Part shown: positions 1 through 64,000 of the stretch, in pieces
Layout of the letters: each line of letters begins with the position of its first letter
How positions within the stretch are numbered: position 1 is the first letter of the stretch
DNA from: a phage
Reading direction: 5' to 3' (one strand)
Sequence record: PZ534511.1
Length of the DNA stretch: 64,000 bases
Translations under genes and position numbers: made by a program
The notes under the pieces: model-generated
Told to the model about the DNA's origin: nothing
The model's database searches: none
The model's input: only the letters and a program-made list of their open reading frames with translations

Positions 1-298
1 TTTCTGTCACCTTAAAAGTTTTGCCGTGGTTTGTCCACGAAAACTGGTTAGGTTGGTAGACAATCTTTCTTATAGTGTCTGGGTATTTAGGGTGGGATTT
101 CCTGTTTAGTGTGGCAAACCCAGATGCCAGCATACCCATCGTGCCATCTCCTCTAGCTTCCCTGTAGATATTGCATGCCAGAATGTTTTCCTTAGTATCT
201 GATGGCTTGCAAGTATGATATACTTTTTGTTTTGGTGCTGCAACAACAGGCAGCGATAAAAGTGCGCTCAAAATAATAGCAAAGATCTTAATTTTCAC
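1..298 (-). CDS. Secreted cell-wall hydrolase, SleB/Hydrolase_2-like (partial; 3' end beyond window start)
   Basis: Own minus-strand translation: GTG start at 298-296 after GGAG; frame open to position 1; signal peptide MKIKIFAIILSALLSLPVVAAP; motifs IYREARGDG, ATLNR, YPDTI, QPNQFSW. Absent from track because no stop in window. Confidence 0.6.
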   Translation of the reverse strand, partial: MKIKIFAIILSALLSLPVVAAPKQKVYHTCKPSDTKENILACNIYREARGDGTMGMLASGFATLNRKSHPKYPDTIRKIVYQPNQFSWTNHGKTFKVTE

Positions 299-307
299 AA
301 TGACTCC

Positions 308-334
308 AAATAGAAAATCCCCGCCGAAGCGGGG
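308..334 (-). terminator. Rho-independent terminator
   Basis: Hairpin CCCCGC-cgaa-GCGGGG (319-334) followed on minus strand by ATTTTCTATTT. Confidence 0.5.
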
Positions 335-347
335 GAGGTCTTAGAAA

Positions 348-728
348 TTAATCGTAGTGTGCCAAAATCTCTCCATCGTTGCAAGTTCCCTCTACAAAGT
401 TATGAAGATTCATGCACTCATCTTGATAGAAGAATTTACCGCTTTTCAGCCGTAGGCCAAACAACTCCGCATCTCCACGATGGCAAGCCTCTACAAGTTC
501 ATAGATTTCATACGGCAACTCTCCGTCGTCATGGAAGAATCCAGCCTTATCGTTGACATAAATGAAGAAATAATCACTGCTATCGCAAGCGTCCAATATT
601 TTAAACCAGACTTCATCTACATCTTTTTCTCGGATATCGATCACGCAAGTGGAGCTGCATTCGTACTCCTTCTCCGGCTCCTCGGTCAATACCACCAGGT
701 AGTTTCCCCGCTTACCTACTTTAGCCAT
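348..728 (-). CDS. Hypothetical protein
   Basis: Track ORF 348..776; start moved to internal ATG (MAKVGKRGNY) preceded by G-rich RBS, removing overlap with ATPase gene. Confidence 0.5.
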   Translation of the reverse strand: MAKVGKRGNYLVVLTEEPEKEYECSSTCVIDIREKDVDEVWFKILDACDSSDYFFIYVNDKAGFFHDDGELPYEIYELVEACHRGDAELFGLRLKSGKFFYQDECMNLHNFVEGTCNDGEILAHYD

Positions 729-738
729 ACAACCCCCC

Positions 739-1923
739 TTAAGCTTTAGCCAAAATGGCGCTAAACTCTTCACCAAACTCTTTTACAATCTTCATCAGGT
801 TTGGGTATGCTTTGATCAGCTGAGCAACAATCTTGTCACGCCCTTTACCGATAAGCAAGGCATTTCCTAAGGCATTAGGTTTCATCATCGCCATAAAGAC
901 TGAGAATACAAAATCTCGGTTCTCGTCCTTGAAGTTTTCCCAAAGGAAATCGAGGAAGTTTGCCACGCAGCTGACAAGATCTTCGTCTGAGATACTTGCA
1001 TTTTCCATCATATTGCGAATAGCGATACAACCTTCAGATCCAAGAATCCACAAAATGTCTGGCTGCTTAGGACCTACGTATTCTTTGCAGCCACCTGCCA
1101 TAATCCGACCGATTTCCGGTAAATTACGTTTCTTGGTGTGGTAAGTCCAGATCTCTACCGCTGCAGTGTGACCAATAGCACCTTGTAGAAGAACACGGGC
1201 CATAGCGTCAGAAATAATACCGCTGTCAAAATCGTGCAAGATGTCAGATGCAGCAACCCAAGATCGTGGTGTGGCAAAAGATGGACAATTAATCTCAGCC
1301 ATAGCCTCATAATTATCAATAGCTGATGGAACTCTTTTCAGATACCCAATTACAGAGGAGTGAACCCCGTTGAGGAATGCGTAGTCCTCAATAAACACCT
1401 CTGCATTGCTTGTAACCTCTACAATGATAAAACGGTTAGCCAGAGGGGCTTCGAGCGCCGAAAGAACCGCACCATCTGTAGAACGGTTACCCGCAGCCAC
1501 AAAAACAGAACCTTTAGGGAATGCATAGGTGCCGCACTTGTGGTCAAGCATAATTTGCATTGCAACCTTTTGCAGGTAGTTATCTGCATGAGTGAGCTCA
1601 TCCAGAAAGATAATTCCGCTCCAGTCAGGATCCGCAGGCCAAAATTCTGGAATTGCAAACACTGTACGTGTAGTTCCATCCGCTTCTACAGGGATAGGTA
1701 GCCCAGATAAGTCGGCAGGATCTTTATCTGACAGTCGCACGTCAACAAGGTTGTCATCTCGCTCACCGAACATATTATCAGCGATCTGCTTCATCACCTG
1801 GCTTTTACCCACACCCATTGGTCCCAAAATTAGGACAGATCGGCTATGACGTTGGGCAAACTGAATAATAGCTGGCAACTCACGGACAGTGATTTGACCA
1901 CTTTCGAATACGTTTCTTGACAT
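739..1923 (-). CDS. AAA+ ATPase, MoxR/CbbQ-like (AAA_5 type)
   Basis: Walker A GPMGVGKS, Walker B IIFLDEL, VFVAAGNRS sensor region; 394 aa. Confidence 0.8.
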   Translation of the reverse strand: MSRNVFESGQITVRELPAIIQFAQRHSRSVLILGPMGVGKSQVMKQIADNMFGERDDNLVDVRLSDKDPADLSGLPIPVEADGTTRTVFAIPEFWPADPDWSGIIFLDELTHADNYLQKVAMQIMLDHKCGTYAFPKGSVFVAAGNRSTDGAVLSALEAPLANRFIIVEVTSNAEVFIEDYAFLNGVHSSVIGYLKRVPSAIDNYEAMAEINCPSFATPRSWVAASDILHDFDSGIISDAMARVLLQGAIGHTAAVEIWTYHTKKRNLPEIGRIMAGGCKEYVGPKQPDILWILGSEGCIAIRNMMENASISDEDLVSCVANFLDFLWENFKDENRDFVFSVFMAMMKPNALGNALLIGKGRDKIVAQLIKAYPNLMKIVKEFGEEFSAILAKA

Positions 1924-2192
1924 TAGTAAAAGTCCTCTACTTGTGTGTAAGTGTTTTCAAAGTTTTCCAAAACAGATATCACATCGAATCTGTCAATATC
2001 ATACGTGACTCTCCAGTTGTACGCAACCCTTTCTGCTGTTGCCTCTTCTGGCGCTAGTCGTCTGCTGGCATAAAAGAGTGTTGGAGTACACTTTCTTGCT
2101 TGCCCTCTAACTTTCCCATAATAATATCTGTGAATATCTTTGTCAAAATTTAACTCTTTTTCTGCACGAAGTTCATATTGCTGGTATAACAT
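1923..2192 (-). CDS. Hypothetical protein
   Basis: Track ORF in tightly packed minus-strand operon; no recognisable motif. Confidence 0.5.
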   Translation of the reverse strand: MLYQQYELRAEKELNFDKDIHRYYYGKVRGQARKCTPTLFYASRRLAPEEATAERVAYNWRVTYDIDRFDVISVLENFENTYTQVEDFY

Positions 2193-2236
2193 CTCTACTA
2201 CTCCTTAAGCAGCATCCTTGCCGCCATTCCTGCCCA

Positions 2237-2617
2237 CTAAAATGCAGTCCGAATCCAGACAAGGTTCTTATCTGCCCAATCATAGAGGCAAGTCATTGCA
2301 CTATTGAATTGCTCACACGGAGGATAATCTTCTTCCATCTGGCGCATAGCAGAGCCTTGTGGGTAAAGCTCCCGTGCTGCAAACCACGCGTCGTAGTCAT
2401 CAACGGTGTCGAAGTAGTATACAACATCCTCTAACTCAGGATCGAACTTTGAACTATCAGGATCCAGTTGTTCAGGGAACTTGGAGCGTAACTTGCCAGC
2501 CACAATACTTGCCAACTCGCTAACATGCTTATTGTCCCACTCCACTAGCTTCCCGTCTTCAGTGATGCGTCCTAACCACTGATCATGAAGGTCAACTGTT
2601 GTCTTCCACTGAGCCAT
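2237..2617 (-). CDS. Hypothetical protein
   Basis: Track ORF, same operon; acidic; no motif recognised. Confidence 0.5.
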   Translation of the reverse strand: MAQWKTTVDLHDQWLGRITEDGKLVEWDNKHVSELASIVAGKLRSKFPEQLDPDSSKFDPELEDVVYYFDTVDDYDAWFAARELYPQGSAMRQMEEDYPPCEQFNSAMTCLYDWADKNLVWIRTAF

Positions 2618-2619
2618 TA

Positions 2620-2877
2620 TCAGTCCACCTCTTCTTCTCGTTGTAGTTCAAGATACCCGTAGGTCTGGACATCTTGAAGGGTGTGGAACTCCCCCTCTGC
2701 CGCTAAGGCACGAACAACTTGGCACAAAACCTTATGAGGAACTTCATCCAAACCTAGATTCAGTGCAGGAAACACCTTATCTAAGTCAACAAAATAAACG
2801 AACTGTAGCTCACCAGCTTCAAAAGGTGTATCTTCAATAAACATCTTCTCGGCATTAGTCAAGATCTGCACTTTCAT
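2620..2877 (-). CDS. Hypothetical protein
   Basis: Track ORF; start/stop abuts neighbours. Confidence 0.5.
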   Translation of the reverse strand: MKVQILTNAEKMFIEDTPFEAGELQFVYFVDLDKVFPALNLGLDEVPHKVLCQVVRALAAEGEFHTLQDVQTYGYLELQREEEVD

Positions 2878-3233
2878 TATTCTACCTCCTCTTCTTTTTC
2901 TTCGGCATTAGTTTCATGGCTACCCCACTCGGGAGTTTCCACCTCGATAGTAAACTCACGCACTACACGGTAATTGCCCATGAAGCGCTCTACTTCGTCA
3001 AGGCTTATGGAGAGGCCATTGGCAACCAGGTCTGCAGCACCCTCTTCTACCAGGTAGTCCAGATTGGCTTCCAGAGCCTTAGGTTCAAACCCTGTCAATG
3101 CAATCAGATAACCTTCCCCTTCATCAGGGAGGACAATACAGCCCAATTGATTTTCTTTAAAAAGGCAGTGACCATCATTATTGATTGGGTGTTCATTGCA
3201 GTAAATAGCTGCACGATAAGTAACTTTAGACAT
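2877..3233 (-). CDS. Hypothetical protein
   Basis: Track ORF 2877..3254 (TTG); likelier start is ATG at 3233 (MSKVTYRA...) 9 nt after AAGGAG; this start region is one copy of a 29-bp inverted repeat. Confidence 0.5.
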   Translation of the reverse strand: MSKVTYRAAIYCNEHPINNDGHCLFKENQLGCIVLPDEGEGYLIALTGFEPKALEANLDYLVEEGAADLVANGLSISLDEVERFMGNYRVVREFTIEVETPEWGSHETNAEEKEEEVE

Positions 3234-3238
3234 CGGTA
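3210..3238 (-). repeat. 29-bp perfect inverted repeat, copy A (TACCGATGTCTAAAGTTACTTATCGTGCA on minus strand)
   Basis: Covers ATG and first 7 codons (MSKVTYRA) of gene 2877..3233; identical to 5072..5100 on plus strand. Confidence 0.85.
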
Positions 3239-3246
3239 AGGTCTCC

Positions 3247-3525
3247 TTAGGCAATTGTCATTTTACATTCTTGAAATTTTAACACAAGACGGTGATTGTG
3301 TCTAGTGTCTAAAAAGATTTTTTCAACCATCAGGCACACGGTATAACCGTCCATCTTGTTGACAACAAAATCTCCAGGATGAGGGAGGATGTCTCCCGGA
3401 TTGGGGAAACATAGTCCACTCAGAAAGGCATCGTCAGTGGTGGACTTAATAGATTTCCACACACTGTCTGCCTGAACATGTTCACCGACGTAATATACAT
3501 TACCACATGCCTTCATCATAGTCAA
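3247..3525 (-). CDS. Hypothetical protein
   Basis: Track ORF; 4-nt overlap with upstream gene. Confidence 0.45.
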   Translation of the reverse strand: MTMMKACGNVYYVGEHVQADSVWKSIKSTTDDAFLSGLCFPNPGDILPHPGDFVVNKMDGYTVCLMVEKIFLDTRHNHRLVLKFQECKMTIA

Positions 3526-4421
3526 ACCCTCGCATAAATTAAACTTGTATCAGTATACTTCTTTAATGGGTAAATATCCTGTCCATAGATGCAATCATTA
3601 AACACCTCATCTACCCAAAGGCTACACTTATATCCCATCATTTCTAAAACACCCATCTCTTCTTCGGTAAACTTATCACCGCTCTTGCAAGATGTCAATA
3701 CCTCATTCTGAACTCTTGCTACCTCGAAGCGGTTATTGGCAATATCGCTATTGGCGATCAAATACTCACCTAGAGGGTGTGCGGCATTAAAGATGCACAG
3801 CGGACGGCTGACGTAATAGTCTCCAGGTGTATAAAAATTGTTGAGGTCTTTCACTAGAACATTCTTATCAGTCACTTCATTTATAACATCATGCATATCG
3901 CACATCTTTATATGTTTGAGGATTCCATCCCCCATCACAAAATAAAAACTTGCTGAGACACTTTCGGCATAGATCTTACTAGATCCGTTGTAGTTGTATT
4001 TTACTCGGATGCTAACGGGGGTTTTTCCTGTCGCGTTAGCCATCATCCAAAGAAATGGCAGCTCATACTTCTCCTCTGAGGAAACAAAAGGTGAGGTAGC
4101 CAGAGATCGAAAACCTCCAGAGAAGTTGAAAGTTACAGAACCGCTCCGGCGGTATGATACCGCGTATTCTACTTTTATATCGACATACCCATTGGAATAG
4201 GTGTGTCCTTCATTATCTAAATATGTCCACTTATCAGACCCAGATACCAATCTACGCTCAATAACCTTCATCACTATAGGAATTAATGGGTTGGTACAAA
4301 CCGCTTTTGAAGTAGCTTTATCATCTAAAGCCTCGTAAATTGCAGAAAGGATGTCCCCAGCTGAAAGATTGGTTGTTATGTCCTGTTTCCACCGCGTACT
4401 AAAACTGTTAAGATTTGCCAT
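3522..4421 (-). CDS. Hypothetical protein
   Basis: Track ORF, 299 aa, first gene of minus-strand operon. Confidence 0.5.
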   Translation of the reverse strand: MANLNSFSTRWKQDITTNLSAGDILSAIYEALDDKATSKAVCTNPLIPIVMKVIERRLVSGSDKWTYLDNEGHTYSNGYVDIKVEYAVSYRRSGSVTFNFSGGFRSLATSPFVSSEEKYELPFLWMMANATGKTPVSIRVKYNYNGSSKIYAESVSASFYFVMGDGILKHIKMCDMHDVINEVTDKNVLVKDLNNFYTPGDYYVSRPLCIFNAAHPLGEYLIANSDIANNRFEVARVQNEVLTSCKSGDKFTEEEMGVLEMMGYKCSLWVDEVFNDCIYGQDIYPLKKYTDTSLIYARV

Positions 4422-4503
4422 AAGTAAGTGCTCCTATGTTAGTTTTCTTTCGAATGGGTGCACTATATTGTGGAGTTAGAGTAAAGTCAACACGTTTTTG
4501 ATG

Positions 4504-4532
4504 TTGACATCTGTTGAGACAATTGATACGAT
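4504..4532 (+). promoter_or_regulatory. Sigma70-like promoter (TTGACA-17-TACGAT)
   Basis: In divergent intergenic region; would place TSS about 25 nt upstream of ATG 4564. Confidence 0.4.
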
Positions 4533-4563
4533 TTCTTCACTTACAGAGCACGAGAGACGACTC

Positions 4564-5541
4564 ATGAATCTTGAAAAATATTATACACCAGAAGAGTTAG
4601 AGCGCTTGCTCAAAAAATATAGACGCAAACAGAATAACGCACGGAAACGAGATATAGAGTTCGACCTGTCATGGGAAGAATACCTCCTATTTGGTAAAAA
4701 ACTTTTAGGAGATGGAGTATGCGACTATACCCTTATACCTTTTGACATGCACACAGATGAAAACGGGCTGGGGAATCCTTTCTACCCATCTCTGGAGCGG
4801 ATAGATGATGAAGGTCCTTATGCGGCTGATAACTGTTGTGTGGTGGGATTGAGATGCAACTCTCTAAAGGACTGTCTGGTAGATAAAAAGACTGCAGTCT
4901 TGATTAAAGACGAAACTGATCGAAAAATTGTCCAGCAGATGATGCTCCACCTGAGCGAAGAGCGTATGGAGAAATTGAAAGGTGATTATACTTTTGAAGA
5001 TTTCATCTTGCAATATGGAACGGAAGAGGATAAACTAGCACTCTTTGACGAAGAAGAGGAGGAAGATATGCTACCGATGTCTAAAGTTACTTATCGTGCA
5101 CCCAAGAAGCACATTTCCGACATTGTAAACGAGCCTATCACAGAAGAGATTGAAGAAATGACGCAACAGGTGCATGAAGAGGAAAAAGAGACTCAGGAGG
5201 TCGAAGAGGAGCTTACAGAAGAGGTTCCTGCACTACCTGATGATGTTGAGATTGCCAAAGCTTACACTTTCTATTGTCAAACGTTCTACGATGTAGGTAT
5301 GAAAGTTGATCTGTCATTCAGCCAATTTAAGAGTTCGTATATTCGCAAATGCTGTGCTTTAACTGGTGAACGTCTTGGAGCTGGACTTAAACCCCTGTTG
5401 GTGACCGACTGGAATAAAGGTTTCACTAAAGGAAACTTTATGGTAGTATCTCCAATTATGGAGAAAGCTATGACAGATCTTATGAAGACCACCCGCATGA
5501 CAATGACCGAGTTGGCAGGTATTTTCAAACACGTTAAATAA
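4564..5541 (+). CDS. Hypothetical acidic protein
   Basis: Track ORF 4498..5541; start placed at ATG 4564 downstream of promoter-like element; Glu-rich centre; internal in-frame ATG at 5077 lies in second copy of the 29-bp repeat. Confidence 0.5.
   Translation: MNLEKYYTPEELERLLKKYRRKQNNARKRDIEFDLSWEEYLLFGKKLLGDGVCDYTLIPFDMHTDENGLGNPFYPSLERIDDEGPYAADNCCVVGLRCNSLKDCLVDKKTAVLIKDETDRKIVQQMMLHLSEERMEKLKGDYTFEDFILQYGTEEDKLALFDEEEEEDMLPMSKVTYRAPKKHISDIVNEPITEEIEEMTQQVHEEEKETQEVEEELTEEVPALPDDVEIAKAYTFYCQTFYDVGMKVDLSFSQFKSSYIRKCCALTGERLGAGLKPLLVTDWNKGFTKGNFMVVSPIMEKAMTDLMKTTRMTMTELAGIFKHVK
5072..5100 (+). repeat. 29-bp perfect inverted repeat, copy B
   Basis: Inside ORF 4564..5541 in frame (LPMSKVTYRA), preceded by GAGGAGG; flanking bases differ. 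Confidence 0.85.
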
Positions 5542-5546
5542 TGACA

Positions 5547-5572
5547 GGGGCCAATGGCCCCTTCTGGAGTTT
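5547..5572 (+). terminator. Terminator-like hairpin (weak)
   Basis: GGGGCC-aat-GGCCCC after stop of 4564..5541; short T-run. Confidence 0.3.
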
Positions 5573-5574
5573 TA

Positions 5575-7035
5575 ATGGATAGCAGAAGTTCAGAAATCAT
5601 TGCCTCGCAGAAAGATGATGCCCTGAGAATGTTGCAGGCTGCACGTATGTATCTCCTTGAAAAGCTGCCGTTTTATGGCACACTACTGTCAGGGTTGCAG
5701 TTCGTAGAAAACCACACATGGTGCTCCACCATGGCAACCGACCATAAACGCATCTACTACAGCCCTGAGTTCATTATGGGGTTGGCGGATGAGCGTAAAA
5801 CCATTCTTAAAGCATCTCTGACTGACAAGCAGTTTGAGATGGCTGAGGTTTTCTATTCCCCAAAATCTGTGAAAGAGGTGGCCTTTCTTCTGTCACATGA
5901 GGTGGGGCATATTATCTGTGATCATCTGGTCCGTGGTAAAAGCTTTGAGCCGGAACTGTTCAATATTGCTTGTGATCACGTTATCAACACAGGTCTTGTG
6001 GTTGACTTTAGCAAGCCTCCTTGTGTTTTCTTCCCGAAGGGGAAAAGCACTGAGTTCGTAAAAGGTAAGCCTTTTGGCTTCTTAGCTAATTGCTACTGCG
6101 ACATGAGGTTTCATGGATGGATTGCTGAGAACGTCTATGCAGTTCTTGATAAACAAAGAGATCAGAATGGCGGTAAAAGTAAGAACGGTAAAGGTGAGAA
6201 CTCCCAAGGAGATAAACGACAAACCGATGATCACATGAGCGGGAACGGTGGCACTAGTGATGATCTTGGAAAGGCTATGGGGTATGATCAGCCGCAACCA
6301 GTAATCAGTCAATCTGACAAAGATCAGGCCATGCAGGACTCTGGTGACATGTTGGAAGCAGCAATGCAAGCTTCAGGAGGTCGTTGCCCCGAGGCGGTGC
6401 GCGAGTTTGTCAAAAACAGAGGCAAGCCTGTAATCAATTATATAGATATTATTAAGCAACGTATGTTATCTAAAAGAAAGGCTGAGTTAACCTACAGAAA
6501 ACCTGGTCGCCGATCTGGGTCTTTGACCACCACAATGCGAAAAGTTGGAGCTATAAACAAGAATCAACACGTTATTGTTCCTGGTCGTAATCCGGAAAAC
6601 ACTATAGATATTGTAGTGGCTTTAGACGTTTCTGGGTCGATCTCACAAAGAACTTTAAAGAAAATGTTCAATGAGATCACCGGGTTGTGCAATTTGTATA
6701 AAGAGTTTAAGGTTACTATGTTCTGTTGGTCAACGGAGGTTGGAGAGGTTAAAGTATACACTCGCGGTAACATCGATGAGATGATTAACTATGAGGTCCA
6801 CTCAACATGGGGCACAACAGCCGCCTGCGTGTTCGAGTATCTGGATGCTAACATACCGAATGCAAAAGATGTCATCGTCCTTACCGACCTCTACTTTGAG
6901 CATAACTTTGAACAAAAGGCTGTTGACAACAAGTGGAAAAAGTACGATACTTTATGGGTTCTCACCGAAGGGTATAATAAAAATTATATCCCGAGCTTTG
7001 GGAAAACTGTGGAATTAATCGAGTACGCTAAGTAA
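5575..7035 (+). CDS. VWA-domain protein with N-terminal HExxH metallopeptidase-like motif
   Basis: HEVGHIICDH near residue 115; MIDAS-like VVALDVSGSIS near residue 350; start moved to ATG 5575 after GGAG (track start 5554 sits in a hairpin). Confidence 0.7.
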   Translation: MDSRSSEIIASQKDDALRMLQAARMYLLEKLPFYGTLLSGLQFVENHTWCSTMATDHKRIYYSPEFIMGLADERKTILKASLTDKQFEMAEVFYSPKSVKEVAFLLSHEVGHIICDHLVRGKSFEPELFNIACDHVINTGLVVDFSKPPCVFFPKGKSTEFVKGKPFGFLANCYCDMRFHGWIAENVYAVLDKQRDQNGGKSKNGKGENSQGDKRQTDDHMSGNGGTSDDLGKAMGYDQPQPVISQSDKDQAMQDSGDMLEAAMQASGGRCPEAVREFVKNRGKPVINYIDIIKQRMLSKRKAELTYRKPGRRSGSLTTTMRKVGAINKNQHVIVPGRNPENTIDIVVALDVSGSISQRTLKKMFNEITGLCNLYKEFKVTMFCWSTEVGEVKVYTRGNIDEMINYEVHSTWGTTAACVFEYLDANIPNAKDVIVLTDLYFEHNFEQKAVDNKWKKYDTLWVLTEGYNKNYIPSFGKTVELIEYAK

Positions 7036-7050
7036 GAGAGGATGGTATTT

Positions 7051-7308
7051 ATGGCAACAGAGGTAGTAATTAAAGCTGAACGCCCAGTTAAAAAAGCTAT
7101 CAACACGTTCCCTGTAGGAACCATTGTGAGCATGATTACAGAGTCAGGCCGTGTATCTACACTGCTAATCGTGAAATCTGCATGCTCATCTTGTGTGTGG
7201 GCATACGATCTTGACGAGAAAGAACTGAAAGATTTTGTTGGGGAGCTGAAAGCAACAGAGCTTGACGCTCGTATCGAAGTATTTGGTGAAACTATGAAGG
7301 AAGAGTAA
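7051..7308 (+). CDS. Hypothetical protein
   Basis: Track ORF 7042..7308; second ATG has better RBS spacing. Confidence 0.45.
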   Translation: MATEVVIKAERPVKKAINTFPVGTIVSMITESGRVSTLLIVKSACSSCVWAYDLDEKELKDFVGELKATELDARIEVFGETMKEE

Positions 7309-7571
7309 TGACTACAAAAATCACTATTGCAGAACCAAAAGCTAACACGCAACCTATCGAAAAGTTTAAATGCGGTGAGGTGGTAACATTCACACCGGAT
7401 AATGAAGATGCTAAGATTTTTGCCATGGTCACAGCCGAGTGGATGTGTGACAATACCACACAGGTGCTGCGTTTTGACACCTATCTTACAGATGAAATCA
7501 GGAACGACAAGATTGTGACTGGTGTGGATACTGAGATTATTTTCTACAAGAGCTTTTTAGAGGGTTTCTGA
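7308..7571 (+). CDS. Hypothetical protein
   Basis: Track ORF; start overlaps upstream stop. Confidence 0.45.
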   Translation: MTTKITIAEPKANTQPIEKFKCGEVVTFTPDNEDAKIFAMVTAEWMCDNTTQVLRFDTYLTDEIRNDKIVTGVDTEIIFYKSFLEGF

Positions 7572-7572
7572 T

Positions 7573-7806
7573 ATGGCAAAAATTCGTAAATTATCCAGCA
7601 ATCAGGTTGTGAAAGACTTTGAATCTGGAGAGATTTTGTATGTTCGTGATGCAGATGATGAAGGTGAAGATCTTGTTATGCTGGTAGGGCACGCTGAAGA
7701 CGGATGCATACAGGCTGTTTTTCTTGAAACAGCTATGGTGCACTGGATAGAGCTGGACCTGAAAGCACGAAAACCTAAAGCAGAAATCCTGATTTACGAA
7801 GATTAA
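7573..7806 (+). CDS. Hypothetical protein
   Basis: Track ORF, 77 aa. Confidence 0.45.
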   Translation: MAKIRKLSSNQVVKDFESGEILYVRDADDEGEDLVMLVGHAEDGCIQAVFLETAMVHWIELDLKARKPKAEILIYED

Positions 7807-7822
7807 CAAAAAGGAGATAACC

Positions 7823-8272
7823 GTGTTGAGCAAACGTGAATGCGACAGCATTAGCCTGAATTCTTATAAGAAACAATGGTTTGGGGTGGAAGTTTGCCGA
7901 CTGCGGCTAGGATCCTACCTGAACTTCGTCTATTATGAGAGTGACAGTCGTATCGTTTCTTATGAAGTGTTCTACACTAAGAACACATTCGAACTGCGCC
8001 GTAAAGTAGATGGCGGGAGAACTACCGCTCAGAATAATTGGGAAACTATCCTACCTACAGATGTTATAGGAAGTCCCCTGAATGTATCTGAAGATGAAAA
8101 TCTTATGGTTCATGCTATGATGGGACTTGACAGCTTAGAGCTGGCAATCTATGATATGTCCATCGAAGCAGTTAAGCTGGACTACATCGAAAACACTTTA
8201 GAGGAAGGTATCAAGAAGTTTCTCAGTGAGAAATTAAAAGACCACTTTCATAAGGAGCTATACCTGTTATGA
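7823..8272 (+). CDS. Hypothetical protein
   Basis: Track ORF; GTG start 7 nt after AAGGAGA. Confidence 0.5.
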   Translation: MLSKRECDSISLNSYKKQWFGVEVCRLRLGSYLNFVYYESDSRIVSYEVFYTKNTFELRRKVDGGRTTAQNNWETILPTDVIGSPLNVSEDENLMVHAMMGLDSLELAIYDMSIEAVKLDYIENTLEEGIKKFLSEKLKDHFHKELYLL

Positions 8273-8514
8273 AGACCCGTAAAGAACGTAACAAAATTTT
8301 ACCTGGAGCTCTAGAACACCTGATGAAGTGCAGATCTATTTGGCACTCTGCCAAGGAAGGGCAGAAGGTGGTTGTGGTTAGTGACAATACCAACCCGTTT
8401 GGAGATTATACCACTATGATGGCCCCGTATGTCCGTGATGGTGTTGTGGAAGTGGTCCCTTACAACGGTCTGCATGAACGGCACTTTGAAAGCACTTTGC
8501 TAGTGGAGCTATAG
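8269..8514 (+). CDS. Hypothetical protein
   Basis: Track ORF; 4-nt overlap with upstream gene. Confidence 0.45.
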   Translation: MKTRKERNKILPGALEHLMKCRSIWHSAKEGQKVVVVSDNTNPFGDYTTMMAPYVRDGVVEVVPYNGLHERHFESTLLVEL

Positions 8515-8516
8515 TC

Positions 8517-9083
8517 ATGGCGGTCAATGTGGCTTACAACACAGGAAAGCTTGACAGAGACATTGGGTGTCTTGTCCTTTCAGATACAGAAGAGTATTGG
8601 GGTTATGGGTTGCTGTCAGACCCACACCCGAGCAACCTTGTATCAACAGTGCTATACCGCTACGACCCTGTGCCAACGGTACACGACAAAGACATTCACG
8701 ACCTTCGGATCAAGTGTCTGGAAGATCTGCTGAACAATGGTTGCAACGATCTGCGGGTAGCCAAAGAGAAGCTTACAAACATTCACAAAGAGGAAGTGAT
8801 GAGCACCCTCAGTAAGAGATCAGTGCACAAAAAGATGATGCTGAACTTTGCAATGGGTATCTACATGGACGGGTATAAGGGAGGTGATCCGGTCCTCAAG
8901 CTTCGCTGCCCGACACTGTGGGAAAGAGTGGTTGACAGTAAGGACGGCACTGCCCTGCTCGAACTCCACACCGCAGGTTGGATTTGGCGGTATGTAGACG
9001 GATACCCTCTGTGGGCATGTGGACCTGGGGAATTTGTTGACAGACCTAGCGCGGTAGTGGACTTGCTATTACAGTTTGAATAA
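8517..9083 (+). CDS. Hypothetical protein
   Basis: Track ORF, 188 aa. Confidence 0.5.
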   Translation: MAVNVAYNTGKLDRDIGCLVLSDTEEYWGYGLLSDPHPSNLVSTVLYRYDPVPTVHDKDIHDLRIKCLEDLLNNGCNDLRVAKEKLTNIHKEEVMSTLSKRSVHKKMMLNFAMGIYMDGYKGGDPVLKLRCPTLWERVVDSKDGTALLELHTAGWIWRYVDGYPLWACGPGEFVDRPSAVVDLLLQFE

Positions 9084-9142
9084 AAGGTGAGTTATAAGGT
9101 ATTCATGCACCTACCAACAACAATACAACAGGAGAGACTGAG

Positions 9143-9418
9143 ATGACGAAAGAAGAGGCCGACGTATTAGATTTTGCACTAGAGGCTACGCAGGAGGCTT
9201 TGGTGTTAGCTTGGAAAATGAACCAGCGTGCTGCAGAATGCAACCGTCGCATCAATGAGATTCTGGGCATGTCTATGTATGATTTCACTATGCATGCCGG
9301 AGAGATTCCTGAACTAACTGCAGAGATGAATGATCTTGACAATAAAATTAATATCATTCTGAAGACAGCAGAAACAACCCACCAAACCGCCCGTAAATTT
9401 ATCAACGAGAAGGTGTGA
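9143..9418 (+). CDS. Hypothetical protein
   Basis: Track ORF; GGAGAG RBS upstream. Confidence 0.5.
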   Translation: MTKEEADVLDFALEATQEALVLAWKMNQRAAECNRRINEILGMSMYDFTMHAGEIPELTAEMNDLDNKINIILKTAETTHQTARKFINEKV

Positions 9419-9894
9419 ATATGGACTACAGCTACTGCGGGGAAGAAGTTCCTTTTAACTACAGTAATCTTACCACAAGCAATCCATACGAGACTCGCCA
9501 CGGCACACACATCATTGCCATCGACTTTGATGGAACGTTTAATGCGAGCCCTTTCATCTTCTCCCGCCTGATCAGGGATCTGAAGAAGGAGGGGTGGACA
9601 GTCTACCTTGTGACTTTCCGATTCATTACTCAAGACAATGTAGACATTGAGTATTGGCGCAAGGAGCTCGATGTTGGTGTGTTCTACACAGGCGGTGTGC
9701 AGAAGGCAGCCTACTTGGCGCAGTTTGATATCTACCCAGATATCTGGATTGATGATTCTCCGGCATGTATTCCGGCTAAGAATCAGTTAGAGTTTGCAAT
9801 GAAGGAGATTGAGTACAAGTCTGAGGCTAAGCGGAACGGATGGCCCTTTATTATTGAAGATTACCCAGATCCTGAACCGGAGAAAGAGCCATGA
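9415..9894 (+). CDS. HAD-like hydrolase candidate
   Basis: IAIDFDGTF resembles HAD motif I (DxDGT); function otherwise inferred. Confidence 0.4.
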   Translation: MNMDYSYCGEEVPFNYSNLTTSNPYETRHGTHIIAIDFDGTFNASPFIFSRLIRDLKKEGWTVYLVTFRFITQDNVDIEYWRKELDVGVFYTGGVQKAAYLAQFDIYPDIWIDDSPACIPAKNQLEFAMKEIEYKSEAKRNGWPFIIEDYPDPEPEKEP

Positions 9895-10061
9895 GGCGAA
9901 GATATCATTACCTGATGTGGAAGTTATATCATGGTGCTGCTAAAGCTTACCGCACCGTGTTTGGTAATGACAATCACTGCATTATGTTACACCTTACCGC
10001 CATTGAACATCACAATGAGTGGATTCGTGCAATCGTAATAGGTGACAAAGATTTTAAGTAA
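9891..10061 (+). CDS. Hypothetical small protein (56 aa)
   Basis: Own translation; ATG overlaps upstream TGA (ATGA coupling); below track length cutoff. Confidence 0.35.
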   Translation: MRRRYHYLMWKLYHGAAKAYRTVFGNDNHCIMLHLTAIEHHNEWIRAIVIGDKDFK

Positions 10062-10091
10062 AGTATTGCTTTCTAGATGGAGACTGATTAA

Positions 10092-10472
10092 ATGTGCAAG
10101 TGTAAATCCTATAATTGGAAAGTGAAAGGTGCCAAGCATCAAAATGTTATCGTTGATGTGCCTAAAAAGCTCCGTGACGGCAAAAAACGTGTGTGCCTTG
10201 ATAAGTGCATGGCTAAGCCTATCATGAGTCTATGGGCGGCAGGATTGAAAACTCTAAACTGCTGCTGTGGTCATAACAAAGATGTTCCAAGTATCATTAT
10301 CCCAGAGGATGCAGACCCTAAAGCTTATGCCAAAATACTGACCCGCTACCCCAGCACCTTCCTGATCGGAAAATGGTGTCACGATGAACTTCAATGGTGG
10401 GTAGCATACGGTAGTATAGGTACTGCTTTTGGCTTCCCAGCTTTGTCAGAGCGCTACGTCAAAGCGTCATAA
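10092..10472 (+). CDS. Cys-rich hypothetical protein
   Basis: Track ORF; CKCKS, CLDKC, NCCCGHN clusters; GGAG RBS. Confidence 0.5.
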   Translation: MCKCKSYNWKVKGAKHQNVIVDVPKKLRDGKKRVCLDKCMAKPIMSLWAAGLKTLNCCCGHNKDVPSIIIPEDADPKAYAKILTRYPSTFLIGKWCHDELQWWVAYGSIGTAFGFPALSERYVKAS

Positions 10473-10577
10473 CCTATTTTAAGGCCTCAAACGAGGCCTG
10501 TGCCTTCATAAATTGCCCTACCCTGTGTGATTACCCTCCTGAACAAAATACCCCCCCAGAATCGCTTAAAATTAAAC

Positions 10578-10606
10578 TTGACACCAACACCAGATCTATG
10601 TATGAT
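10578..10606 (+). promoter_or_regulatory. Sigma70-like promoter (TTGACA-17-TATGAT)
   Basis: Consensus -35 and near-consensus -10 with 17-nt spacer upstream of gene 10637..11044. Confidence 0.5.
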
Positions 10607-10636
10607 TATCTCACCAACCGAACAGAGGAGATCGTC

Positions 10637-11044
10637 ATGGATAATCTTGCGGATGTAAATGTCGAAATTGTTAAACTAAAGTTCTTAGGCTTTCGAGACC
10701 CTTATTCTTTAACAGCTATACTAATGGACACTCACTTCACACCAGGTAAAGAGTACACTGCCTTCCGTTATATTTGCGGAGATCACGAATCAGCTTATAG
10801 TGTGAATACAAACCTCGGTGAGGGATATTTCATCAGAGATATCGCAGATCACTTGTGGGGTATGTGGGAGTTGGTGGAGGAAGAGAATAAATCCCTTCCT
10901 AAAGAGATTTGGGTGCACACCTTCCACACAGGTAAGTTTGGAGGTACGGAACATAAATCTATCCACTATGATGAAGAAAGTGCCATTAAACAACAAGCTG
11001 TGCTTGGTGGATCTGTAGAAAAATTTGTTAAATGCGAGGACTGA
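10637..11044 (+). CDS. Hypothetical protein
   Basis: Track ORF 10598..11044; track ATG lies inside -10 hexamer of promoter; start placed at ATG 10637 after GAGGAG. Confidence 0.5.
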   Translation: MDNLADVNVEIVKLKFLGFRDPYSLTAILMDTHFTPGKEYTAFRYICGDHESAYSVNTNLGEGYFIRDIADHLWGMWELVEEENKSLPKEIWVHTFHTGKFGGTEHKSIHYDEESAIKQQAVLGGSVEKFVKCED

Positions 11045-11047
11045 GAA

Positions 11048-11248
11048 ATGGCTGATTTTTGCAAAGATTGTTCTGAAGAGTTGTTTGGTCGTGACTGCGG
11101 AGATCTGAAAGGACTGATCACAGAGGACCAGTGGAAGGAAGGTTATGCGGCCCCTGTTATCTGTGAAGGCTGTGGTTACACCTATGTCGATCATGAAGGT
11201 AAGCGTGTCCAGCCGTCTGAAGATGGGTCGTGTTGGGAATATTACTAA
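11048..11248 (+). CDS. Small zinc-ribbon-like protein
   Basis: Two CxxC pairs (CKDC, CEGC); 66 aa. Confidence 0.45.
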   Translation: MADFCKDCSEELFGRDCGDLKGLITEDQWKEGYAAPVICEGCGYTYVDHEGKRVQPSEDGSCWEYY

Positions 11249-11252
11249 TTAT

Positions 11253-11286
11253 AAAAAGAAAGGGGCCGTCTGGCCCCTTTTTATTT
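11253..11286. terminator. Bidirectional rho-independent terminator at convergent junction
   Basis: Hairpin GGGGCC-gtct-GGCCCC flanked by A-run upstream and T-run downstream. Confidence 0.6.
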
Positions 11287-11294
11287 GCCTCCTG

Positions 11295-14200
11295 TTAACT
11301 AGGGAAGTTTGTATAAGCTTCGAGATGGTATTGCTGGTTACCAGGTAGCATAACACCTATGCTTGCAACACCTAATGTTCTACCACCAGGGTTCCACTGA
11401 AACTTAAATCCAATCCAACCCGAGCTTCTGGCTGCATCAATGTTGTCACTGTACCCAAAAGTGGCTAGACCATCAACACCTGCTCCGAAAAGCAGTTGTA
11501 TCTGGTTCCTTGGTAGGCCAATAATTTCAGGTATGTAAGCACCAAAAAATGTAGGGTTGGTGGTTGTGGTCGGATTGTTCATGACCGGACCGGTAAAGAC
11601 CCTCATATTGGACGTTCCTGCAGGTCTAGGGTAAGCCCCGTCAAGAGGATTTCCTTCCCAAATAAACCACTGAGGTGCCATCTGTCTGACAGTAAACGAT
11701 GTTGAAGACGTTTTGCGGCCTGCATCATCTCTAACTACAAACTTTATGGTGACATTCCCAGTAGCTTTAAATGTTACCAGCCCTGTGGTGGCATCCACTG
11801 TTGCAATGTTGGTATTACTACTTTCCCAAGTCTTTCTAATCCCGGATACGTTGGAAGGGGTGATAGAAGGTTCCTGCATCTGCAGTTTACCGCCCACAAT
11901 CCCTATGCCGTTGCCCGGATTATACAGCACACCGACCTCGTCTATAATGTTCCCTGCTTTGAGACTATACTTCCTTGAGAAGTTGTAAGTTCCGTTATAA
12001 GTGTGTGTCCCTGAGAATGTGACATCTGCCTTCCCGTAAGAGATGCAAACCAACGCATACTTCCTGTCAGGCAACGTTTCTCCAGTCTCTGGGTGAGTTT
12101 TACCTACCTGGAACACACTCGGGTCAGTAGAGTCGTGACTATCACTAACGGAGCTTGGACCGCCCATCAACTGTGACAAACAATTCCTTACCCATGTCCA
12201 GTTATTATCGCTGGAGAAGTCCACAGTCAAATCAAACACAACCCACTCATTTGGCTTCCACACAGGTGTTGCAATGGACTTGCCTACACCGCCTCCTTGG
12301 AGTGTTGCCGACTGTTCGGTGATCAGTGCCGCATAGGCCAGAGTTCCTAAACTCAGAGTCTGGCTTGCTGTCCTCACTACCTTAGAATCAGCATCTGTGA
12401 AGTTGTTGATGATTTGGAATGTGCCATAAGTGTTTTTACAGGTAATTCTGGCGTTCAGCGTGTCAATCTTCCTCACATCTGCCATAGCAGTGTTAGACAC
12501 AGAGAAGTCAGAAGCTTTAGCTGAGTTTGCCGCAACAGCAGGATCAACGTTAAGAGTTGCGTTGAACTGACAGGCAGGGGTAACCAGCAGCTTGTTATCA
12601 CCTATTTGCTTCCATGAAATACTTTGGACAGGTAGATTCCATTTAATACCTGAGAAAACTTTAGCAACCCTTGGCCCCAAAGCTCCAGTCCTGTTGTCTT
12701 TACAGCACATAGACATGGTGATCGTTGACGGAGTTGCCTGACCGAACAATTCCTGTGCTTTTGCAGAGGACATGGTGTAGAAATTGTCCTTAACAAACTC
12801 ATCAGCGGCTAAAGATCCATCAGCCCTCCACCACTGGACCTGATACCCTGTTTTATCCCAGCCTCCAACCTGCTTCAAGTCCTCCCAAGAGATTTCCAGA
12901 TCCCCCGTGGTAGGGTTGATTGCAGCAGTTCCTGGTGTACCGGATGACCACAATGGGATATCAAACCACGCAGGTTTAACAGATTGCACTGCATTAGGAC
13001 CTATTGCAGCAGCAAGTTGTTGACCCATCAGCACGCGAGCATCTTTCACCAGGCCCCATTCTATCATAGACCCAGAGTAACCTTCTTTCTTGTAGGCAGA
13101 GGATCCGTTCAAATGGATGAGCCTGCTGCAGTCGAAGCCATACGCTCCACCACCGTTAGGATCTGCAAAGTTGGTTATGATTCTATCCCTAATATTTTTC
13201 CATGCCCTACCTCCAATCTCGTAGTCATGGTCATAACATCTTTGCAACGTTGTCCAGCAAATGATTGCCATTCTTCTGCCGCCTGTGAACCCGAAAGCGC
13301 CGTCATTCAGCTCTTTCCACAGGTAACAGTTGGTTGTCCACATAGCCCTGTGGATATTGAACCAGTTTATAGATTTGGCTGAGTTGTTCCACTGAGTCCC
13401 AGGTAATTCAGGCCACACTGCATTGACTAGCATGTCCTCTGTACCGGCATCTATTAAGAAGCCTCTTACCTTCTTGCCCATACCTACCCTGTCTTTAGCA
13501 ATCCAATTGCCAAACAGTCTCAGTTTTGGACCATAAACAACATCCTCTGGGTGCTCAAAAGAGACATACTTTAAGTAGATTGTTGGGTCACCGTAGGTGC
13601 CATCACAAACACTTTTGTGCATGTTTTCGCCAAGGTCTAGACGAAGCCCCGTCACTACTTTAGACGTGTCGGTGAATTTGTCTGTTAAGTCAAATTCATA
13701 CCACCACCACCCACCACCTAGCATAAATTTCTTGCATCGCACAGCGTCTGTGTCAGATATTCTCTTATCCCCTGCAAAAGGTGAATCAGCAAACTGATAG
13801 TGCAGAGCAGTCTCAAATAGGTGGGTGGAAGTTCCGTTCTCTGCAAGAACTTGCTTACCTATCAGATCGCACTTAATGATCATCACAACACGCTTGTATC
13901 CGTTTGTTACCGGAACTTGCATAGATATGGATGTTCCATCCATGTTCGATCTTAGATCACTCATGATGATATAGGGGTCGACAGCGTTGCCTAAAGTTTC
14001 AGGCCCTGGAATTATCTTGTATTTCTTGACCTGGCCCATAAATCTGTCACTGGCGTAAGTTGCAGCCTCAAAACAAGAGCCACCACCAGGTAATTCTCCA
14101 GGTCCCCAGAAAAATGCCCCATAGCAGTTATAGAACCACTTATTAGGGTCGTATTTGTTCTTGAAGGTCTGGACCTCGTTGGCCTGTTTTGTCAAGAAAA

Positions 14201-16922
14201 CCTGCGTGTCTGTGAAGATTGCAGGGTTTACTCTCGCCTGTCTTGGAGGGTAACCTGTAGTTTGGTTAAACCACAAATTACAAGAGTAATCCCTCATATA
14301 GTCATAATCAGAGTATTTGTTTACATCTTCGTTCCAACACATGTTTAGGTTGGTACCGCCCATGCATACAATATATTCTGCGACATACTTATCACTTCTG
14401 GTAGGAATACCTATGAACCATCTGTTAACAGGCTCATCCCAAGCTGTGCGCTCATCTTTAACGCAGATAGCAATCCAGTCATGTGTTCCTGTTTTCTTGC
14501 ACACATCTCGCTTCATACCATAGTAGAACTCTTTAGTATTCGGCTCAGGTGCATTTATCAGGTAACTCCATGCCTGATTTGCATAAGTTCCATTGGTGCG
14601 TGGATCATGATCAAAGGCATACATGATGATCCTTTCCCCACCAAGATGTTCGCCAAGAGTAACTTTGACATTCACATCGCCGTAACCATTGCGAACAACA
14701 TCCATATTATCAATAGAGATACCTCTGGGCGTGTAGGCAATTTTCAGCGAGTTATCTTCACTAGTGCCGCCAAGTGTAATCCCTATGTTGTTTGTTGTCC
14801 CGTCGACATATCTTACTGTAGCTTCCCAGCGTATTCCGAAATACCCTGCATCATGGCTGACAATTTTCAGTGTACGAGCTCCTGGGTGAGGTTTTCCAGG
14901 ATCAGGCCAAGGGTCTGGGTGTTCGTGAACAGTCAACGACGTTCCGTTCTGCTCATTAACCTGCAACATTTTACCACCCTTGCCATTAGGATTGAACTCC
15001 CACAAGGCTTGTGTTTTCACAATATTGTCATACGTGGCGCGTCTTTGATCGTAGATCTCTTGGGTCACATCATAAGTGACTGATCCAGCATCCATTCTGT
15101 GGAGTCTGACCATATACGATGTATCCCCTTCTACTGCAGGCTGGGTCCCATTCAGCCCAAAGTATACAGTATCATTAACATGGAACTGTTTGTTTCTACC
15201 GACAGTATGCCATTTACCATCAGACGGGTACGCAGGAACTATGGTGTTCCAGTTCAAAGTCCTTGTCGTATGGGTTCTGCCTGTGCCATGCTTGTCATGA
15301 TAGGTTATTTTTACAGAGTACAGGCCACGTCTGTTAACATTTCTGTTATACTGGGTGACAACAACTTCATTGGCCCCTCCGTGGTTCCAGTTGGTGGAGA
15401 ATTGGTAATTTGCATCTGTAACAACCGTGCCTGCAGCATTTACCAGTTCAATCTTGTCAATAATGAACGTAGCCCCCTCTGGCTGAGGCTTCAATTTCAT
15501 CTTGACCGTGTCACCAATGTAAATATTGCTAACGCTGCTAACACCGTTAACGTCGAAAATATCCTCAACACCCCAACTGTCTACCGGGACATTTTTATAC
15601 CAATTCTCCGGAATCTCTGTGAACCCTTGGCTGTTAAGTCTGCCGCCAAAGAGGTTATTAGATCCTGTAAAACTTCCCCTTGGGATACCTGACCACCAAA
15701 GTTTACCATTAACAACAGTAAAGGTACCTAAGAAACCTTCTCTGTGGATGCCTTGGAAATAAACACTCTCTGTCCAGCTGACTGGCAGGCGTTGCTCAAC
15801 ATATTTAGCTGTAGCAAGAGCTTGATAGTGGATAAAATCGGCCCTAGGACTATTGTTTGCAGATTGTGCACCAATATCATTACATAAGTTGCGAGAGAAC
15901 CCACGATACTGCTTAGTGCCATTATTGAAGAAAATGCCACTTGTGCCGTACCCACGAGCCATCATTACCTCATGGGTGTAGGTGATATTCAGTTCCCGCC
16001 ATGTATCATCTCCCCAAATGTTTTGACCATAAAATACGTTAACAAGCTGCTGGTCATCGGGTCTATGCATCCTCTGTGTAGCAATTACTGCCCCGTTAGG
16101 ACCACACATAAACCCTTTCCACTCCTCATCTGCAGGAATGCCCCTCAAATCGTTACGAGTAATCTGCACAGGAGGCCAAACAAGGTCGTTTCTACTGTTA
16201 TTTCTCAGAAAGTCGTAACCTGCAATCCAGAATCCGTTAGGACCACCAAAAATAACCGAGTTGTCATGAACTTCACAATTAATTCTTGGATTTTTCCAAG
16301 GACCTGTCTCTGGACTTTCAGATGTTTCACCGATCTTAACTGGAGTAGCGTGTTGACTTTTGTCAACATGAAGAGAGCCGTAAGTATTATTGCCAGAGCC
16401 GTACAGGTGAAGCATACCATCAGCCTCTGGTGCAGCAATTACCCACACGGTATTGTTTACGCCACCCATTACTTCAACAAGTCTCTCAGGATGGGTGTCC
16501 AAATGCAACCCTGTTACGATCTGTTCCGGCAAAGGTGTCCACTCTCTGACACAAACATCGTTTCCACCTGCTGCCTCCGATCCGATAAGACCAGCTGTGC
16601 AACCAATATAGAAAAATTTATTATCGAATGTGCGGATTACAAATGCACGGTCAGCTCTCCAAACATGGTCTACGTTCCAAGCTGCCTCATTAGGATAGTT
16701 TATTGTATCAAGATCTCCAGTCCGACACTCTCCGAACCTATTATAGCCAGTAATATTAAGCTGACCATCATCAAAAAGTATAGCTAAGCTATTTACATAG
16801 GATACTGTGTTGCTTGTACCATCACTGTTGTCTATTGGGTATGACAGAACAGCAAGTTCCTTAATTCCACCCCTCTTATCGAGGAAATGACGACCAAGTT
16901 TTAGCAAAGGGATTGGAAGCAT
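11295..16922 (-). CDS. Giant virion-associated fibre/adhesin-like protein (1875 aa) with N-terminal RCC1-like repeats
   Basis: Single uninterrupted ORF; N-terminal repeats GYNRFGECRTG / YGSGNNTYGSLHVD; last gene of structural block. Confidence 0.6.
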   Translation of the reverse strand: MLPIPLLKLGRHFLDKRGGIKELAVLSYPIDNSDGTSNTVSYVNSLAILFDDGQLNITGYNRFGECRTGDLDTINYPNEAAWNVDHVWRADRAFVIRTFDNKFFYIGCTAGLIGSEAAGGNDVCVREWTPLPEQIVTGLHLDTHPERLVEVMGGVNNTVWVIAAPEADGMLHLYGSGNNTYGSLHVDKSQHATPVKIGETSESPETGPWKNPRINCEVHDNSVIFGGPNGFWIAGYDFLRNNSRNDLVWPPVQITRNDLRGIPADEEWKGFMCGPNGAVIATQRMHRPDDQQLVNVFYGQNIWGDDTWRELNITYTHEVMMARGYGTSGIFFNNGTKQYRGFSRNLCNDIGAQSANNSPRADFIHYQALATAKYVEQRLPVSWTESVYFQGIHREGFLGTFTVVNGKLWWSGIPRGSFTGSNNLFGGRLNSQGFTEIPENWYKNVPVDSWGVEDIFDVNGVSSVSNIYIGDTVKMKLKPQPEGATFIIDKIELVNAAGTVVTDANYQFSTNWNHGGANEVVVTQYNRNVNRRGLYSVKITYHDKHGTGRTHTTRTLNWNTIVPAYPSDGKWHTVGRNKQFHVNDTVYFGLNGTQPAVEGDTSYMVRLHRMDAGSVTYDVTQEIYDQRRATYDNIVKTQALWEFNPNGKGGKMLQVNEQNGTSLTVHEHPDPWPDPGKPHPGARTLKIVSHDAGYFGIRWEATVRYVDGTTNNIGITLGGTSEDNSLKIAYTPRGISIDNMDVVRNGYGDVNVKVTLGEHLGGERIIMYAFDHDPRTNGTYANQAWSYLINAPEPNTKEFYYGMKRDVCKKTGTHDWIAICVKDERTAWDEPVNRWFIGIPTRSDKYVAEYIVCMGGTNLNMCWNEDVNKYSDYDYMRDYSCNLWFNQTTGYPPRQARVNPAIFTDTQVFLTKQANEVQTFKNKYDPNKWFYNCYGAFFWGPGELPGGGSCFEAATYASDRFMGQVKKYKIIPGPETLGNAVDPYIIMSDLRSNMDGTSISMQVPVTNGYKRVVMIIKCDLIGKQVLAENGTSTHLFETALHYQFADSPFAGDKRISDTDAVRCKKFMLGGGWWWYEFDLTDKFTDTSKVVTGLRLDLGENMHKSVCDGTYGDPTIYLKYVSFEHPEDVVYGPKLRLFGNWIAKDRVGMGKKVRGFLIDAGTEDMLVNAVWPELPGTQWNNSAKSINWFNIHRAMWTTNCYLWKELNDGAFGFTGGRRMAIICWTTLQRCYDHDYEIGGRAWKNIRDRIITNFADPNGGGAYGFDCSRLIHLNGSSAYKKEGYSGSMIEWGLVKDARVLMGQQLAAAIGPNAVQSVKPAWFDIPLWSSGTPGTAAINPTTGDLEISWEDLKQVGGWDKTGYQVQWWRADGSLAADEFVKDNFYTMSSAKAQELFGQATPSTITMSMCCKDNRTGALGPRVAKVFSGIKWNLPVQSISWKQIGDNKLLVTPACQFNATLNVDPAVAANSAKASDFSVSNTAMADVRKIDTLNARITCKNTYGTFQIINNFTDADSKVVRTASQTLSLGTLAYAALITEQSATLQGGGVGKSIATPVWKPNEWVVFDLTVDFSSDNNWTWVRNCLSQLMGGPSSVSDSHDSTDPSVFQVGKTHPETGETLPDRKYALVCISYGKADVTFSGTHTYNGTYNFSRKYSLKAGNIIDEVGVLYNPGNGIGIVGGKLQMQEPSITPSNVSGIRKTWESSNTNIATVDATTGLVTFKATGNVTIKFVVRDDAGRKTSSTSFTVRQMAPQWFIWEGNPLDGAYPRPAGTSNMRVFTGPVMNNPTTTTNPTFFGAYIPEIIGLPRNQIQLLFGAGVDGLATFGYSDNIDAARSSGWIGFKFQWNPGGRTLGVASIGVMLPGNQQYHLEAYTNFPS

Positions 16923-16930
16923 TGTGTTCT

Positions 16931-16962
16931 CCAGATAAGAAAACCGCCCCGTCAGGAGCGGT
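16931..16962 (-). terminator. Terminator-like hairpin
   Basis: ACCGC..GCGGT stem followed on minus strand by TTTTCTTATCT. Confidence 0.35.
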
Positions 16963-16972
16963 TAGATATATA

Positions 16973-18718
16973 TTAACGTTGTGCAATTACTACGTCTACG
17001 ATATCACCAACACCACAATATGTTAATTGCAGCAAGGTAACACTATTAGCCTTGTTATTAATAACAGGCGTTGCCGACAGGATAGCATACTTATCGTGCA
17101 AAGTCACGTTGTGACCTACAGCATCCTGAATGACATAGATAACCGCAGTGAATGGATAAGGTTTATCTTCCGCTGATGTACCAGGCCATTGTCCTATTGT
17201 AAAATCCCCTTTCGCGTGGACAACATACATACTGGCCTGCCCGTTAGGTGTCCATGTCCCACTGGACGCGTCAACCTCCTCTAAATCAAAATCTACCTTT
17301 CCTGCGTGGAAAGTAGGGGCAGTAATGGTTTTACCCGCCTCAATTTCTTGAGAGGTGGTTATCTTGCCACTGGAGTTAATGCCATTACAAACAAAGTTGA
17401 CATTAGAGAAGTCTGGCAGCCACCCAGTCACTGTGCCGGATATTTCAAGGTTGTGAAGGTAGGTGGTGCCCGTCCCTGCTGCGTTTAAACTAACATCTCC
17501 ATTTACCTGCAAGTTTCTGGTAACGTTGCAGTTTTCAGAGTTTGCAGTTGTTGCAGTTAAAGTAGTGGTTGTCAGCTCGGTAATTACACCTTTGTTGGCT
17601 GTAAGCCCTTCCCCTTCAAAAGTTGCACGCTCATTGACTCTTAGGGTATTCAGAGCTATGTTTTGGATAGAGGCTGTACCTCGAATAACTACAGATCCGC
17701 CAACTTCTAAATCACCATTTATTAATGCGTCCCCCGTGCTTTCAATATAGCTAGGGTAAATCATGGTGCCATCGACAGAGTAGGTTATCCCTGTAACAGT
17801 GCCTGTCACCTCAAGGTTCTTAACCCTGGTGGTTCCATCTACCTGCAATGTCGGTTCGGTTGCTGCCTTCATGGCATTACCACGAATGTACACGTAGTCA
17901 AAAAAGTTATTACCTAGACCATCAAAATGCACATCGTTATTATTAGCCACTGGTTTCCCAGAAGTTATAGTGTCAGCTATAACCCTGTGGGTGGACACTT
18001 CATGAGGTTGCAGCTCTGTGCTTCTCCAGTCTGCATGCTTAGGATCACTCCACGCAAAAGTAAGTGTAGAAGTATTTGCCGTGAGGATTAGGTTCCTGAA
18101 GCGTGCAGTAGAATCTGCTCCATTAACAGGCCCATGTAAGGTGAGTGTGCCACCAACTATAGTGTTAGCAAGTTCTGTAAGACCTTTTACCACCAAAGAT
18201 CCTACAGTAACTTTCATTCCCTCCATGGCTTCAAATATGCTATCCACATAGTCAACAACAAACTCTGTGTTTGCTATAGACTCGGATTTGTCGTCCATTG
18301 GAGGCGTAGGTACTCGCGGGTCACCTTCGAACCTCGGACTGTTAAGTTTTGCGTAGTATTTTGCCATTACTGCAGAATCGGTATATAATCTCCAGTTTGG
18401 AGATTGTGAAGGATCTGCTGGCATTCTAACCGGGTTAGATTTTGATGCTGCGGGAGCGTACCACCACTGAGGGCCTGTGTCCCCTTTAAACTCGTACAGC
18501 TGGTTAAAAACTGTTGTGGATGCACCATACGCCCAAGGGATCGGTGGCGTTTTAAAATAAAGGGTGTCAAGCATGGCTTTTCGTACCGTAGGGATGGTGG
18601 TCCCATCCTCTACGACAACTTCATCCACAGCGTTACCGTTGACAATCAGGTGCAAACGTTCAGAATCAACAATTACTTGATCTACCGCCTGCTCAAAGCT
18701 TGTCATGTCTTGCGCCAT
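16973..18718 (-). CDS. Tail fibre/tailspike-like protein (581 aa)
   Basis: Position in fibre cluster; Thr/Gly/Asn-rich repeat-like composition. Confidence 0.45.
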   Translation of the reverse strand: MAQDMTSFEQAVDQVIVDSERLHLIVNGNAVDEVVVEDGTTIPTVRKAMLDTLYFKTPPIPWAYGASTTVFNQLYEFKGDTGPQWWYAPAASKSNPVRMPADPSQSPNWRLYTDSAVMAKYYAKLNSPRFEGDPRVPTPPMDDKSESIANTEFVVDYVDSIFEAMEGMKVTVGSLVVKGLTELANTIVGGTLTLHGPVNGADSTARFRNLILTANTSTLTFAWSDPKHADWRSTELQPHEVSTHRVIADTITSGKPVANNNDVHFDGLGNNFFDYVYIRGNAMKAATEPTLQVDGTTRVKNLEVTGTVTGITYSVDGTMIYPSYIESTGDALINGDLEVGGSVVIRGTASIQNIALNTLRVNERATFEGEGLTANKGVITELTTTTLTATTANSENCNVTRNLQVNGDVSLNAAGTGTTYLHNLEISGTVTGWLPDFSNVNFVCNGINSSGKITTSQEIEAGKTITAPTFHAGKVDFDLEEVDASSGTWTPNGQASMYVVHAKGDFTIGQWPGTSAEDKPYPFTAVIYVIQDAVGHNVTLHDKYAILSATPVINNKANSVTLLQLTYCGVGDIVDVVIAQR

Positions 18719-18727
18719 GATTTCTCC

Positions 18728-18994
18728 TTAAGCTTTTTGCTCTTCGTTTTTAACGTGGTCAGGGTGCTGGCAACCCCACCGGAGCGAGATGAATTTGCTA
18801 ATAAGCTGGGGGCAAGCTACTGAAGGCGCGTATATCCACGCATACCATTCAGGAAGCGTATCATTATACCCCATATGAATAAACACCCCAGTCATCACCG
18901 CCATGCCTATGTTCGACCATAGCTTAGATTGGGACACTTTCGTAGGGTCATCAGATGCCGCAACCAGTCCCCATAAAAACTGAGTTAGTTTCAT
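18728..18994 (-). CDS. Small membrane protein (88 aa)
   Basis: Hydrophobic segment LWSNIGMAVMTGVFIHMGY; immediately downstream of fibre paralog B. Confidence 0.4.
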   Translation of the reverse strand: MKLTQFLWGLVAASDDPTKVSQSKLWSNIGMAVMTGVFIHMGYNDTLPEWYAWIYAPSVACPQLISKFISLRWGCQHPDHVKNEEQKA

Positions 18995-19005
18995 TTACCC
19001 TCTTT

Positions 19006-20052
19006 TTAAGCATAAGATATAGTGATCCATTGACCATTTACAAGTTTTTGGATAGCACCTGTCCAGTAATCACCTTGATAAGGGTGTTTATAAGCGTAGT
19101 TACCAGAGCACATCACATGTCCAGGGTAGACTCTTGACTCTCTGTAGGTGGTTTTAAAACGGTTTGCTATCCTTACATCATCAACCCCTCTGCTAGGCAT
19201 AGGGATAGTAAGGTTACCGCTACTGTCTGCGCCGTTACCATTTACCCTGCGGACCACGTTTCTTCCACCAACTGTTGCATATTGGCCCCTGACGGTTTCA
19301 TCGTTACAATCAACTCTTCCACCTATTTGAGCGCTTCCGCAGGATTGTTGTCCATTAACAGTGGCTCTTGGTATCGTGACCGCATTGGCATTTGCAGAGG
19401 AACTTTTTGCATCGTTGCATTCAAGATTTCCTTGGATAGCCAGTCTTGCACGGTTGGCAGTTATAGCATTGAGCTTCATAGCTGAAAACACAGGCTGCCC
19501 ACCAGAAGGTTGAAATCTCCAACGGAACCCATCTATTTGGTGAGAAGGATCATCAAGGTCTGTGCCGTCAGCACCACCGATGTTGTCCATAATCCAGAAA
19601 TCCATCGTCGTCTTGTCTGGAGTTATGGTGGTATATATTGCCGCACTGTCTGTTGACGCAGATGCAAACTCGATTCTTTGAAGACCTAAAGTTTGAGTCT
19701 GAGTCATTATGTCTCCAGACTTGTCAACATATAGATCGTCCATTTCTTCAGGTGAGTATACATTGAGAACTTGACGTGCAGCAGCTTTGTCTGGAACGTC
19801 TGCTAGATTATTAGTGACCCTTAAGAATCTATTATCCCATCCTGGGACAACATCTTCTGTTAAATGCTTCAACCACGCAGAAAGCATGTGAAGTTCAAAG
19901 TTAACAACTTCACATGCCATTCTTTGTGTCATATCCCAACCTTTCAATCTCTCTTCTTTTTTTGGTTGAGATTTATTCAACTCTCCCGTATTTTCAAGCA
20001 CAACATCCTGATTGGCCCAAATATCAAGAGGGATAACTGGTTTAGTCATCAC
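19006..20052 (-). CDS. Tail fibre protein, paralog B
   Basis: Homologous along its length to 21064..22104; GDIMTQTQTLGLQRIEF collar-like motif; shared C-terminus QKLVNGQWIT. Confidence 0.6.
   Translation of the reverse strand: MMTKPVIPLDIWANQDVVLENTGELNKSQPKKEERLKGWDMTQRMACEVVNFELHMLSAWLKHLTEDVVPGWDNRFLRVTNNLADVPDKAAARQVLNVYSPEEMDDLYVDKSGDIMTQTQTLGLQRIEFASASTDSAAIYTTITPDKTTMDFWIMDNIGGADGTDLDDPSHQIDGFRWRFQPSGGQPVFSAMKLNAITANRARLAIQGNLECNDAKSSSANANAVTIPRATVNGQQSCGSAQIGGRVDCNDETVRGQYATVGGRNVVRRVNGNGADSSGNLTIPMPSRGVDDVRIANRFKTTYRESRVYPGHVMCSGNYAYKHPYQGDYWTGAIQKLVNGQWITISYA
19021..19050 (-). repeat. 30-bp identical box at 3' end of fibre paralog B
   Basis: AGTGATCCATTGACCATTTACAAGTTTTTG also at 21079..21108; encodes QKLVNGQWIT. 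Confidence 0.8.
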
Positions 20053-20138
20053 GTTCTCCTGAGAAAATTCCTTAGGACTATTTTAACACTTTAGAGAACA
20101 AAATGCAAGAACGGAGTCCTTTCCGTTCTGACCTTTGT

Positions 20139-20453
20139 TTACCTTTTACTATGCTCTACGAGCATGTGCAAAATCTTTTGTACATCAGCTCGGATGCCGG
20201 AGACATCTGTCCTGACATCCTGCTTAAGGTCGTTAATATCGGCCTCTAGCTTGCTTAACCGAGTCTCGATAACGGAATCAAGTCTATCTTTTGTAACCAT
20301 ACTGTTTTTCACTAAGATGAGGTCTTTCTCCAGCTCATCCAACCTCTTGGAAATGCCTTTCCATTTGGTGTGCCACTGGTTGAAAGCCCATACACAGATC
20401 GGGACAACGGTACCCATGCAGATACCGTACAATGCCGCCAAATCCAACTCCAC
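20139..20453 (-). CDS. Membrane-anchored coiled-coil protein (104 aa)
   Basis: N-terminal hydrophobic helix LAALYGICMGTVVPICVWAF followed by heptad-like region. Confidence 0.4.
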   Translation of the reverse strand: MELDLAALYGICMGTVVPICVWAFNQWHTKWKGISKRLDELEKDLILVKNSMVTKDRLDSVIETRLSKLEADINDLKQDVRTDVSGIRADVQKILHMLVEHSKR

Positions 20454-20464
20454 AACACCTCCTC

Positions 20465-21049
20465 TTAGAGGGTAGGTCGCTCCGGGAAGAAAATGTCAGG
20501 GGCTTTAGATGTATCTATTTCAAGAAGTTTTACCCTGTACATTTTCAAATCTCTGATGTTACGTTTCTGGTCATCAGTAAGATCATATTCAAGGTCAATC
20601 ATGTCTTGATAGGCACCAATTCTAGCAGTAGCCCAAGCAAGTTCTGTCTCTATGACACCCTCTGCCTGTTGAACAAAGAATTCATTGTCTGTGACAAATT
20701 CATCACCAACTAAACGCAAAGCGTCGTGGTGAAGCATAATGTTTTCTGGTACCTCTTCTTTTTTGGCGATAACCACACGAAGACCTGGAGCAGGCCATAA
20801 GGCATCAGGTTCTTCTGTAGATGTCTTAAGAATTCCCTTCTCGTCAACAAGTAGGAAGATACACCCTGGATTTTCTTGTCGTAATGTTCGTGACTGCACA
20901 TACCAATCACCATCATCATTACGTAAAAAATACCCAGTGTATGCGGTGTAATCCTCGACCTCTTGAGGGGTCAGCTCCTTGGTTTCCTTGTTGGAGTAGT
21001 ATTCGCCAGATCCCGGTTGGTAAAGTTTAAACTCTTGAAGTATTTTCAT
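20465..21049 (-). CDS. Tail fibre assembly chaperone (Tfa-like)
   Basis: C-terminal MYRVKLLEIDTSKAPDIFFPERP matches Tfa-family signature; directly downstream of fibre paralog A. Confidence 0.6.
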   Translation of the reverse strand: MKILQEFKLYQPGSGEYYSNKETKELTPQEVEDYTAYTGYFLRNDDGDWYVQSRTLRQENPGCIFLLVDEKGILKTSTEEPDALWPAPGLRVVIAKKEEVPENIMLHHDALRLVGDEFVTDNEFFVQQAEGVIETELAWATARIGAYQDMIDLEYDLTDDQKRNIRDLKMYRVKLLEIDTSKAPDIFFPERPTL

Positions 21050-21063
21050 GCTAGTCCTCCGAT

Positions 21064-22104
21064 CTATGCATAATTAACAGTGATCCATTGACCATTTACA
21101 AGTTTTTGTAAAGGTCCTGCCCAGTAGGTTGAACCACGCATCTCTTTTTTGTCACCGAAATGCCAGCCTGTGACAACGTAGCCGTTGCGGATTGGAGATT
21201 CAGAAACGCCGTCCACAAGTCTTGCACCGATTCTGATGTCTTGCACACCTGTCTGCGGGATAGTGATCGTTACATCACCGTTACCGTTAGCCGTCACTCC
21301 ATTCACGGAGCGCACCACATTTCTGTTACCGACAACACAGTGCTGGCTTCTTACAACCATACTGTCACAACTTGCACCACCATTAACATATACTGACCCA
21401 GCCGTCAACTGACTAGCCACATTACAGTTGGTGAATGTTGCTGTATTGCTGATAGTAAGGTTATTGCACCTCATGTTATCGACAACTTCAACATTGCCTA
21501 CCACTTTCAACAGCGCACGATTAGCCGTGATCGCGTTAAGGTACATCAAAGTGAACTCTGGATTAATATCCGGCTGAGTTGGCTGGAATCTCCAACGAAA
21601 CGCATCTACTGTAGATGTACCACCATCATCAAACGACCCGGTATTATCACTTAACCCAAAGTCGAGAGTTGTCTTATCTGGGCCAATAGTTGTCTCTATC
21701 CAAGCCTTATCTGTCTCGGCAGCTTTAAAGTTGATACGTTGCAACCCCAAGGGGCCTGTCATTGTATCACCTGTAACTTTTACATACCTGGCGTCTGCCT
21801 CTTCCTTAGTGATAATCCCAAGGTTTCTACGGGCAACAGGGATGTTCAAAAGATCGCTCAAGTTATTATCACGTACCAGATAACGGCCTTCTTGAGCGGG
21901 GATCTGCTCGTCAGCAATGTATTTTGCCCAAGTTCCGAGCATATTGAAAATATAGTTAAGTTCTTCACAGGATGGCTTTTGACCAAGATCCCAACCTTTT
22001 CTCCACAAATCATCAATCGGGCGTAGCCTGTTCTGTCTGTGGGTGTTAGGCAGAACCTGATCCTCCTCTGCCCAAATCTCTAATGGAAAACTAGGTTTTG
22101 ACAT
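21064..22104 (-). CDS. Tail fibre protein, paralog A
   Basis: GDTMTGPLGLQRINF motif; C-terminus QKLVNGQWIT identical to paralog B. Confidence 0.6.
   Translation of the reverse strand: MSKPSFPLEIWAEEDQVLPNTHRQNRLRPIDDLWRKGWDLGQKPSCEELNYIFNMLGTWAKYIADEQIPAQEGRYLVRDNNLSDLLNIPVARRNLGIITKEEADARYVKVTGDTMTGPLGLQRINFKAAETDKAWIETTIGPDKTTLDFGLSDNTGSFDDGGTSTVDAFRWRFQPTQPDINPEFTLMYLNAITANRALLKVVGNVEVVDNMRCNNLTISNTATFTNCNVASQLTAGSVYVNGGASCDSMVVRSQHCVVGNRNVVRSVNGVTANGNGDVTITIPQTGVQDIRIGARLVDGVSESPIRNGYVVTGWHFGDKKEMRGSTYWAGPLQKLVNGQWITVNYA
21079..21108 (-). repeat. 30-bp identical box at 3' end of fibre paralog A
   Basis: Exact copy of 19021..19050; flanking bases differ. Confidence 0.8.
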
Positions 22105-22116
22105 TTTATCTCCTGA

Positions 22117-24189
22117 TTATGAGAAGTCTGGAGGGACAACATCTTCTACATACCCTTTCAGAGCAACCTGCCCCATATGAAGCACGGTAGAATCTCTGGC
22201 TGTAACAGTGATGCTGTCAGACATTACTTGCGGGTATGCCCACACATACTGTTTTACCTCAGGGTATCTATACTCTATGGTTGCCATGTTTCCGCAGATA
22301 CATCTCCATAAAAATTCTTGGTAATTCCTGGTTGGGTCGTAGCCATATACCGGAGCAAGCTCTTTACTAGGAACGAACCCTGCAAGGTATTGTATTTCAG
22401 ACGGTTGCCAACCTAACTTAACGATAGGTATGTTTACAGACTCTTTTGCCTTTTCAATACCTCCCTGCATCACCCAATCGTAGCACTCGGTGCAGAAGAA
22501 ATCAAGAGCACCTGCTTCTTTTTTATATTGGTCAGCAAGGTTCAGCTTTTGCGTAAGCTCTGTTTCCATAATGGTTGGGAAAAACAGCAGAGCTGTCATC
22601 TGAGCTGATGCAGCGTGTGCCTTTATTGCCTTTGAAATGGCCGCAATACGAGCGCCAAGCTTACCACGACAAAATGCTACATACTTGTCGTAAACACCGC
22701 CAGTTTTAGGATCGTCAATAGTCCCAATATCTAATGCATACTCACCTGTCTCATCATAAAACGCCTGCTTTGTAGGGTAATCATAAATACAAGGTCTACG
22801 AGTATCGGTATTGTACCACCACCACGGTTCACCAACCTGCATAATCACTGGCAGGTTGTTTCTCATAGCGGCTGATGCAAAATTCTTAAATACTGCAGTA
22901 AGGAAATTCATACCCTCTTCAATGGTTGGAGACAGGAGGTAGCTACAGGGTGTATACCCTGTTTTAGCGTAGTTATCGTTCCAGTCTCTTTGGGTCCATT
23001 CCAACGGGCAGGCATCGCTGAAAAGCTCAAAACTTACAGATTGCATAACGTCGAAGTTATGTCGTTTGGCATTGTACATAAAATCATCATGCCATTTATA
23101 AGCTGCAGCGTTTAGCGCCCCTGTTCTGTTTATAGACCATTGGGTTCCTGACCATGTGTAGTCATAATAATGACTCATACCAACATAATGGTTTATGGTT
23201 CCGGTATAGCCCAGACGCTTGATATTGTTCAACACCCTTAAAGGAGATACGTTCCACATATCGTCATATGCGGTGCAGATCCCAACGTCGTGCTCTTTAA
23301 CCTGAATATTGTTAAGTTGCATCATTTTCCAGCCTGTGTCTGGCTGGAGCAGATCTAGGCGCAACTCACACTCTACATTTTCCGTTCTCGGGTCTGTGCT
23401 ATTACTTACCCAGTCTTTAGGCATAAGCGGTATTAAAATCCTTCTCACCTGTCGAGGATCAACACCCATCATGTTGTTGTTCTGATCCATCCCGACGCAG
23501 TCCTCGAAATCAATATGAATCTCTGCAACATTCTTATCCTCTGAGATGCTGACAGCATATTGAGCTAAAGGAACATAGATGATTGTGCCATCAACAAGGT
23601 CTACAGTCATAATCATCTTTTCAGGGGTGGAGAAGTTGCTGGCATTGGTTATTGACATTCTGAACCAAAGCTTGGTGTTTCTCATCTCATAGTGATCATC
23701 AAACCCAATACCGAAATGGTCATACTTGTCAACTGTTTCCCAAATGCACCCAGCCATACCTCCATATGTTCTTGACACTAAACGGTTAATACAACAGTTG
23801 TTATCTGCAACAATACAGGTACTTTCAGTCTGCTGAGTAGTTGTAACCCAATACCTTGGGTGAAACATTCTCTCCTCAACAGTATCCCAAGATATCCTGT
23901 CAAGATTCTCATCTGAAACTATTGTACATTTCGCCCTTTGTGTTCCAATCATCACCCCTTGAGATTTTGATGAAAACTCCATAAAGAAGCTTCTTGGCAA
24001 CCTGTTGGGTAATTTGTCAACAATTTCCACTGGGATCTCAATACTGGTTGCCCCAATTGGGATAGTTACATCACCCTCAACATGATTATAATCCCTACCA
24101 GGAACGGCAGTATCCTGAACTGTGCGGTAATGAAACCGTGCAGCCATTGTAGAGTAATCACGGTAAGGTTTAAAAATAGCTGTTGCCAT
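22117..24189 (-). CDS. Baseplate-associated fibre/spike protein (690 aa)
   Basis: Position between gpI-like gene and fibre paralogs; no firm motif. Confidence 0.4.
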   Translation of the reverse strand: MATAIFKPYRDYSTMAARFHYRTVQDTAVPGRDYNHVEGDVTIPIGATSIEIPVEIVDKLPNRLPRSFFMEFSSKSQGVMIGTQRAKCTIVSDENLDRISWDTVEERMFHPRYWVTTTQQTESTCIVADNNCCINRLVSRTYGGMAGCIWETVDKYDHFGIGFDDHYEMRNTKLWFRMSITNASNFSTPEKMIMTVDLVDGTIIYVPLAQYAVSISEDKNVAEIHIDFEDCVGMDQNNNMMGVDPRQVRRILIPLMPKDWVSNSTDPRTENVECELRLDLLQPDTGWKMMQLNNIQVKEHDVGICTAYDDMWNVSPLRVLNNIKRLGYTGTINHYVGMSHYYDYTWSGTQWSINRTGALNAAAYKWHDDFMYNAKRHNFDVMQSVSFELFSDACPLEWTQRDWNDNYAKTGYTPCSYLLSPTIEEGMNFLTAVFKNFASAAMRNNLPVIMQVGEPWWWYNTDTRRPCIYDYPTKQAFYDETGEYALDIGTIDDPKTGGVYDKYVAFCRGKLGARIAAISKAIKAHAASAQMTALLFFPTIMETELTQKLNLADQYKKEAGALDFFCTECYDWVMQGGIEKAKESVNIPIVKLGWQPSEIQYLAGFVPSKELAPVYGYDPTRNYQEFLWRCICGNMATIEYRYPEVKQYVWAYPQVMSDSITVTARDSTVLHMGQVALKGYVEDVVPPDFS

Positions 24190-24875
24190 TAACCCTCCTG
24201 TCTAGTTGCGTTTACTGTAATACTTTCACAATAAATGGTTGTGGTGTCCCAATCAGGTCTTACGTCAGGAACATACAGCAAAGTAGCCAGCCCACCAACT
24301 CCGAATTGGTTTTCTTCCCACACTGATCCGAAGCCAAGAGCTGTAGAGTCCCCTTCAAAACCAAAAGCTTGCCCTTGCGATTCTGTAAGACGCAAATGAC
24401 AAGGTAATGGTAGCATATCTAAGATCTGATCGATAGACTGCAATATGTCAAAGCAAGTTTTTCTAATATTTATGTCAAACCTGAAGTTGTCTCCTTTCCA
24501 CGTATCGAAATTGTCTCTTCCGAACAATTGTCGCAAGGTGGAGATGACATCTTCGCGAGTCCCGCCCCTTGATGCTGCGGCCTGCTGAATAATTAGTGTG
24601 GCACGAAAATCAGCATCTGAAAGTCCATTCCTAAGAATACCAAGTTGATTACCAACTTCGTCAAGGTATCTTCCGCTGGCATTGTTAAGCAATCTTCCTT
24701 CAGCCAAACCTACCAGCATCTTATCAACATCCTCCAACCTTTTAAGGTATACGGTTAAGAATGTGACTAAATTAACCTTCTCAGCCAGAAAATCTCCAGG
24801 CAGGTAGTCAAGACCTCCCTGAACAAAATCTGGCAGAGTGTGGATGTGGTTAACATCCGACTTAATCTCTGCCAT
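24189..24875 (-). CDS. Baseplate protein, gpI-like
   Basis: Follows baseplate J-like gene with start/stop overlap; assignment by position and size. Confidence 0.4.
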   Translation of the reverse strand: MAEIKSDVNHIHTLPDFVQGGLDYLPGDFLAEKVNLVTFLTVYLKRLEDVDKMLVGLAEGRLLNNASGRYLDEVGNQLGILRNGLSDADFRATLIIQQAAASRGGTREDVISTLRQLFGRDNFDTWKGDNFRFDINIRKTCFDILQSIDQILDMLPLPCHLRLTESQGQAFGFEGDSTALGFGSVWEENQFGVGGLATLLYVPDVRPDWDTTTIYCESITVNATRQEG

Positions 24876-24886
24876 ATCTCGCCGCC

Positions 24887-26377
24887 TTAAATAGTTTGTT
24901 GGAAAGTTATATTACTTTCGTCGAGGTCAAACACCTCGGTCATGTTCGCAACAATATCGTTTGTAGTGTAAGCTTCATCAGAAGCTCCTACGGATTTAAC
25001 TTGAATTACCAGCCTATTAAATCTGCCTATTGACACAGCAGCAGATGCAGCACCTACCAATTGGATATTATACAACGTATCTGCAACATCCAGTCCGTTA
25101 ACAACCTGCAAAAGAGCCTCTATAATGGCATCTTTTTCGGTTGTAGAAAGCGCAGCACCGGAGTAGGTAATTCTTACATCTAGGCGGTAGGTGTTTGCCT
25201 TGGAGTAATAAATTCTTTCAGTTTGACCGTCAGATGTAGTGACATCGTAGAAAATATTACCATAAGTCCTGTTCGTACAGGCTATAGTTTGGTAAAGTGC
25301 TTGGCAAATGTCTTCCGTTGCACCACCAAACACAACCACTTGGAACTTGTAAGGGGGTATACCTTTAGCATCAGTTTTATCGGTGTTATTGGAGAACACT
25401 CTCACTTTCTCAACACCTTTCACCTCGCTTACAGCGCTAAGGATTGCAGGACGGGTAGCCTTAGATGTTAACTGTTTTGTGCTGGAAGCTCTTAAGCGAT
25501 ACTCTGAGTCTTTCTCAACATCCCTGCCCTCATTGAATCTTTCTCGGTTGGTAAGCTTGATAAATCCACTGGGAGTAGGTGACATTGTTGTCACGGTTTC
25601 TGCCTCTCTTGACAACTCACCCGCCTCGTTAGCGATAACATCCAGTGTGATAGTTCTTTCCCCTACAATCGGGGATACTCTGAAATCTACTCTACTATTA
25701 AGTCCAACTTGATCAAGATTCGAATTGTACCCTATCCACAACGTTCCTGTCAACATATCTATCTGAATCAAATCGTCGTTCAACAGGGTTGTATTATCGA
25801 CAATGAACTGCTTAATCTCTCCGTAAAAGCTTGGCAGATCAGAAGAGTCCAGAGACTTATCTGTTAAAACCAGACTTTTTGTTTTGATACTTCCATCTGT
25901 CTGGTTGGTAATTTGAAAGTTGTATTTACCAATCCTTAGGTCTGGGGCATTTATTCTGTGAGCAATAAGATTCCCTGCTACTTGCACATCGTTGCTAAGA
26001 ACAAAGTTGCCACTGTCCAGCGTATAAGTTTTGGAATCATAAATCATATTGTACGGCACAGTTGTGTTGATTGTCAACTGGCAGGTACCTGATGATTTAG
26101 AACGGCCTCTTCGGTAAATACCTTGTCTTCCAAGAAGCTCATCTAGGTAAATACCTTCTGCCCCATACAGCGTCTGTGATGCGTATACAGATGCTGCCAT
26201 AAGAATAAGTTGATACTCTCGCTCGTTGAAGATAGTGGTCAGCTTATCTGCAACGGAGTTACTCTGTACGTTGAAGTTTTCGCCAAAAGCACGGATCAGG
26301 CTTTGCTTAGTTTCAACGATTAGGTCATTTAGGGTTGGTATAACGAAACCAGCCTCTGTCAATCCATACTTAGCCAC
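24887..26377 (-). CDS. Baseplate J-like protein
   Basis: N-terminal pattern resembles Baseplate_J family (YGAEGIYLDELLGRQGIYRRG); GTG start after GGAGGAG. Confidence 0.5.
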   Translation of the reverse strand: MAKYGLTEAGFVIPTLNDLIVETKQSLIRAFGENFNVQSNSVADKLTTIFNEREYQLILMAASVYASQTLYGAEGIYLDELLGRQGIYRRGRSKSSGTCQLTINTTVPYNMIYDSKTYTLDSGNFVLSNDVQVAGNLIAHRINAPDLRIGKYNFQITNQTDGSIKTKSLVLTDKSLDSSDLPSFYGEIKQFIVDNTTLLNDDLIQIDMLTGTLWIGYNSNLDQVGLNSRVDFRVSPIVGERTITLDVIANEAGELSREAETVTTMSPTPSGFIKLTNRERFNEGRDVEKDSEYRLRASSTKQLTSKATRPAILSAVSEVKGVEKVRVFSNNTDKTDAKGIPPYKFQVVVFGGATEDICQALYQTIACTNRTYGNIFYDVTTSDGQTERIYYSKANTYRLDVRITYSGAALSTTEKDAIIEALLQVVNGLDVADTLYNIQLVGAASAAVSIGRFNRLVIQVKSVGASDEAYTTNDIVANMTEVFDLDESNITFQQTI

Positions 26378-26410
26378 GTCACTCCTCCGGTATGAAAATC
26401 TCTACAAGGT

Positions 26411-26439
26411 ATTTTACCAAATTTTGTAACAATAGTCAA
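26411..26439 (-). promoter_or_regulatory. Sigma70-like promoter (TTGACT-17-TAAAAT)
   Basis: Just downstream of fibre-gene terminator and upstream of baseplate J-like gene. Confidence 0.45.
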
Positions 26440-26445
26440 TCTGAG

Positions 26446-26473
26446 CATAAAAATAAACCCCGCCGAAGCGGGG
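26446..26473 (-). terminator. Rho-independent terminator
   Basis: CCCCGC-cgaa-GCGGGG then TTTATTTTTATG on minus strand; same stem-loop as at 319-334. Confidence 0.6.
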
Positions 26474-26482
26474 CTTTAAAGG

Positions 26483-29400
26483 TTAGTCGTGAGACTCGTT
26501 CCAAGGTCCCTGGAAGCTAGAGTTTGAACGACTTACTATCACAGTAGGACAGGATATTGTAACACCTGTTATAGCTGAGGTGGACCAGCGTGTGTAAATT
26601 TCAACAATAATGTCTATGGTCTGTTCACCCAGCCCTGTTATCCCGACTGCACACATACCATCGTTGTCGTTACCATACTTCTTGCCAGCGAGCAACTGGT
26701 GCCCCGCTATCCACACATTCAACTGGGAGCCTCCTAGAGTTCCGTTAAGCTTAAAGAAGAATGTTACGTTCTTACCTTGTCCTTGAACGTTATCCACGTA
26801 TCTCCATCTCCAACGGCAAACCTGCTGCTGAGAGTTGTATACTGGAGGACAGTCACCGTAGGTCTTGTGTGCAACTATTGCACCTTCGAACTGGTTAGCA
26901 CGAATAACAGAAGCCTCTACACGCCCACGGAAGGTACCTCCGGTTGCATCTATGGTGCCCCTAAAGCTACCGTTATTGGCATAAACATCCCCACGGAAGG
27001 TACCACTGGTGGCGTTAACTGCCCCTGTGAAGTTACCAGAACTGGCGTTGATGTTGCCTTTCACCCATACATCCATAAATTGGGCGTGCCCGTTCTTGTT
27101 AATATACCAACCGTATTTATGGTACCCGTTGCCATCGTAGTTGTTTGACGAAATTTCTTGTGCGATCTTGGCAGAAGAGATCGTGCCATTCTCTATAAAA
27201 GCGTCTTTCAAGAACGCTTGGTTGTTCTTGATTGCGAAAGCAAGGGTTGCTGTTCCATTTCCGGGGTTGTATACCGCAAAGTTGTTTGCACTAACCATGA
27301 AGTAGGATTGAACTTGGCCCCCAGACCCTTCCATCCCCAACTGGATACCTGCAACATATTTATTCCCTGCGGAGTCTACCTGTATTTTTGTGCCCCATTG
27401 AGCATTTACTTTACCCTCTAAGTCGGTTACAGCCTTAGATGTTGTAGCTACTGCAGCCCTAAGCTCAGATACATCCCCAACATCATTGATGATCTCCTGC
27501 TTAGCGACAGCAAGTTCTTGACGAATAGCTGACGCTGTGCCGTTGATAAGGTCCACAGTGGCTTTGTTGGTATCGGAAATTGTAGCATCCAGCGCTGTTT
27601 TTGTGGAGGTCAGTTTTCCATCCAAAGCATCAATCGCTTGCTTGTTGGTAGAGATCTCCCCACGTGCAGAAGTTATTTGCTCTGACAGTGCAGATGTTTT
27701 CTGATTCAACAAGTCAGTGGTGGCCTTGTTGGTATTGGCAATCAAGGTGTTGAGGTCAGTTTTTGCGGTAGTTATCTTGCCGTCAAGGGTGGTATAGTTT
27801 TTAGATACCGTCGCGTTTGTCTGACTAATCTTTTGATCCAGAGTTTCAGATGTCCTGTTCAAAAGATCTACAGTGGCTTGGTTAGTGCTCAAGATGCTTG
27901 CGTCAAGTTCTGTTCTCTGAGTATTGATCTTACCATCCAGAGTTTTATCTCCGGCTAAATACCCGCTCTCAACTCCCCCTATCTGCTCTACCAGCTCACC
28001 TTTGGCGGCAACCAATTTCTCATCTAAAGCCTCTGTCTTTTTGTTCAGAAGATCAGTAGTTGCTTTATTGGTTGTCTCGATTAGAGATGCCAGTCTGCCA
28101 CTTTCAGTGTTCAGATCGTTGGTGAATTTGTTCTGTGCAGCAACAAGTTTCCTATCCAGCGCTGTAATGTTACCATTGACATCTTCAAACTTCTGAGTTG
28201 TTTCTGTAACTACCGCACCTATTCTGTCCCCAAGTTGCTGGAACGCTTCATCTACCCTACCATCCATGTACCTGTTAAGTTCTGTGACACGATTTTCAAC
28301 CTCTTCAATAGAGGAATCCAAAGTGCTCATCAACTCTTTATAAGTTTCTGTCTTTTTGAATTCAGCATCTATCTGAGGCATCAAATCCTCAATAGAGGTG
28401 TAGCAGCGTGCAGCGCATTCTACAAACTGAGAACTACCAAAAGCGTTTGTGGTTCGAATATACCAATAATAAACCTTATCGTTCTGCAGACCTTCAGATG
28501 TCCAAGTTGAACCAACACCCATACGGGTGGCGTTTGAAGTAACGGTTGCATCACTGGTGTCTGGCAACCTTGTCATACCGGATGTCCAAAAGTCATACTG
28601 GGTGCTAACACTTGCTAAATCCCTACTATGCGGAATCAAGGTGATAGCAAAGTATCCTTGCTTAACCTCTACAGAAACCGGAGCTTCAGGTGCCTGAATG
28701 TTAAACTCACAATACGCTTCTGGAGATACACCACCTTTATAAGATGTTGCAACCACGGTTGCTGTGTATGACCCTTTGGTCAAACCTTCTACTCTGACAA
28801 ACTGCTCAACTGTCTGTGCTGTCCAAACAATCTCTCCGTTCTTTCTTACCTGCACAATATTTTGAGCGTAAGTCCCAACGTTGTCCCAAGCCAAAACACC
28901 GTGAGTTACTTCCCCAGCTTGGAGAACGGAGTATCTGAAGTTTTGCGGTTGAGCTACACCAGATGGAGATATCGGAATATCTACATTGCCAGAATCCGGA
29001 AGTTGCCCTGTGGCATCATTCCACTCTTTAGCATCTTGACGAAGTTTTACCTTGACACCACCCTTTTTGGTAAACTCCCATTCAAGAACCCTCATTTCTT
29101 GGCCCACTATACCTATACTTGGAAGGTTCATTGTAACGTAACGACCAGGTTTAAATTTAAAACCTCGCATATTGCAGGTGACTTCAATAATCCTGCCAGC
29201 TCTCGCGCGTCTTAAGAAGATTGCAGAAACACGCTGAGCTTGATAAGGGCTGGTAACAAAGCGATAGTCTATATCGATTATCTTTCTTTCTCCATCCTTC
29301 TCTATCCACTCTGGGACAAACACTGATGGAAAATCTGTTTCAGAATACCCTTTGGTCGGACTAGTGAATCTGCCGGTTATTGTGTTGGATCTTTTGTCAA

Positions 29401-30322
29401 ATGAGGCTTCCGGGTAGATCTTGACCTCACCACAGACACAATCCTCACTCAGTGTCATTGTTGCCGGGCCATAGTATGCACCAACCAGCAAACCATACTT
29501 ACCAGCTACATAGCTGAGATCTGCGCCACAAGCTTTCAGCATTTCTGCCATAATACTTGCTGGGGCCTCATCCATATCGAACTCGCCATTAATTGTGTAA
29601 CGACGCTCGCTGGTTCCGTCTGCGTTTCTTACAGCCTCGTCGCATATGTTGGCAGCCTCCTTGAAGGACTCCCAGTTGATGGTTTCGTCAGGACATTTAA
29701 GGTACGTTCTTAAATAGTCCAGAATCACCAAGGCAGCGTTATTGGTATACACCTCTTTACTAGTGCGAGGATCATAGCATTTTTTACCAACCTTGACGAG
29801 TGTGACGTTTGGCAACCCAAAAGGAAACTTGTTAGGGTCAAACCTAAAGCTGACCCGTAGCCAACTGATCCCTCTACCTATCATGTCCGGTGACCACGAT
29901 GGGCAGTGTGTGCCCATGAAAGGATCAGAGGTTTTTCTATCGTTATGTAGCTCCCACGATACCAAATCCCCATACGAAGAAATAGGATTACCGTCGATAA
30001 GTATATCTTCTATACCTTCCAGAGGGTGATTGGCAAGAACAATAGCACAATGAAGGGTTCTGTCCCTGTCCTGCTCCAAAAACGCAAGCAATCCAGATGT
30101 ACGTGTCTTCCCATACACTACAGAGCAAGGTGCAGCAGAAGATCTGAGAAGCTTTTGTCTATCTTGCTGACTTCTGTAAGATTTGTTTCCCTCGAAAATC
30201 TTATCCAGAGTTCTGGTGGTAACAGTGTTCAGGCTGTCAGCCAGAGCTGCCTTGGATGCGTTCCAGTCATAACTTGAAGATCTTGCAGAAGCAACGATGT
30301 TATCAATCATTGCAATTGGCAT
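26483..30322 (-). CDS. Long tail fibre protein with FN3-like region and repeated coiled-coil shaft (1279 aa)
   Basis: Tandem ~50-aa repeats (NKATTDLLNQKT variants); C-terminal G-x-F-x-G repeats. Confidence 0.55.
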   Translation of the reverse strand: MPIAMIDNIVASARSSSYDWNASKAALADSLNTVTTRTLDKIFEGNKSYRSQQDRQKLLRSSAAPCSVVYGKTRTSGLLAFLEQDRDRTLHCAIVLANHPLEGIEDILIDGNPISSYGDLVSWELHNDRKTSDPFMGTHCPSWSPDMIGRGISWLRVSFRFDPNKFPFGLPNVTLVKVGKKCYDPRTSKEVYTNNAALVILDYLRTYLKCPDETINWESFKEAANICDEAVRNADGTSERRYTINGEFDMDEAPASIMAEMLKACGADLSYVAGKYGLLVGAYYGPATMTLSEDCVCGEVKIYPEASFDKRSNTITGRFTSPTKGYSETDFPSVFVPEWIEKDGERKIIDIDYRFVTSPYQAQRVSAIFLRRARAGRIIEVTCNMRGFKFKPGRYVTMNLPSIGIVGQEMRVLEWEFTKKGGVKVKLRQDAKEWNDATGQLPDSGNVDIPISPSGVAQPQNFRYSVLQAGEVTHGVLAWDNVGTYAQNIVQVRKNGEIVWTAQTVEQFVRVEGLTKGSYTATVVATSYKGGVSPEAYCEFNIQAPEAPVSVEVKQGYFAITLIPHSRDLASVSTQYDFWTSGMTRLPDTSDATVTSNATRMGVGSTWTSEGLQNDKVYYWYIRTTNAFGSSQFVECAARCYTSIEDLMPQIDAEFKKTETYKELMSTLDSSIEEVENRVTELNRYMDGRVDEAFQQLGDRIGAVVTETTQKFEDVNGNITALDRKLVAAQNKFTNDLNTESGRLASLIETTNKATTDLLNKKTEALDEKLVAAKGELVEQIGGVESGYLAGDKTLDGKINTQRTELDASILSTNQATVDLLNRTSETLDQKISQTNATVSKNYTTLDGKITTAKTDLNTLIANTNKATTDLLNQKTSALSEQITSARGEISTNKQAIDALDGKLTSTKTALDATISDTNKATVDLINGTASAIRQELAVAKQEIINDVGDVSELRAAVATTSKAVTDLEGKVNAQWGTKIQVDSAGNKYVAGIQLGMEGSGGQVQSYFMVSANNFAVYNPGNGTATLAFAIKNNQAFLKDAFIENGTISSAKIAQEISSNNYDGNGYHKYGWYINKNGHAQFMDVWVKGNINASSGNFTGAVNATSGTFRGDVYANNGSFRGTIDATGGTFRGRVEASVIRANQFEGAIVAHKTYGDCPPVYNSQQQVCRWRWRYVDNVQGQGKNVTFFFKLNGTLGGSQLNVWIAGHQLLAGKKYGNDNDGMCAVGITGLGEQTIDIIVEIYTRWSTSAITGVTISCPTVIVSRSNSSFQGPWNESHD

Positions 30323-30759
30323 TAATACCTCCAGACATCAACAACGATAGAATCTTTCATGTCGAACATAAAGACCCCTTTATCACCTTTAGCCCAAATC
30401 TGGTTGTTCCAGAACACACCAGCGGTGAGCCCGTTCAGACCTTCGAAAATGACAATATCTCCACGCTGAGCCTGTTTAGGAGTATCCAGCCGAGTCATAA
30501 AGAGATCAAAAATAGTAGGCAGGTGTGTGGTTTTGAAACGAAGCATGCACCATCTTTTGCTTTCCAACTCTGTTTTATACGTTCCTTCAAAGTTAGAAAG
30601 AAAATCTGTTCCGTATTGGGCATCAACACACTTAGCCGCAAAGGTGCAACAATCGTGGAATCCCCATTCAAAAGGTATGGTGGCCTCTTCGTCAAACACT
30701 TTCCACAATCTTTCTTGCCAATCCACTAAACGAGGATGTGTGCTCATTAAACCTCCCAA
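30322..30759 (-). CDS. Tail-associated protein, possible NlpC/P60-like fold
   Basis: EWGFHDCCTF Cys/His cluster; position before long fibre gene; weak. Confidence 0.3.
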   Translation of the reverse strand: MGGLMSTHPRLVDWQERLWKVFDEEATIPFEWGFHDCCTFAAKCVDAQYGTDFLSNFEGTYKTELESKRWCMLRFKTTHLPTIFDLFMTRLDTPKQAQRGDIVIFEGLNGLTAGVFWNNQIWAKGDKGVFMFDMKDSIVVDVWRY

Positions 30760-31313
30760 ATGATCGGGCGGCTCGCCACCTGATCCACATATTTAAAAAA
30801 TCTGTCGTTATCGTTTCTTGAGCTGTGGCTTTCCTCCGTGTACCGATAAGGAAAACCTCTTAACCAGCTGTTGAAGATGGAGGAGATGGATATGGACAAA
30901 GCACTATTCTCGCCTGTCTGAATAGCCATATCTGTTATAAGGCCGTCAAACAAGCCATTAGTTGTAACAGGCAGACCATTCTCCATAGCGGTAATGTACA
31001 ACGTGGCACGACAACCAGAATACTCCGTCTTCAGCAGATCACCCACATACTTAGGATCAAACCCGTTCAATGTCGCTACCACAGATCCGAAGTTGGTGGC
31101 ATCTTTCTCAGACACAGCAGTTAACGTTGCTGATCCACCTATCCCTATAAAATGTTGCCCCTCAATTACTACAACACCAGTGCCTGAGCACACCCTGACA
31201 GTTCCTGTCGGTAGCTCCAGCTTTGCAGCAATTAAGATCTCAACACCATCAAGCTCCAGCTTTTCAAGAAATAAATTATCTAATGGCGCTCTGATCATCT
31301 TAGAAATCCTCAA
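30747..31313 (-). CDS. Tail/baseplate structural protein
   Basis: Track ORF overlapping neighbours by 13-14 nt. Confidence 0.4.
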   Translation of the reverse strand: MRISKMIRAPLDNLFLEKLELDGVEILIAAKLELPTGTVRVCSGTGVVVIEGQHFIGIGGSATLTAVSEKDATNFGSVVATLNGFDPKYVGDLLKTEYSGCRATLYITAMENGLPVTTNGLFDGLITDMAIQTGENSALSISISSIFNSWLRGFPYRYTEESHSSRNDNDRFFKYVDQVASRPIIWEV

Positions 31314-31890
31314 AGAAGTTGATAACTATATTATCACCTTTTTGCATAGCATCGACTTTTTGCTTAATTTTATAAATATCTCTGATATGAAACCTACCCT
31401 TCGGAGATTGAGTTATTATCTTCATGGTGTCCCCTGCGGCAATAGGCTTTCTAAGTCTTGGAGATATGCCTATAACAGCAGACCCAACACCATCACTACG
31501 CACTGGAGCTGTTACCACTTTCAATTCATCATTGACAGATATTTTATCCCCAGCTCTAGCTATGTCTCTGTTTGGCTCCCATCCGACCGTCTTCAAAAAA
31601 TCGTCGTTACCAGTAGGCCCAAGGGCGATTGGCTCATTAGTTGTTACTGAGTGACCGTAAGTTTTAATAAGAAAGATGTTTCCATCTTTATACACCTGAT
31701 CAACAAAGCTCTTAAGCTCTAGCAACTGTGACTCGCTGATATTGGAGACCGTCAAAGTGCCTTTCCAGTTAGGTGTGGCATAGGTTACTTTTTGCGTTTT
31801 ACCTGTAAATGGACTTTTAAACGTAACAATATCTGCCAGCAGCTCCAATCTAATATCTGGAAGATATCTAGGCCTTTCCCATAAAAACAT
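31300..31890 (-). CDS. Tail/baseplate structural protein
   Basis: Track ORF; first gene after terminator. Confidence 0.4.
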   Translation of the reverse strand: MFLWERPRYLPDIRLELLADIVTFKSPFTGKTQKVTYATPNWKGTLTVSNISESQLLELKSFVDQVYKDGNIFLIKTYGHSVTTNEPIALGPTGNDDFLKTVGWEPNRDIARAGDKISVNDELKVVTAPVRSDGVGSAVIGISPRLRKPIAAGDTMKIITQSPKGRFHIRDIYKIKQKVDAMQKGDNIVINFFEDF

Positions 31891-31950
31891 TGTGCCTCCG
31901 GGTTAAACAATCATGATAGCTATTTTACCAGATTTTAAGTTAATACGCAA

Positions 31951-31982
31951 TACAAACAAAAAGCCCCCGCCGAAGCGAGGGC
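31951..31982 (-). terminator. Rho-independent terminator
   Basis: Hairpin GCCCCCGCcgaaGCGAGGGC (one mismatch) then TTTTTGTTTG. Confidence 0.5.
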
Positions 31983-31989
31983 AAAACAG

Positions 31990-34900
31990 TTACTTCAGTT
32001 TCTCTTGCAACCCAGTAACAACCTCTGTCAATTTTTTAACCTGCTCCTCAAGGGCGGTTATTTTATCATCTTGTTCTCTGCAAACCTGAACAAGCAATCC
32101 TGTTACAGCCGCATAGTCAACATTATAGAATCTTTCCTCGGTCATCAGAGGAATACCATCTTGAGTAGGACCAGGAACCTCTTTCCTTTTCACGAAAGAA
32201 CCAACCGCTTCAGGCAATGCTTCCATAACCTCTTGAGCAATTACCCCCGCGTGAGGCATACCATTCTCTTTTAGAGTGTAGGTATAGCCTTTCATCTTAC
32301 GGATAGCTTCCAACGCGTTAGGAATAACCTCTATGTTATCCTTCAGGTCACGGTCAGAGCTCTGGCTGACAGCGGTGCACTCTACTACGCCGTTGACAGC
32401 AAAGTACCTTGACTTGGCCTCATCTGTCTTAGCACCACAATGCCATACCCAACTGGCAGATGTAGCGTTGTCGTTTATCTGAAACTCAAGCACGTTCTTC
32501 CTGTCTGCGCCATTACCCCAGTAGTACATTCTGCCTGTATTAGAAGGCATGTTGGAAGTGTTGGTAACATCGGTCCCACCACCTGTATGTATCATGAACT
32601 CTGGGTCAAGATTGGAACCTGCGGTTTTAAGAGTAATTCCCTTACCACCAAGCTGCTGCCAAGGTCCCCATGTGAAAACACTACCTATTGTTGTTCCATA
32701 ACGCAGGAATTTTTCCCCAAGATATGATATATACTCCTGTACGCAACTCTCTGGAACATTGGCGTAGTTCCTGTACACGATAAGCGTACCTGCCCGGGAG
32801 CATGGGTAGTTTCTATCAGGTGTGGCTTGAGCATTGGCCTCCTGATGATAAAAACCTTCCCTATCCCCTTTGTAGTCGTTAAGGTCATTAATCCCCAGAC
32901 CTTGCCCTCTGTGTTGTATGACCTTGTTCCACGCTCTATGGTTACCACCCTCGATAGATCTGGTGTATAACTGATCAAGGCGTCCAGCCATTTGGAAAGC
33001 ATAGTTTCCAGAGAACGCCACAGACAGTCCACCAACAACCATCGAGCCTTCTGGTCCGTTAACATTACCCGCCATTATTTTTGACGGGTTATTAGACCCA
33101 AACTGGTTGTTCCAGTCTCCACCAGTATGACATACAAAACCACCAGGGGCCGAGAAAGTACCGTCTTTGTTGAAATTGTAGAATCTGTGAGCTGTGCCCA
33201 CAACATCGCGAACAATAACTTGACCAGCTTCTGGGGTAGATCTGAACTCTGCCTGACCTTTGAGGCCAGCACCATTACCGCATTTAGAGGTAAACGTACC
33301 GTTAGTTAGATCCTCTGTTCCATCTGATGCACACTGGAATCCTGCATTAGAGAATAACGCCTTTCTAGGGCTGCCATAGCACAAATAGTCAATACCGTCA
33401 GCCCATAGTTCGACTTTAGGCATGTTCATTTTGCTCATCACCGCATAGCGTTCAGCAGTGCCTATATAGTGCCACTGTGTGCCGCCGCCAGTGTAGAACC
33501 CAGAGGTACCTTTGAAGTCAACAATAGGTCTGGTGTTGGTATTGTTATCTCCAAGAACAGCAAGATTCAAATCTGCTGACTGGAGAGGCGCAACAAACTT
33601 AACACCGTCCTGATTGTCTGTTACAGCTCCGACCTGGTAATCTTGCTCTCTGGTAAACACTTCTACAACATTTCTACTTGCGTATACGCTGACAGGGAAA
33701 GCACGAGCCTCTACATAGAAAGCAACATACTCTTGTTTACCCCTTGTTGGAGCAACCATCCCAAGAAGTGCTTTTTCATTCTGGTAGAAATTTACTACCC
33801 CGTAGAAAGAGTCTCCTCTGTCTGTCCAGCCCCCAGTTCTGTAATGGCACTGCAGAGTAGCGCAGTTCATAGGGTCACTGCCGGATGACGATCTGGTAAC
33901 TATGGTAATATCAGTACCAGTTGCTGGAGCATAGTACGGATCTGTTCTAACGATGATTGGGTAGTATTTCCCATCTTCCATCCCTGCAGTTCTTGGCAGT
34001 GTTAAGAAATCTTTGACACCCGCAGCTATAGGAACTTTGAACAGATTCTGAGCATCTGCCAGGGTTGTAGCCCCAGTGCCACCTGCGGCGTGAGATAAAG
34101 GTTCCCACTTGGCCTTCCGGTTGTTATAAACACCCCATTCCAGAGTGCCGTTACCGGACTCATCCATCCCACCATCCCAGACGACCATCTTGGCGGCTTT
34201 CTTGGACCCCCAGAAGCCTCTTTCTGCTCCTGAACTACGAATCCACTCTCCAAGTCCCCAGTTTGTCAGCTGACCAGTAAGATCCCCAACCTGCATGTAT
34301 TTAGGGCAGTCTAACACGCCGTCTTCGCGTAAACCTAAATATCTATGAGTTTCAGATCCTTTTGCACCTTTGTGCAGGTGGATTGTCAACCAAGCCTTAT
34401 TGTCGTTTCTTACCTCAGAATAGATCCTATATCCATGCTCAAGGACACCGTCAGTATTATATTTATCTCCATGGAGAATACCTGAGGCCGATTTAACATC
34501 TCCCGAGTATTGAGCTAAGTAAAGGTGCCCGAAGGCTGGCGAGTTGTTTTTACCAAGGCCAATATGAGATCTGAAGGTATCATCGTTACGAGGTCTGACC
34601 ATCGGCTGCCATGCAGTCCACTGATTTGTGTTGGCCTGATAGGTTCTCAAATACCAAACATCTACGTTAGAGAATGGATAGTATTCCTGACGACAACCTG
34701 TACCGCCGTTAGCATTGTTCTGCCAAACAATCAAGTGACCAGCACCAGAACCTGCAGGGTAACCATTTGCCTCAGTTGCATTAGCAGTCATCGGCTGGTA
34801 GTATATACCATCCTGATTACCAGTCAAATTATTGATATTGAAATTTGCATCAAGCGCAGCACGCTGCTTATAGAAAGCACCGATATTGATACGGACTCCA

Positions 34901-35790
34901 GCGGCATCTCTAGCCCCTGTGCCGCCTTGCTCTATAGCAAGAGGTTGCCACGAAGCTGTTTGTTGGTTCCACATACCCCAACGGCCTGTTGCATCAAGCT
35001 GCAAGTACCCTGCCGTATTTAAATCATCTCCAGCACGGATAACTGTTCTTGTTGGGTTATTTGTCTCTAGGCGTTTAAATTCATCACGAAGTGCTATTCT
35101 TTTTGTTGTTGCTACACCGTTGGTTACTGCAATGGTGTACATAGCTCCGGTGGTAGCGCCACGGAAAATACCATCAACAGTTGTAGTATCACGACGAGAT
35201 ACCACACCGTTCAGAAATTTTTCACCAGCTGCTACAGAAGGGTAGTTGGTAGTTCTTCCCTCTTCAATAACTGCAGGGCCAACAAAGTTATCAAGGTGAA
35301 TAACATCGCCTACAGTGTGCACTGTACCAAAATCTACACGCTGTGCAAGTGCTTTAGCATCGTTAGCTGTCTGAACAGTAACATCCATTACATCCTGGAC
35401 AGACTGCCCTTCGGCTGTCATGATCATAGATGCGCCAATGGTAGATTCCAGCTCCTCCCTTAGGGACGGGTCAGTATATACCATCCATGCAGCGTCAGTA
35501 ATCCCACCATCAGCGTACGGTGAAGACAGTGCAGGAACAGTGTGTGGAAATTCGCCTTTCCAACGCAGGTAGAGGTCTTCCTCTTCGAAGTAGGCAAAAT
35601 CCATTGGGCCGTTTAACTTACCACCTTCCTTAAAGGAGATTACATGAGAAACAGTCCCATCCACATGGACAACATCGCCAATTTTTACACGACGAGTCAG
35701 GTCTGGTTGTTGAACAACCAGGTAATCATCCTCTGTCACTGCGGTAGTGGCAGGAAGAGATTCAATTCTGACAACTTTAATATCAGCCAT
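31990..35790 (-). CDS. Tail fibre/tailspike with C-terminal intramolecular chaperone (peptidase S74-like) domain
   Basis: C-terminal SSDRDLKDNIEV motif and trailing coiled coil; N-terminal anchor domain shared with 38425..39093. Confidence 0.6.
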   Translation of the reverse strand: MADIKVVRIESLPATTAVTEDDYLVVQQPDLTRRVKIGDVVHVDGTVSHVISFKEGGKLNGPMDFAYFEEEDLYLRWKGEFPHTVPALSSPYADGGITDAAWMVYTDPSLREELESTIGASMIMTAEGQSVQDVMDVTVQTANDAKALAQRVDFGTVHTVGDVIHLDNFVGPAVIEEGRTTNYPSVAAGEKFLNGVVSRRDTTTVDGIFRGATTGAMYTIAVTNGVATTKRIALRDEFKRLETNNPTRTVIRAGDDLNTAGYLQLDATGRWGMWNQQTASWQPLAIEQGGTGARDAAGVRINIGAFYKQRAALDANFNINNLTGNQDGIYYQPMTANATEANGYPAGSGAGHLIVWQNNANGGTGCRQEYYPFSNVDVWYLRTYQANTNQWTAWQPMVRPRNDDTFRSHIGLGKNNSPAFGHLYLAQYSGDVKSASGILHGDKYNTDGVLEHGYRIYSEVRNDNKAWLTIHLHKGAKGSETHRYLGLREDGVLDCPKYMQVGDLTGQLTNWGLGEWIRSSGAERGFWGSKKAAKMVVWDGGMDESGNGTLEWGVYNNRKAKWEPLSHAAGGTGATTLADAQNLFKVPIAAGVKDFLTLPRTAGMEDGKYYPIIVRTDPYYAPATGTDITIVTRSSSGSDPMNCATLQCHYRTGGWTDRGDSFYGVVNFYQNEKALLGMVAPTRGKQEYVAFYVEARAFPVSVYASRNVVEVFTREQDYQVGAVTDNQDGVKFVAPLQSADLNLAVLGDNNTNTRPIVDFKGTSGFYTGGGTQWHYIGTAERYAVMSKMNMPKVELWADGIDYLCYGSPRKALFSNAGFQCASDGTEDLTNGTFTSKCGNGAGLKGQAEFRSTPEAGQVIVRDVVGTAHRFYNFNKDGTFSAPGGFVCHTGGDWNNQFGSNNPSKIMAGNVNGPEGSMVVGGLSVAFSGNYAFQMAGRLDQLYTRSIEGGNHRAWNKVIQHRGQGLGINDLNDYKGDREGFYHQEANAQATPDRNYPCSRAGTLIVYRNYANVPESCVQEYISYLGEKFLRYGTTIGSVFTWGPWQQLGGKGITLKTAGSNLDPEFMIHTGGGTDVTNTSNMPSNTGRMYYWGNGADRKNVLEFQINDNATSASWVWHCGAKTDEAKSRYFAVNGVVECTAVSQSSDRDLKDNIEVIPNALEAIRKMKGYTYTLKENGMPHAGVIAQEVMEALPEAVGSFVKRKEVPGPTQDGIPLMTEERFYNVDYAAVTGLLVQVCREQDDKITALEEQVKKLTEVVTGLQEKLK

Positions 35791-35794
35791 TCTT

Positions 35795-35821
35795 TCTCCT
35801 GAAAGGGGGCAAACAGCCCCC
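35795..35821 (-). terminator. Terminator/attenuator-like hairpin
   Basis: GGGGGC-aaaca-GCCCCC with short T-run overlapping next gene RBS. Confidence 0.35.
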
Positions 35822-35825
35822 TATG

Positions 35826-38423
35826 TTAAAGGTACAATCCACGGTATTGAGCATAAAGACCCAGACCGCGAAGGATTTCGCCAGAGTGATAGCCAACCGG
35901 ATCAGAAACTGCCCAGCAGCCGTTTAAAATATTATCCCCATTAATGAAGTGGTGCTTTTGCAGTAGCTTCACACAGGCTTCTACAACAATATCTATTTGA
36001 GGTATTGTCTCTGAATACCCGCACAGACCTAGCCAGCAGCAACCTGCAAGCCATTCACCTACCACCCACATCCTGTCCCCTCTGTCTTGATAAGAGTATC
36101 CCCCAGAGGTGTTAAAGTCTGTAGGCAGATTTCCTGAATGAGATGACTGGAATCTGTTGAGGAACCATGCCCATTTCTGGCAGAACAGGAACAGTCTTTC
36201 ATCAACAGGTTCTTTATGTTTCTTGAGCTCATATATTGTGCGGCACGCAGCAACAAAAGATCTTGACTGGAGCTTAGAGTTATCTACCATCTCCCACCAA
36301 CCAGTCAACCCTTCATTGCCTCTCTGCCATACATAACGTGAGGCAACTGGACCCTCTGTCCTAAATGTATTATTATACCAGACTTGAGCGTCATACAGAA
36401 AGCCTATTGTATTTGACAATCTATGGCGATCTATGTTTTCTGCACCCATGCAGTAGACTGCTGGGTATTGCATGCCAGGGTAGGGCCAATTTGGCTTTTC
36501 CTCTAAGAGATAGTTTTCCTTATCTATCACCTTTCCGGCAGGGAACACACCCGGTGTGTGCCTGTATGCACCTTGCTTGTAGTTTCTGACATAGCAATCG
36601 CCAACCTTAGCGGTTGATTCTGTCTTGCTTGCCATCCACACGCTAAACCAGATTAGATAAGCATCCCTATCTGCAATATAGAATTGCGGCAGCGTGTTGA
36701 CGCAATACAGATCAAACAAGCCATTACCTATCTGCCTGTCGCTTAGACTGAAATCTACAGAGGTTAGTCCCTTAGGATTAGCAAAGAAAGGTTTAATCTC
36801 TTCTTCGGTGTGATGAGGTTGTGTCGGATCTAGTTTGAAATCTCCTAGAGTAAGAGTTTCTGTTATCCATTGTCCATTGGTGGCATATAGATCAGCATAC
36901 CATAACCACCTGTCTTTGTCAAGAAATTTGACCCTTACCATCTCATCATCTGATCGATAAGTTACTGAGTTTAAAGAAATCTCTCTTCCAAAATTGAAAG
37001 TTACTTTACCTCTTGCTATATTACAACGGGTGAAGTTGTCAGAGTGGTTGTAAATGTCGGTATCATACTGCATACTAACACTAGCACCACCGCTTACGGC
37101 AATGTTTTCCTCTTTAGGTAAGAGATACGGATTACCGTCTTTACCAACCACCTCTACGAAATCGGTAACCTTGGCAACTATTTCTGTTACCTCTGCCCTT
37201 CCAAAAGGAACCCCTATCCTGTACTGTTTTTTGTTATTGTTGCCATCATTAAGGATGAAATGTGGCTGGAACAGAACCCCCTCTCCTCCGAAATTCATAA
37301 CAATTTCAGCATCTCTGCCTATTTTGTATGTAGTCCCTTTTTGGATTATTTCGCAAGGCTGGCGTGCGTTCATTCTAAAATTGATATACCCGTCACTGTC
37401 CCTGCTCATGACAGGAACTGTTCCTGCAACAAGACAAGTACCATCTGTAAACGGTGCCTTAATCAACGTGGTCTTTCTAAACAATTTGTCGTAGGCGTTT
37501 ATATCACTGAAATTAAGCAGTTTGTTGTAAGACTGTTCAAACGCGGTGTAATACTTTTCCTCACCTGTCAAGGTGTAGAGTTGATAACAAGCGTCACACC
37601 ACATTTCTTCCCCGTCCAACTCTGGGGCCTGATTATCTGCAACCACGTTTATAGGATTTACAATTACAGGGGATCCTGCAGGTATCACCGATCCACCCTG
37701 CTCCTGAGGTAATCTTACACAATAGGTCACCTTGTGGCTGCCTGTAACACCCTTATCTTGTAATTGGATTGTGCCGAACTCTACAGACGTATGACCACTG
37801 TCGGCTATGCTACCGTTAGCCCAATAGCGGTTACCATCCCATGCTATGTACCACTCAACCCACCAACTTAATCCGGATGTTGTCCAATCTGGGTTAGCAT
37901 CTGTGCCACCGTAAACATCAGAGTCTACAGTGTTTCTTCCTAACACACCGTTATACGCTTGGAATGCCTTGTCCAGGTATTCCCCCCATGTCGGAGATCC
38001 AGCTGGGATTTTTCCTCTACCGTTGGTAAAAGACACCACCACATCTTTAAACCCACCGTGTGATGGAACCCCATCTGTGGATAGAGGGTAGTGGGACAAT
38101 CTTTGCATTTTACTTTCTACGGCATATGCACCCAGAAGATGACTATTGTAAGCTTCCCAAGCATCTTTTGCCCTATCCAGATAGAAATCGCTTTTCGATG
38201 CCCTGTATGCTTCAATGTATCCCAGAATCAACACAGCTTGGGACTCATGCATTGCCCAATCGTTATTTATCTTATTACCTGCCCACCCTGCAGCTATAAG
38301 ACCATCAGGGTTTACTAGCTTATTTTGTGTAGGTGTGTTGGTAATACCTGTGTTGTTATCGAGGCACTTCCTGTGCCCCTCAATCATCTGAAATACGTTA
38401 TCAATGTTGTGTTGAATACGCAT
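35826..38423 (-). CDS. Tail-associated protein (865 aa), possible glycan-degrading domain
   Basis: Large ORF in baseplate/fibre region; aromatic-rich; enzymatic function is speculation. Confidence 0.4.
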   Translation of the reverse strand: MRIQHNIDNVFQMIEGHRKCLDNNTGITNTPTQNKLVNPDGLIAAGWAGNKINNDWAMHESQAVLILGYIEAYRASKSDFYLDRAKDAWEAYNSHLLGAYAVESKMQRLSHYPLSTDGVPSHGGFKDVVVSFTNGRGKIPAGSPTWGEYLDKAFQAYNGVLGRNTVDSDVYGGTDANPDWTTSGLSWWVEWYIAWDGNRYWANGSIADSGHTSVEFGTIQLQDKGVTGSHKVTYCVRLPQEQGGSVIPAGSPVIVNPINVVADNQAPELDGEEMWCDACYQLYTLTGEEKYYTAFEQSYNKLLNFSDINAYDKLFRKTTLIKAPFTDGTCLVAGTVPVMSRDSDGYINFRMNARQPCEIIQKGTTYKIGRDAEIVMNFGGEGVLFQPHFILNDGNNNKKQYRIGVPFGRAEVTEIVAKVTDFVEVVGKDGNPYLLPKEENIAVSGGASVSMQYDTDIYNHSDNFTRCNIARGKVTFNFGREISLNSVTYRSDDEMVRVKFLDKDRWLWYADLYATNGQWITETLTLGDFKLDPTQPHHTEEEIKPFFANPKGLTSVDFSLSDRQIGNGLFDLYCVNTLPQFYIADRDAYLIWFSVWMASKTESTAKVGDCYVRNYKQGAYRHTPGVFPAGKVIDKENYLLEEKPNWPYPGMQYPAVYCMGAENIDRHRLSNTIGFLYDAQVWYNNTFRTEGPVASRYVWQRGNEGLTGWWEMVDNSKLQSRSFVAACRTIYELKKHKEPVDERLFLFCQKWAWFLNRFQSSHSGNLPTDFNTSGGYSYQDRGDRMWVVGEWLAGCCWLGLCGYSETIPQIDIVVEACVKLLQKHHFINGDNILNGCWAVSDPVGYHSGEILRGLGLYAQYRGLYL

Positions 38424-38424
38424 C

Positions 38425-39093
38425 TTAGATAGCTCCTGCGATAATCAGTGCCCCGTACCAAGTTAACCCGTTGTCGTAGGTTTCCAACTTGAAAATATCT
38501 GTTGCACCAGCTGTAAATGTTAGGATAGGATCTCTTCCGTAGGACCATTTAACATTACCAGGCCAATAGACTTTGTTGCCGCCAGAGGTCTGAGTAATGC
38601 ATACGGTTATAGTCCTCGCCACCCCTTCAAGACCTTCTGTTTGATTTTCAAAAGAGATTGTGGTATTTGAAGTTAGTCGAACCTTAAAGGTATCCGCAAC
38701 TTCAAGATCCATATCAAGCTGACCACCGATAGATCCGTAATCAACTATTCTGCCAGAAGAAGTTGCAGCAAGCTCACCAAAAACAGACCAGGCATTTGCA
38801 GACACACCCCCAGCACCCTCTACAGTGGAGTCTGGGAGGATTATTTTAGGATAATCCCCGTTCCACGTGTAGTAGCGCTTAGTTTCTGGATCATAAGCAA
38901 AGTCCTTCTTGCTCTTAAGATAACCACCCTCTGTGAAATAGACTATCTTAGTGATGCTAAGATCGTTGACAACATCGTCAATCTTAGCCTTTCTTGTCCC
39001 ATCAGTCTGGTTGACAACCAAGAAGTCATCACTCAGGACTGTTTCTGCATCTTCAAGATCTGGAATTGGTATTGTAGGATAAGCTACAGCCAT
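38425..39093 (-). CDS. Short fibre/adaptor protein with tailspike-type N-terminal anchor domain
   Basis: N-terminus (DFLVVNQTDGTRKAKIDDVV..FTEGGYLKSKKDFAY) parallels N-terminus of 1266-aa fibre. Confidence 0.45.
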   Translation of the reverse strand: MAVAYPTIPIPDLEDAETVLSDDFLVVNQTDGTRKAKIDDVVNDLSITKIVYFTEGGYLKSKKDFAYDPETKRYYTWNGDYPKIILPDSTVEGAGGVSANAWSVFGELAATSSGRIVDYGSIGGQLDMDLEVADTFKVRLTSNTTISFENQTEGLEGVARTITVCITQTSGGNKVYWPGNVKWSYGRDPILTFTAGATDIFKLETYDNGLTWYGALIIAGAI

Positions 39094-39102
39094 GATTTCT
39101 CC

Positions 39103-39819
39103 TTAGTTAACATCAATAGCACGACCAGACTGGTTGGCAATAGCCTCATCATTGGAGGTAGCAATAACACCAGAGTATTCGCGCTCATCTGGAGCAAGCG
39201 TCCAGGTATTGCGGTTAATGGTTTGTTCTGCCTCAGTCATCAGCAGATCTTTATCCTGAGTCAACAGAGAGCCTACAGGGATCGGGTTTTCCATCTCAGG
39301 ACCAGCATACTGGTTCCACCATGTGGCATCTCCGGTTCTAGGCAATCTGAAGTTGATCAGATAGTACAGTTTATTAGCCCACTTAATCCAACCCTCATCA
39401 TCACAGAGGGAGGTTGTCCCAGAATCAGGCTGTGGGTAGGTGAACTGATCAAGACCTACAAAAGCCAGCCTTACAATCTCGTTCTCTTTGGTAACAACCT
39501 CAAAGAACGCTTGGTATGTTCTCGATCTTCTATCCATGGTGGATTGGAAGTTTATGATGTTTAGCACATCCGGCTCTTGTCTTGCCACTTCCATAATCTT
39601 GTTATCAAGAACAGTCTTCATGACCTTCTTGCTGAGAAAGTCCATATAAGGGAAGCCAAACAGCTCGTCAAAGTACCAGCTCCCCTTCCACGTATTAAAT
39701 CTCATCCACAAGCGCTGGCGCAGACTTACCTGGTTTGAATCTATCAACTCAAGACCTTTGTCTATCGCCAAATCGCCTGTCTGTGGGTCCATCAATATAT
39801 CACTATAAAGCGTAGCCAT
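39103..39819 (-). CDS. Baseplate wedge protein with gp25/GPW-like N-terminal domain
   Basis: DPQTGDLAIDKG...WMRFNTWKGSWYFDELFGFP pattern. Confidence 0.5.
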   Translation of the reverse strand: MATLYSDILMDPQTGDLAIDKGLELIDSNQVSLRQRLWMRFNTWKGSWYFDELFGFPYMDFLSKKVMKTVLDNKIMEVARQEPDVLNIINFQSTMDRRSRTYQAFFEVVTKENEIVRLAFVGLDQFTYPQPDSGTTSLCDDEGWIKWANKLYYLINFRLPRTGDATWWNQYAGPEMENPIPVGSLLTQDKDLLMTEAEQTINRNTWTLAPDEREYSGVIATSNDEAIANQSGRAIDVN

Positions 39820-39831
39820 GAAAGCCCTCTA

Positions 39832-40509
39832 TTAGTGCGGTCCACTTGTCTCGCCATCAGGGCAAGAGTGGGTATGACCTTTATATTCTGCATAGAATGA
39901 ATCCAAATCCACGCCAGCAGCAGTTATAATTCTACCAGATGGGTCTATTGTGGCACCATTCATTCTGATATTTCCATCCACAGCAGCTCGCAAATTGGCA
40001 GCACCGTTAGTGAAAGAAAACTCCCCGCTGCTGTCGCACCGTAATGTTCCACCCGGTGTCTGAAGCTCAAAATCGCCAGAAGGTGTCAGTTTAAAATAAA
40101 CCCTATCATTCCATAACTCTACGTTATCAGGATCGATCTGTAAAGCGTTTGAGTCTGAATGAACGGAGGTGATTGCCCACCCTGGAAACAGGCCGTGAGT
40201 TTGTTGATCGTCGTTATTGTTTTCATTCCTCTCTGAAAACTGCAATCCTACAACATCTCCGGCCTTAATAGGAAGTGTTAACCTTGCCTTTCCGCTGTTT
40301 GCAGACATCACCTGAATTGGAACGTCATAGATAAGGGGGTATCTCTCCACATCTCCGTCATCAAACGTGGTTTCAGCTATTGGCTGCACAGATGCAGAAG
40401 GGATACTGTAGTCTACACTGACAACTCTGGCCCTGATACTGGTGTGGTAGTCCCTCATTATTTTTTCTATGAAGGATCTTACAGCAGCATCTTTCCTATT
40501 TATTGCCAT
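39832..40509 (-). CDS. Baseplate central spike protein, gpV-like
   Basis: Size 225 aa; C-terminal HTHSCPDGETSGPH resembles metal-binding spike tip. Confidence 0.5.
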   Translation of the reverse strand: MAINRKDAAVRSFIEKIMRDYHTSIRARVVSVDYSIPSASVQPIAETTFDDGDVERYPLIYDVPIQVMSANSGKARLTLPIKAGDVVGLQFSERNENNNDDQQTHGLFPGWAITSVHSDSNALQIDPDNVELWNDRVYFKLTPSGDFELQTPGGTLRCDSSGEFSFTNGAANLRAAVDGNIRMNGATIDPSGRIITAAGVDLDSFYAEYKGHTHSCPDGETSGPH

Positions 40510-41513
40510 TATACCTCCTCAGTTTTGTCAACAACTCCACCCACTGTTTCCCCAAGGCCAAGCTCTGTAGTGTAATCACCTCCTTCTATGGTGCCCTTAT
40601 GATGCACCGTGATCACCTTATAGAATCCTGTATATTGCTTGCTTTTAAGATAAATAGTGGACTCTGGGAGGATAGCTCCGTTAAGGCATGTGGTTACAGT
40701 AAGGCCAACATCCTCTCTCGGGTTTTTCTTTTTCTTTTTAGATGTCGAACCGCCTTTGGCAGCAGCTTTAGCTTTTCGTTTTTTAGCAGGTTCTGGGTTT
40801 TTAGGGGTAGGCGATCCGTGCATCCCAGACTCTGCACTTATTTCAAACACAGAGTCTTTGAACCTTTTTCCAACCTTGGTCCAATACAAAGCTCCATCCT
40901 GAACGCTAAATGTGGAGTTGGTCAGCCTTGCAAACCTGCGGAGGTTCTCTGCAGTGTTTCCAGAGAAAGCCATAGAGTATTGCAAAGTCTGGTTTCCAAA
41001 ACCCACAACCCTACCTTTTGGCAAGTTCATATCCTTCAGCAGGTCATTAAGCACAGAGTTCAGAGGTGTACCTTTCTGATAAGATCTTGTGCTTTGGCAC
41101 TTAATAATGTTCTCAGTACCATCTCCAAAGATGAACTTAGTTTTTCTGGTCGGACCTTCCCATCTGTCTTCAACAAACTCTACAGTTCCGGAGAATATTA
41201 ACTGGTTCTCATCATCATATCCAGCTTCAAACATAACTGCAAGGGCATCAGCCTGATGCATATCCAGATAGTTAACTGTATCGTCAGACAGGTTGTAAAC
41301 TGTCACATAACCTTTGTTTGGCTCTTTGGTATTATCCTTTTGTATGTCAAACTCTATATTGGCAGCACCAGTGTCAGAGCTAACTTCATAAACTCCGGAA
41401 TCACTCTCCCCTTTCTTTTCAACAGATTTTGGGATATTGGTTTTTGATTTACCGCCATGTTCTACAGGACGACCAAACAATAATCGCCATGTTCTACGTC
41501 TGTACTCCGCCAT
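40509..41513 (-). CDS. Baseplate hub-like protein
   Basis: Position upstream of spike; internal Lys/Ala-rich linker; weak. Confidence 0.35.
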   Translation of the reverse strand: MAEYRRRTWRLLFGRPVEHGGKSKTNIPKSVEKKGESDSGVYEVSSDTGAANIEFDIQKDNTKEPNKGYVTVYNLSDDTVNYLDMHQADALAVMFEAGYDDENQLIFSGTVEFVEDRWEGPTRKTKFIFGDGTENIIKCQSTRSYQKGTPLNSVLNDLLKDMNLPKGRVVGFGNQTLQYSMAFSGNTAENLRRFARLTNSTFSVQDGALYWTKVGKRFKDSVFEISAESGMHGSPTPKNPEPAKKRKAKAAAKGGSTSKKKKKNPREDVGLTVTTCLNGAILPESTIYLKSKQYTGFYKVITVHHKGTIEGGDYTTELGLGETVGGVVDKTEEV

Positions 41514-41893
41514 TATTCTAACCCTTGCTGTTCCTTGTAAAGATCAACCGGGGTGCCGTATACAAGTTGTAGCTCAGATCTCGCCCCAAGGTTATATCTT
41601 CCAACCCTGCCCCAATATTGATCGTCTTTAAACGACAGCGCCATCAGTCTACCTTTCGGTAAATCATCTCGGTAATGCAGTCCGTCTAAAATATCTTGAC
41701 AAGCTGTTACTTTTCTGGTTACTAAAGGGCTGTCACCTACCGGACCAAGAGATAACCACCAGGACTCATCCCTCTCATTCCATTGCATACGCATTTCATA
41801 CGTTTCGTTGTCTAAAACAACACGCATGGTTTGATCAGGAAAGCCGTCAATGTCCCACACAAAGGTGATTATGCACCAATCTTTAAGCTCCAT
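41513..41893 (-). CDS. Tail/baseplate protein
   Basis: Track ORF; start/stop coupled to downstream gene. Confidence 0.4.
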   Translation of the reverse strand: MELKDWCIITFVWDIDGFPDQTMRVVLDNETYEMRMQWNERDESWWLSLGPVGDSPLVTRKVTACQDILDGLHYRDDLPKGRLMALSFKDDQYWGRVGRYNLGARSELQLVYGTPVDLYKEQQGLE

Positions 41894-41905
41894 TATACGC
41901 TCCCC

Positions 41906-42817
41906 TTATTTCCCGTTAACTTTGTTGTAGTTCCCCTGCTCAGATGGGACTATGGTAGAAGGTCTTCCATATTCCTGATAATACCAATCCGCAGCCGATT
42001 GGGTAACACCGTTTTCATCTGTCCACATCATGGATTTGTATGGCTGCCACTCCTCTGCAGCATTTGTGGATGCAGTGTCTGCGAATGCTCCTGTGTCCCT
42101 CTTGTTACCTACGTTACTACCATTCTTACAGTCGTTGACAGCACCTTTTTGTTGGGTCTTGCCTACTTTCTTAGGATTGCTGTATACAGTTGCATTAACA
42201 ACCTTGTTCAAGTAGAATGTGCGGAACTCTGTAAGTTCTACATCAAAAACCATTGCAGCACCTTCACCAACAGACTTGCTGGCAGAAAGGCTGGTTATAA
42301 TGTAGTTCTCAAGGAGTCTTTCCTCGGTAACCAAAGAAACCAATTGGCGCTTATTAATGATCTCAGTCAAAGCCTCCAGTGCAGCGCCCGGTCGCATAGA
42401 TGCTGCAGGGTTTTTAGAGTCAGTATTCCTGTCAATGTAGTTTTGCTCATAGATTATATGTGGTGATGTATTTACCCTACCAGTAAAAGAAAATACACCA
42501 TCTTTAATTACAGCGTGGTCTGACAGGGTAGACTTATCTTCCACTGCAAAACTAGTTTTATCAACAGAATGTTTGAAAGAATAGTTCTCAACCTGGTCGA
42601 AGATAATGGCAAGATCGTTAGTAAAGTTTTTACCCTTCATCTCCGTATTGCGACCACCATAGTTAAGACCGCTGACAAACATAGTGTACTTTACATCGCT
42701 TTCAGTTTGCTGCTCTGCCTTTTCAGCCTTTGGAGATTTAACCTCTTGAGGCTTGTACAGGTCTTTTTCATCAACTATATTGCTTGGCATAACCTCTCCA
42801 GGACACTCCGATACCAT
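41906..42817 (-). CDS. Tail/baseplate protein (303 aa)
   Basis: First gene after tape-measure terminator; true start may be internal ATG (MPSNIVDE) after GGAGAGG. Confidence 0.4.
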   Translation of the reverse strand: MVSECPGEVMPSNIVDEKDLYKPQEVKSPKAEKAEQQTESDVKYTMFVSGLNYGGRNTEMKGKNFTNDLAIIFDQVENYSFKHSVDKTSFAVEDKSTLSDHAVIKDGVFSFTGRVNTSPHIIYEQNYIDRNTDSKNPAASMRPGAALEALTEIINKRQLVSLVTEERLLENYIITSLSASKSVGEGAAMVFDVELTEFRTFYLNKVVNATVYSNPKKVGKTQQKGAVNDCKNGSNVGNKRDTGAFADTASTNAAEEWQPYKSMMWTDENGVTQSAADWYYQEYGRPSTIVPSEQGNYNKVNGK

Positions 42818-42823
42818 CTAGAT

Positions 42824-42852
42824 ATTGTATCATAAAATAGCCGTTTTTACAA
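42824..42852 (-). promoter_or_regulatory. Sigma70-like promoter (TTGTAA-17-TACAAT)
   Basis: Immediately after tape-measure terminator, upstream of baseplate genes. Confidence 0.35.
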
Positions 42853-42855
42853 CAC

Positions 42856-42883
42856 CGATAAAATAAAGGGGGCCGGAGCCCCC
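42856..42883 (-). terminator. Rho-independent terminator
   Basis: GGGGGC-cgga-GCCCCC then TTTATTTTAT on minus strand. Confidence 0.6.
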
Positions 42884-42896
42884 CCTGCACAGTTTA

Positions 42897-45233
42897 TTAC
42901 CAAAGGTCGGTAGACATGAAGTTGATATCTTTATTGTTCTCCCACTCAAGTTTTGCATCAAATATTTTGTTAAACTCACCCTCATCTATTGAAATCGTGA
43001 TTTTCCCATCACTGATCTCTAAAGGTAGCATTTCCATAGTTCTTAATTGAGAAGCAAAACCAGGGCCACCCGGCAACGGAAGAGTCCCGCCCGGTAAGGT
43101 GTCCAAAGGATTAACAAACCCGTTACCTCCCGATATGATATCTTTGCGAATCATATCGCTGATAGTATCCAGCTGCTGATTTCTTTCACTTAGTGGGTTG
43201 TAACGGTCATTAAATAATTCCCCGGCGCTTAGTATTGTACCGATAATGCCCAGCTTACCGAGCAGACCAACTTTGCCACCAGGTGTCTTGAGGCCACCTC
43301 CACCTTTTCCTGCCGGAGCTCCACCACCAGATCCTTCTGTAGTAGCGGCACCCGCTGCTCCAGCTGCACCCCTTAGAGAGTTAAGGAATTTAAAGGTTTT
43401 TACAAGCATAGATGCCATGACAAAACCTTTTGTTAGGGCGTTGACGACCAGCATGATGGCAGCAGCAAACCCTGCCCATTTAGCATAGCTAAAGGTGTCA
43501 TGAAGCTCTTCAGAATATTCCTTCGTCTTGGCTGTTATGAACCCCCATTTAATCCCCCATTCAAGGAAAAACATGCGGATCTTGACTATAGTGTTGTTTA
43601 GTTCACCAACTACCCAGTTAAGGCCTCTCACAAACCCGCTAACAAAATCACCAGAGGCATCCCACACAAATTGCAGAGTCTCACCCGTGCGGATCAGTGT
43701 ATAATAGAACTCTGTTAGTTCGTCAGACCAACGGGTGAACAGTTTCTGACGAGTCAGTTCGATGAAGGTTTTCAGTCTGTTTTCTGCCAGCACGTTAGAC
43801 TTCTGCATTCTTTCATAACCAGCTGCAGATGCCTCGTTCATGTACTTAGCCACATACTTCATGATCTTGGCTGTTTTAACCTCACCTTTCTTCATCATGT
43901 CCATGAACTGATCCATGGAGAGTTCAGAAAGACCAAAAGCCTCTTTGGTGGCCTTGATAAAAGGTTCGTATGCACCAGGCAATGCTTCAGCAAGTTGTTG
44001 CTTCAGTTCTTCGGACATTACTTGCCCTTTACCGAGCATTTGCTGGATTGCCATAATACCGCGCTGGTATTTTACCTCATCGGCACCATAAGCAGCAGCA
44101 TACTGGGAGTATGCAGAAAACAGCTCATGCACTTCCTGATTTGTCATCTGGTTTTTGGCGTTTACCGACATCTGGGCGTAACCTTGAAGACCAGATTTGA
44201 GATCAAAACCAAGACGCATAGCCTCTTGCTGGACAAACGCAACCTCACTGTTAGCTTTGTTTGGATCTCCAGTAACAGCAGTAAGAGCAGCACTTGCCCC
44301 CTCCATCATGTGACCGGATCTATTAACTGCAGCAAATCCAGAAAAAGCTGTATACGCAGCTGTTGCATTAATAACAGATCTACGTAAGTCTCTCATGGCA
44401 TCGCCTAGTGTAAGCGTTTGGCTGGTGGCGCTTTTAAACCCAGACTGCAGCGCTGACAGGTGGGCGTTAAAGGTTGACTTCTTCATCTCCCCGCGAGCAA
44501 ACCTGGACTCTAACTCTGAGTATCCTGGCAAGCTTCCACGGAATCCGGCCCCATACTTGGCAGAAAGTCTTATCGCGGAGTTGTAGAGGTGGGTTCTCCT
44601 TGCCTCACGATCCGACATAAGCCTATTATCCATACCAGCTTTACTGTCTCTTCTTAGCTGTCTATGATAACGATTCATGGCAGCGGTCTGGGCTTTCACA
44701 AGATTAGGATCTGAAGCCACTCCACCCATGTTCGGGTTGCCTGGAATATATCTGAAAGACTTGGCGTTAGCAAGAACTCTTGCCTTAGGTGCCTTATAAC
44801 CCCCATAGGATACTGGTGCAGATTTGGCAGCTTTTTTAGCCTCTTTAGCTTGCTGCTGGTAGAACTTACGCATCCTAGCCATCTCTGGGTTTTTGGCGGT
44901 AAGATTGCCTACAGCTTGCCTACGTCTTGCATTCTCCCTACGCTCTATTGCAGCCTTTACTGCAGCCTCTTTCTTAGCCTGAGCAACGCTCTCCCTGTGC
45001 AGTTTAGCATTTGCTTGAGATTGTTGTCTGGCAACACGTTGCATTGTCTGCTGAGTTTTAACCGCCACTGCCTGCCATCTACTCATGGGGTTGGCTGAGT
45101 TAAAATCCTCGCCCAGTTTCCTGAACTCCCTCCCAATACTGCGAATTTTCTCTACAGCTTTTTTGTAGGAGGAGTTCTCTATCTCAAAGCCAATCTTGTT
45201 GACTGTTGTGGCAACTATTTTGTTTGTAGCCAT
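42897..45233 (-). CDS. Tail tape measure protein
   Basis: 778 aa, follows chaperone pair; helical Ala/Lys/Gln-rich N-terminus; Gly-rich GAAGAAGAATTEGSGGG and hydrophobic segments. Confidence 0.65.
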   Translation of the reverse strand: MATNKIVATTVNKIGFEIENSSYKKAVEKIRSIGREFRKLGEDFNSANPMSRWQAVAVKTQQTMQRVARQQSQANAKLHRESVAQAKKEAAVKAAIERRENARRRQAVGNLTAKNPEMARMRKFYQQQAKEAKKAAKSAPVSYGGYKAPKARVLANAKSFRYIPGNPNMGGVASDPNLVKAQTAAMNRYHRQLRRDSKAGMDNRLMSDREARRTHLYNSAIRLSAKYGAGFRGSLPGYSELESRFARGEMKKSTFNAHLSALQSGFKSATSQTLTLGDAMRDLRRSVINATAAYTAFSGFAAVNRSGHMMEGASAALTAVTGDPNKANSEVAFVQQEAMRLGFDLKSGLQGYAQMSVNAKNQMTNQEVHELFSAYSQYAAAYGADEVKYQRGIMAIQQMLGKGQVMSEELKQQLAEALPGAYEPFIKATKEAFGLSELSMDQFMDMMKKGEVKTAKIMKYVAKYMNEASAAGYERMQKSNVLAENRLKTFIELTRQKLFTRWSDELTEFYYTLIRTGETLQFVWDASGDFVSGFVRGLNWVVGELNNTIVKIRMFFLEWGIKWGFITAKTKEYSEELHDTFSYAKWAGFAAAIMLVVNALTKGFVMASMLVKTFKFLNSLRGAAGAAGAATTEGSGGGAPAGKGGGGLKTPGGKVGLLGKLGIIGTILSAGELFNDRYNPLSERNQQLDTISDMIRKDIISGGNGFVNPLDTLPGGTLPLPGGPGFASQLRTMEMLPLEISDGKITISIDEGEFNKIFDAKLEWENNKDINFMSTDLW

Positions 45234-45240
45234 GGTTTCC

Positions 45241-45282
45241 TCATAATAAAAAGGGCCAGATCCCAGAAAAGGAATCCGGCCC
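45241..45282 (-). terminator. Terminator/attenuator between chaperone and tape-measure genes
   Basis: Imperfect 9-bp hairpin GGGCCAGAT..ATCCGGCCC then TTTTTATTATG. Confidence 0.4.
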
Positions 45283-45287
45283 TTAGA

Positions 45288-45536
45288 TTATCCTCTCCTG
45301 CGCTTAGCTTTCGCAGCAGCTGCGGCAGCCTTCTGCTCCCGCTCCATTTCCCTGTTTTGGACGGTATCTAGGAATTCTTCGATATCAAGATACTCACATA
45401 GCTTCAGGAAATACGCCATATCTGCAAGATTTAGCGATTCAAAATTTTCCCCTTTGAAATTCTTGAGCACCCTGCACCAAAGAAAGTCGAACCAGTTTAG
45501 TGAACTGTTCTTGGCTGCCCACTCACTGGCCCTCAC
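45288..45536 (-). CDS. Tail assembly chaperone, downstream frame (gpT-like)
   Basis: Frame stays open about 42 codons upstream of GTG, overlapping 45548..46021 in -1 frame. Confidence 0.4.
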   Translation of the reverse strand: MRASEWAAKNSSLNWFDFLWCRVLKNFKGENFESLNLADMAYFLKLCEYLDIEEFLDTVQNREMEREQKAAAAAAKAKRRRG

Positions 45537-45547
45537 AACAACCTTGC

Positions 45548-46021
45548 TTATTCCTGCTCTTCCGGAGTCTGATCCAGATTGTTCACCTGCTGAATCATAC
45601 CCATCTGCTGTAACATCTCCAGAAGGCTTCCTAAACCGTCTTGTGTGAAAAAACAGCCGTAGTTAACCTCCAGAACCTTACCTGCCAGCTTAATCATCTC
45701 CAGCAGATGCCCTGCAAACACAACATCCGGGTTAAGCCTATCCACACCATCTACGGTAATATCTTCGAACAAGATTTTAAATAGCTCTTCAATGGAGTTA
45801 TCATCAAGTTCTTGGAACAGGTAAGCCAGGGCTGTAGGAAGGACCTCTGCCATATTCTGACCACCTGAGAGAATAGATCCACCGATAGCACCTAGCGGGA
45901 CAGCCACAATCTTACCGATTTTAGGCATGTTTTTCATTGCTTTCATCGGCCCCCAGTGGGTGATCACAAAGTTGTGCCCTGCTAAATCAATCTCTGTTGT
46001 AGGTCTAAAGTTTATAGCCAT
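45548..46021 (-). CDS. Tail assembly chaperone (gpG-like)
   Basis: Position between tube and tape measure genes; 157 aa acidic. Confidence 0.45.
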   Translation of the reverse strand: MAINFRPTTEIDLAGHNFVITHWGPMKAMKNMPKIGKIVAVPLGAIGGSILSGGQNMAEVLPTALAYLFQELDDNSIEELFKILFEDITVDGVDRLNPDVVFAGHLLEMIKLAGKVLEVNYGCFFTQDGLGSLLEMLQQMGMIQQVNNLDQTPEEQE

Positions 46022-46064
46022 TTTATAGCATCCTTATTAGTCATGTTGTGCACCATATTTGTGT

Positions 46065-46093
46065 ATTTTACCATGATTATGGTGCATTGTCAA
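46065..46093 (-). promoter_or_regulatory. Sigma70-like promoter (TTGACA-17-TAAAAT)
   Basis: Consensus hexamers after tube-gene terminator, upstream of chaperone/tape-measure genes. Confidence 0.5.
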
Positions 46094-46130
46094 TTTAACC
46101 TTTCAAGCAATTCAAGAACGTGTGTCAAAA

Positions 46131-46164
46131 CCATAAAAGCAAAAAGCCCCACCCGAAGGTGAGG
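46131..46164 (-). terminator. Rho-independent terminator
   Basis: Hairpin GCCTCACC-ttcg-GGTGGGGC (one mismatch) then TTTTTGCTTTT. Confidence 0.5.
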
Positions 46165-46183
46165 CTTATGCTAAAGTGTGCCC

Positions 46184-46657
46184 TTAAATAATACCTGCAA
46201 GACCTGCGAGGCCAGTAAGAGCACCAGTGATGTTATCACGGTTGAGCCATGCATCCAGAATACCGATATCCCAGTCCAGTTGACCTACTTCGGTTCCGTA
46301 AGTCAGGTCAGGCTGTTTCTGGATCCAACCGATTGTGGAAATACCAGGGCCCTGGCTACCTTCCAGCAGAACCGGGAAGAATACCAGGCCAGTAATAGAT
46401 GCCTGTTTCTGCCAGTCAGAAAGGTAAGCGTTCCATACAGAAGTGTTCTGCAAAGATACAGTCATAACACCGGATTGGTTACGGGACAGAGCCGCAGACA
46501 TTTCACCATCCACACCGACGTGAGGATAAATGTTGTCTTCGTTTCTTGAAACAACAATCTTGGTGTCAGCAGCGAAGCCAGTGACACGCTGCTGCATCAG
46601 ATACAGTTTGACCTTTTTAGGGTCATACGCATAAGGAGTTAAAATTTGAGTTTCCAT
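46184..46657 (-). CDS. Tail tube protein
   Basis: 157 aa directly downstream of sheath candidate; terminator follows. Confidence 0.45.
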   Translation of the reverse strand: METQILTPYAYDPKKVKLYLMQQRVTGFAADTKIVVSRNEDNIYPHVGVDGEMSAALSRNQSGVMTVSLQNTSVWNAYLSDWQKQASITGLVFFPVLLEGSQGPGISTIGWIQKQPDLTYGTEVGQLDWDIGILDAWLNRDNITGALTGLAGLAGII

Positions 46658-46667
46658 CTAGGCTTCC

Positions 46668-48044
46668 TTATTCAGTCATTGCAACAGCATTGGTGGATTT
46701 AGAACCAACTTTGTCCAGAAGGACGTTGATCCGGATACGGACGAAGTGCAGGGCGTTGTTATACACCAGTTCTACTTTCACACCTTCCAGAACACGAGCA
46801 GCCAACTGATTGGTTGGGATTTCTGCACGTTTAGGAACTGTGATGATCGGGTCGTAGAATACATTATTGTCTTCGTCGAAACCTGTCAGGATCGCACCAT
46901 TCTTAATGCCAGTGTTGATTGGGTTGTTCATCAGGACAGACTTGATAACCGGAAGATCATCATCAGACATCTTCATGCTTAAACCCATGTTGGAGCGACG
47001 ATGCATGTACCCAAACATAGATTCTTCAGATCTGAACTTGATCCAGTGTGCAAAACGAATAGCGTCTGCATACTGACCTGAAGCACACTTACCTTCCCAG
47101 AAAGCGCCAACACCGTTAATCATTCTGTAGAAGTTAACGTGGTTTTCCCAAATAGCCATACGCTGAGTTAAAGTCAGAGACGGTGCAATCACACCTGGCA
47201 TCTGTTTTAAGTGCAAGCTGTCGCCGTAAGACGGATCGTTGGATGCCATAGCACCTATGATACCACCCTCCGGGAAGTCCTTATCTGCACGAGGATCGTA
47301 CATGCCAACACTGTCATATTGTGCAGCCATCAGTTTGGTGGCGATGTTATTATCTTTGCCAGTCACATCTTCTGCAGTAGAGTAGACATGCAGCTTGTAG
47401 TTAGCCTGAGCCCACTTCGCACATGCTTCAATGTCGGTGTGGTCTTCATGGCACAGGAAGTACCAATTGTCACGCTCAGCATTGATCTTATCAACTACTG
47501 TAGAAGGTTTTTCAGCATTGGCGATATTTTTGATTGTATAGTTACCAGTATGATAACCAACAGTACAGTCACCCGTGATGGTGAGAACACCGTCTTCAGC
47601 CGCTACAGTGATATCGTCCAAGTTATCATCTGCTTCGATTTTAGTCTTCATGGACTCTGCAATCTGAGTTGCACCTGTTCCACCAGAGATAGGCACTATC
47701 AGAGAAGTATTGTAGCCACCTTTTGCAATAGTCATTACGACATCGGTATCAGCTGCGGCAGCAATACCTTTAAAATCTACAGTGGTTTTTTCTTTTGCCT
47801 GTCTGCCGATCATAACATACTGCGGAGGGAATACACCGCCGAAAGCTTTTGCTGCAAACTCATAAGCTGCAGAGCCTTGTGCGAAACCGTCTTCCACCAT
47901 CTGATCCAGCTCAGCATATACACGAGCTCGCTCAGTAAAGTTGTTGTGGATAGCGATGAACAGCGGAGTTTCGAAACCTACAGTGTCAATAGGCTGGGTT
48001 CCGAGGTTAACTGTAACATCTACCACTTTATCTAAATATGGCAT
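46668..48044 (-). CDS. Tail sheath protein
   Basis: 458 aa; C-terminal VNFYRMINGVGAFWEG pattern resembles sheath core; position. Confidence 0.5.
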   Translation of the reverse strand: MPYLDKVVDVTVNLGTQPIDTVGFETPLFIAIHNNFTERARVYAELDQMVEDGFAQGSAAYEFAAKAFGGVFPPQYVMIGRQAKEKTTVDFKGIAAAADTDVVMTIAKGGYNTSLIVPISGGTGATQIAESMKTKIEADDNLDDITVAAEDGVLTITGDCTVGYHTGNYTIKNIANAEKPSTVVDKINAERDNWYFLCHEDHTDIEACAKWAQANYKLHVYSTAEDVTGKDNNIATKLMAAQYDSVGMYDPRADKDFPEGGIIGAMASNDPSYGDSLHLKQMPGVIAPSLTLTQRMAIWENHVNFYRMINGVGAFWEGKCASGQYADAIRFAHWIKFRSEESMFGYMHRRSNMGLSMKMSDDDLPVIKSVLMNNPINTGIKNGAILTGFDEDNNVFYDPIITVPKRAEIPTNQLAARVLEGVKVELVYNNALHFVRIRINVLLDKVGSKSTNAVAMTE

Positions 48045-48116
48045 TTGTTTCCTCTTAATATCTGTGCACGGATATCAAACACGCAGTGTAATCATTACAC
48101 TACACAATTATAACGA

Positions 48117-48668
48117 TTACTGACCACTGTCTGTAACCGCTTTACCAGAATTGGGTGAAGGGAAGTGTGTGGTTATTTCAGCCTTAATTCCCTGAAGATC
48201 CTCAAAAGCCCCAATGTCTGTTTCAACAAACCTTACGTTAAATGTCAGCATCACAGTGGCTCTATTTTCATACGTCTGCTTATTCAACGGCACTCTTTGA
48301 GGTGAGATTGTTGAATTGTTAGAGTAGGCAAAGCACGATCCCAGAGGGAAATACTTGTCATAAAACATTGGAAGGTTTATTGCTTGCAATACTCTGCTAA
48401 GTGCAGCATATGCTCTGCCACGATAAGCTGTTAACAGATAAGTAACAGTGTAACTGTGGGTGACGTAAGCATTACCCTCTGCATCTTGAAACTCATTATC
48501 TTCCCAAGTTGTGGGATTGATCGCCAAGGTTTGTAAAAGTACAAACTCACCTTCCGGCTTCGGTATGGTAGAGCTTTCTGCCAGAACTACAGTTCTTCCT
48601 GTGGCAACCTTGACGAGCTTAGCAATGGTTGTTTCAAGATCAGAAAAAACTTTTTCGAAAGCTTCCAT
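48117..48668 (-). CDS. Tail completion/neck protein
   Basis: Position between head and sheath genes. Confidence 0.4.
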   Translation of the reverse strand: MEAFEKVFSDLETTIAKLVKVATGRTVVLAESSTIPKPEGEFVLLQTLAINPTTWEDNEFQDAEGNAYVTHSYTVTYLLTAYRGRAYAALSRVLQAINLPMFYDKYFPLGSCFAYSNNSTISPQRVPLNKQTYENRATVMLTFNVRFVETDIGAFEDLQGIKAEITTHFPSPNSGKAVTDSGQ

Positions 48669-49093
48669 CAGTTTTCTCCTTCAGGCTCTTCTACTACAAA
48701 AAATCTATATCTCCCACCACCAGAGGTAACATATGCATCGCATTTTAAAACGGTAAACCATTTCAAGTCACCACGAATGTCAGGAAGTTGAATTTGATCA
48801 GCCATTGCATATGTCCCTTCATCCGGACTATACAACTTGGTTGAAGAGTAAACTGTAAAAGCCTCGTACTGTCTGTCACCTTCAGGGTTTATTTGAGAGG
48901 AGTAATCTTTAGCTGCCCTTCCTGTCAACGGCTGCACAACACACTCTAAGACATCAAACTCTTCATACTCAAGTTCTAACCCCTCGTTGGCAAAAGGGCC
49001 ACCAACTGTTTTGTTATACACTCTGTGGCGACCTTTGAATGTTTTACGAGGTATTAGTCTGTTCTTTCCTATCAGCTTATAACCTGCTGCCAC
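48668..49093 (-). CDS. Tail completion/neck protein
   Basis: Position; coupled start/stop. Confidence 0.4.
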   Translation of the reverse strand: MAAGYKLIGKNRLIPRKTFKGRHRVYNKTVGGPFANEGLELEYEEFDVLECVVQPLTGRAAKDYSSQINPEGDRQYEAFTVYSSTKLYSPDEGTYAMADQIQLPDIRGDLKWFTVLKCDAYVTSGGGRYRFFVVEEPEGEN

Positions 49094-49108
49094 TCAACCC
49101 CCTTATTT

Positions 49109-49579
49109 TTACTGTCCGATTTTAAAGGTTGCAGATTCAAGCAGCACATCGTAATGCCGCATAGCCTCGTTGAAGCCCTTTTCTTGTGCCCACTGCTCAC
49201 TAACAGTAGGATTACTAAACTGCCCAGCCTCAATAACAAACTGGATAGCTTTGGCCCCTGTGTCCCCCATCTGCTTAAGAATAGCCTCTGCACTTGATCC
49301 TCTAGCCATAGCTCTCAACAATTTTTCTGTCAAGGTCTGTAGTTGAGTACTATGAAATGCAAAGGCTGTCTCCATGAAATTGCGAACAGGCAGCCCGTTC
49401 CAACCGAAGTTGTGAATGGCTGCCAATGTTGCCATATTTAAGCCTGACGGGTGAGGTTCGTCATAAAAGCCGTAGGTTATTGTTTTACTTTCAAGTCTCA
49501 CAAGTTCTTTGTAGAAGCGATCTAAACGCTTTAGGTTGAACCTTGTTTGACATTTAACCTTTAGCATTATATCCCTCAC
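49109..49579 (-). CDS. Head-tail connector/neck protein
   Basis: Position; 156 aa. Confidence 0.4.
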   Translation of the reverse strand: MRDIMLKVKCQTRFNLKRLDRFYKELVRLESKTITYGFYDEPHPSGLNMATLAAIHNFGWNGLPVRNFMETAFAFHSTQLQTLTEKLLRAMARGSSAEAILKQMGDTGAKAIQFVIEAGQFSNPTVSEQWAQEKGFNEAMRHYDVLLESATFKIGQ

Positions 49580-49620
49580 TAATGTATTTTACCACAAAGA
49601 TACATCAAAAGCAACAATTT

Positions 49621-50298
49621 TTAAAAACTGCGTTTGCGTCTTGGGTGGCGAGGAGGTTGGTTATTTAGACCACTGATAGGTGTAATCCCCTGGACATCGA
49701 ACGGTCCGTTGCTGTTTTCATTAAATTTAACCCGAATTCCTTCGTCTACACGAACACCACCAATGATAATCATTCTGCTGTAAGCATCTAGCTCAGAATC
49801 TACATAGTCTGGGTGTGCCAGCAGCCAATCAAGGAAATCCTTCCATTGGGCGTAGGAAGATCCACCACGAATCTCTATGGTCTCATCACCTATTTTTTCC
49901 AGACGGGAAGTTATACTTGCATTACCACTGGACACTTCCTGCATCATCAGCCACCGCACAAGCTGCACAAGCACATTGTACTTAAGCAGGGGCAGCTTAT
50001 CAGGATCTGCCGGATAATTTAGTTTCAACTTCTCCATGTCAAGGAATGTTTTAATTACCTCATCAGGGAGGGTTTCCTCATCAACATTGCCAAGTAACAA
50101 CCTCATAATATTAATAAGAGGTTGGTCTGGATCAGGTTCCGGAGGTACAGGATCTTCTTTTGGTGGTTCTTCTGGGGTATCGACTACACCATCATGGTTA
50201 GGCGGTGACGGGATAATCTCTTCATCTTCATACCATGCCATTTGAAAATACCTCGTAAAAATAAAGCCCCATTCCTGATTTGGAAGGGGCCTTAACAA
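49621..50298 (-). CDS. Virion structural protein with Pro/acidic-rich N-terminal region
   Basis: Track ORF; PPKEDPVPPEPDPDQP; true start may be internal. Confidence 0.4.
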   Translation of the reverse strand: MLRPLPNQEWGFIFTRYFQMAWYEDEEIIPSPPNHDGVVDTPEEPPKEDPVPPEPDPDQPLINIMRLLLGNVDEETLPDEVIKTFLDMEKLKLNYPADPDKLPLLKYNVLVQLVRWLMMQEVSSGNASITSRLEKIGDETIEIRGGSSYAQWKDFLDWLLAHPDYVDSELDAYSRMIIIGGVRVDEGIRVKFNENSNGPFDVQGITPISGLNNQPPRHPRRKRSF

Positions 50299-50300
50299 AA

Positions 50301-51128
50301 TTATGCCAGTGCAGCCTCAAAATCTTTCATCATATTTTGGAAAGTTTTTGCCTTACTTAAGGTAACACCGTACTCTTTAGCGAAGGCTTGAAGTGCATCT
50401 TTTGAACCACTTTTGTCATCTTCGTTGTTAAGAGCTGCGGCCTGTTTAAGGATTTCATCCTTATTCTCAATGGCTACAAATGAGGAAGAGGATACAGTCA
50501 CATCTTGCGGATCTGCTACAGTAACTTCACCGTCACCACCAGGTTCAGTAGGACCTACAGGCGGCTCCGGCTCTGGTTCAGGCGGTGGAGCTATCGTAGA
50601 GACCAGTCCAAGATTTACAACCTGAGAACGTTTCTTAGGCCACTCAATGGTGAAAGTTTGGGTATCTTCTTCATAAACAATGTTGCATTGCTCATCGTTT
50701 ATGGTCACTTTTTTAGGCATCCCTACAGGGTCCCATAGATGGCCCTCTGCCACGGAAACTTGGAAAGCAGCATCTACCTCTTTAAACACTGAAGGAGTTA
50801 GTGTGATATTGACATCCCCGCTTTGCAGTGTTAAAGTGCTTTCATCAAGGTTCTCTGTGAAGAACAGAAGAATAACACCCATACGGATAGTTGAAATACC
50901 AGTATCAATTGGCAGGCCTGTGTGTTTTGCAATCTTCTGGAAGAAGTCTACAATCGTTCTGCATGGATAGTGAACACTGCCAATAACGAATTCTGTTGGT
51001 GGCAGAAGAGCTGATAAACCAACATTGATTTCTGGATTGTATTGTGCTAAAAATTGATAAAAACTTAACTGATTGTTGAAAACTCTTAATAGAGGATCAT
51101 ACTCAACTGGATATACGGCTCTCTTCAC
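50301..51128 (-). CDS. Virion structural protein with (PE)n linker
   Basis: PPPEPEPEPPVGPTEPGG linker; follows major capsid terminator. Confidence 0.4.
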   Translation of the reverse strand: MKRAVYPVEYDPLLRVFNNQLSFYQFLAQYNPEINVGLSALLPPTEFVIGSVHYPCRTIVDFFQKIAKHTGLPIDTGISTIRMGVILLFFTENLDESTLTLQSGDVNITLTPSVFKEVDAAFQVSVAEGHLWDPVGMPKKVTINDEQCNIVYEEDTQTFTIEWPKKRSQVVNLGLVSTIAPPPEPEPEPPVGPTEPGGDGEVTVADPQDVTVSSSSFVAIENKDEILKQAAALNNEDDKSGSKDALQAFAKEYGVTLSKAKTFQNMMKDFEAALA

Positions 51129-51149
51129 GGGACACTCCTGTTAAACCCT

Positions 51150-51184
51150 AATAAATAAAAAGGGGAGGGGAGAACCCCCTCCCC
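51150..51184 (-). terminator. Strong rho-independent terminator after major capsid gene
   Basis: 9-bp GC stem GGGGAGGGG/CCCCTCCCC then TTTTTATTTATT on minus strand. Confidence 0.7.
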
Positions 51185-51208
51185 GTATGGGATGAATCAC
51201 CTTAGTGA

Positions 51209-52219
51209 TTAGCCACCGTTTTTCAGAGTTACTTTAACAACCAGCTCCGGACGGGTGTTAACTGCCAGCATAGAAGTTTCAGATTCAATCTTCTCTTCAC
51301 GCAGGTATGCAGAGTGTTTATACCACATATACAGTTCCTGTGCTGGAGTATTTGCTTCGTTAACATCGTCTGCCGGAGCAAAGTGCAGCTGGAACATCTG
51401 ATCAATACCCATCGGCAGAATGCGAGCTTCTTTCTTAGGAATATTGCCAGAGATATCTTCGATAAAGGTGATACCTTTATGTTCGAACACACGATAAACG
51501 CTGTCCTGACCGCCAGCACCCAGACGACGACGCAGAGGTTCCTGAGCAGAGCCGTAGTAGGTGTATGCCAGCTCTACCAGAGGGTGGTGAGTGATTGCAC
51601 TGAAGAACTCAGGAGAGCACAGAGCCACGATACGGTAGCCAGCAGCGTTGTCACCAGCTTGCAGGGCGATATGCAGACGAGCGTCTTCCAGAACTTCCAT
51701 CGGGTCCTGATCTGCTTTTGCTGGATCGATTTCTACAGATTTCTGATCTACGCCCCACAGAGTGTAGTAGTCATACTGACAGGTTGTGTCACCAGGTGCA
51801 TAGGATTTACCCAGAATAGCCTGGAACAGCGCTTTCTCACGCAGTGCTTCATGAGAAACACGGATACGGCGAACAACGCGGGTTACTACGTCCTGAACAG
51901 TTTTCGGAGCATCAGGGGTGAAGTAACGACGGAAGTTCTGAACATCTGCTGCGGTGATGCCTTTGTCCAGAGGGAAGAACGGGATGTTCAGGTTTTTAAC
52001 CTGAGCACGTTCACTACCAACGTAGTTACGCTCACCACCACGACGGCGTGCCGGAATGTCGGTTACAACTTCATCAACACGCTCAATCTGAGCAATTGTT
52101 GAGGTGCCGAGACGGGTTTCGAACAGATCCATACCAGTAATCAGGCGGAATTGACGTGGAACAAGGTCCAGAGTAGCACCTAAATCAACAATGCCAAATT
52201 CATCTTTACGAGTAATCAT
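51209..52219 (-). CDS. Major capsid protein
   Basis: 336 aa after decoration and scaffold genes, followed by strong terminator; lambda gpE-like size. Confidence 0.65.
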   Translation of the reverse strand: MITRKDEFGIVDLGATLDLVPRQFRLITGMDLFETRLGTSTIAQIERVDEVVTDIPARRRGGERNYVGSERAQVKNLNIPFFPLDKGITAADVQNFRRYFTPDAPKTVQDVVTRVVRRIRVSHEALREKALFQAILGKSYAPGDTTCQYDYYTLWGVDQKSVEIDPAKADQDPMEVLEDARLHIALQAGDNAAGYRIVALCSPEFFSAITHHPLVELAYTYYGSAQEPLRRRLGAGGQDSVYRVFEHKGITFIEDISGNIPKKEARILPMGIDQMFQLHFAPADDVNEANTPAQELYMWYKHSAYLREEKIESETSMLAVNTRPELVVKVTLKNGG

Positions 52220-52267
52220 TTATTTCTCCAAAGTAAAACTTAAATATTTTCCCGAACAATTTAGGAC

Positions 52268-52657
52268 TTACTCTTCACCAAGAGTCTGGACGTGAACTTT
52301 GTTACCCAGAGCTTCCAGCTTTTCAAGAACAGCCTGCTTAGCTGCTTCACCGTTAGACCCCAGCAGCTTATCTTTTGCAAAGGTAACACCGTGAACTGCA
52401 ACAACCAGTTTATATTTCTGACCTGTTTGCAGAGGCTCAGCAAGATGAACTTTTCCTGCATCTTTTACCAAAGCTCGGTCTACAAGAACACCATAAACGT
52501 CTGAGCCATCATCGTTAGCGATAGTGCCAGTTTTTGTTACAACAGTACCCGCATGGTGGTGCTCTGTCAGTGTAATTTCCATCTCTTTAAAATTGTAGCC
52601 AGCATCGCTAGAATCAACTTTGCCGAGCACGATATCAGAATATTGAGCGGTAATCAT
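52268..52657 (-). CDS. Head decoration protein
   Basis: 129 aa immediately upstream of major capsid gene. Confidence 0.55.
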   Translation of the reverse strand: MITAQYSDIVLGKVDSSDAGYNFKEMEITLTEHHHAGTVVTKTGTIANDDGSDVYGVLVDRALVKDAGKVHLAEPLQTGQKYKLVVAVHGVTFAKDKLLGSNGEAAKQAVLEKLEALGNKVHVQTLGEE

Positions 52658-52677
52658 TTATTTCCCCCGTTAATGTC

Positions 52678-53655
52678 TTATTTGTTAGATTCTGCACGTG
52701 CACGAGCAAGTGCTTTTGCAACGTTTTCAGCAAGAATTTCTTCTGCGGATTTCGCAATATCATCCACAACAGGTTCGCCATCATTACCATGTTCAGTGGT
52801 GGCAAACTCTTCTTTAGTTTTATGCACCTCTGCTTCCAGCTCTTCAATTTTTGCTTGAGCTTTCTCCAGCATAGCTACGATAGGTTCGTTAGCTTTTTCC
52901 AGCATGAAGTTAACCAGGGTTGCGTGATCTTCTTCACCAACAAAGCTTAAAGCTTGAGCCTTAGTCAGCATTTTAGCTTTTTCAACTTCAACCTGGGCCT
53001 TGATGATTTCTTCAGCTTTACTCTGGGTTGCTTTCAGCTCTTCTACTTGCTTCAGCAGATCCAGATACTCTTTAGTTTTGGTTACGTCCACCGGATTCTC
53101 CTCGGTATTTGCGGATTTTGCAACATCATCCACCTCGGTAGTTTTATCCACCTCAGCAGGTTCCTGTACCGCCTTGATCAGGTTCCCTTCTTTATCGAAG
53201 AGATCAGCGGTTACTTGTTCAAAAATCTGTTGTGTTTTTAACAGGCTGTATTGATCTACCACACTAAGCTGCTTGCCTTCTTTTGCAGCTTTATGAATGG
53301 TCACGTTATCACAACGCTCTTCCAGCCATGCAATACAAGACTCTGCGTCAGCTTGCGCCCATTCCCAATCAGGATGCTCTTTAGCCCAAGCCTCCTCTTC
53401 AATCTCAAAACCAAGCATGTGTGCAAGTGCTTTAGCATCATCATACCACATATCGAAGAAACGACGCAGGTATTCTTCAAAACTAAGCTCCACAGTAACT
53501 TGGCGAAGTGCCTTAACAATGTCGTCTGTTAACTGCTCAGGCTTAAGATCACTCTTCATTAAAAGAGATACAGGTCTGTTGTTAGCGCTATAGCCTTGCG
53601 CCTTATGGCACAGGGCAATCCCCTTCTCTTTAATAGTAATCGTTTTTTCAGACAT
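52678..53655 (-). CDS. Scaffolding protein
   Basis: 325 aa, acidic, helical/coiled-coil character; between portal region and decoration gene. Confidence 0.5.
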   Translation of the reverse strand: MSEKTITIKEKGIALCHKAQGYSANNRPVSLLMKSDLKPEQLTDDIVKALRQVTVELSFEEYLRRFFDMWYDDAKALAHMLGFEIEEEAWAKEHPDWEWAQADAESCIAWLEERCDNVTIHKAAKEGKQLSVVDQYSLLKTQQIFEQVTADLFDKEGNLIKAVQEPAEVDKTTEVDDVAKSANTEENPVDVTKTKEYLDLLKQVEELKATQSKAEEIIKAQVEVEKAKMLTKAQALSFVGEEDHATLVNFMLEKANEPIVAMLEKAQAKIEELEAEVHKTKEEFATTEHGNDGEPVVDDIAKSAEEILAENVAKALARARAESNK

Positions 53656-54230
53656 TATTCATTGCCCTCTTCTACAACACTGATTCCGAAGTTTACGTTG
53701 GTAATTTCACCAGTTTCTTCATCAACATTACCTGTTGCCTGAATGCTTAGGCCACCAACAATGCCAGCCTTCTTAGCTTCCCATAGTTCAGGATTATTGT
53801 ATTTAACTTTAGCAACCCAAGAGCCAGCCTTGATGACCTGCTCAGTGCCAATTACTACAACATCAAACTCTTCTTGAATCCACGTCTTTTCAATAGTGAA
53901 AGCATCTGTAGAGGTCAAGTGAAAAAGGTTTTCAGAAACTAGGCCTGCGGCGTATGCTGCGTCCCAGTTATCTTTAGCCTTTTTGATGGTGTCTTTACTC
54001 ATCCACTCACCGTGAGCATCTTTAGTGTCAGGCTCGTAGATGATTTCGTAGGAAATCATTTCTTCCTGTGGCATCTTATTCCCCATGTGGATTATTTTAT
54101 CACGCCAAAGGAGGTTTTGCAACCCCCTGTGTTGATAATTTTTAATTTTCCATGTTGGATATGGAATTATCTCTGGTTGATGACATCTTAGAAGTGCCGT
54201 TACCAGTGGATCCTGCAGCCATTCCATCAC
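53655..54230 (-). CDS. Head morphogenesis/prohead protease candidate
   Basis: Position between portal and scaffold; N-terminus overlaps portal 3' end so start is probably internal. Confidence 0.3.
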   Translation of the reverse strand: MMEWLQDPLVTALLRCHQPEIIPYPTWKIKNYQHRGLQNLLWRDKIIHMGNKMPQEEMISYEIIYEPDTKDAHGEWMSKDTIKKAKDNWDAAYAAGLVSENLFHLTSTDAFTIEKTWIQEEFDVVVIGTEQVIKAGSWVAKVKYNNPELWEAKKAGIVGGLSIQATGNVDEETGEITNVNFGISVVEEGNE

Positions 54231-55698
54231 CAGCCCTACTGATGTCCTGGCCCAAGAGCTTCATCAGCTCTTCCTGATCCATGTCCTCGTCAAATCTTTC
54301 ATCAAACCCGCCTACTTCAAGAATCTTATTAATTACTGCAGGAGTTTTTGGCAAGTAACCTACAGCACCGATCCTCTGGACAAATTTGGAGAAGCTCTCC
54401 ATGTCCACCTCTTCAATCAGACCAGGTTTCAGTTTAGGCATATCATCATCTTCAAGGATGATACCATTCAATGCCAGAAGCTGTGGAATAAGATCCTTAT
54501 TGAAGGCTTCAGTGATAATATCTATATCACGCTGAACAAAATGACCATGGATAGACTGTTTTGACTCAGACAGAGAGAAGGATCCAACGTTATCGTTACC
54601 GAGGTTAATAAAGCCAGCACCGAAACGGTCAAGAATCGCCTTCTTACGGGCATCAATCAAATCTTTAGTCGAATACTGCTTACCCATACCATCAACCCCC
54701 TTCAGGGTCATGGAGTAAAGCTCTTTACCAGACTTATCTCTATCAGACGGAAGTATAAAGAAACTTTGCTCACCACTATGGGCGTTTGCTGCGTCAAGCA
54801 TAAGGTCTGCAACCATTCTCCCTTCCATTGAATTCGGGTCAATGCTGGCCTTGTTCAAAATATTGGAAGGAATTTTCAGCTCAAGCACGCCACCAAGGTC
54901 TTTGGAACAGCCAACAACCTCAAGGTTTTCAATCAGAACTTTCTCACGGAAAGATCTGTAGCAACCTATCATCGGTGACACACCTGCAGGGTTAGATTCT
55001 GTTCCTGACAGGGTCATGAGCATAAGCTTTTTAGCAGGGATGAAAATTTCAGGCTCATTAAAGCCTTTTGAAGGCATTGCAGCAAGAGGTCCAGCCCAGC
55101 GTGCATTCTGAGTGTTTAGAAATGCATTAGGTGACTGATAAATACCTGTCAGTGTTCTACTATTCTTGTCAAAAACAAACGGCTCTGATCTGGACAGGCT
55201 GGCCTGAGGTCGGAATGCAATTTTATCAATAAGAAGCATCCCGGCATATTTACCTTCTTTCTCTCTGCGGTATACTTTCTCAAACAGTGAAAAACCATAC
55301 TCGTTAAAGGTAGCTGCGCTTCTTGCAATATCTCGAAGAGTTTGTTGGTTTGCCAAATTACGCAAAGAATACTCTATAAGCTCGGCAGCTTTCTTAGAGT
55401 CTTCACTTTTAACATTATAAAGGATCTTAAAATCATTGAATGCTTTCGTGATGAAAACATATTTTGTATCTAAGGCAGTAGCAACTGTGGAATCACATTT
55501 CATAGTCTCCACTGTGGCAATCAGCTGAGGCCAACGCAATTCCTCAACCATCATAGATTGCGATTCTGCCATAATTTGGGAAAGTGCGCCAGAACCGATC
55601 TCACTCATACGAACATTATGAGTTGGTGCGCCTGCGTTCCCAGATTTATTCACAGTTTTGGCTGTGGCGTTGTGTTTCCTGCGGTTCTTTTTGGACAC
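54142..55698 (-). CDS. Portal protein
   Basis: 518 aa directly downstream of terminase. Confidence 0.65.
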   Translation of the reverse strand: MSKKNRRKHNATAKTVNKSGNAGAPTHNVRMSEIGSGALSQIMAESQSMMVEELRWPQLIATVETMKCDSTVATALDTKYVFITKAFNDFKILYNVKSEDSKKAAELIEYSLRNLANQQTLRDIARSAATFNEYGFSLFEKVYRREKEGKYAGMLLIDKIAFRPQASLSRSEPFVFDKNSRTLTGIYQSPNAFLNTQNARWAGPLAAMPSKGFNEPEIFIPAKKLMLMTLSGTESNPAGVSPMIGCYRSFREKVLIENLEVVGCSKDLGGVLELKIPSNILNKASIDPNSMEGRMVADLMLDAANAHSGEQSFFILPSDRDKSGKELYSMTLKGVDGMGKQYSTKDLIDARKKAILDRFGAGFINLGNDNVGSFSLSESKQSIHGHFVQRDIDIITEAFNKDLIPQLLALNGIILEDDDMPKLKPGLIEEVDMESFSKFVQRIGAVGYLPKTPAVINKILEVGGFDERFDEDMDQEELMKLLGQDISRAGDGMAAGSTGNGTSKMSSTRDNSISNMEN

Positions 55699-55798
55699 AA
55701 GCTTTACCCCTCAAAACAGTATAACAAAATAGCCCTCGTCAGAGGGCTAGTATCTCCAATTACTTTATTGTACCACATCTAATTAAGATTGGCAACAC

Positions 55799-56605
55799 TT
55801 AGATAAAACGCTTGAACATAGAAGGTGATGAGATTGATGGAATCACACAAGGAAGTGCTACCTCCTCTTTCTCCAGGAAATTAATCGCAGAAGCTACGCA
55901 GTCGGCCCAGTCGTCTTTTCTGTTAAATGTTGATCTTTCCCCGTTGAATTTTTCAAGTTCAGTCAGAAATGCTTCCAGAGTATCAGGATGGAAACTGGAT
56001 TTTACAATCCTCACCATTCCTTGTTGGGCAAGATTGGCAAAAGGTGAGAACCTTGTCAGTTTAGACTTGTTGGAAGGCATTGGGTCTTCTTCAACCCTGA
56101 ACCCTTCGGCAAGCAAGGATCTGGAGGAGGTTAAGAACTCACTCTTACCTGCCTGCCCTGGGTCCACAGAGAAGACGATTATGCAATCATCACCATCGAA
56201 CTGCGCCTGTTTCCTGATGATCACATCTCGTTCACCAGCCTTTTTACAGAACTTGCCTTCCAGACCTGTGGAATACCTCCCGTCATCCACGTTCTCAGGA
56301 CAATAATCACCGGACAGGTAATAAAAGCCGTCGCTATCTTTACTTACCTTAATACTGGCAGTAAAGTCAGGAAATTTATTACCGGAAGTTCTCTCGGTTC
56401 CTGCCTTATCCCATGCCCTGCAAGATACTGACCCAAGAGGTACTCTATCGGCATCACGAAGGAAAGATCTTTGAAAATAGTTTGCACCCTCAGGCTTTGC
56501 AAACCAGTTACCATGGAGAAGCTGAGCTTTTTCCAGCTCTGGTAGACCTTCAAGGAAAGCAAGGTATTCTGGGTTATCTCTCAGGCAGACAGGATTATCG
56601 AATCC
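55799..56605 (-). CDS. terL: Terminase large subunit, exon 3 (nuclease domain)
   Basis: Frame open from in-frame stop at 56606-56608; GFDNPVCLRD..LLHGNWFAKPEG..SVSCRAWDKAG..DDWADCVASAINFL; track ORF 55799..56290 is its 3' part. Confidence 0.7.
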   Translation of the reverse strand, partial: GFDNPVCLRDNPEYLAFLEGLPELEKAQLLHGNWFAKPEGANYFQRSFLRDADRVPLGSVSCRAWDKAGTERTSGNKFPDFTASIKVSKDSDGFYYLSGDYCPENVDDGRYSTGLEGKFCKKAGERDVIIRKQAQFDGDDCIIVFSVDPGQAGKSEFLTSSRSLLAEGFRVEEDPMPSNKSKLTRFSPFANLAQQGMVRIVKSSFHPDTLEAFLTELEKFNGERSTFNRKDDWADCVASAINFLEKEEVALPCVIPSISSPSMFKRFI

Positions 56606-57578
56606 TTATATTCAAAGGTGGTCGCAACACCACCTTCCGCACCTTTACGTGCTGCTGCATGTTACCATGCAGAGTAGACTATATCACCACCCATTTCAGG
56701 GTGCTTCGCTTTTCGAGCGCCATAAGCTTGCGCCCTACTCCCTCTCGGGATAGTCGTTGAACTACATTACCAATCGTAATTGTTTGAAATATAGGTGTAA
56801 GTCTTACGGTCTTTTATTCCTTTAACAACACTAAAACTTACTCCCCACTTCTTAGCTATTTTATTGACACACAAGACCTTATCACTAAGATCCTCGCAGA
56901 TACCTATTATCTTGTGCTCACTTATCCGATTAGAGGTTGGCACTTTTCTAAAGTTAAACTCTTTAGAAATATCTGGGTATACTGAGCCATTCTTTATACC
57001 ACTTACAAGTGGTTGATTGACACCGAACATTTCACAAATGTCTTTTACCCTTGCGCCTTGTTCTAACAGCCTACATATTTCAAGAGCAGTGGCATCATCC
57101 AGGGACCTGTATTTATTGACATAGTCCTTTTTAAGTCCCATTTCATGAGCGTGATGTGTGTTTTCCTCAGGCGTTGTCCACTCAAGGTTCCATGCGGCGT
57201 TATTCAACTTATTACCATCTAGGTGGTTTACTTGAGTTTTCACGCTGGGATTGTCATTATCAACAAAAGTCATAGCAATCACTCTGTGAACGAGCACTTG
57301 GAACTTTTTACCGTCCTCGCACAAAGTTACCATAGCATAGCCAGTCTTTTTCTGCACATTAGGATGGAGGAATTTATTAGAATACAGACTGTAAATTCTG
57401 CCATCGTATGTAGCACAATAATGATTGTAGCCTAAAAAGCCTAAATTTTTCATTTCAAACATCTCCCTACTACAGGTTCGGAAGGGTAATTATAGCTGCT
57501 GATTGTCCGTTTAGCAATCGGATTTCCCAGCAATTAACGAAGTTATTCGACGTGCATTTCTGCACGAAGCCACTATCA
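56606..57578 (-). mobile_element. Group I intron 2 in terL, with HNH endonuclease ORF
   Basis: P AATTGCTGGGAAA (~57523-57535), Q AATCAGCAGC (~57495-57504, compensatory to P), R GTTCAACGACTATCC (~56748-56762), S GATATAGTC (~56677-56685); boundaries approximate. Confidence 0.65.
56767..57462 (-). CDS. HNH homing endonuclease (HNH_3-like), intron-encoded
   Basis: NHLDGNKLNNAAWNLEWTTPEEN motif; C-terminal HTH-like region; between Q and R elements of intron 2. Confidence 0.75.
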   Translation of the reverse strand: MFEMKNLGFLGYNHYCATYDGRIYSLYSNKFLHPNVQKKTGYAMVTLCEDGKKFQVLVHRVIAMTFVDNDNPSVKTQVNHLDGNKLNNAAWNLEWTTPEENTHHAHEMGLKKDYVNKYRSLDDATALEICRLLEQGARVKDICEMFGVNQPLVSGIKNGSVYPDISKEFNFRKVPTSNRISEHKIIGICEDLSDKVLCVNKIAKKWGVSFSVVKGIKDRKTYTYISNNYDW

Positions 57579-57902
57579 TTTAATGGTTGCGCCTATAAAC
57601 GAGAATGACAACGGTCTTGGCTTGATCTCAACACCCAGTCCGTTAACCGTGGTGTATTTCTCTATCAACTCTTCTTTAGAGTCTCCCCAGATAAATTCAC
57701 CGTCGCGTCGGATAAAATATCTTTTCTTACCGCATTTCTCCGGATCTGGATACCCTTCATCGTCCAACCACCATCTAACCAGTTTGGCAAGCATGTGTTC
57801 TGAATCGGGGTTACAGCTGATAACCATTCTTGATGGATACTTTGACTGAGATCGCAGACGAGACATCAGATAGTCTATCTGCTCCCATTCGAATTGTGTC
57901 GT
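57576..57902 (-). CDS. terL: Terminase large subunit, exon 2 (ATPase C-terminal part)
   Basis: Frame open from stop near 57903-57905: TTQFEWEQIDYLMSRLRSQSKYPSRMVISCNPD; exact 3' end (5' splice site) probably just upstream of 57579. Confidence 0.55.
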   Translation of the reverse strand, partial: TTQFEWEQIDYLMSRLRSQSKYPSRMVISCNPDSEHMLAKLVRWWLDDEGYPDPEKCGKKRYFIRRDGEFIWGDSKEELIEKYTTVNGLGVEIKPRPLSFSFIGATIK

Positions 57903-58782
57903 TTATGTTCGGGCAAGGTCGCTAGTCTTGCCCCGCCATTTTCAGGCAGCTGCATGTCTCCATGCAGACCAGACTATATCTTATGAATGTGTAAATACTC
58001 TGCCGCTCTAAGAATAGTTTCCTCATCCTCTTGGAAGAAACCTAAAGCTCTGTTGCATTTATCACAAAGCAACCCTCTTACAGCACCAGTTTTATGGTCA
58101 TGATCAACACAAAAGAAATCTCTATACCCTTGCGTCCTATACTCATCAAGGGATATTCTACAAATGGCACACTTATGATCTTGATCTGAGAGTAGACGAT
58201 AGTATTCATCTTTTGTTATGTGAAATTTCTTCTCAATCTGATAAAACTTTTCACACATCTTACACCTGTTCGTAACCAGATATACTTTACCATAGTCACG
58301 TTTTGTGTAAAAACTATCAGCGAGCATACTTTCATGACAAGATTTGCATTCAAAAAGTTCACCTTTCTTCAGCAAGTCTTGAATAAACAATGCTGCGTCA
58401 TCTCTCTTAACCATATTTTTGTTTTTACGAGATCCACCCTTCCTGTAGTACATATAGCATTCCTTGCATGTACCTGAGTATCCATCCTTGCTCTTAGATG
58501 ATAAAAAGAAATCATCAATAGGTAGAACTCTTTGGCAATCCATACATTTTTTAGTATTACACATTCACCCTCCCGTTTCGAATCGCTTGATTCTACGTCT
58601 TTCGACTAGTCGTTGAACGTTCATCCTCTCGGATGCTTCGCTGCGGATTATCTAAATTAACACACTGTTACCATACCTTCGATCTCTCTTCGAAGCCTCT
58701 ATCATGTTACCATGACAGGTTGGTGGTGTCAATAATAAAGATTTCCCCGCAATTAGGGAGGTTTTACGAGAGCTACAAATTA
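57903..58782 (-). mobile_element. Group I intron 1 in terL, with HNH endonuclease ORF
   Basis: Minus-strand core elements: P AATTGCGGGGAAA (~58742-58754), Q AATCCGCAGC (~58640-58649), R GTTCAACGACTAGTC (~58604-58618), S AAGATATAGTC (~57972-57982); boundaries approximate. Confidence 0.7.
57974..58564 (-). CDS. HNH endonuclease (endonuclease VII-like) with CxxC zinc fingers, intron-encoded
   Basis: CVDHDHKTGAVRGLLCDKCNRALG motif; several CxxC pairs; between R and S elements of intron 1. Confidence 0.75.
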   Translation of the reverse strand: MCNTKKCMDCQRVLPIDDFFLSSKSKDGYSGTCKECYMYYRKGGSRKNKNMVKRDDAALFIQDLLKKGELFECKSCHESMLADSFYTKRDYGKVYLVTNRCKMCEKFYQIEKKFHITKDEYYRLLSDQDHKCAICRISLDEYRTQGYRDFFCVDHDHKTGAVRGLLCDKCNRALGFFQEDEETILRAAEYLHIHKI

Positions 58783-59208
58783 ACCCTCATCGAAGCAAAC
58801 CATGGTATACTCAAGCCCTTGATGGTTAAGCTTATCTTGTACATACTCCATGTGGCAGTATTTTACAACAGCTCCCTTTTTGCTTCTATCCCACTTGCCG
58901 GTGTTCGGATCAAACCGTGGAAAAATGAACTTATGATCCTTCTCTCTGAACTTTGGCTTAATGTTTTCAGGCAGATCACTATAAATAGCTACTGCTTTAG
59001 GCCATAGTCCACCCTCACCTTCCAACTGTGGGGTTGTTCTTCGGAACATAACCACAGAGCTGTGGGGGTCATCAATAATTTTAAGTGGCATCAATTGCAA
59101 GAGGAACGACTTGCCAGACCCTGCGGCACCGCCGATTACCAAAATATCTGCATCGTTTTCAAGGATCATCTTCTGCTTTTCAGAACACGGTCCGTAAATC
59201 TTAGACAT
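58780..59208 (-). CDS. terL: Terminase large subunit, exon 1 (ATPase N-terminal part)
   Basis: Walker A GGAAGSGKS; Walker B MVCFDE just before stop at 58780-58782, followed by intron P element. Confidence 0.75.
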   Translation of the reverse strand: MSKIYGPCSEKQKMILENDADILVIGGAAGSGKSFLLQLMPLKIIDDPHSSVVMFRRTTPQLEGEGGLWPKAVAIYSDLPENIKPKFREKDHKFIFPRFDPNTGKWDRSKKGAVVKYCHMEYVQDKLNHQGLEYTMVCFDEG

Positions 59209-59495
59209 TAACCTCTCTCCTTTGGAAACAGTGTTCTAATATAGTCTTGCAAAATGATCAATTTAGCTCTATCATTGCTACAAGACAGATTATTATCCCT
59301 CATAATGCCAGAATTCACTGCATCTGGCGCACCTTTCTTCAAAGGCATAGCTTTAGCAGGTGGTTTCATGGCACCTTCCGGGGGTTTAACAATCAACCTT
59401 CCTACATCAGGAGGGTCAATCTTGTATTCTCTCTCAACGCTGGTTGCACACCCACATAATAACAAGCACACAATAAACAGTGCAGCAACTCTCAT
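59208..59495 (-). CDS. Outer-membrane spanin (o-spanin, Rz1-like lipoprotein)
   Basis: Signal peptide with lipobox-like LLLCGC; Pro-rich mature region; overlaps i-spanin by 4 nt. Confidence 0.55.
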   Translation of the reverse strand: MRVAALFIVCLLLCGCATSVEREYKIDPPDVGRLIVKPPEGAMKPPAKAMPLKKGAPDAVNSGIMRDNNLSCSNDRAKLIILQDYIRTLFPKERG

Positions 59496-59890
59496 CGACC
59501 CTCCTGATTAATACTCTCATTATAAATATCTATAAGCTGATCAGGGAGTGTTGACTTCTTACCCTCAGGTGATTGGAGGTAAATAATCTGCTTTTCTTTA
59601 CCTGCCCTCTCAGCTATATTTAATTTATCCTGCAGATCAGAAAGAGATTTTTCAAGGTTTTTAACCTCCTCTGCGTGGCCCATTTTAATCTTGTCGGCCT
59701 GCTTTTGTTGCTGATCAAGGATCCGTTCCCACTTTAACTCTGTTGCTGACACACCCTCCTGGTAGGCATCATTAAGCTTGGAGTTAAACCAATACACGGC
59801 CCCAAGATAAGCTGTACCTATCGCAGCTGCAAAAACTAAACCTTTTATGATCCCTTTATACCTACTCAGCCATGTTAAAACTGAAATCAT
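59492..59890 (-). CDS. Inner-membrane spanin (i-spanin, Rz-like)
   Basis: N-terminal TM helix IIKGLVFAAAIGTAYLGAVYWF plus coiled-coil periplasmic domain. Confidence 0.55.
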   Translation of the reverse strand: MISVLTWLSRYKGIIKGLVFAAAIGTAYLGAVYWFNSKLNDAYQEGVSATELKWERILDQQQKQADKIKMGHAEEVKNLEKSLSDLQDKLNIAERAGKEKQIIYLQSPEGKKSTLPDQLIDIYNESINQEGR

Positions 59891-59900
59891 TTTAAGGCTC

Positions 59901-59939
59901 CAGAAACGAAAAAACCCCGCAGCTATGCAGCTAACGGGG
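59901..59939 (-). terminator. Rho-independent terminator
   Basis: CCCCG...CGGGG stem enclosing CAGCTATGCAGCTG, then TTTTTTCGTTTC. Confidence 0.45.
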
Positions 59940-59995
59940 CGGGTTAAAATTGAGTAACCTAAATAGATCGAAACTAACTAAAAGGAGACTAATAC

Positions 59996-60265
59996 TTATC
60001 GAGGCACTCGGTGGATGATTCTAACAGTAACTGCATTTTCATTCATCAAGTATGCATCTACATCTCTGTAAATATAAAACTTCTGCTCACTATCAACAAC
60101 ACAAGCTACTGCCCCTTCAGAGTTGTCTTCAAAAAAGACCACCACTGCATCGCAGCTGAGTTCATGATATGACTCTCGAAGATTTACAGCCAGAGGATTG
60201 AAATCGTCACGAAAATCTACAGTATGGGTTGGATTTACACGCTCTACAATTTTAAGTGTATACAT
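59996..60265 (-). CDS. Hypothetical protein (89 aa)
   Basis: Track ORF 59996..60355 would overlap tRNA-Pro; start set at internal ATG 60265 after AAGGAA. Confidence 0.45.
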   Translation of the reverse strand: MYTLKIVERVNPTHTVDFRDDFNPLAVNLRESYHELSCDAVVVFFEDNSEGAVACVVDSEQKFYIYRDVDAYLMNENAVTVRIIHRVPR

Positions 60266-60311
60266 TTTAAAGGTTCCTTTTGTTTGTATATGTTTAAAGT
60301 ATAACTGAAAG

Positions 60312-60388
60312 TGGTCTCCACGGAGTGATTCGAACACTCGACCTCCTGATCCCAAATCAGGCGCTCTACCAAGCTGAGCTACGCGGAG
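60312..60388 (-). tRNA. tRNA-Pro (anticodon UGG)
   Basis: Hand-folded cloverleaf: 7-bp acceptor CUCCGCG/CGUGGAG, T-loop GUUCGAAUC, anticodon loop UUUGGGA, encoded CCA. Confidence 0.7.
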
Positions 60389-60399
60389 TATTTATTATT

Positions 60400-60474
60400 T
60401 GGTGGCCCTGGGTGGAATTGAACCACCGTCTGGCGATTATGAGTCGCTTGCTTGAACCTTCCAGCTACAGGGCC
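60400..60474 (-). tRNA. tRNA-Met or Ile2 (anticodon CAU)
   Basis: Acceptor GGCCCUG/CAGGGCC, anticodon loop CUCAUAA, T-arm GGUGG-UUCAAUU-CCACC, encoded CCA. Confidence 0.65.
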
Positions 60475-60475
60475 A

Positions 60476-60551
60476 TGGTGCTGATAGCAGGACTCGAACC
60501 TGCAACCTATTGATTACAAATCAATTGCACTACCAATTGTGCTACATCAGC
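60476..60551 (-). tRNA. tRNA-Thr (anticodon UGU)
   Basis: Acceptor GCUGAUG, D-arm GCAC-AAUUGGUA-GUGC, anticodon loop UUUGUAA, T-loop UUCGAGU, CCA. Confidence 0.7.
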
Positions 60552-60556
60552 AAAAA

Positions 60557-60655
60557 GGTGCTAGGTGATGGAATCGAACCACCTATGTATTCAACGACTA
60601 CCTCGTCTATTTTCAGGATTAAAAATCCTCGCCCTTGCCAAAGGGCTTACCTAGC
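60557..60655 (-). tRNA. Atypical tRNA-like gene (about 99 nt; possible UUU anticodon; about 30-nt variable region)
   Basis: Perfect acceptor GCUAGGU/ACCUAGC, D-arm GCCC-UUUGGCAA-GGGC, T-arm GGUGG-UUCGAUU-CCAUC, but anticodon arm non-canonical and extra hairpin ACGAGGUAGUCGU; 3' CC only. Confidence 0.4.
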
Positions 60656-60753
60656 TCAGTATGTTGACCATGTTGCTAGTCGGCGATGACGACTGTAACA
60701 TTTGATAATCCGGTTCTGCTTCCGGCTTTCGCTTAATTACAAGGTCAACAATA

Positions 60754-60844
60754 TGGCTGAGGGTAATGGAATCGAACCATCATCGAGTCATCCTCAACGG
60801 GACGGTTTTCAAGACCGCTTGAGCACCATTGCTCCCTACCCTCA
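60754..60844 (-). tRNA. tRNA-Ser (anticodon UGA), long variable arm
   Basis: Acceptor UGAGGGU/ACCCUCA, anticodon loop CUUGAAA, long variable arm, T-loop UUCGAUU, CCA. Confidence 0.65.
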
Positions 60845-60958
60845 TTTATAAACAATACTGATAATGACACTGATTTTCGAGCAGTTAGTGACTAGTATAA
60901 ACGACGATAAATATCAATGCCATTATCTGTATGATTTATGCATTTAAAAATGTAAATT

Positions 60959-61045
60959 TGGTGGGGAGTGGTGGAGTCGAACCACCCGAGTCGCAATGAC
61001 AATAGATTTACAGTCTACACCGCTACCTCTACGGGATAACTCCCC
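60959..61045 (-). tRNA. tRNA-Tyr (anticodon GUA), long variable arm
   Basis: Acceptor GGGGAGU/ACUCCCC, anticodon loop CUGUAAA, T-arm GGUGG-UUCGACU-CCACC, CCA. Confidence 0.65.
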
Positions 61046-61049
61046 AATT

Positions 61050-61124
61050 TGGCACCCCGTACTGGACTCGAACCAGTGTCAACGGCTTAGAAGGCCGCTG
61101 CTTTATCCACTAAGCTAACAGGGC
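61050..61124 (-). tRNA. tRNA-Arg (anticodon UCU)
   Basis: Acceptor GCCCUGU/ACGGGGU (G-U pairs), D-arm GCUU-AGUGGAUAA-AGC, anticodon loop CUUCUAA, T-loop UUCGAGU, CCA. Confidence 0.65.
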
Positions 61125-61182
61125 ACTGGGTGGCTTTCTTTTACACCTTAGCCGCCAGAAAAGGTGGGAGACCATGTTTACA

Positions 61183-61211
61183 ATATTACACTGTTAAGCA
61201 AAGTTTGTCAA
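61183..61211 (-). promoter_or_regulatory. Sigma70-like promoter (TTGACA-17-TAATAT) for tRNA cluster
   Basis: About 60 nt upstream of tRNA-Arg. Confidence 0.45.
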
Positions 61212-61220
61212 GAAAATATT

Positions 61221-61559
61221 TTAACTATTGCCAACAGGCTGTATTTCTGTGGTAAATGGCATAAAAGGTGCTGGTTTTTCAGCCTCTTCTACTACCACCT
61301 CTTCCTCTTCACCGAACATCTCATCATATTCTTCCTGCATTCGGTCTGCCTTATCAAGAACATACTCTGCAATGCTTTGACGAATATTTTGTTTGGTTTT
61401 CGGGTCCAACATCAGCTCTCTTAAAACTTTGTGAGCTTCTGGAACCATCGCTATAAAAGATTCCTTCATATCAAGGATGTTCTTCTCTAGCTGAATGGCG
61501 TTGGACTCCTCTTTCAGAGGTCTGCCTCTACGGCGACGCTTTTTAGTTGTATCCGCCAT
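61221..61559 (-). CDS. Basic DNA-binding protein candidate (AT-hook-like N-terminus)
   Basis: Start at internal ATG 61559 after GGAGG and consensus promoter; N-terminus TTKKRRRRGRP; acidic C-terminus. Confidence 0.45.
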   Translation of the reverse strand: MADTTKKRRRRGRPLKEESNAIQLEKNILDMKESFIAMVPEAHKVLRELMLDPKTKQNIRQSIAEYVLDKADRMQEEYDEMFGEEEEVVVEEAEKPAPFMPFTTEIQPVGNS

Positions 61560-61587
61560 GTTTCCTCCATTATCACGTGATAGGTGG

Positions 61588-61616
61588 ATTTTATCATAGC
61601 AAATACTGATTGTCAA
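61588..61616 (-). promoter_or_regulatory. Sigma70-like promoter (TTGACA-17-TAAAAT)
   Basis: Consensus hexamers about 30 nt upstream of ATG 61559. Confidence 0.45.
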
Positions 61617-61903
61617 GTTCGCCGCAGGGTGGTATTCCCTGCGACTTGTCCAGCGTCCTAGACCAGCAAGACCCAACAAGTGGGTTACCAGAGCCCATTA
61701 CCGCACTTTGGCTCGACCTTATTACAGGTTGGCTGGGGTCACATCGTCATGTGCTGGCTGCCCCTACCATTTTAAGTGTGGTGCACTATCAAGCCCTCTA
61801 AGGGGAACTCAGTCTTCTCCGAACCCTGTTTCAAAGCATCCGGAGATAAAGCCATCAAATTCATCTTTAAATTGGATATTCATCATGATACACGAAAACA
61901 ACC

Positions 61904-62146
61904 TCATTGTAAAGCACAAATAAATAAAACATACTTAATTTGTTTGTTATCAGGCTCAGGGTAGAAGTAGAAGATCTTGCTATCACCGATCTGAACACCA
62001 CCATCCCAACAGCATAGCCCATAACCCGTATTCATACAAGCTAAGTCGTTGGCAAAATCTATTGCATCATCCAGTGCACGAAATTCACCTTCATCTTCTA
62101 AATAATCCTCATTCATGGAACGAAAAACGAGCTTAACCTTAAACAT
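61904..62146 (-). CDS. Hypothetical protein
   Basis: Track ORF, 80 aa. Confidence 0.4.
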   Translation of the reverse strand: MFKVKLVFRSMNEDYLEDEGEFRALDDAIDFANDLACMNTGYGLCCWDGGVQIGDSKIFYFYPEPDNKQIKYVLFICALQ

Positions 62147-62222
62147 AGCATTACCTGTAGACCTCGTAAGTTAAAATTGTATCACATCATATTGCAGATC
62201 TTATCAGGTAACATTATTTTTG

Positions 62223-62432
62223 TCAACAGATTCCGGCCTTATCTCGCCTGTCTGCGTATTCTTTAATCGCAACCTCCTCTGCATTGGTGACTAAATCTTC
62301 AAAGTAACTCTCAAGCTCCTCGTCAATGTCAGGAAACCAACTCTTTTTCCTGTCAGTGTGAATCGCAGACTTGTTGAATTTATTACAGTTCTTTGCTACC
62401 GGATTATTCATTAATAGCCCCTCAGCGTTCAT
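62223..62432 (-). CDS. Hypothetical protein
   Basis: Track ORF, 69 aa, overlaps upstream gene stop. Confidence 0.4.
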   Translation of the reverse strand: MNAEGLLMNNPVAKNCNKFNKSAIHTDRKKSWFPDIDEELESYFEDLVTNAEEVAIKEYADRRDKAGIC

Positions 62433-63000
62433 AGTAAATCTTATTTAACATTACCTCATCCTTTGCAGAAAGAATACCGAGATATGCATCACCGAACCTG
62501 CCTGCAACAACCTCTACATGATACATCACTTCGTTAATATCGTCAAGAGTGATAACTGGATGACCGTATCTCTCTGAGTATTGTCTCAGAGTGCGATGTA
62601 GGGAATCATCATCGTAGGCAGACTTTTTAATATCACAAACACGACGAATAGCCTTGATGTCGAAAAACCCTGTGCGATACCAACCAAGAAAAAGGTTTCG
62701 TGCAGTGTCAACACCTACATCAACACCGTCAAGAACCTTATCTACAAGATAGCTGTCATCCTTTGGACCTGCTTCCTTAGTTCGAATGTAGTTGCCATCT
62801 TTTCCAGGTGACAGCTCCTTCTCATCACCAACCTGAATGCCATCATTTGGCGGTGTTAACCACTTATCCGGATGCTTACGATCACGAGCGTTAGAATGAT
62901 TACGCTGGAAACCTGGCTTCCACTTGAAAGTTTTCTCCATCTGTTCTTCATTCTGATAACGTTTTGCAATCTTTTCACGGTCATCTTTGCGTGGACTCAT
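62422..63000 (-). CDS. Hypothetical protein
   Basis: Track ORF, 192 aa; GGAGG RBS; downstream of iteron/AT-rich region. Confidence 0.45.
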   Translation of the reverse strand: MSPRKDDREKIAKRYQNEEQMEKTFKWKPGFQRNHSNARDRKHPDKWLTPPNDGIQVGDEKELSPGKDGNYIRTKEAGPKDDSYLVDKVLDGVDVGVDTARNLFLGWYRTGFFDIKAIRRVCDIKKSAYDDDSLHRTLRQYSERYGHPVITLDDINEVMYHVEVVAGRFGDAYLGILSAKDEVMLNKIYYER

Positions 63001-63359
63001 AGCTGCCTCCTCTTCAAGTTATAGAAAAACTCACTGTATCGCTTTGTAACGAGCTTTTCTATCAAACTGGTGCGATTGCCTTACCTGATATAGTTTATAT
63101 AGCTGTGGAGCGATTTAGGGGCCTTCTTGTCCGTTTCCACACATAAACTTCATCCAAGCTCGCGCGGGAGACTCTCAACCGACTCCTTCCGGCGCTGGCA
63201 AGCTTTCGTCGGTGGTCCACATCAGTGCTCGGCCTTTGGCCTGCGCTATCGCTTCGCTCCCACACATGTTAACAGACCTGCATGTATGCACTTCTGTTAT
63301 TGTGTGCACCAGAGAGGCCCGGCATCTCGCCCCTCGTAGGCGAGTGCCAATGAAGGGCC

Positions 63360-63500
63360 GACACTACCAATAGTAAGTAATAAATTTAAAACATGGTACT
63401 TAGGATCTAATATATTCTACATAAGTTAAGTATATGTACTTAGTACCATAAGTACTAGATCTTTTGTTTTTTATTATTTAGTTATTTTAGTTATATTCTT
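63360..63500. promoter_or_regulatory. AT-rich tract with short GTACT-type repeats next to iterons; origin/operator candidate
   Basis: Sharp drop in GC; repeats GGTACTTAGGATCT / GTACTTAGTACC / AGTACTAGATCT. Confidence 0.35.
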
Positions 63501-63504
63501 TATG

Positions 63505-63585
63505 TGTCCGTATCACGGACAGTTAGTGTCCGTATTACGGACAGATTTGTCCGCGTGACGGACAGTAGTGTCCGTATCACGGACA
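63505..63585. repeat. Four 17-bp palindromic iterons TGTCCGTATCACGGACA at 21-22 bp spacing
   Basis: Copies ~63505-63521, 63527-63543 (1 mismatch), 63548-63564 (3 mismatches in central spacer), 63569-63585; half-sites TGTCCG/CGGACA invariant. Confidence 0.8.
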
Positions 63586-63660
63586 GTTACTAACCTCTGT
63601 TCCAGAGCGAACATAAAACATACGAATCCTTATAGTACAGATATTTAAGTTTTTACTGGT

Positions 63661-63957
63661 CTAACCAGTTGTTGACATTCGAATAACTTCTTCTGGTGGC
63701 AAAACTTTGGAAAATGTGCATCTTTTACCTCTCCCTTGTGTGGATATTTCAACCACTCCCGCACATTCTAAAGTTTTAACGCACGCTGCTGCTTTTGTTT
63801 TCTTTATTCCAACATCTGCTGCAATTTTCCTTGTGCTGGGTGTGAAGCGTGAACTTCCTCCAAGCTTATACCAGTTGTGCAGGTAGCAGTATACGATCTT
63901 GTCATACAAGTCAAGAACAACAACCTCCCCAGTTGTGTCATTCAAAACTTTTGACAT
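63661..63957 (-). CDS. Winged-helix DNA-binding regulator candidate
   Basis: STRKIAADVGIKKTKAAACVKTLECAGVV resembles an HTH recognition region; iterons lie just downstream. Confidence 0.4.
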   Translation of the reverse strand: MSKVLNDTTGEVVVLDLYDKIVYCYLHNWYKLGGSSRFTPSTRKIAADVGIKKTKAAACVKTLECAGVVEISTQGRGKRCTFSKVLPPEEVIRMSTTG

Positions 63958-64000
63958 AGACAGTATTTCAAGGGGGACTTTAAGATATAGCAGCTTATCC

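Follow-up and report, generated by a model that had tools for sequence, protein, structure and literature searches.

A candidate lambda/iteron-like replication-origin module beside a wHTH gene in rV5-like coliphages

We analysed a stretch of phage DNA of 64,000 nt (the window), which comes from an rV5-like coliphage of Vequintavirus. Few coliphages are isolated as often as the rV5-like phages (PMC8594841), which have been studied for therapy and biocontrol in the literature that we found. The 1.1 kb around the palindrome array described here has 97-99.5% identity to phage records in GenBank, 118 in number and nearly all from Vequintavirus. Eighteen records named 'Campylobacter phage' (MG0656xx) are about 98% identical to the rV5-like locus and are probably mislabelled or contaminating E. 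coli phages. For the ranking of GC content and duplex stability over a whole genome, a composite full genome of about 135.6 kb was made from the window and LR597647.

All genes around the array lie on the - strand. Along this strand, a polynucleotide kinase gene, a phosphoesterase gene and a gene for a small winged helix-turn-helix (wHTH) protein form an early operon, which is followed by 660 bp of non-coding DNA (63001-63660). Beyond the ORF at 62422-63000, the - strand carries small ORFs, a tRNA cluster, spanin genes and the large terminase gene, which is located 4 kb downstream of the array; no small terminase gene is annotated. The features of the locus are as follows:

63661-64000, - strand: wHTH gene (its 3' 340 nt), the last gene of the early polynucleotide kinase/phosphoesterase operon
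63586-63660, no strand: spacer between the wHTH stop codon and the array, poorly conserved
63505-63585, no strand: four phased dyad sites, conserved palindromes, presumed sites of wHTH dimers
63366-63504, no strand: AT-rich tract of about 21% GC, the least stable duplex, putative DNA-unwinding element
63100-63365, probably + strand: structured RNA-like element, GC-rich and conserved, with covariation (ends approximate)
62422-63000, - strand: genus-specific ORF for a hypothetical protein of 192 aa, which marks the module boundary and is not a proven part of the module

Several other observations were made downstream of the module. The large terminase gene is fragmented in the window (56767-59208), with pieces at 58780-59208 and 57576-57866 and further pieces downstream, and the pieces are split by EndoVII/HNH-type homing-endonuclease ORFs at 57974-58564 and 56767-57462. 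In the relative pangalan, this gene is uninterrupted (1548 nt). Seven tRNA genes are located on the - strand at 60312-61124; the 99-nt 'tRNA-???' at 60557-60655 has a 4-nt anticodon according to ARAGORN and is given as Lys or 'OTHER' in the annotation of relatives. Between small ORFs, a second conserved and relatively GC-rich non-coding stretch (61680-61903; nucleotide diversity 0.056) shows no sequence relation to the 63100-63365 element.

Palindrome array and AT-rich tract

An earlier note on this DNA had reported four repeated palindromes at 21-22-bp spacing, and these are real. Four perfect 17-bp palindromes, TGTCCG-N5-CGGACA, are located at 63505-63521, 63527-63543, 63548-63564 and 63569-63585. 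Their start-to-start spacing is 22, 21 and 21 bp, equal to two DNA helical turns, and their half-sites are 11 bp apart. Only 0.08 such palindromes are expected by chance per window, and none of 100 shuffles reached four. With up to two mismatches allowed, neither the window nor the other 72 kb of a relative's genome contained a further meaningful site. The half-sites are invariant in the window, as had been described, but the variation is not confined to the central 3 nt, since site 3 differs across the whole 5-nt centre (CGTGA versus TATCA/TATTA in the other sites). An isolated half-site proposed at about 63128 is a chance occurrence, with TGTCCG present 16 times in the window against 18 expected. 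Also, the array does adjoin the wHTH gene, but it lies 75 bp downstream of the stop codon and not upstream of the gene.

The palindromes are conserved, with the four sites and their spacing kept in every relative compared. Across 11 relatives with protein identity down to 87%, the nucleotide diversity of the array is 0.030, which is the level of first and second codon positions, compared with 0.12-0.17 at third codon positions of the flanking genes. The spacer after the wHTH stop codon is as diverse as third codon positions (0.13), and both the AT-rich tract and the GC-rich stretch show a value of 0.056. Among relatives, the sites vary only in their centres and by T>C at position 3 of the half-site. 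Judged from these diversities, the dyad array is under strong purifying selection.

The palindromes could also act at the RNA level and not as DNA sites, as a tandem row of four hairpins in the 3' UTR of the wHTH mRNA with a role in stability, processing or protein binding. The array does lie just past the stop codon, each unit can form a stem of 6-7 bp with a loop of 3-5 nt, and most of the variation falls in the would-be loops. However, the four stems are identical, no relative shows a compensatory change, and the only stem change (T>C) breaks a pair in the mRNA sense, while the spacing fits two DNA helical turns. At a metagenomic locus with a remote homologue of the wHTH protein (L015), the dyad centre is 1 nt, so that no hairpin loop is possible. 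We regard this reading as extremely unlikely.

The AT-rich tract beside the array had been noted as well and is an extreme feature of the genome. In the composite genome, 63366-63505 has the lowest GC content of all 140-bp windows (20.7%). Nearest-neighbour energies put the duplex stability of the tract below that of any other segment at window sizes of 50, 100 and 150 bp, with a deviation of about 5 sd from the mean. GTAC occurs four times within 81 bp of the tract, a number that is reached but not exceeded elsewhere in the genome, and the tract also holds an 11-nt inverted repeat (63393-63403/63439-63449) and GATC at 63404 and 63458. A perfect oriC-type 13-mer, GATCTnTTnTTTT, is located at 63458-63470 on the + strand and occurs once in the genome against 0.115 expected.

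In terms of host initiator sites, no DnaA box with up to one mismatch was found in 63001-63660, and the nearest ones, at 62738 and 63739, are both inside genes. A DnaA-dependent origin was rejected, as there is no box cluster and the excess of near-boxes across the window is not local to the array. This excess is twofold: 39 9-mers within one mismatch of the DnaA box TTATCCACA occur in the window versus 19.7 expected, 29 of the 39 on the + strand and without clustering near the array. The cumulative GC skew has its global minimum at about 65.0 kb, at the divergent transcription point and 1.4 kb from the locus. The nearness of this minimum leans toward an origin but, since GC skew tracks the direction of transcription in rV5-like phages, it is not independent evidence. 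The rV5 genome paper reported the same skew switch, and its authors sought the origin by skew analysis, by which it could not be defined. Elsewhere in LR597647, other repeat-rich and partly AT-rich non-coding regions are found at about 103-106 kb and 115-117 kb, which hold GGCCCCGCCAGGTTGCA-type repeats and inverted and direct repeats of 18-20 nt. They could be further regulatory elements or extra origins.

An operator or a roadblock is the main rival reading of the array, which we consider less probable than an origin. The wHTH protein would be a transcription regulator, a repressor or an activator, that acts through four cooperative dimer sites on a promoter in the AT-rich tract. Alternatively, it would be a roadblock between convergent units, the polynucleotide kinase-phosphoesterase-wHTH operon (-) and the RNA gene (+). 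The 11-bp half-site spacing suits HTH dimers. No intrinsic terminator was found between the early operon and the RNA gene, which a roadblock would suit; hairpins do follow the wHTH stop codon, but they lack conservation and do not qualify as terminators. A promoter for such an operator is difficult to place. A weak candidate (CGGACA as -35, a 15-nt spacer and TAAAAT as -10) overlaps 63505-63521, the dyad site closest to the AT-rich tract, but no sigma-70 promoter with acceptable spacing was detected in 63330-63670; a phage-specific promoter may exist here. The 33 promoters predicted in the rV5 genome paper, almost all starting with TTGAC, include none in this intergenic region. Also, the site is absent elsewhere in the genome, so that the protein would not be a global regulator, and the rV5 array lies downstream of the gene of its own regulator. 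An operator would further leave the conserved 140-bp AT-rich tract and the parallel with plasmid iterons unexplained.

The wHTH protein and its module in other phages

The wHTH gene described in the earlier note is real, but the start giving a 98-aa product is an internal ATG. In relatives, the gene is 351 nt long and encodes 116 aa and, judged from them, the start codon lies about 11 nt past the end of the window. Against Pfam HTH_36 (PF13730), the protein scores 22.8 bits (E 8e-5), below the 25-bit gathering cut-off, and close relatives carry precomputed weak PF13730 matches. The single sequence scores 24.9 bits against DUF6945 (PF22182), for which the cut-off is 28 bits, and the family profile matches 4RO3 with an E-value of 3e-11. 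The protein also matches PHROG 12838, which is labelled 'replication initiation protein', and, weakly, the initiator PHROGs 270, 428 and 8102, as well as PHROGs 9088 and 22534. The same PHROG families are matched, with E-values down to 3e-12, by the O-like/DnaD-like Rep of the satellite-like plasmids described below.

When 1.84 billion representative proteins were searched exhaustively with HMMER, the wHTH family itself and only 13 weak matches were returned, and the nine of these that were checked are mostly HTH_36/DUF6945 proteins. A word-index protein search and an IMG/VR scan found no distant relatives, and tblastn with the protein gave matches in Vequintavirus only. The protein has no match to Phage_rep_O (PF04492), no similarity to terminase small subunits was found, and it does not have the combination of a RepA_N N-terminal domain and a host-specific C-terminal domain that defines the RepA_N class.

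An AF2 model built with the weak HMMER matches in the alignment is a confident wHTH fold (pLDDT 82); a model from four near-identical sequences (pLDDT 42) was discarded. Among the solved structures that also cover the N-terminal part of the model, with 80-104 residues aligned, are 4RO3 and the N-terminal domains of RepA_N initiators (4PQL, 4PT7, 4PTA and 5KBJ) and of DnaD; the RepA_N and DnaD domains match most of the chain. The CRP-, LexA-, MarR- and CodY-type wHTH domains are also good structural matches, with similar scores for the CRP, LexA and MarR types, and this is in favour of an operator. Because regulators score like initiator domains, the function of the protein is not decided by its fold alone. 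GenBank annotation is inconsistent between 'regulator' and 'replication initiation protein', and the many records that name the gene 'putative transcriptional regulator' would again suit an operator. In terms of family matches, we favour the assignment of the protein to an initiator-type wHTH lineage. We consider it very probable that the protein binds the dyads.

The order of a small wHTH gene, dyad sites and an AT/GATC tract recurs in the sister-genus phages PVP-SE1 and Mydo and at metagenomic loci with remote homologues, and the dyad sequence is different in each relative that carries the module. For a cognate pair of protein and site, the dyad sequence is expected to shift with the protein while the geometry remains constant, as is seen here. 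Mydo gp177 (105 aa) is homologous to the wHTH protein (hhalign 97.6%, E 2.6e-12) and scores 28.7 bits against DUF6945, above the 28-bit cut-off. Its dyad, TGCTCA-N3-TGAGCA, adjoins a tract of 16% GC with GATC repeats. PVP-SE1 gp99 is a weaker homologue candidate than Mydo gp177; in this phage, two ATTCCC-N4-GGGAAT dyads 24 bp apart adjoin a tract of 19% GC, also with GATC repeats. These tracts of 16-19% GC are the lowest in GC of each locus. Both modules are located exactly at a divergent strand switch with the dyads upstream of the wHTH gene. In terms of an operator, this is a divergent promoter region in which the protein may autoregulate, and such a position, expected of an autorepressor operator, argues against an origin.

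Among the metagenomic loci, L015 and L018 carry dyads that repeat every 23 bp next to AT-rich DNA, and no arrays were seen at the loci of the remote homologues P0014 and P0016 (L019 and L020). At L018, a gene at 251-1075 with TROVE (Ro-like) and NAPRTase Pfam matches adjoins the wHTH homologue and the dyad/AT region, and NAPRTase is also found near the PVP-SE1 and Mydo modules.

Structured RNA-like element and satellite-like plasmids

In the earlier note, a conserved non-coding element of about 265 bp (63100-63365) was missed. This element has 57-62% GC and sits between the AT-rich tract and the ORF at 62422-63000. A coding role was rejected, as it shows no conserved ORF and no 3-periodicity. 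Rfam searches at gathering and permissive thresholds gave nothing real for the element, and none of its plasmid copies had an Rfam match. A match to rli43 was rejected, with 22.7 bits versus a gathering score of 100 and a span (63282-63578) that covers only the 3' end of the element and the AT-rich tract.

The predicted structure has a core helix, in which 63178-63183 is paired with 63208-63213, and a 3' hairpin, in which 63321-63331 is paired with 63339-63348. When phage and plasmid copies are aligned, pairing is kept in 99.6% of cells, versus 91% in shuffles and 27-55% in slid controls, and eight pairs show double changes versus 0-1 in slid controls; this alignment holds two deep clades only and is also the one from which the structure was derived. 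One pair runs through an A-U, G-U, G-C series within the rV5 clade. Within this clade alone, no double changes were found, and the folding z-score of -1.6 is uninformative. The pairing pattern suggests that 63100-63365 is a conserved structured RNA-like element. On the - strand, the share of paired cells drops to 87.6%, and a terminator-like hairpin on the + strand forms the end of most plasmid copies. For these two reasons, the sense strand is probably +, pointing to the AT-rich tract and the array. An extended -10 promoter candidate for this RNA, TGATATAGT at 63086-63094, was rejected because it is not conserved in other rV5-like phages.

The RNA element was matched at 85% identity, in two blocks, by four circular E. 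coli plasmids of about 13 kb and by two metagenome contigs. Such plasmids occur in 4 of 5426 complete genomes; a 19-mer scan of genome contigs gave only chance matches in unrelated GC-rich genomes. Satellite-like examples are NZ_CP020521 (13,689 bp), CP148565 and NZ_CP043822. The plasmids encode a major capsid protein, homologues of the rV5 baseplate and tape-measure proteins (25-50% amino acid identity) and an O-like/DnaD-like Rep, full length at 288-303 aa. In five plasmid or contig variants, 4-5 iterons with a dyad core come after the RNA element, spaced 23, 23 and 43 bp apart. Their core sequence varies from plasmid to plasmid, each of which has an O-like Rep gene, and the iteron region lies more than 1 kb from the start of the Rep operon. 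We infer that this iteron region is the only plausible origin of the plasmids.

On the one hand, the satellite-like plasmids show the same order as rV5, namely the RNA element, an AT/GATC segment, 4-5 phased dyads and a nearby HTH_36/O-like gene. On the other hand, they differ in the spacing of their iterons, which are unrelated to TGTCCG, and in their full-length Rep. They lack both the TGTCCG-N5-CGGACA palindromes and the wHTH protein. Their RNA gene also differs from the rV5 element by extra hairpin modules and, in most cases, by a terminator-like hairpin at its end. The structured RNA is the only nucleotide-level sequence common to the rV5-like phages and the plasmids of about 13 kb. From their gene content and this common element, the plasmids look like plasmid-borne satellites of rV5-like phages. 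We found no paper on them in the literature.

A non-coding element that is common to a phage and its putative satellites and lies beside the array recalls shared cos or pac sites. Accordingly, the palindromes and the AT-rich tract could mark the start of headful packaging, with the wHTH protein as a recognition factor similar to a small terminase. The genomes of rV5-like phages are circularly permuted and headful-packaged with no pac site known, and the large terminase gene lies nearby on the same strand with no annotated small terminase. However, the plasmids share only the RNA element with the phages: a search for TGTCCG-N5-CGGACA found no sites in them, and each has its own iterons. The wHTH protein does not resemble terminase small subunits, and the stems of the shared element co-vary, which points to a folded nucleic acid, most likely RNA, rather than a site that acts only as duplex. 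We consider a pac site very unlikely.

Replication origin or operator

The earlier note had offered both an operator and an origin. Either may hold, and the evidence leans to an origin; the anatomy had been described incompletely. We propose, with a probability of about one half, that 63100-64011 is a lambda/iteron-like replication-origin module of the rV5-like phages. An origin is favoured because the array is unique in the genome, because it adjoins an extreme and conserved tract that is prone to unwinding, because the protein is of an initiator-type lineage, and because the order of RNA element, AT/GATC segment and phased dyads matches that of autonomously replicating plasmids.

In the proposed mechanism, dimers of the early 116-aa wHTH protein would bind the four dyads, and the two-turn spacing would align these dimers along the same face of the helix. 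The nucleoprotein complex formed in this way would stress and open the adjacent 140-bp AT-rich tract, and replication would start here, with the opened tract giving entry to the T7-type primase-helicase, which the phage itself encodes, and to the polymerase. The structured RNA gene on the other flank would be transcribed toward the AT-rich tract and would belong to the module as it does in the plasmid replicons. This RNA may activate or prime initiation, or it may act in trans. A three-part origin, in which the structured RNA is an integral component in cis or in trans and also a handle for satellites, is a speculative extension that we put forward only tentatively and consider unlikely.

Several points argue against an origin. 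The protein consists of a wHTH domain only, with no domain that would recruit a helicase, and there is no DnaA-box cluster. In large lytic phages, replication may start at several origins or be driven by recombination, and LR597647 has further non-coding regions rich in AT and in repeats near 104 and 116 kb. Also, the assignment of the plasmid iteron region as an origin is itself indirect. On the other hand, an origin and autoregulation can coexist, as many Rep proteins also autoregulate.

In terms of known systems, ori-lambda is the closest model. It contains four initiator sites, which are inverted repeats bound by O dimers, beside an AT-rich tract that is unwound (PMC7466680). The rV5 array likewise has four inverted-repeat sites, with predicted binding, directly flanking an AT-rich tract, and the wHTH is broadly of one lineage with O, in that the O-like PHROG families are matched by the plasmid Rep, which shares PHROG matches with the rV5 protein. 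However, the O gene of lambda contains the origin, and the rV5 array instead lies past the stop codon, and the rV5 AT-rich tract is about three times longer. The lambda O protein has about 300 aa, and its C-terminal domain recruits P-DnaB. In contrast, the much shorter rV5 protein lacks a C-terminal domain for the recruitment of a helicase loader and any Phage_rep_O match, and rV5 encodes a primase-helicase of its own. The rV5 module is thus not a member of the ori-lambda family.

The rV5 module also resembles the origins of iteron plasmids (RK2, P1, F and R6K, and RepA_N plasmids such as pSK41) in its repeats of 17-22 bp phased at about 22 bp, its adjacent AT-rich element, its 13-mer-like GATC motifs and its adjacent initiator-type gene. 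The modelled wHTH fold resembles the N-terminal domains of RepA_N initiators. In RK2, P1, F and R6K, the classical iterons are direct repeats that lack symmetry and bind Rep as a monomer, and DnaA boxes are required by many of these origins, whereas the rV5 units are perfect palindromes with no DnaA-box cluster. In ColE1 (RNA II), T4 (oriF/oriG) and lambda (oop and transcriptional activation), an RNA is read toward or beside the unwinding element. How transcription and replication are linked in lambda is the subject of PMC3017604. The rV5 RNA showed no sequence or Rfam relation to ColE1 RNA II, T4 oriF/oriG or lambda oop, and, unlike these origin transcripts, the RNA of most satellite variants has its own terminator before the iterons.

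We found no paper on the palindrome, DUF6945, an rV5 origin or rV5 satellites, and the rV5-type origin is unmapped. With a defined origin and initiator, the control of replication could be tested in these phages, and a cis element would be available for engineering or for resistance of the titration type. An origin would also explain why the same gene is annotated both as a 'regulator' and as a 'replication initiation protein'. If the three-part origin is true, the RNA would be a handle that couples the iteron replicon of the satellite, or its packaging, to the helper phage, and it would represent a new class of RNA as well as a new type of link between helper and satellite in strictly lytic coliphages. 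The presence of a common RNA-like element, supported by covariation, in capsid-encoding plasmids points to unrecognised satellites of a plasmid type in a group of strictly lytic phages, and this may matter more than the origin itself.
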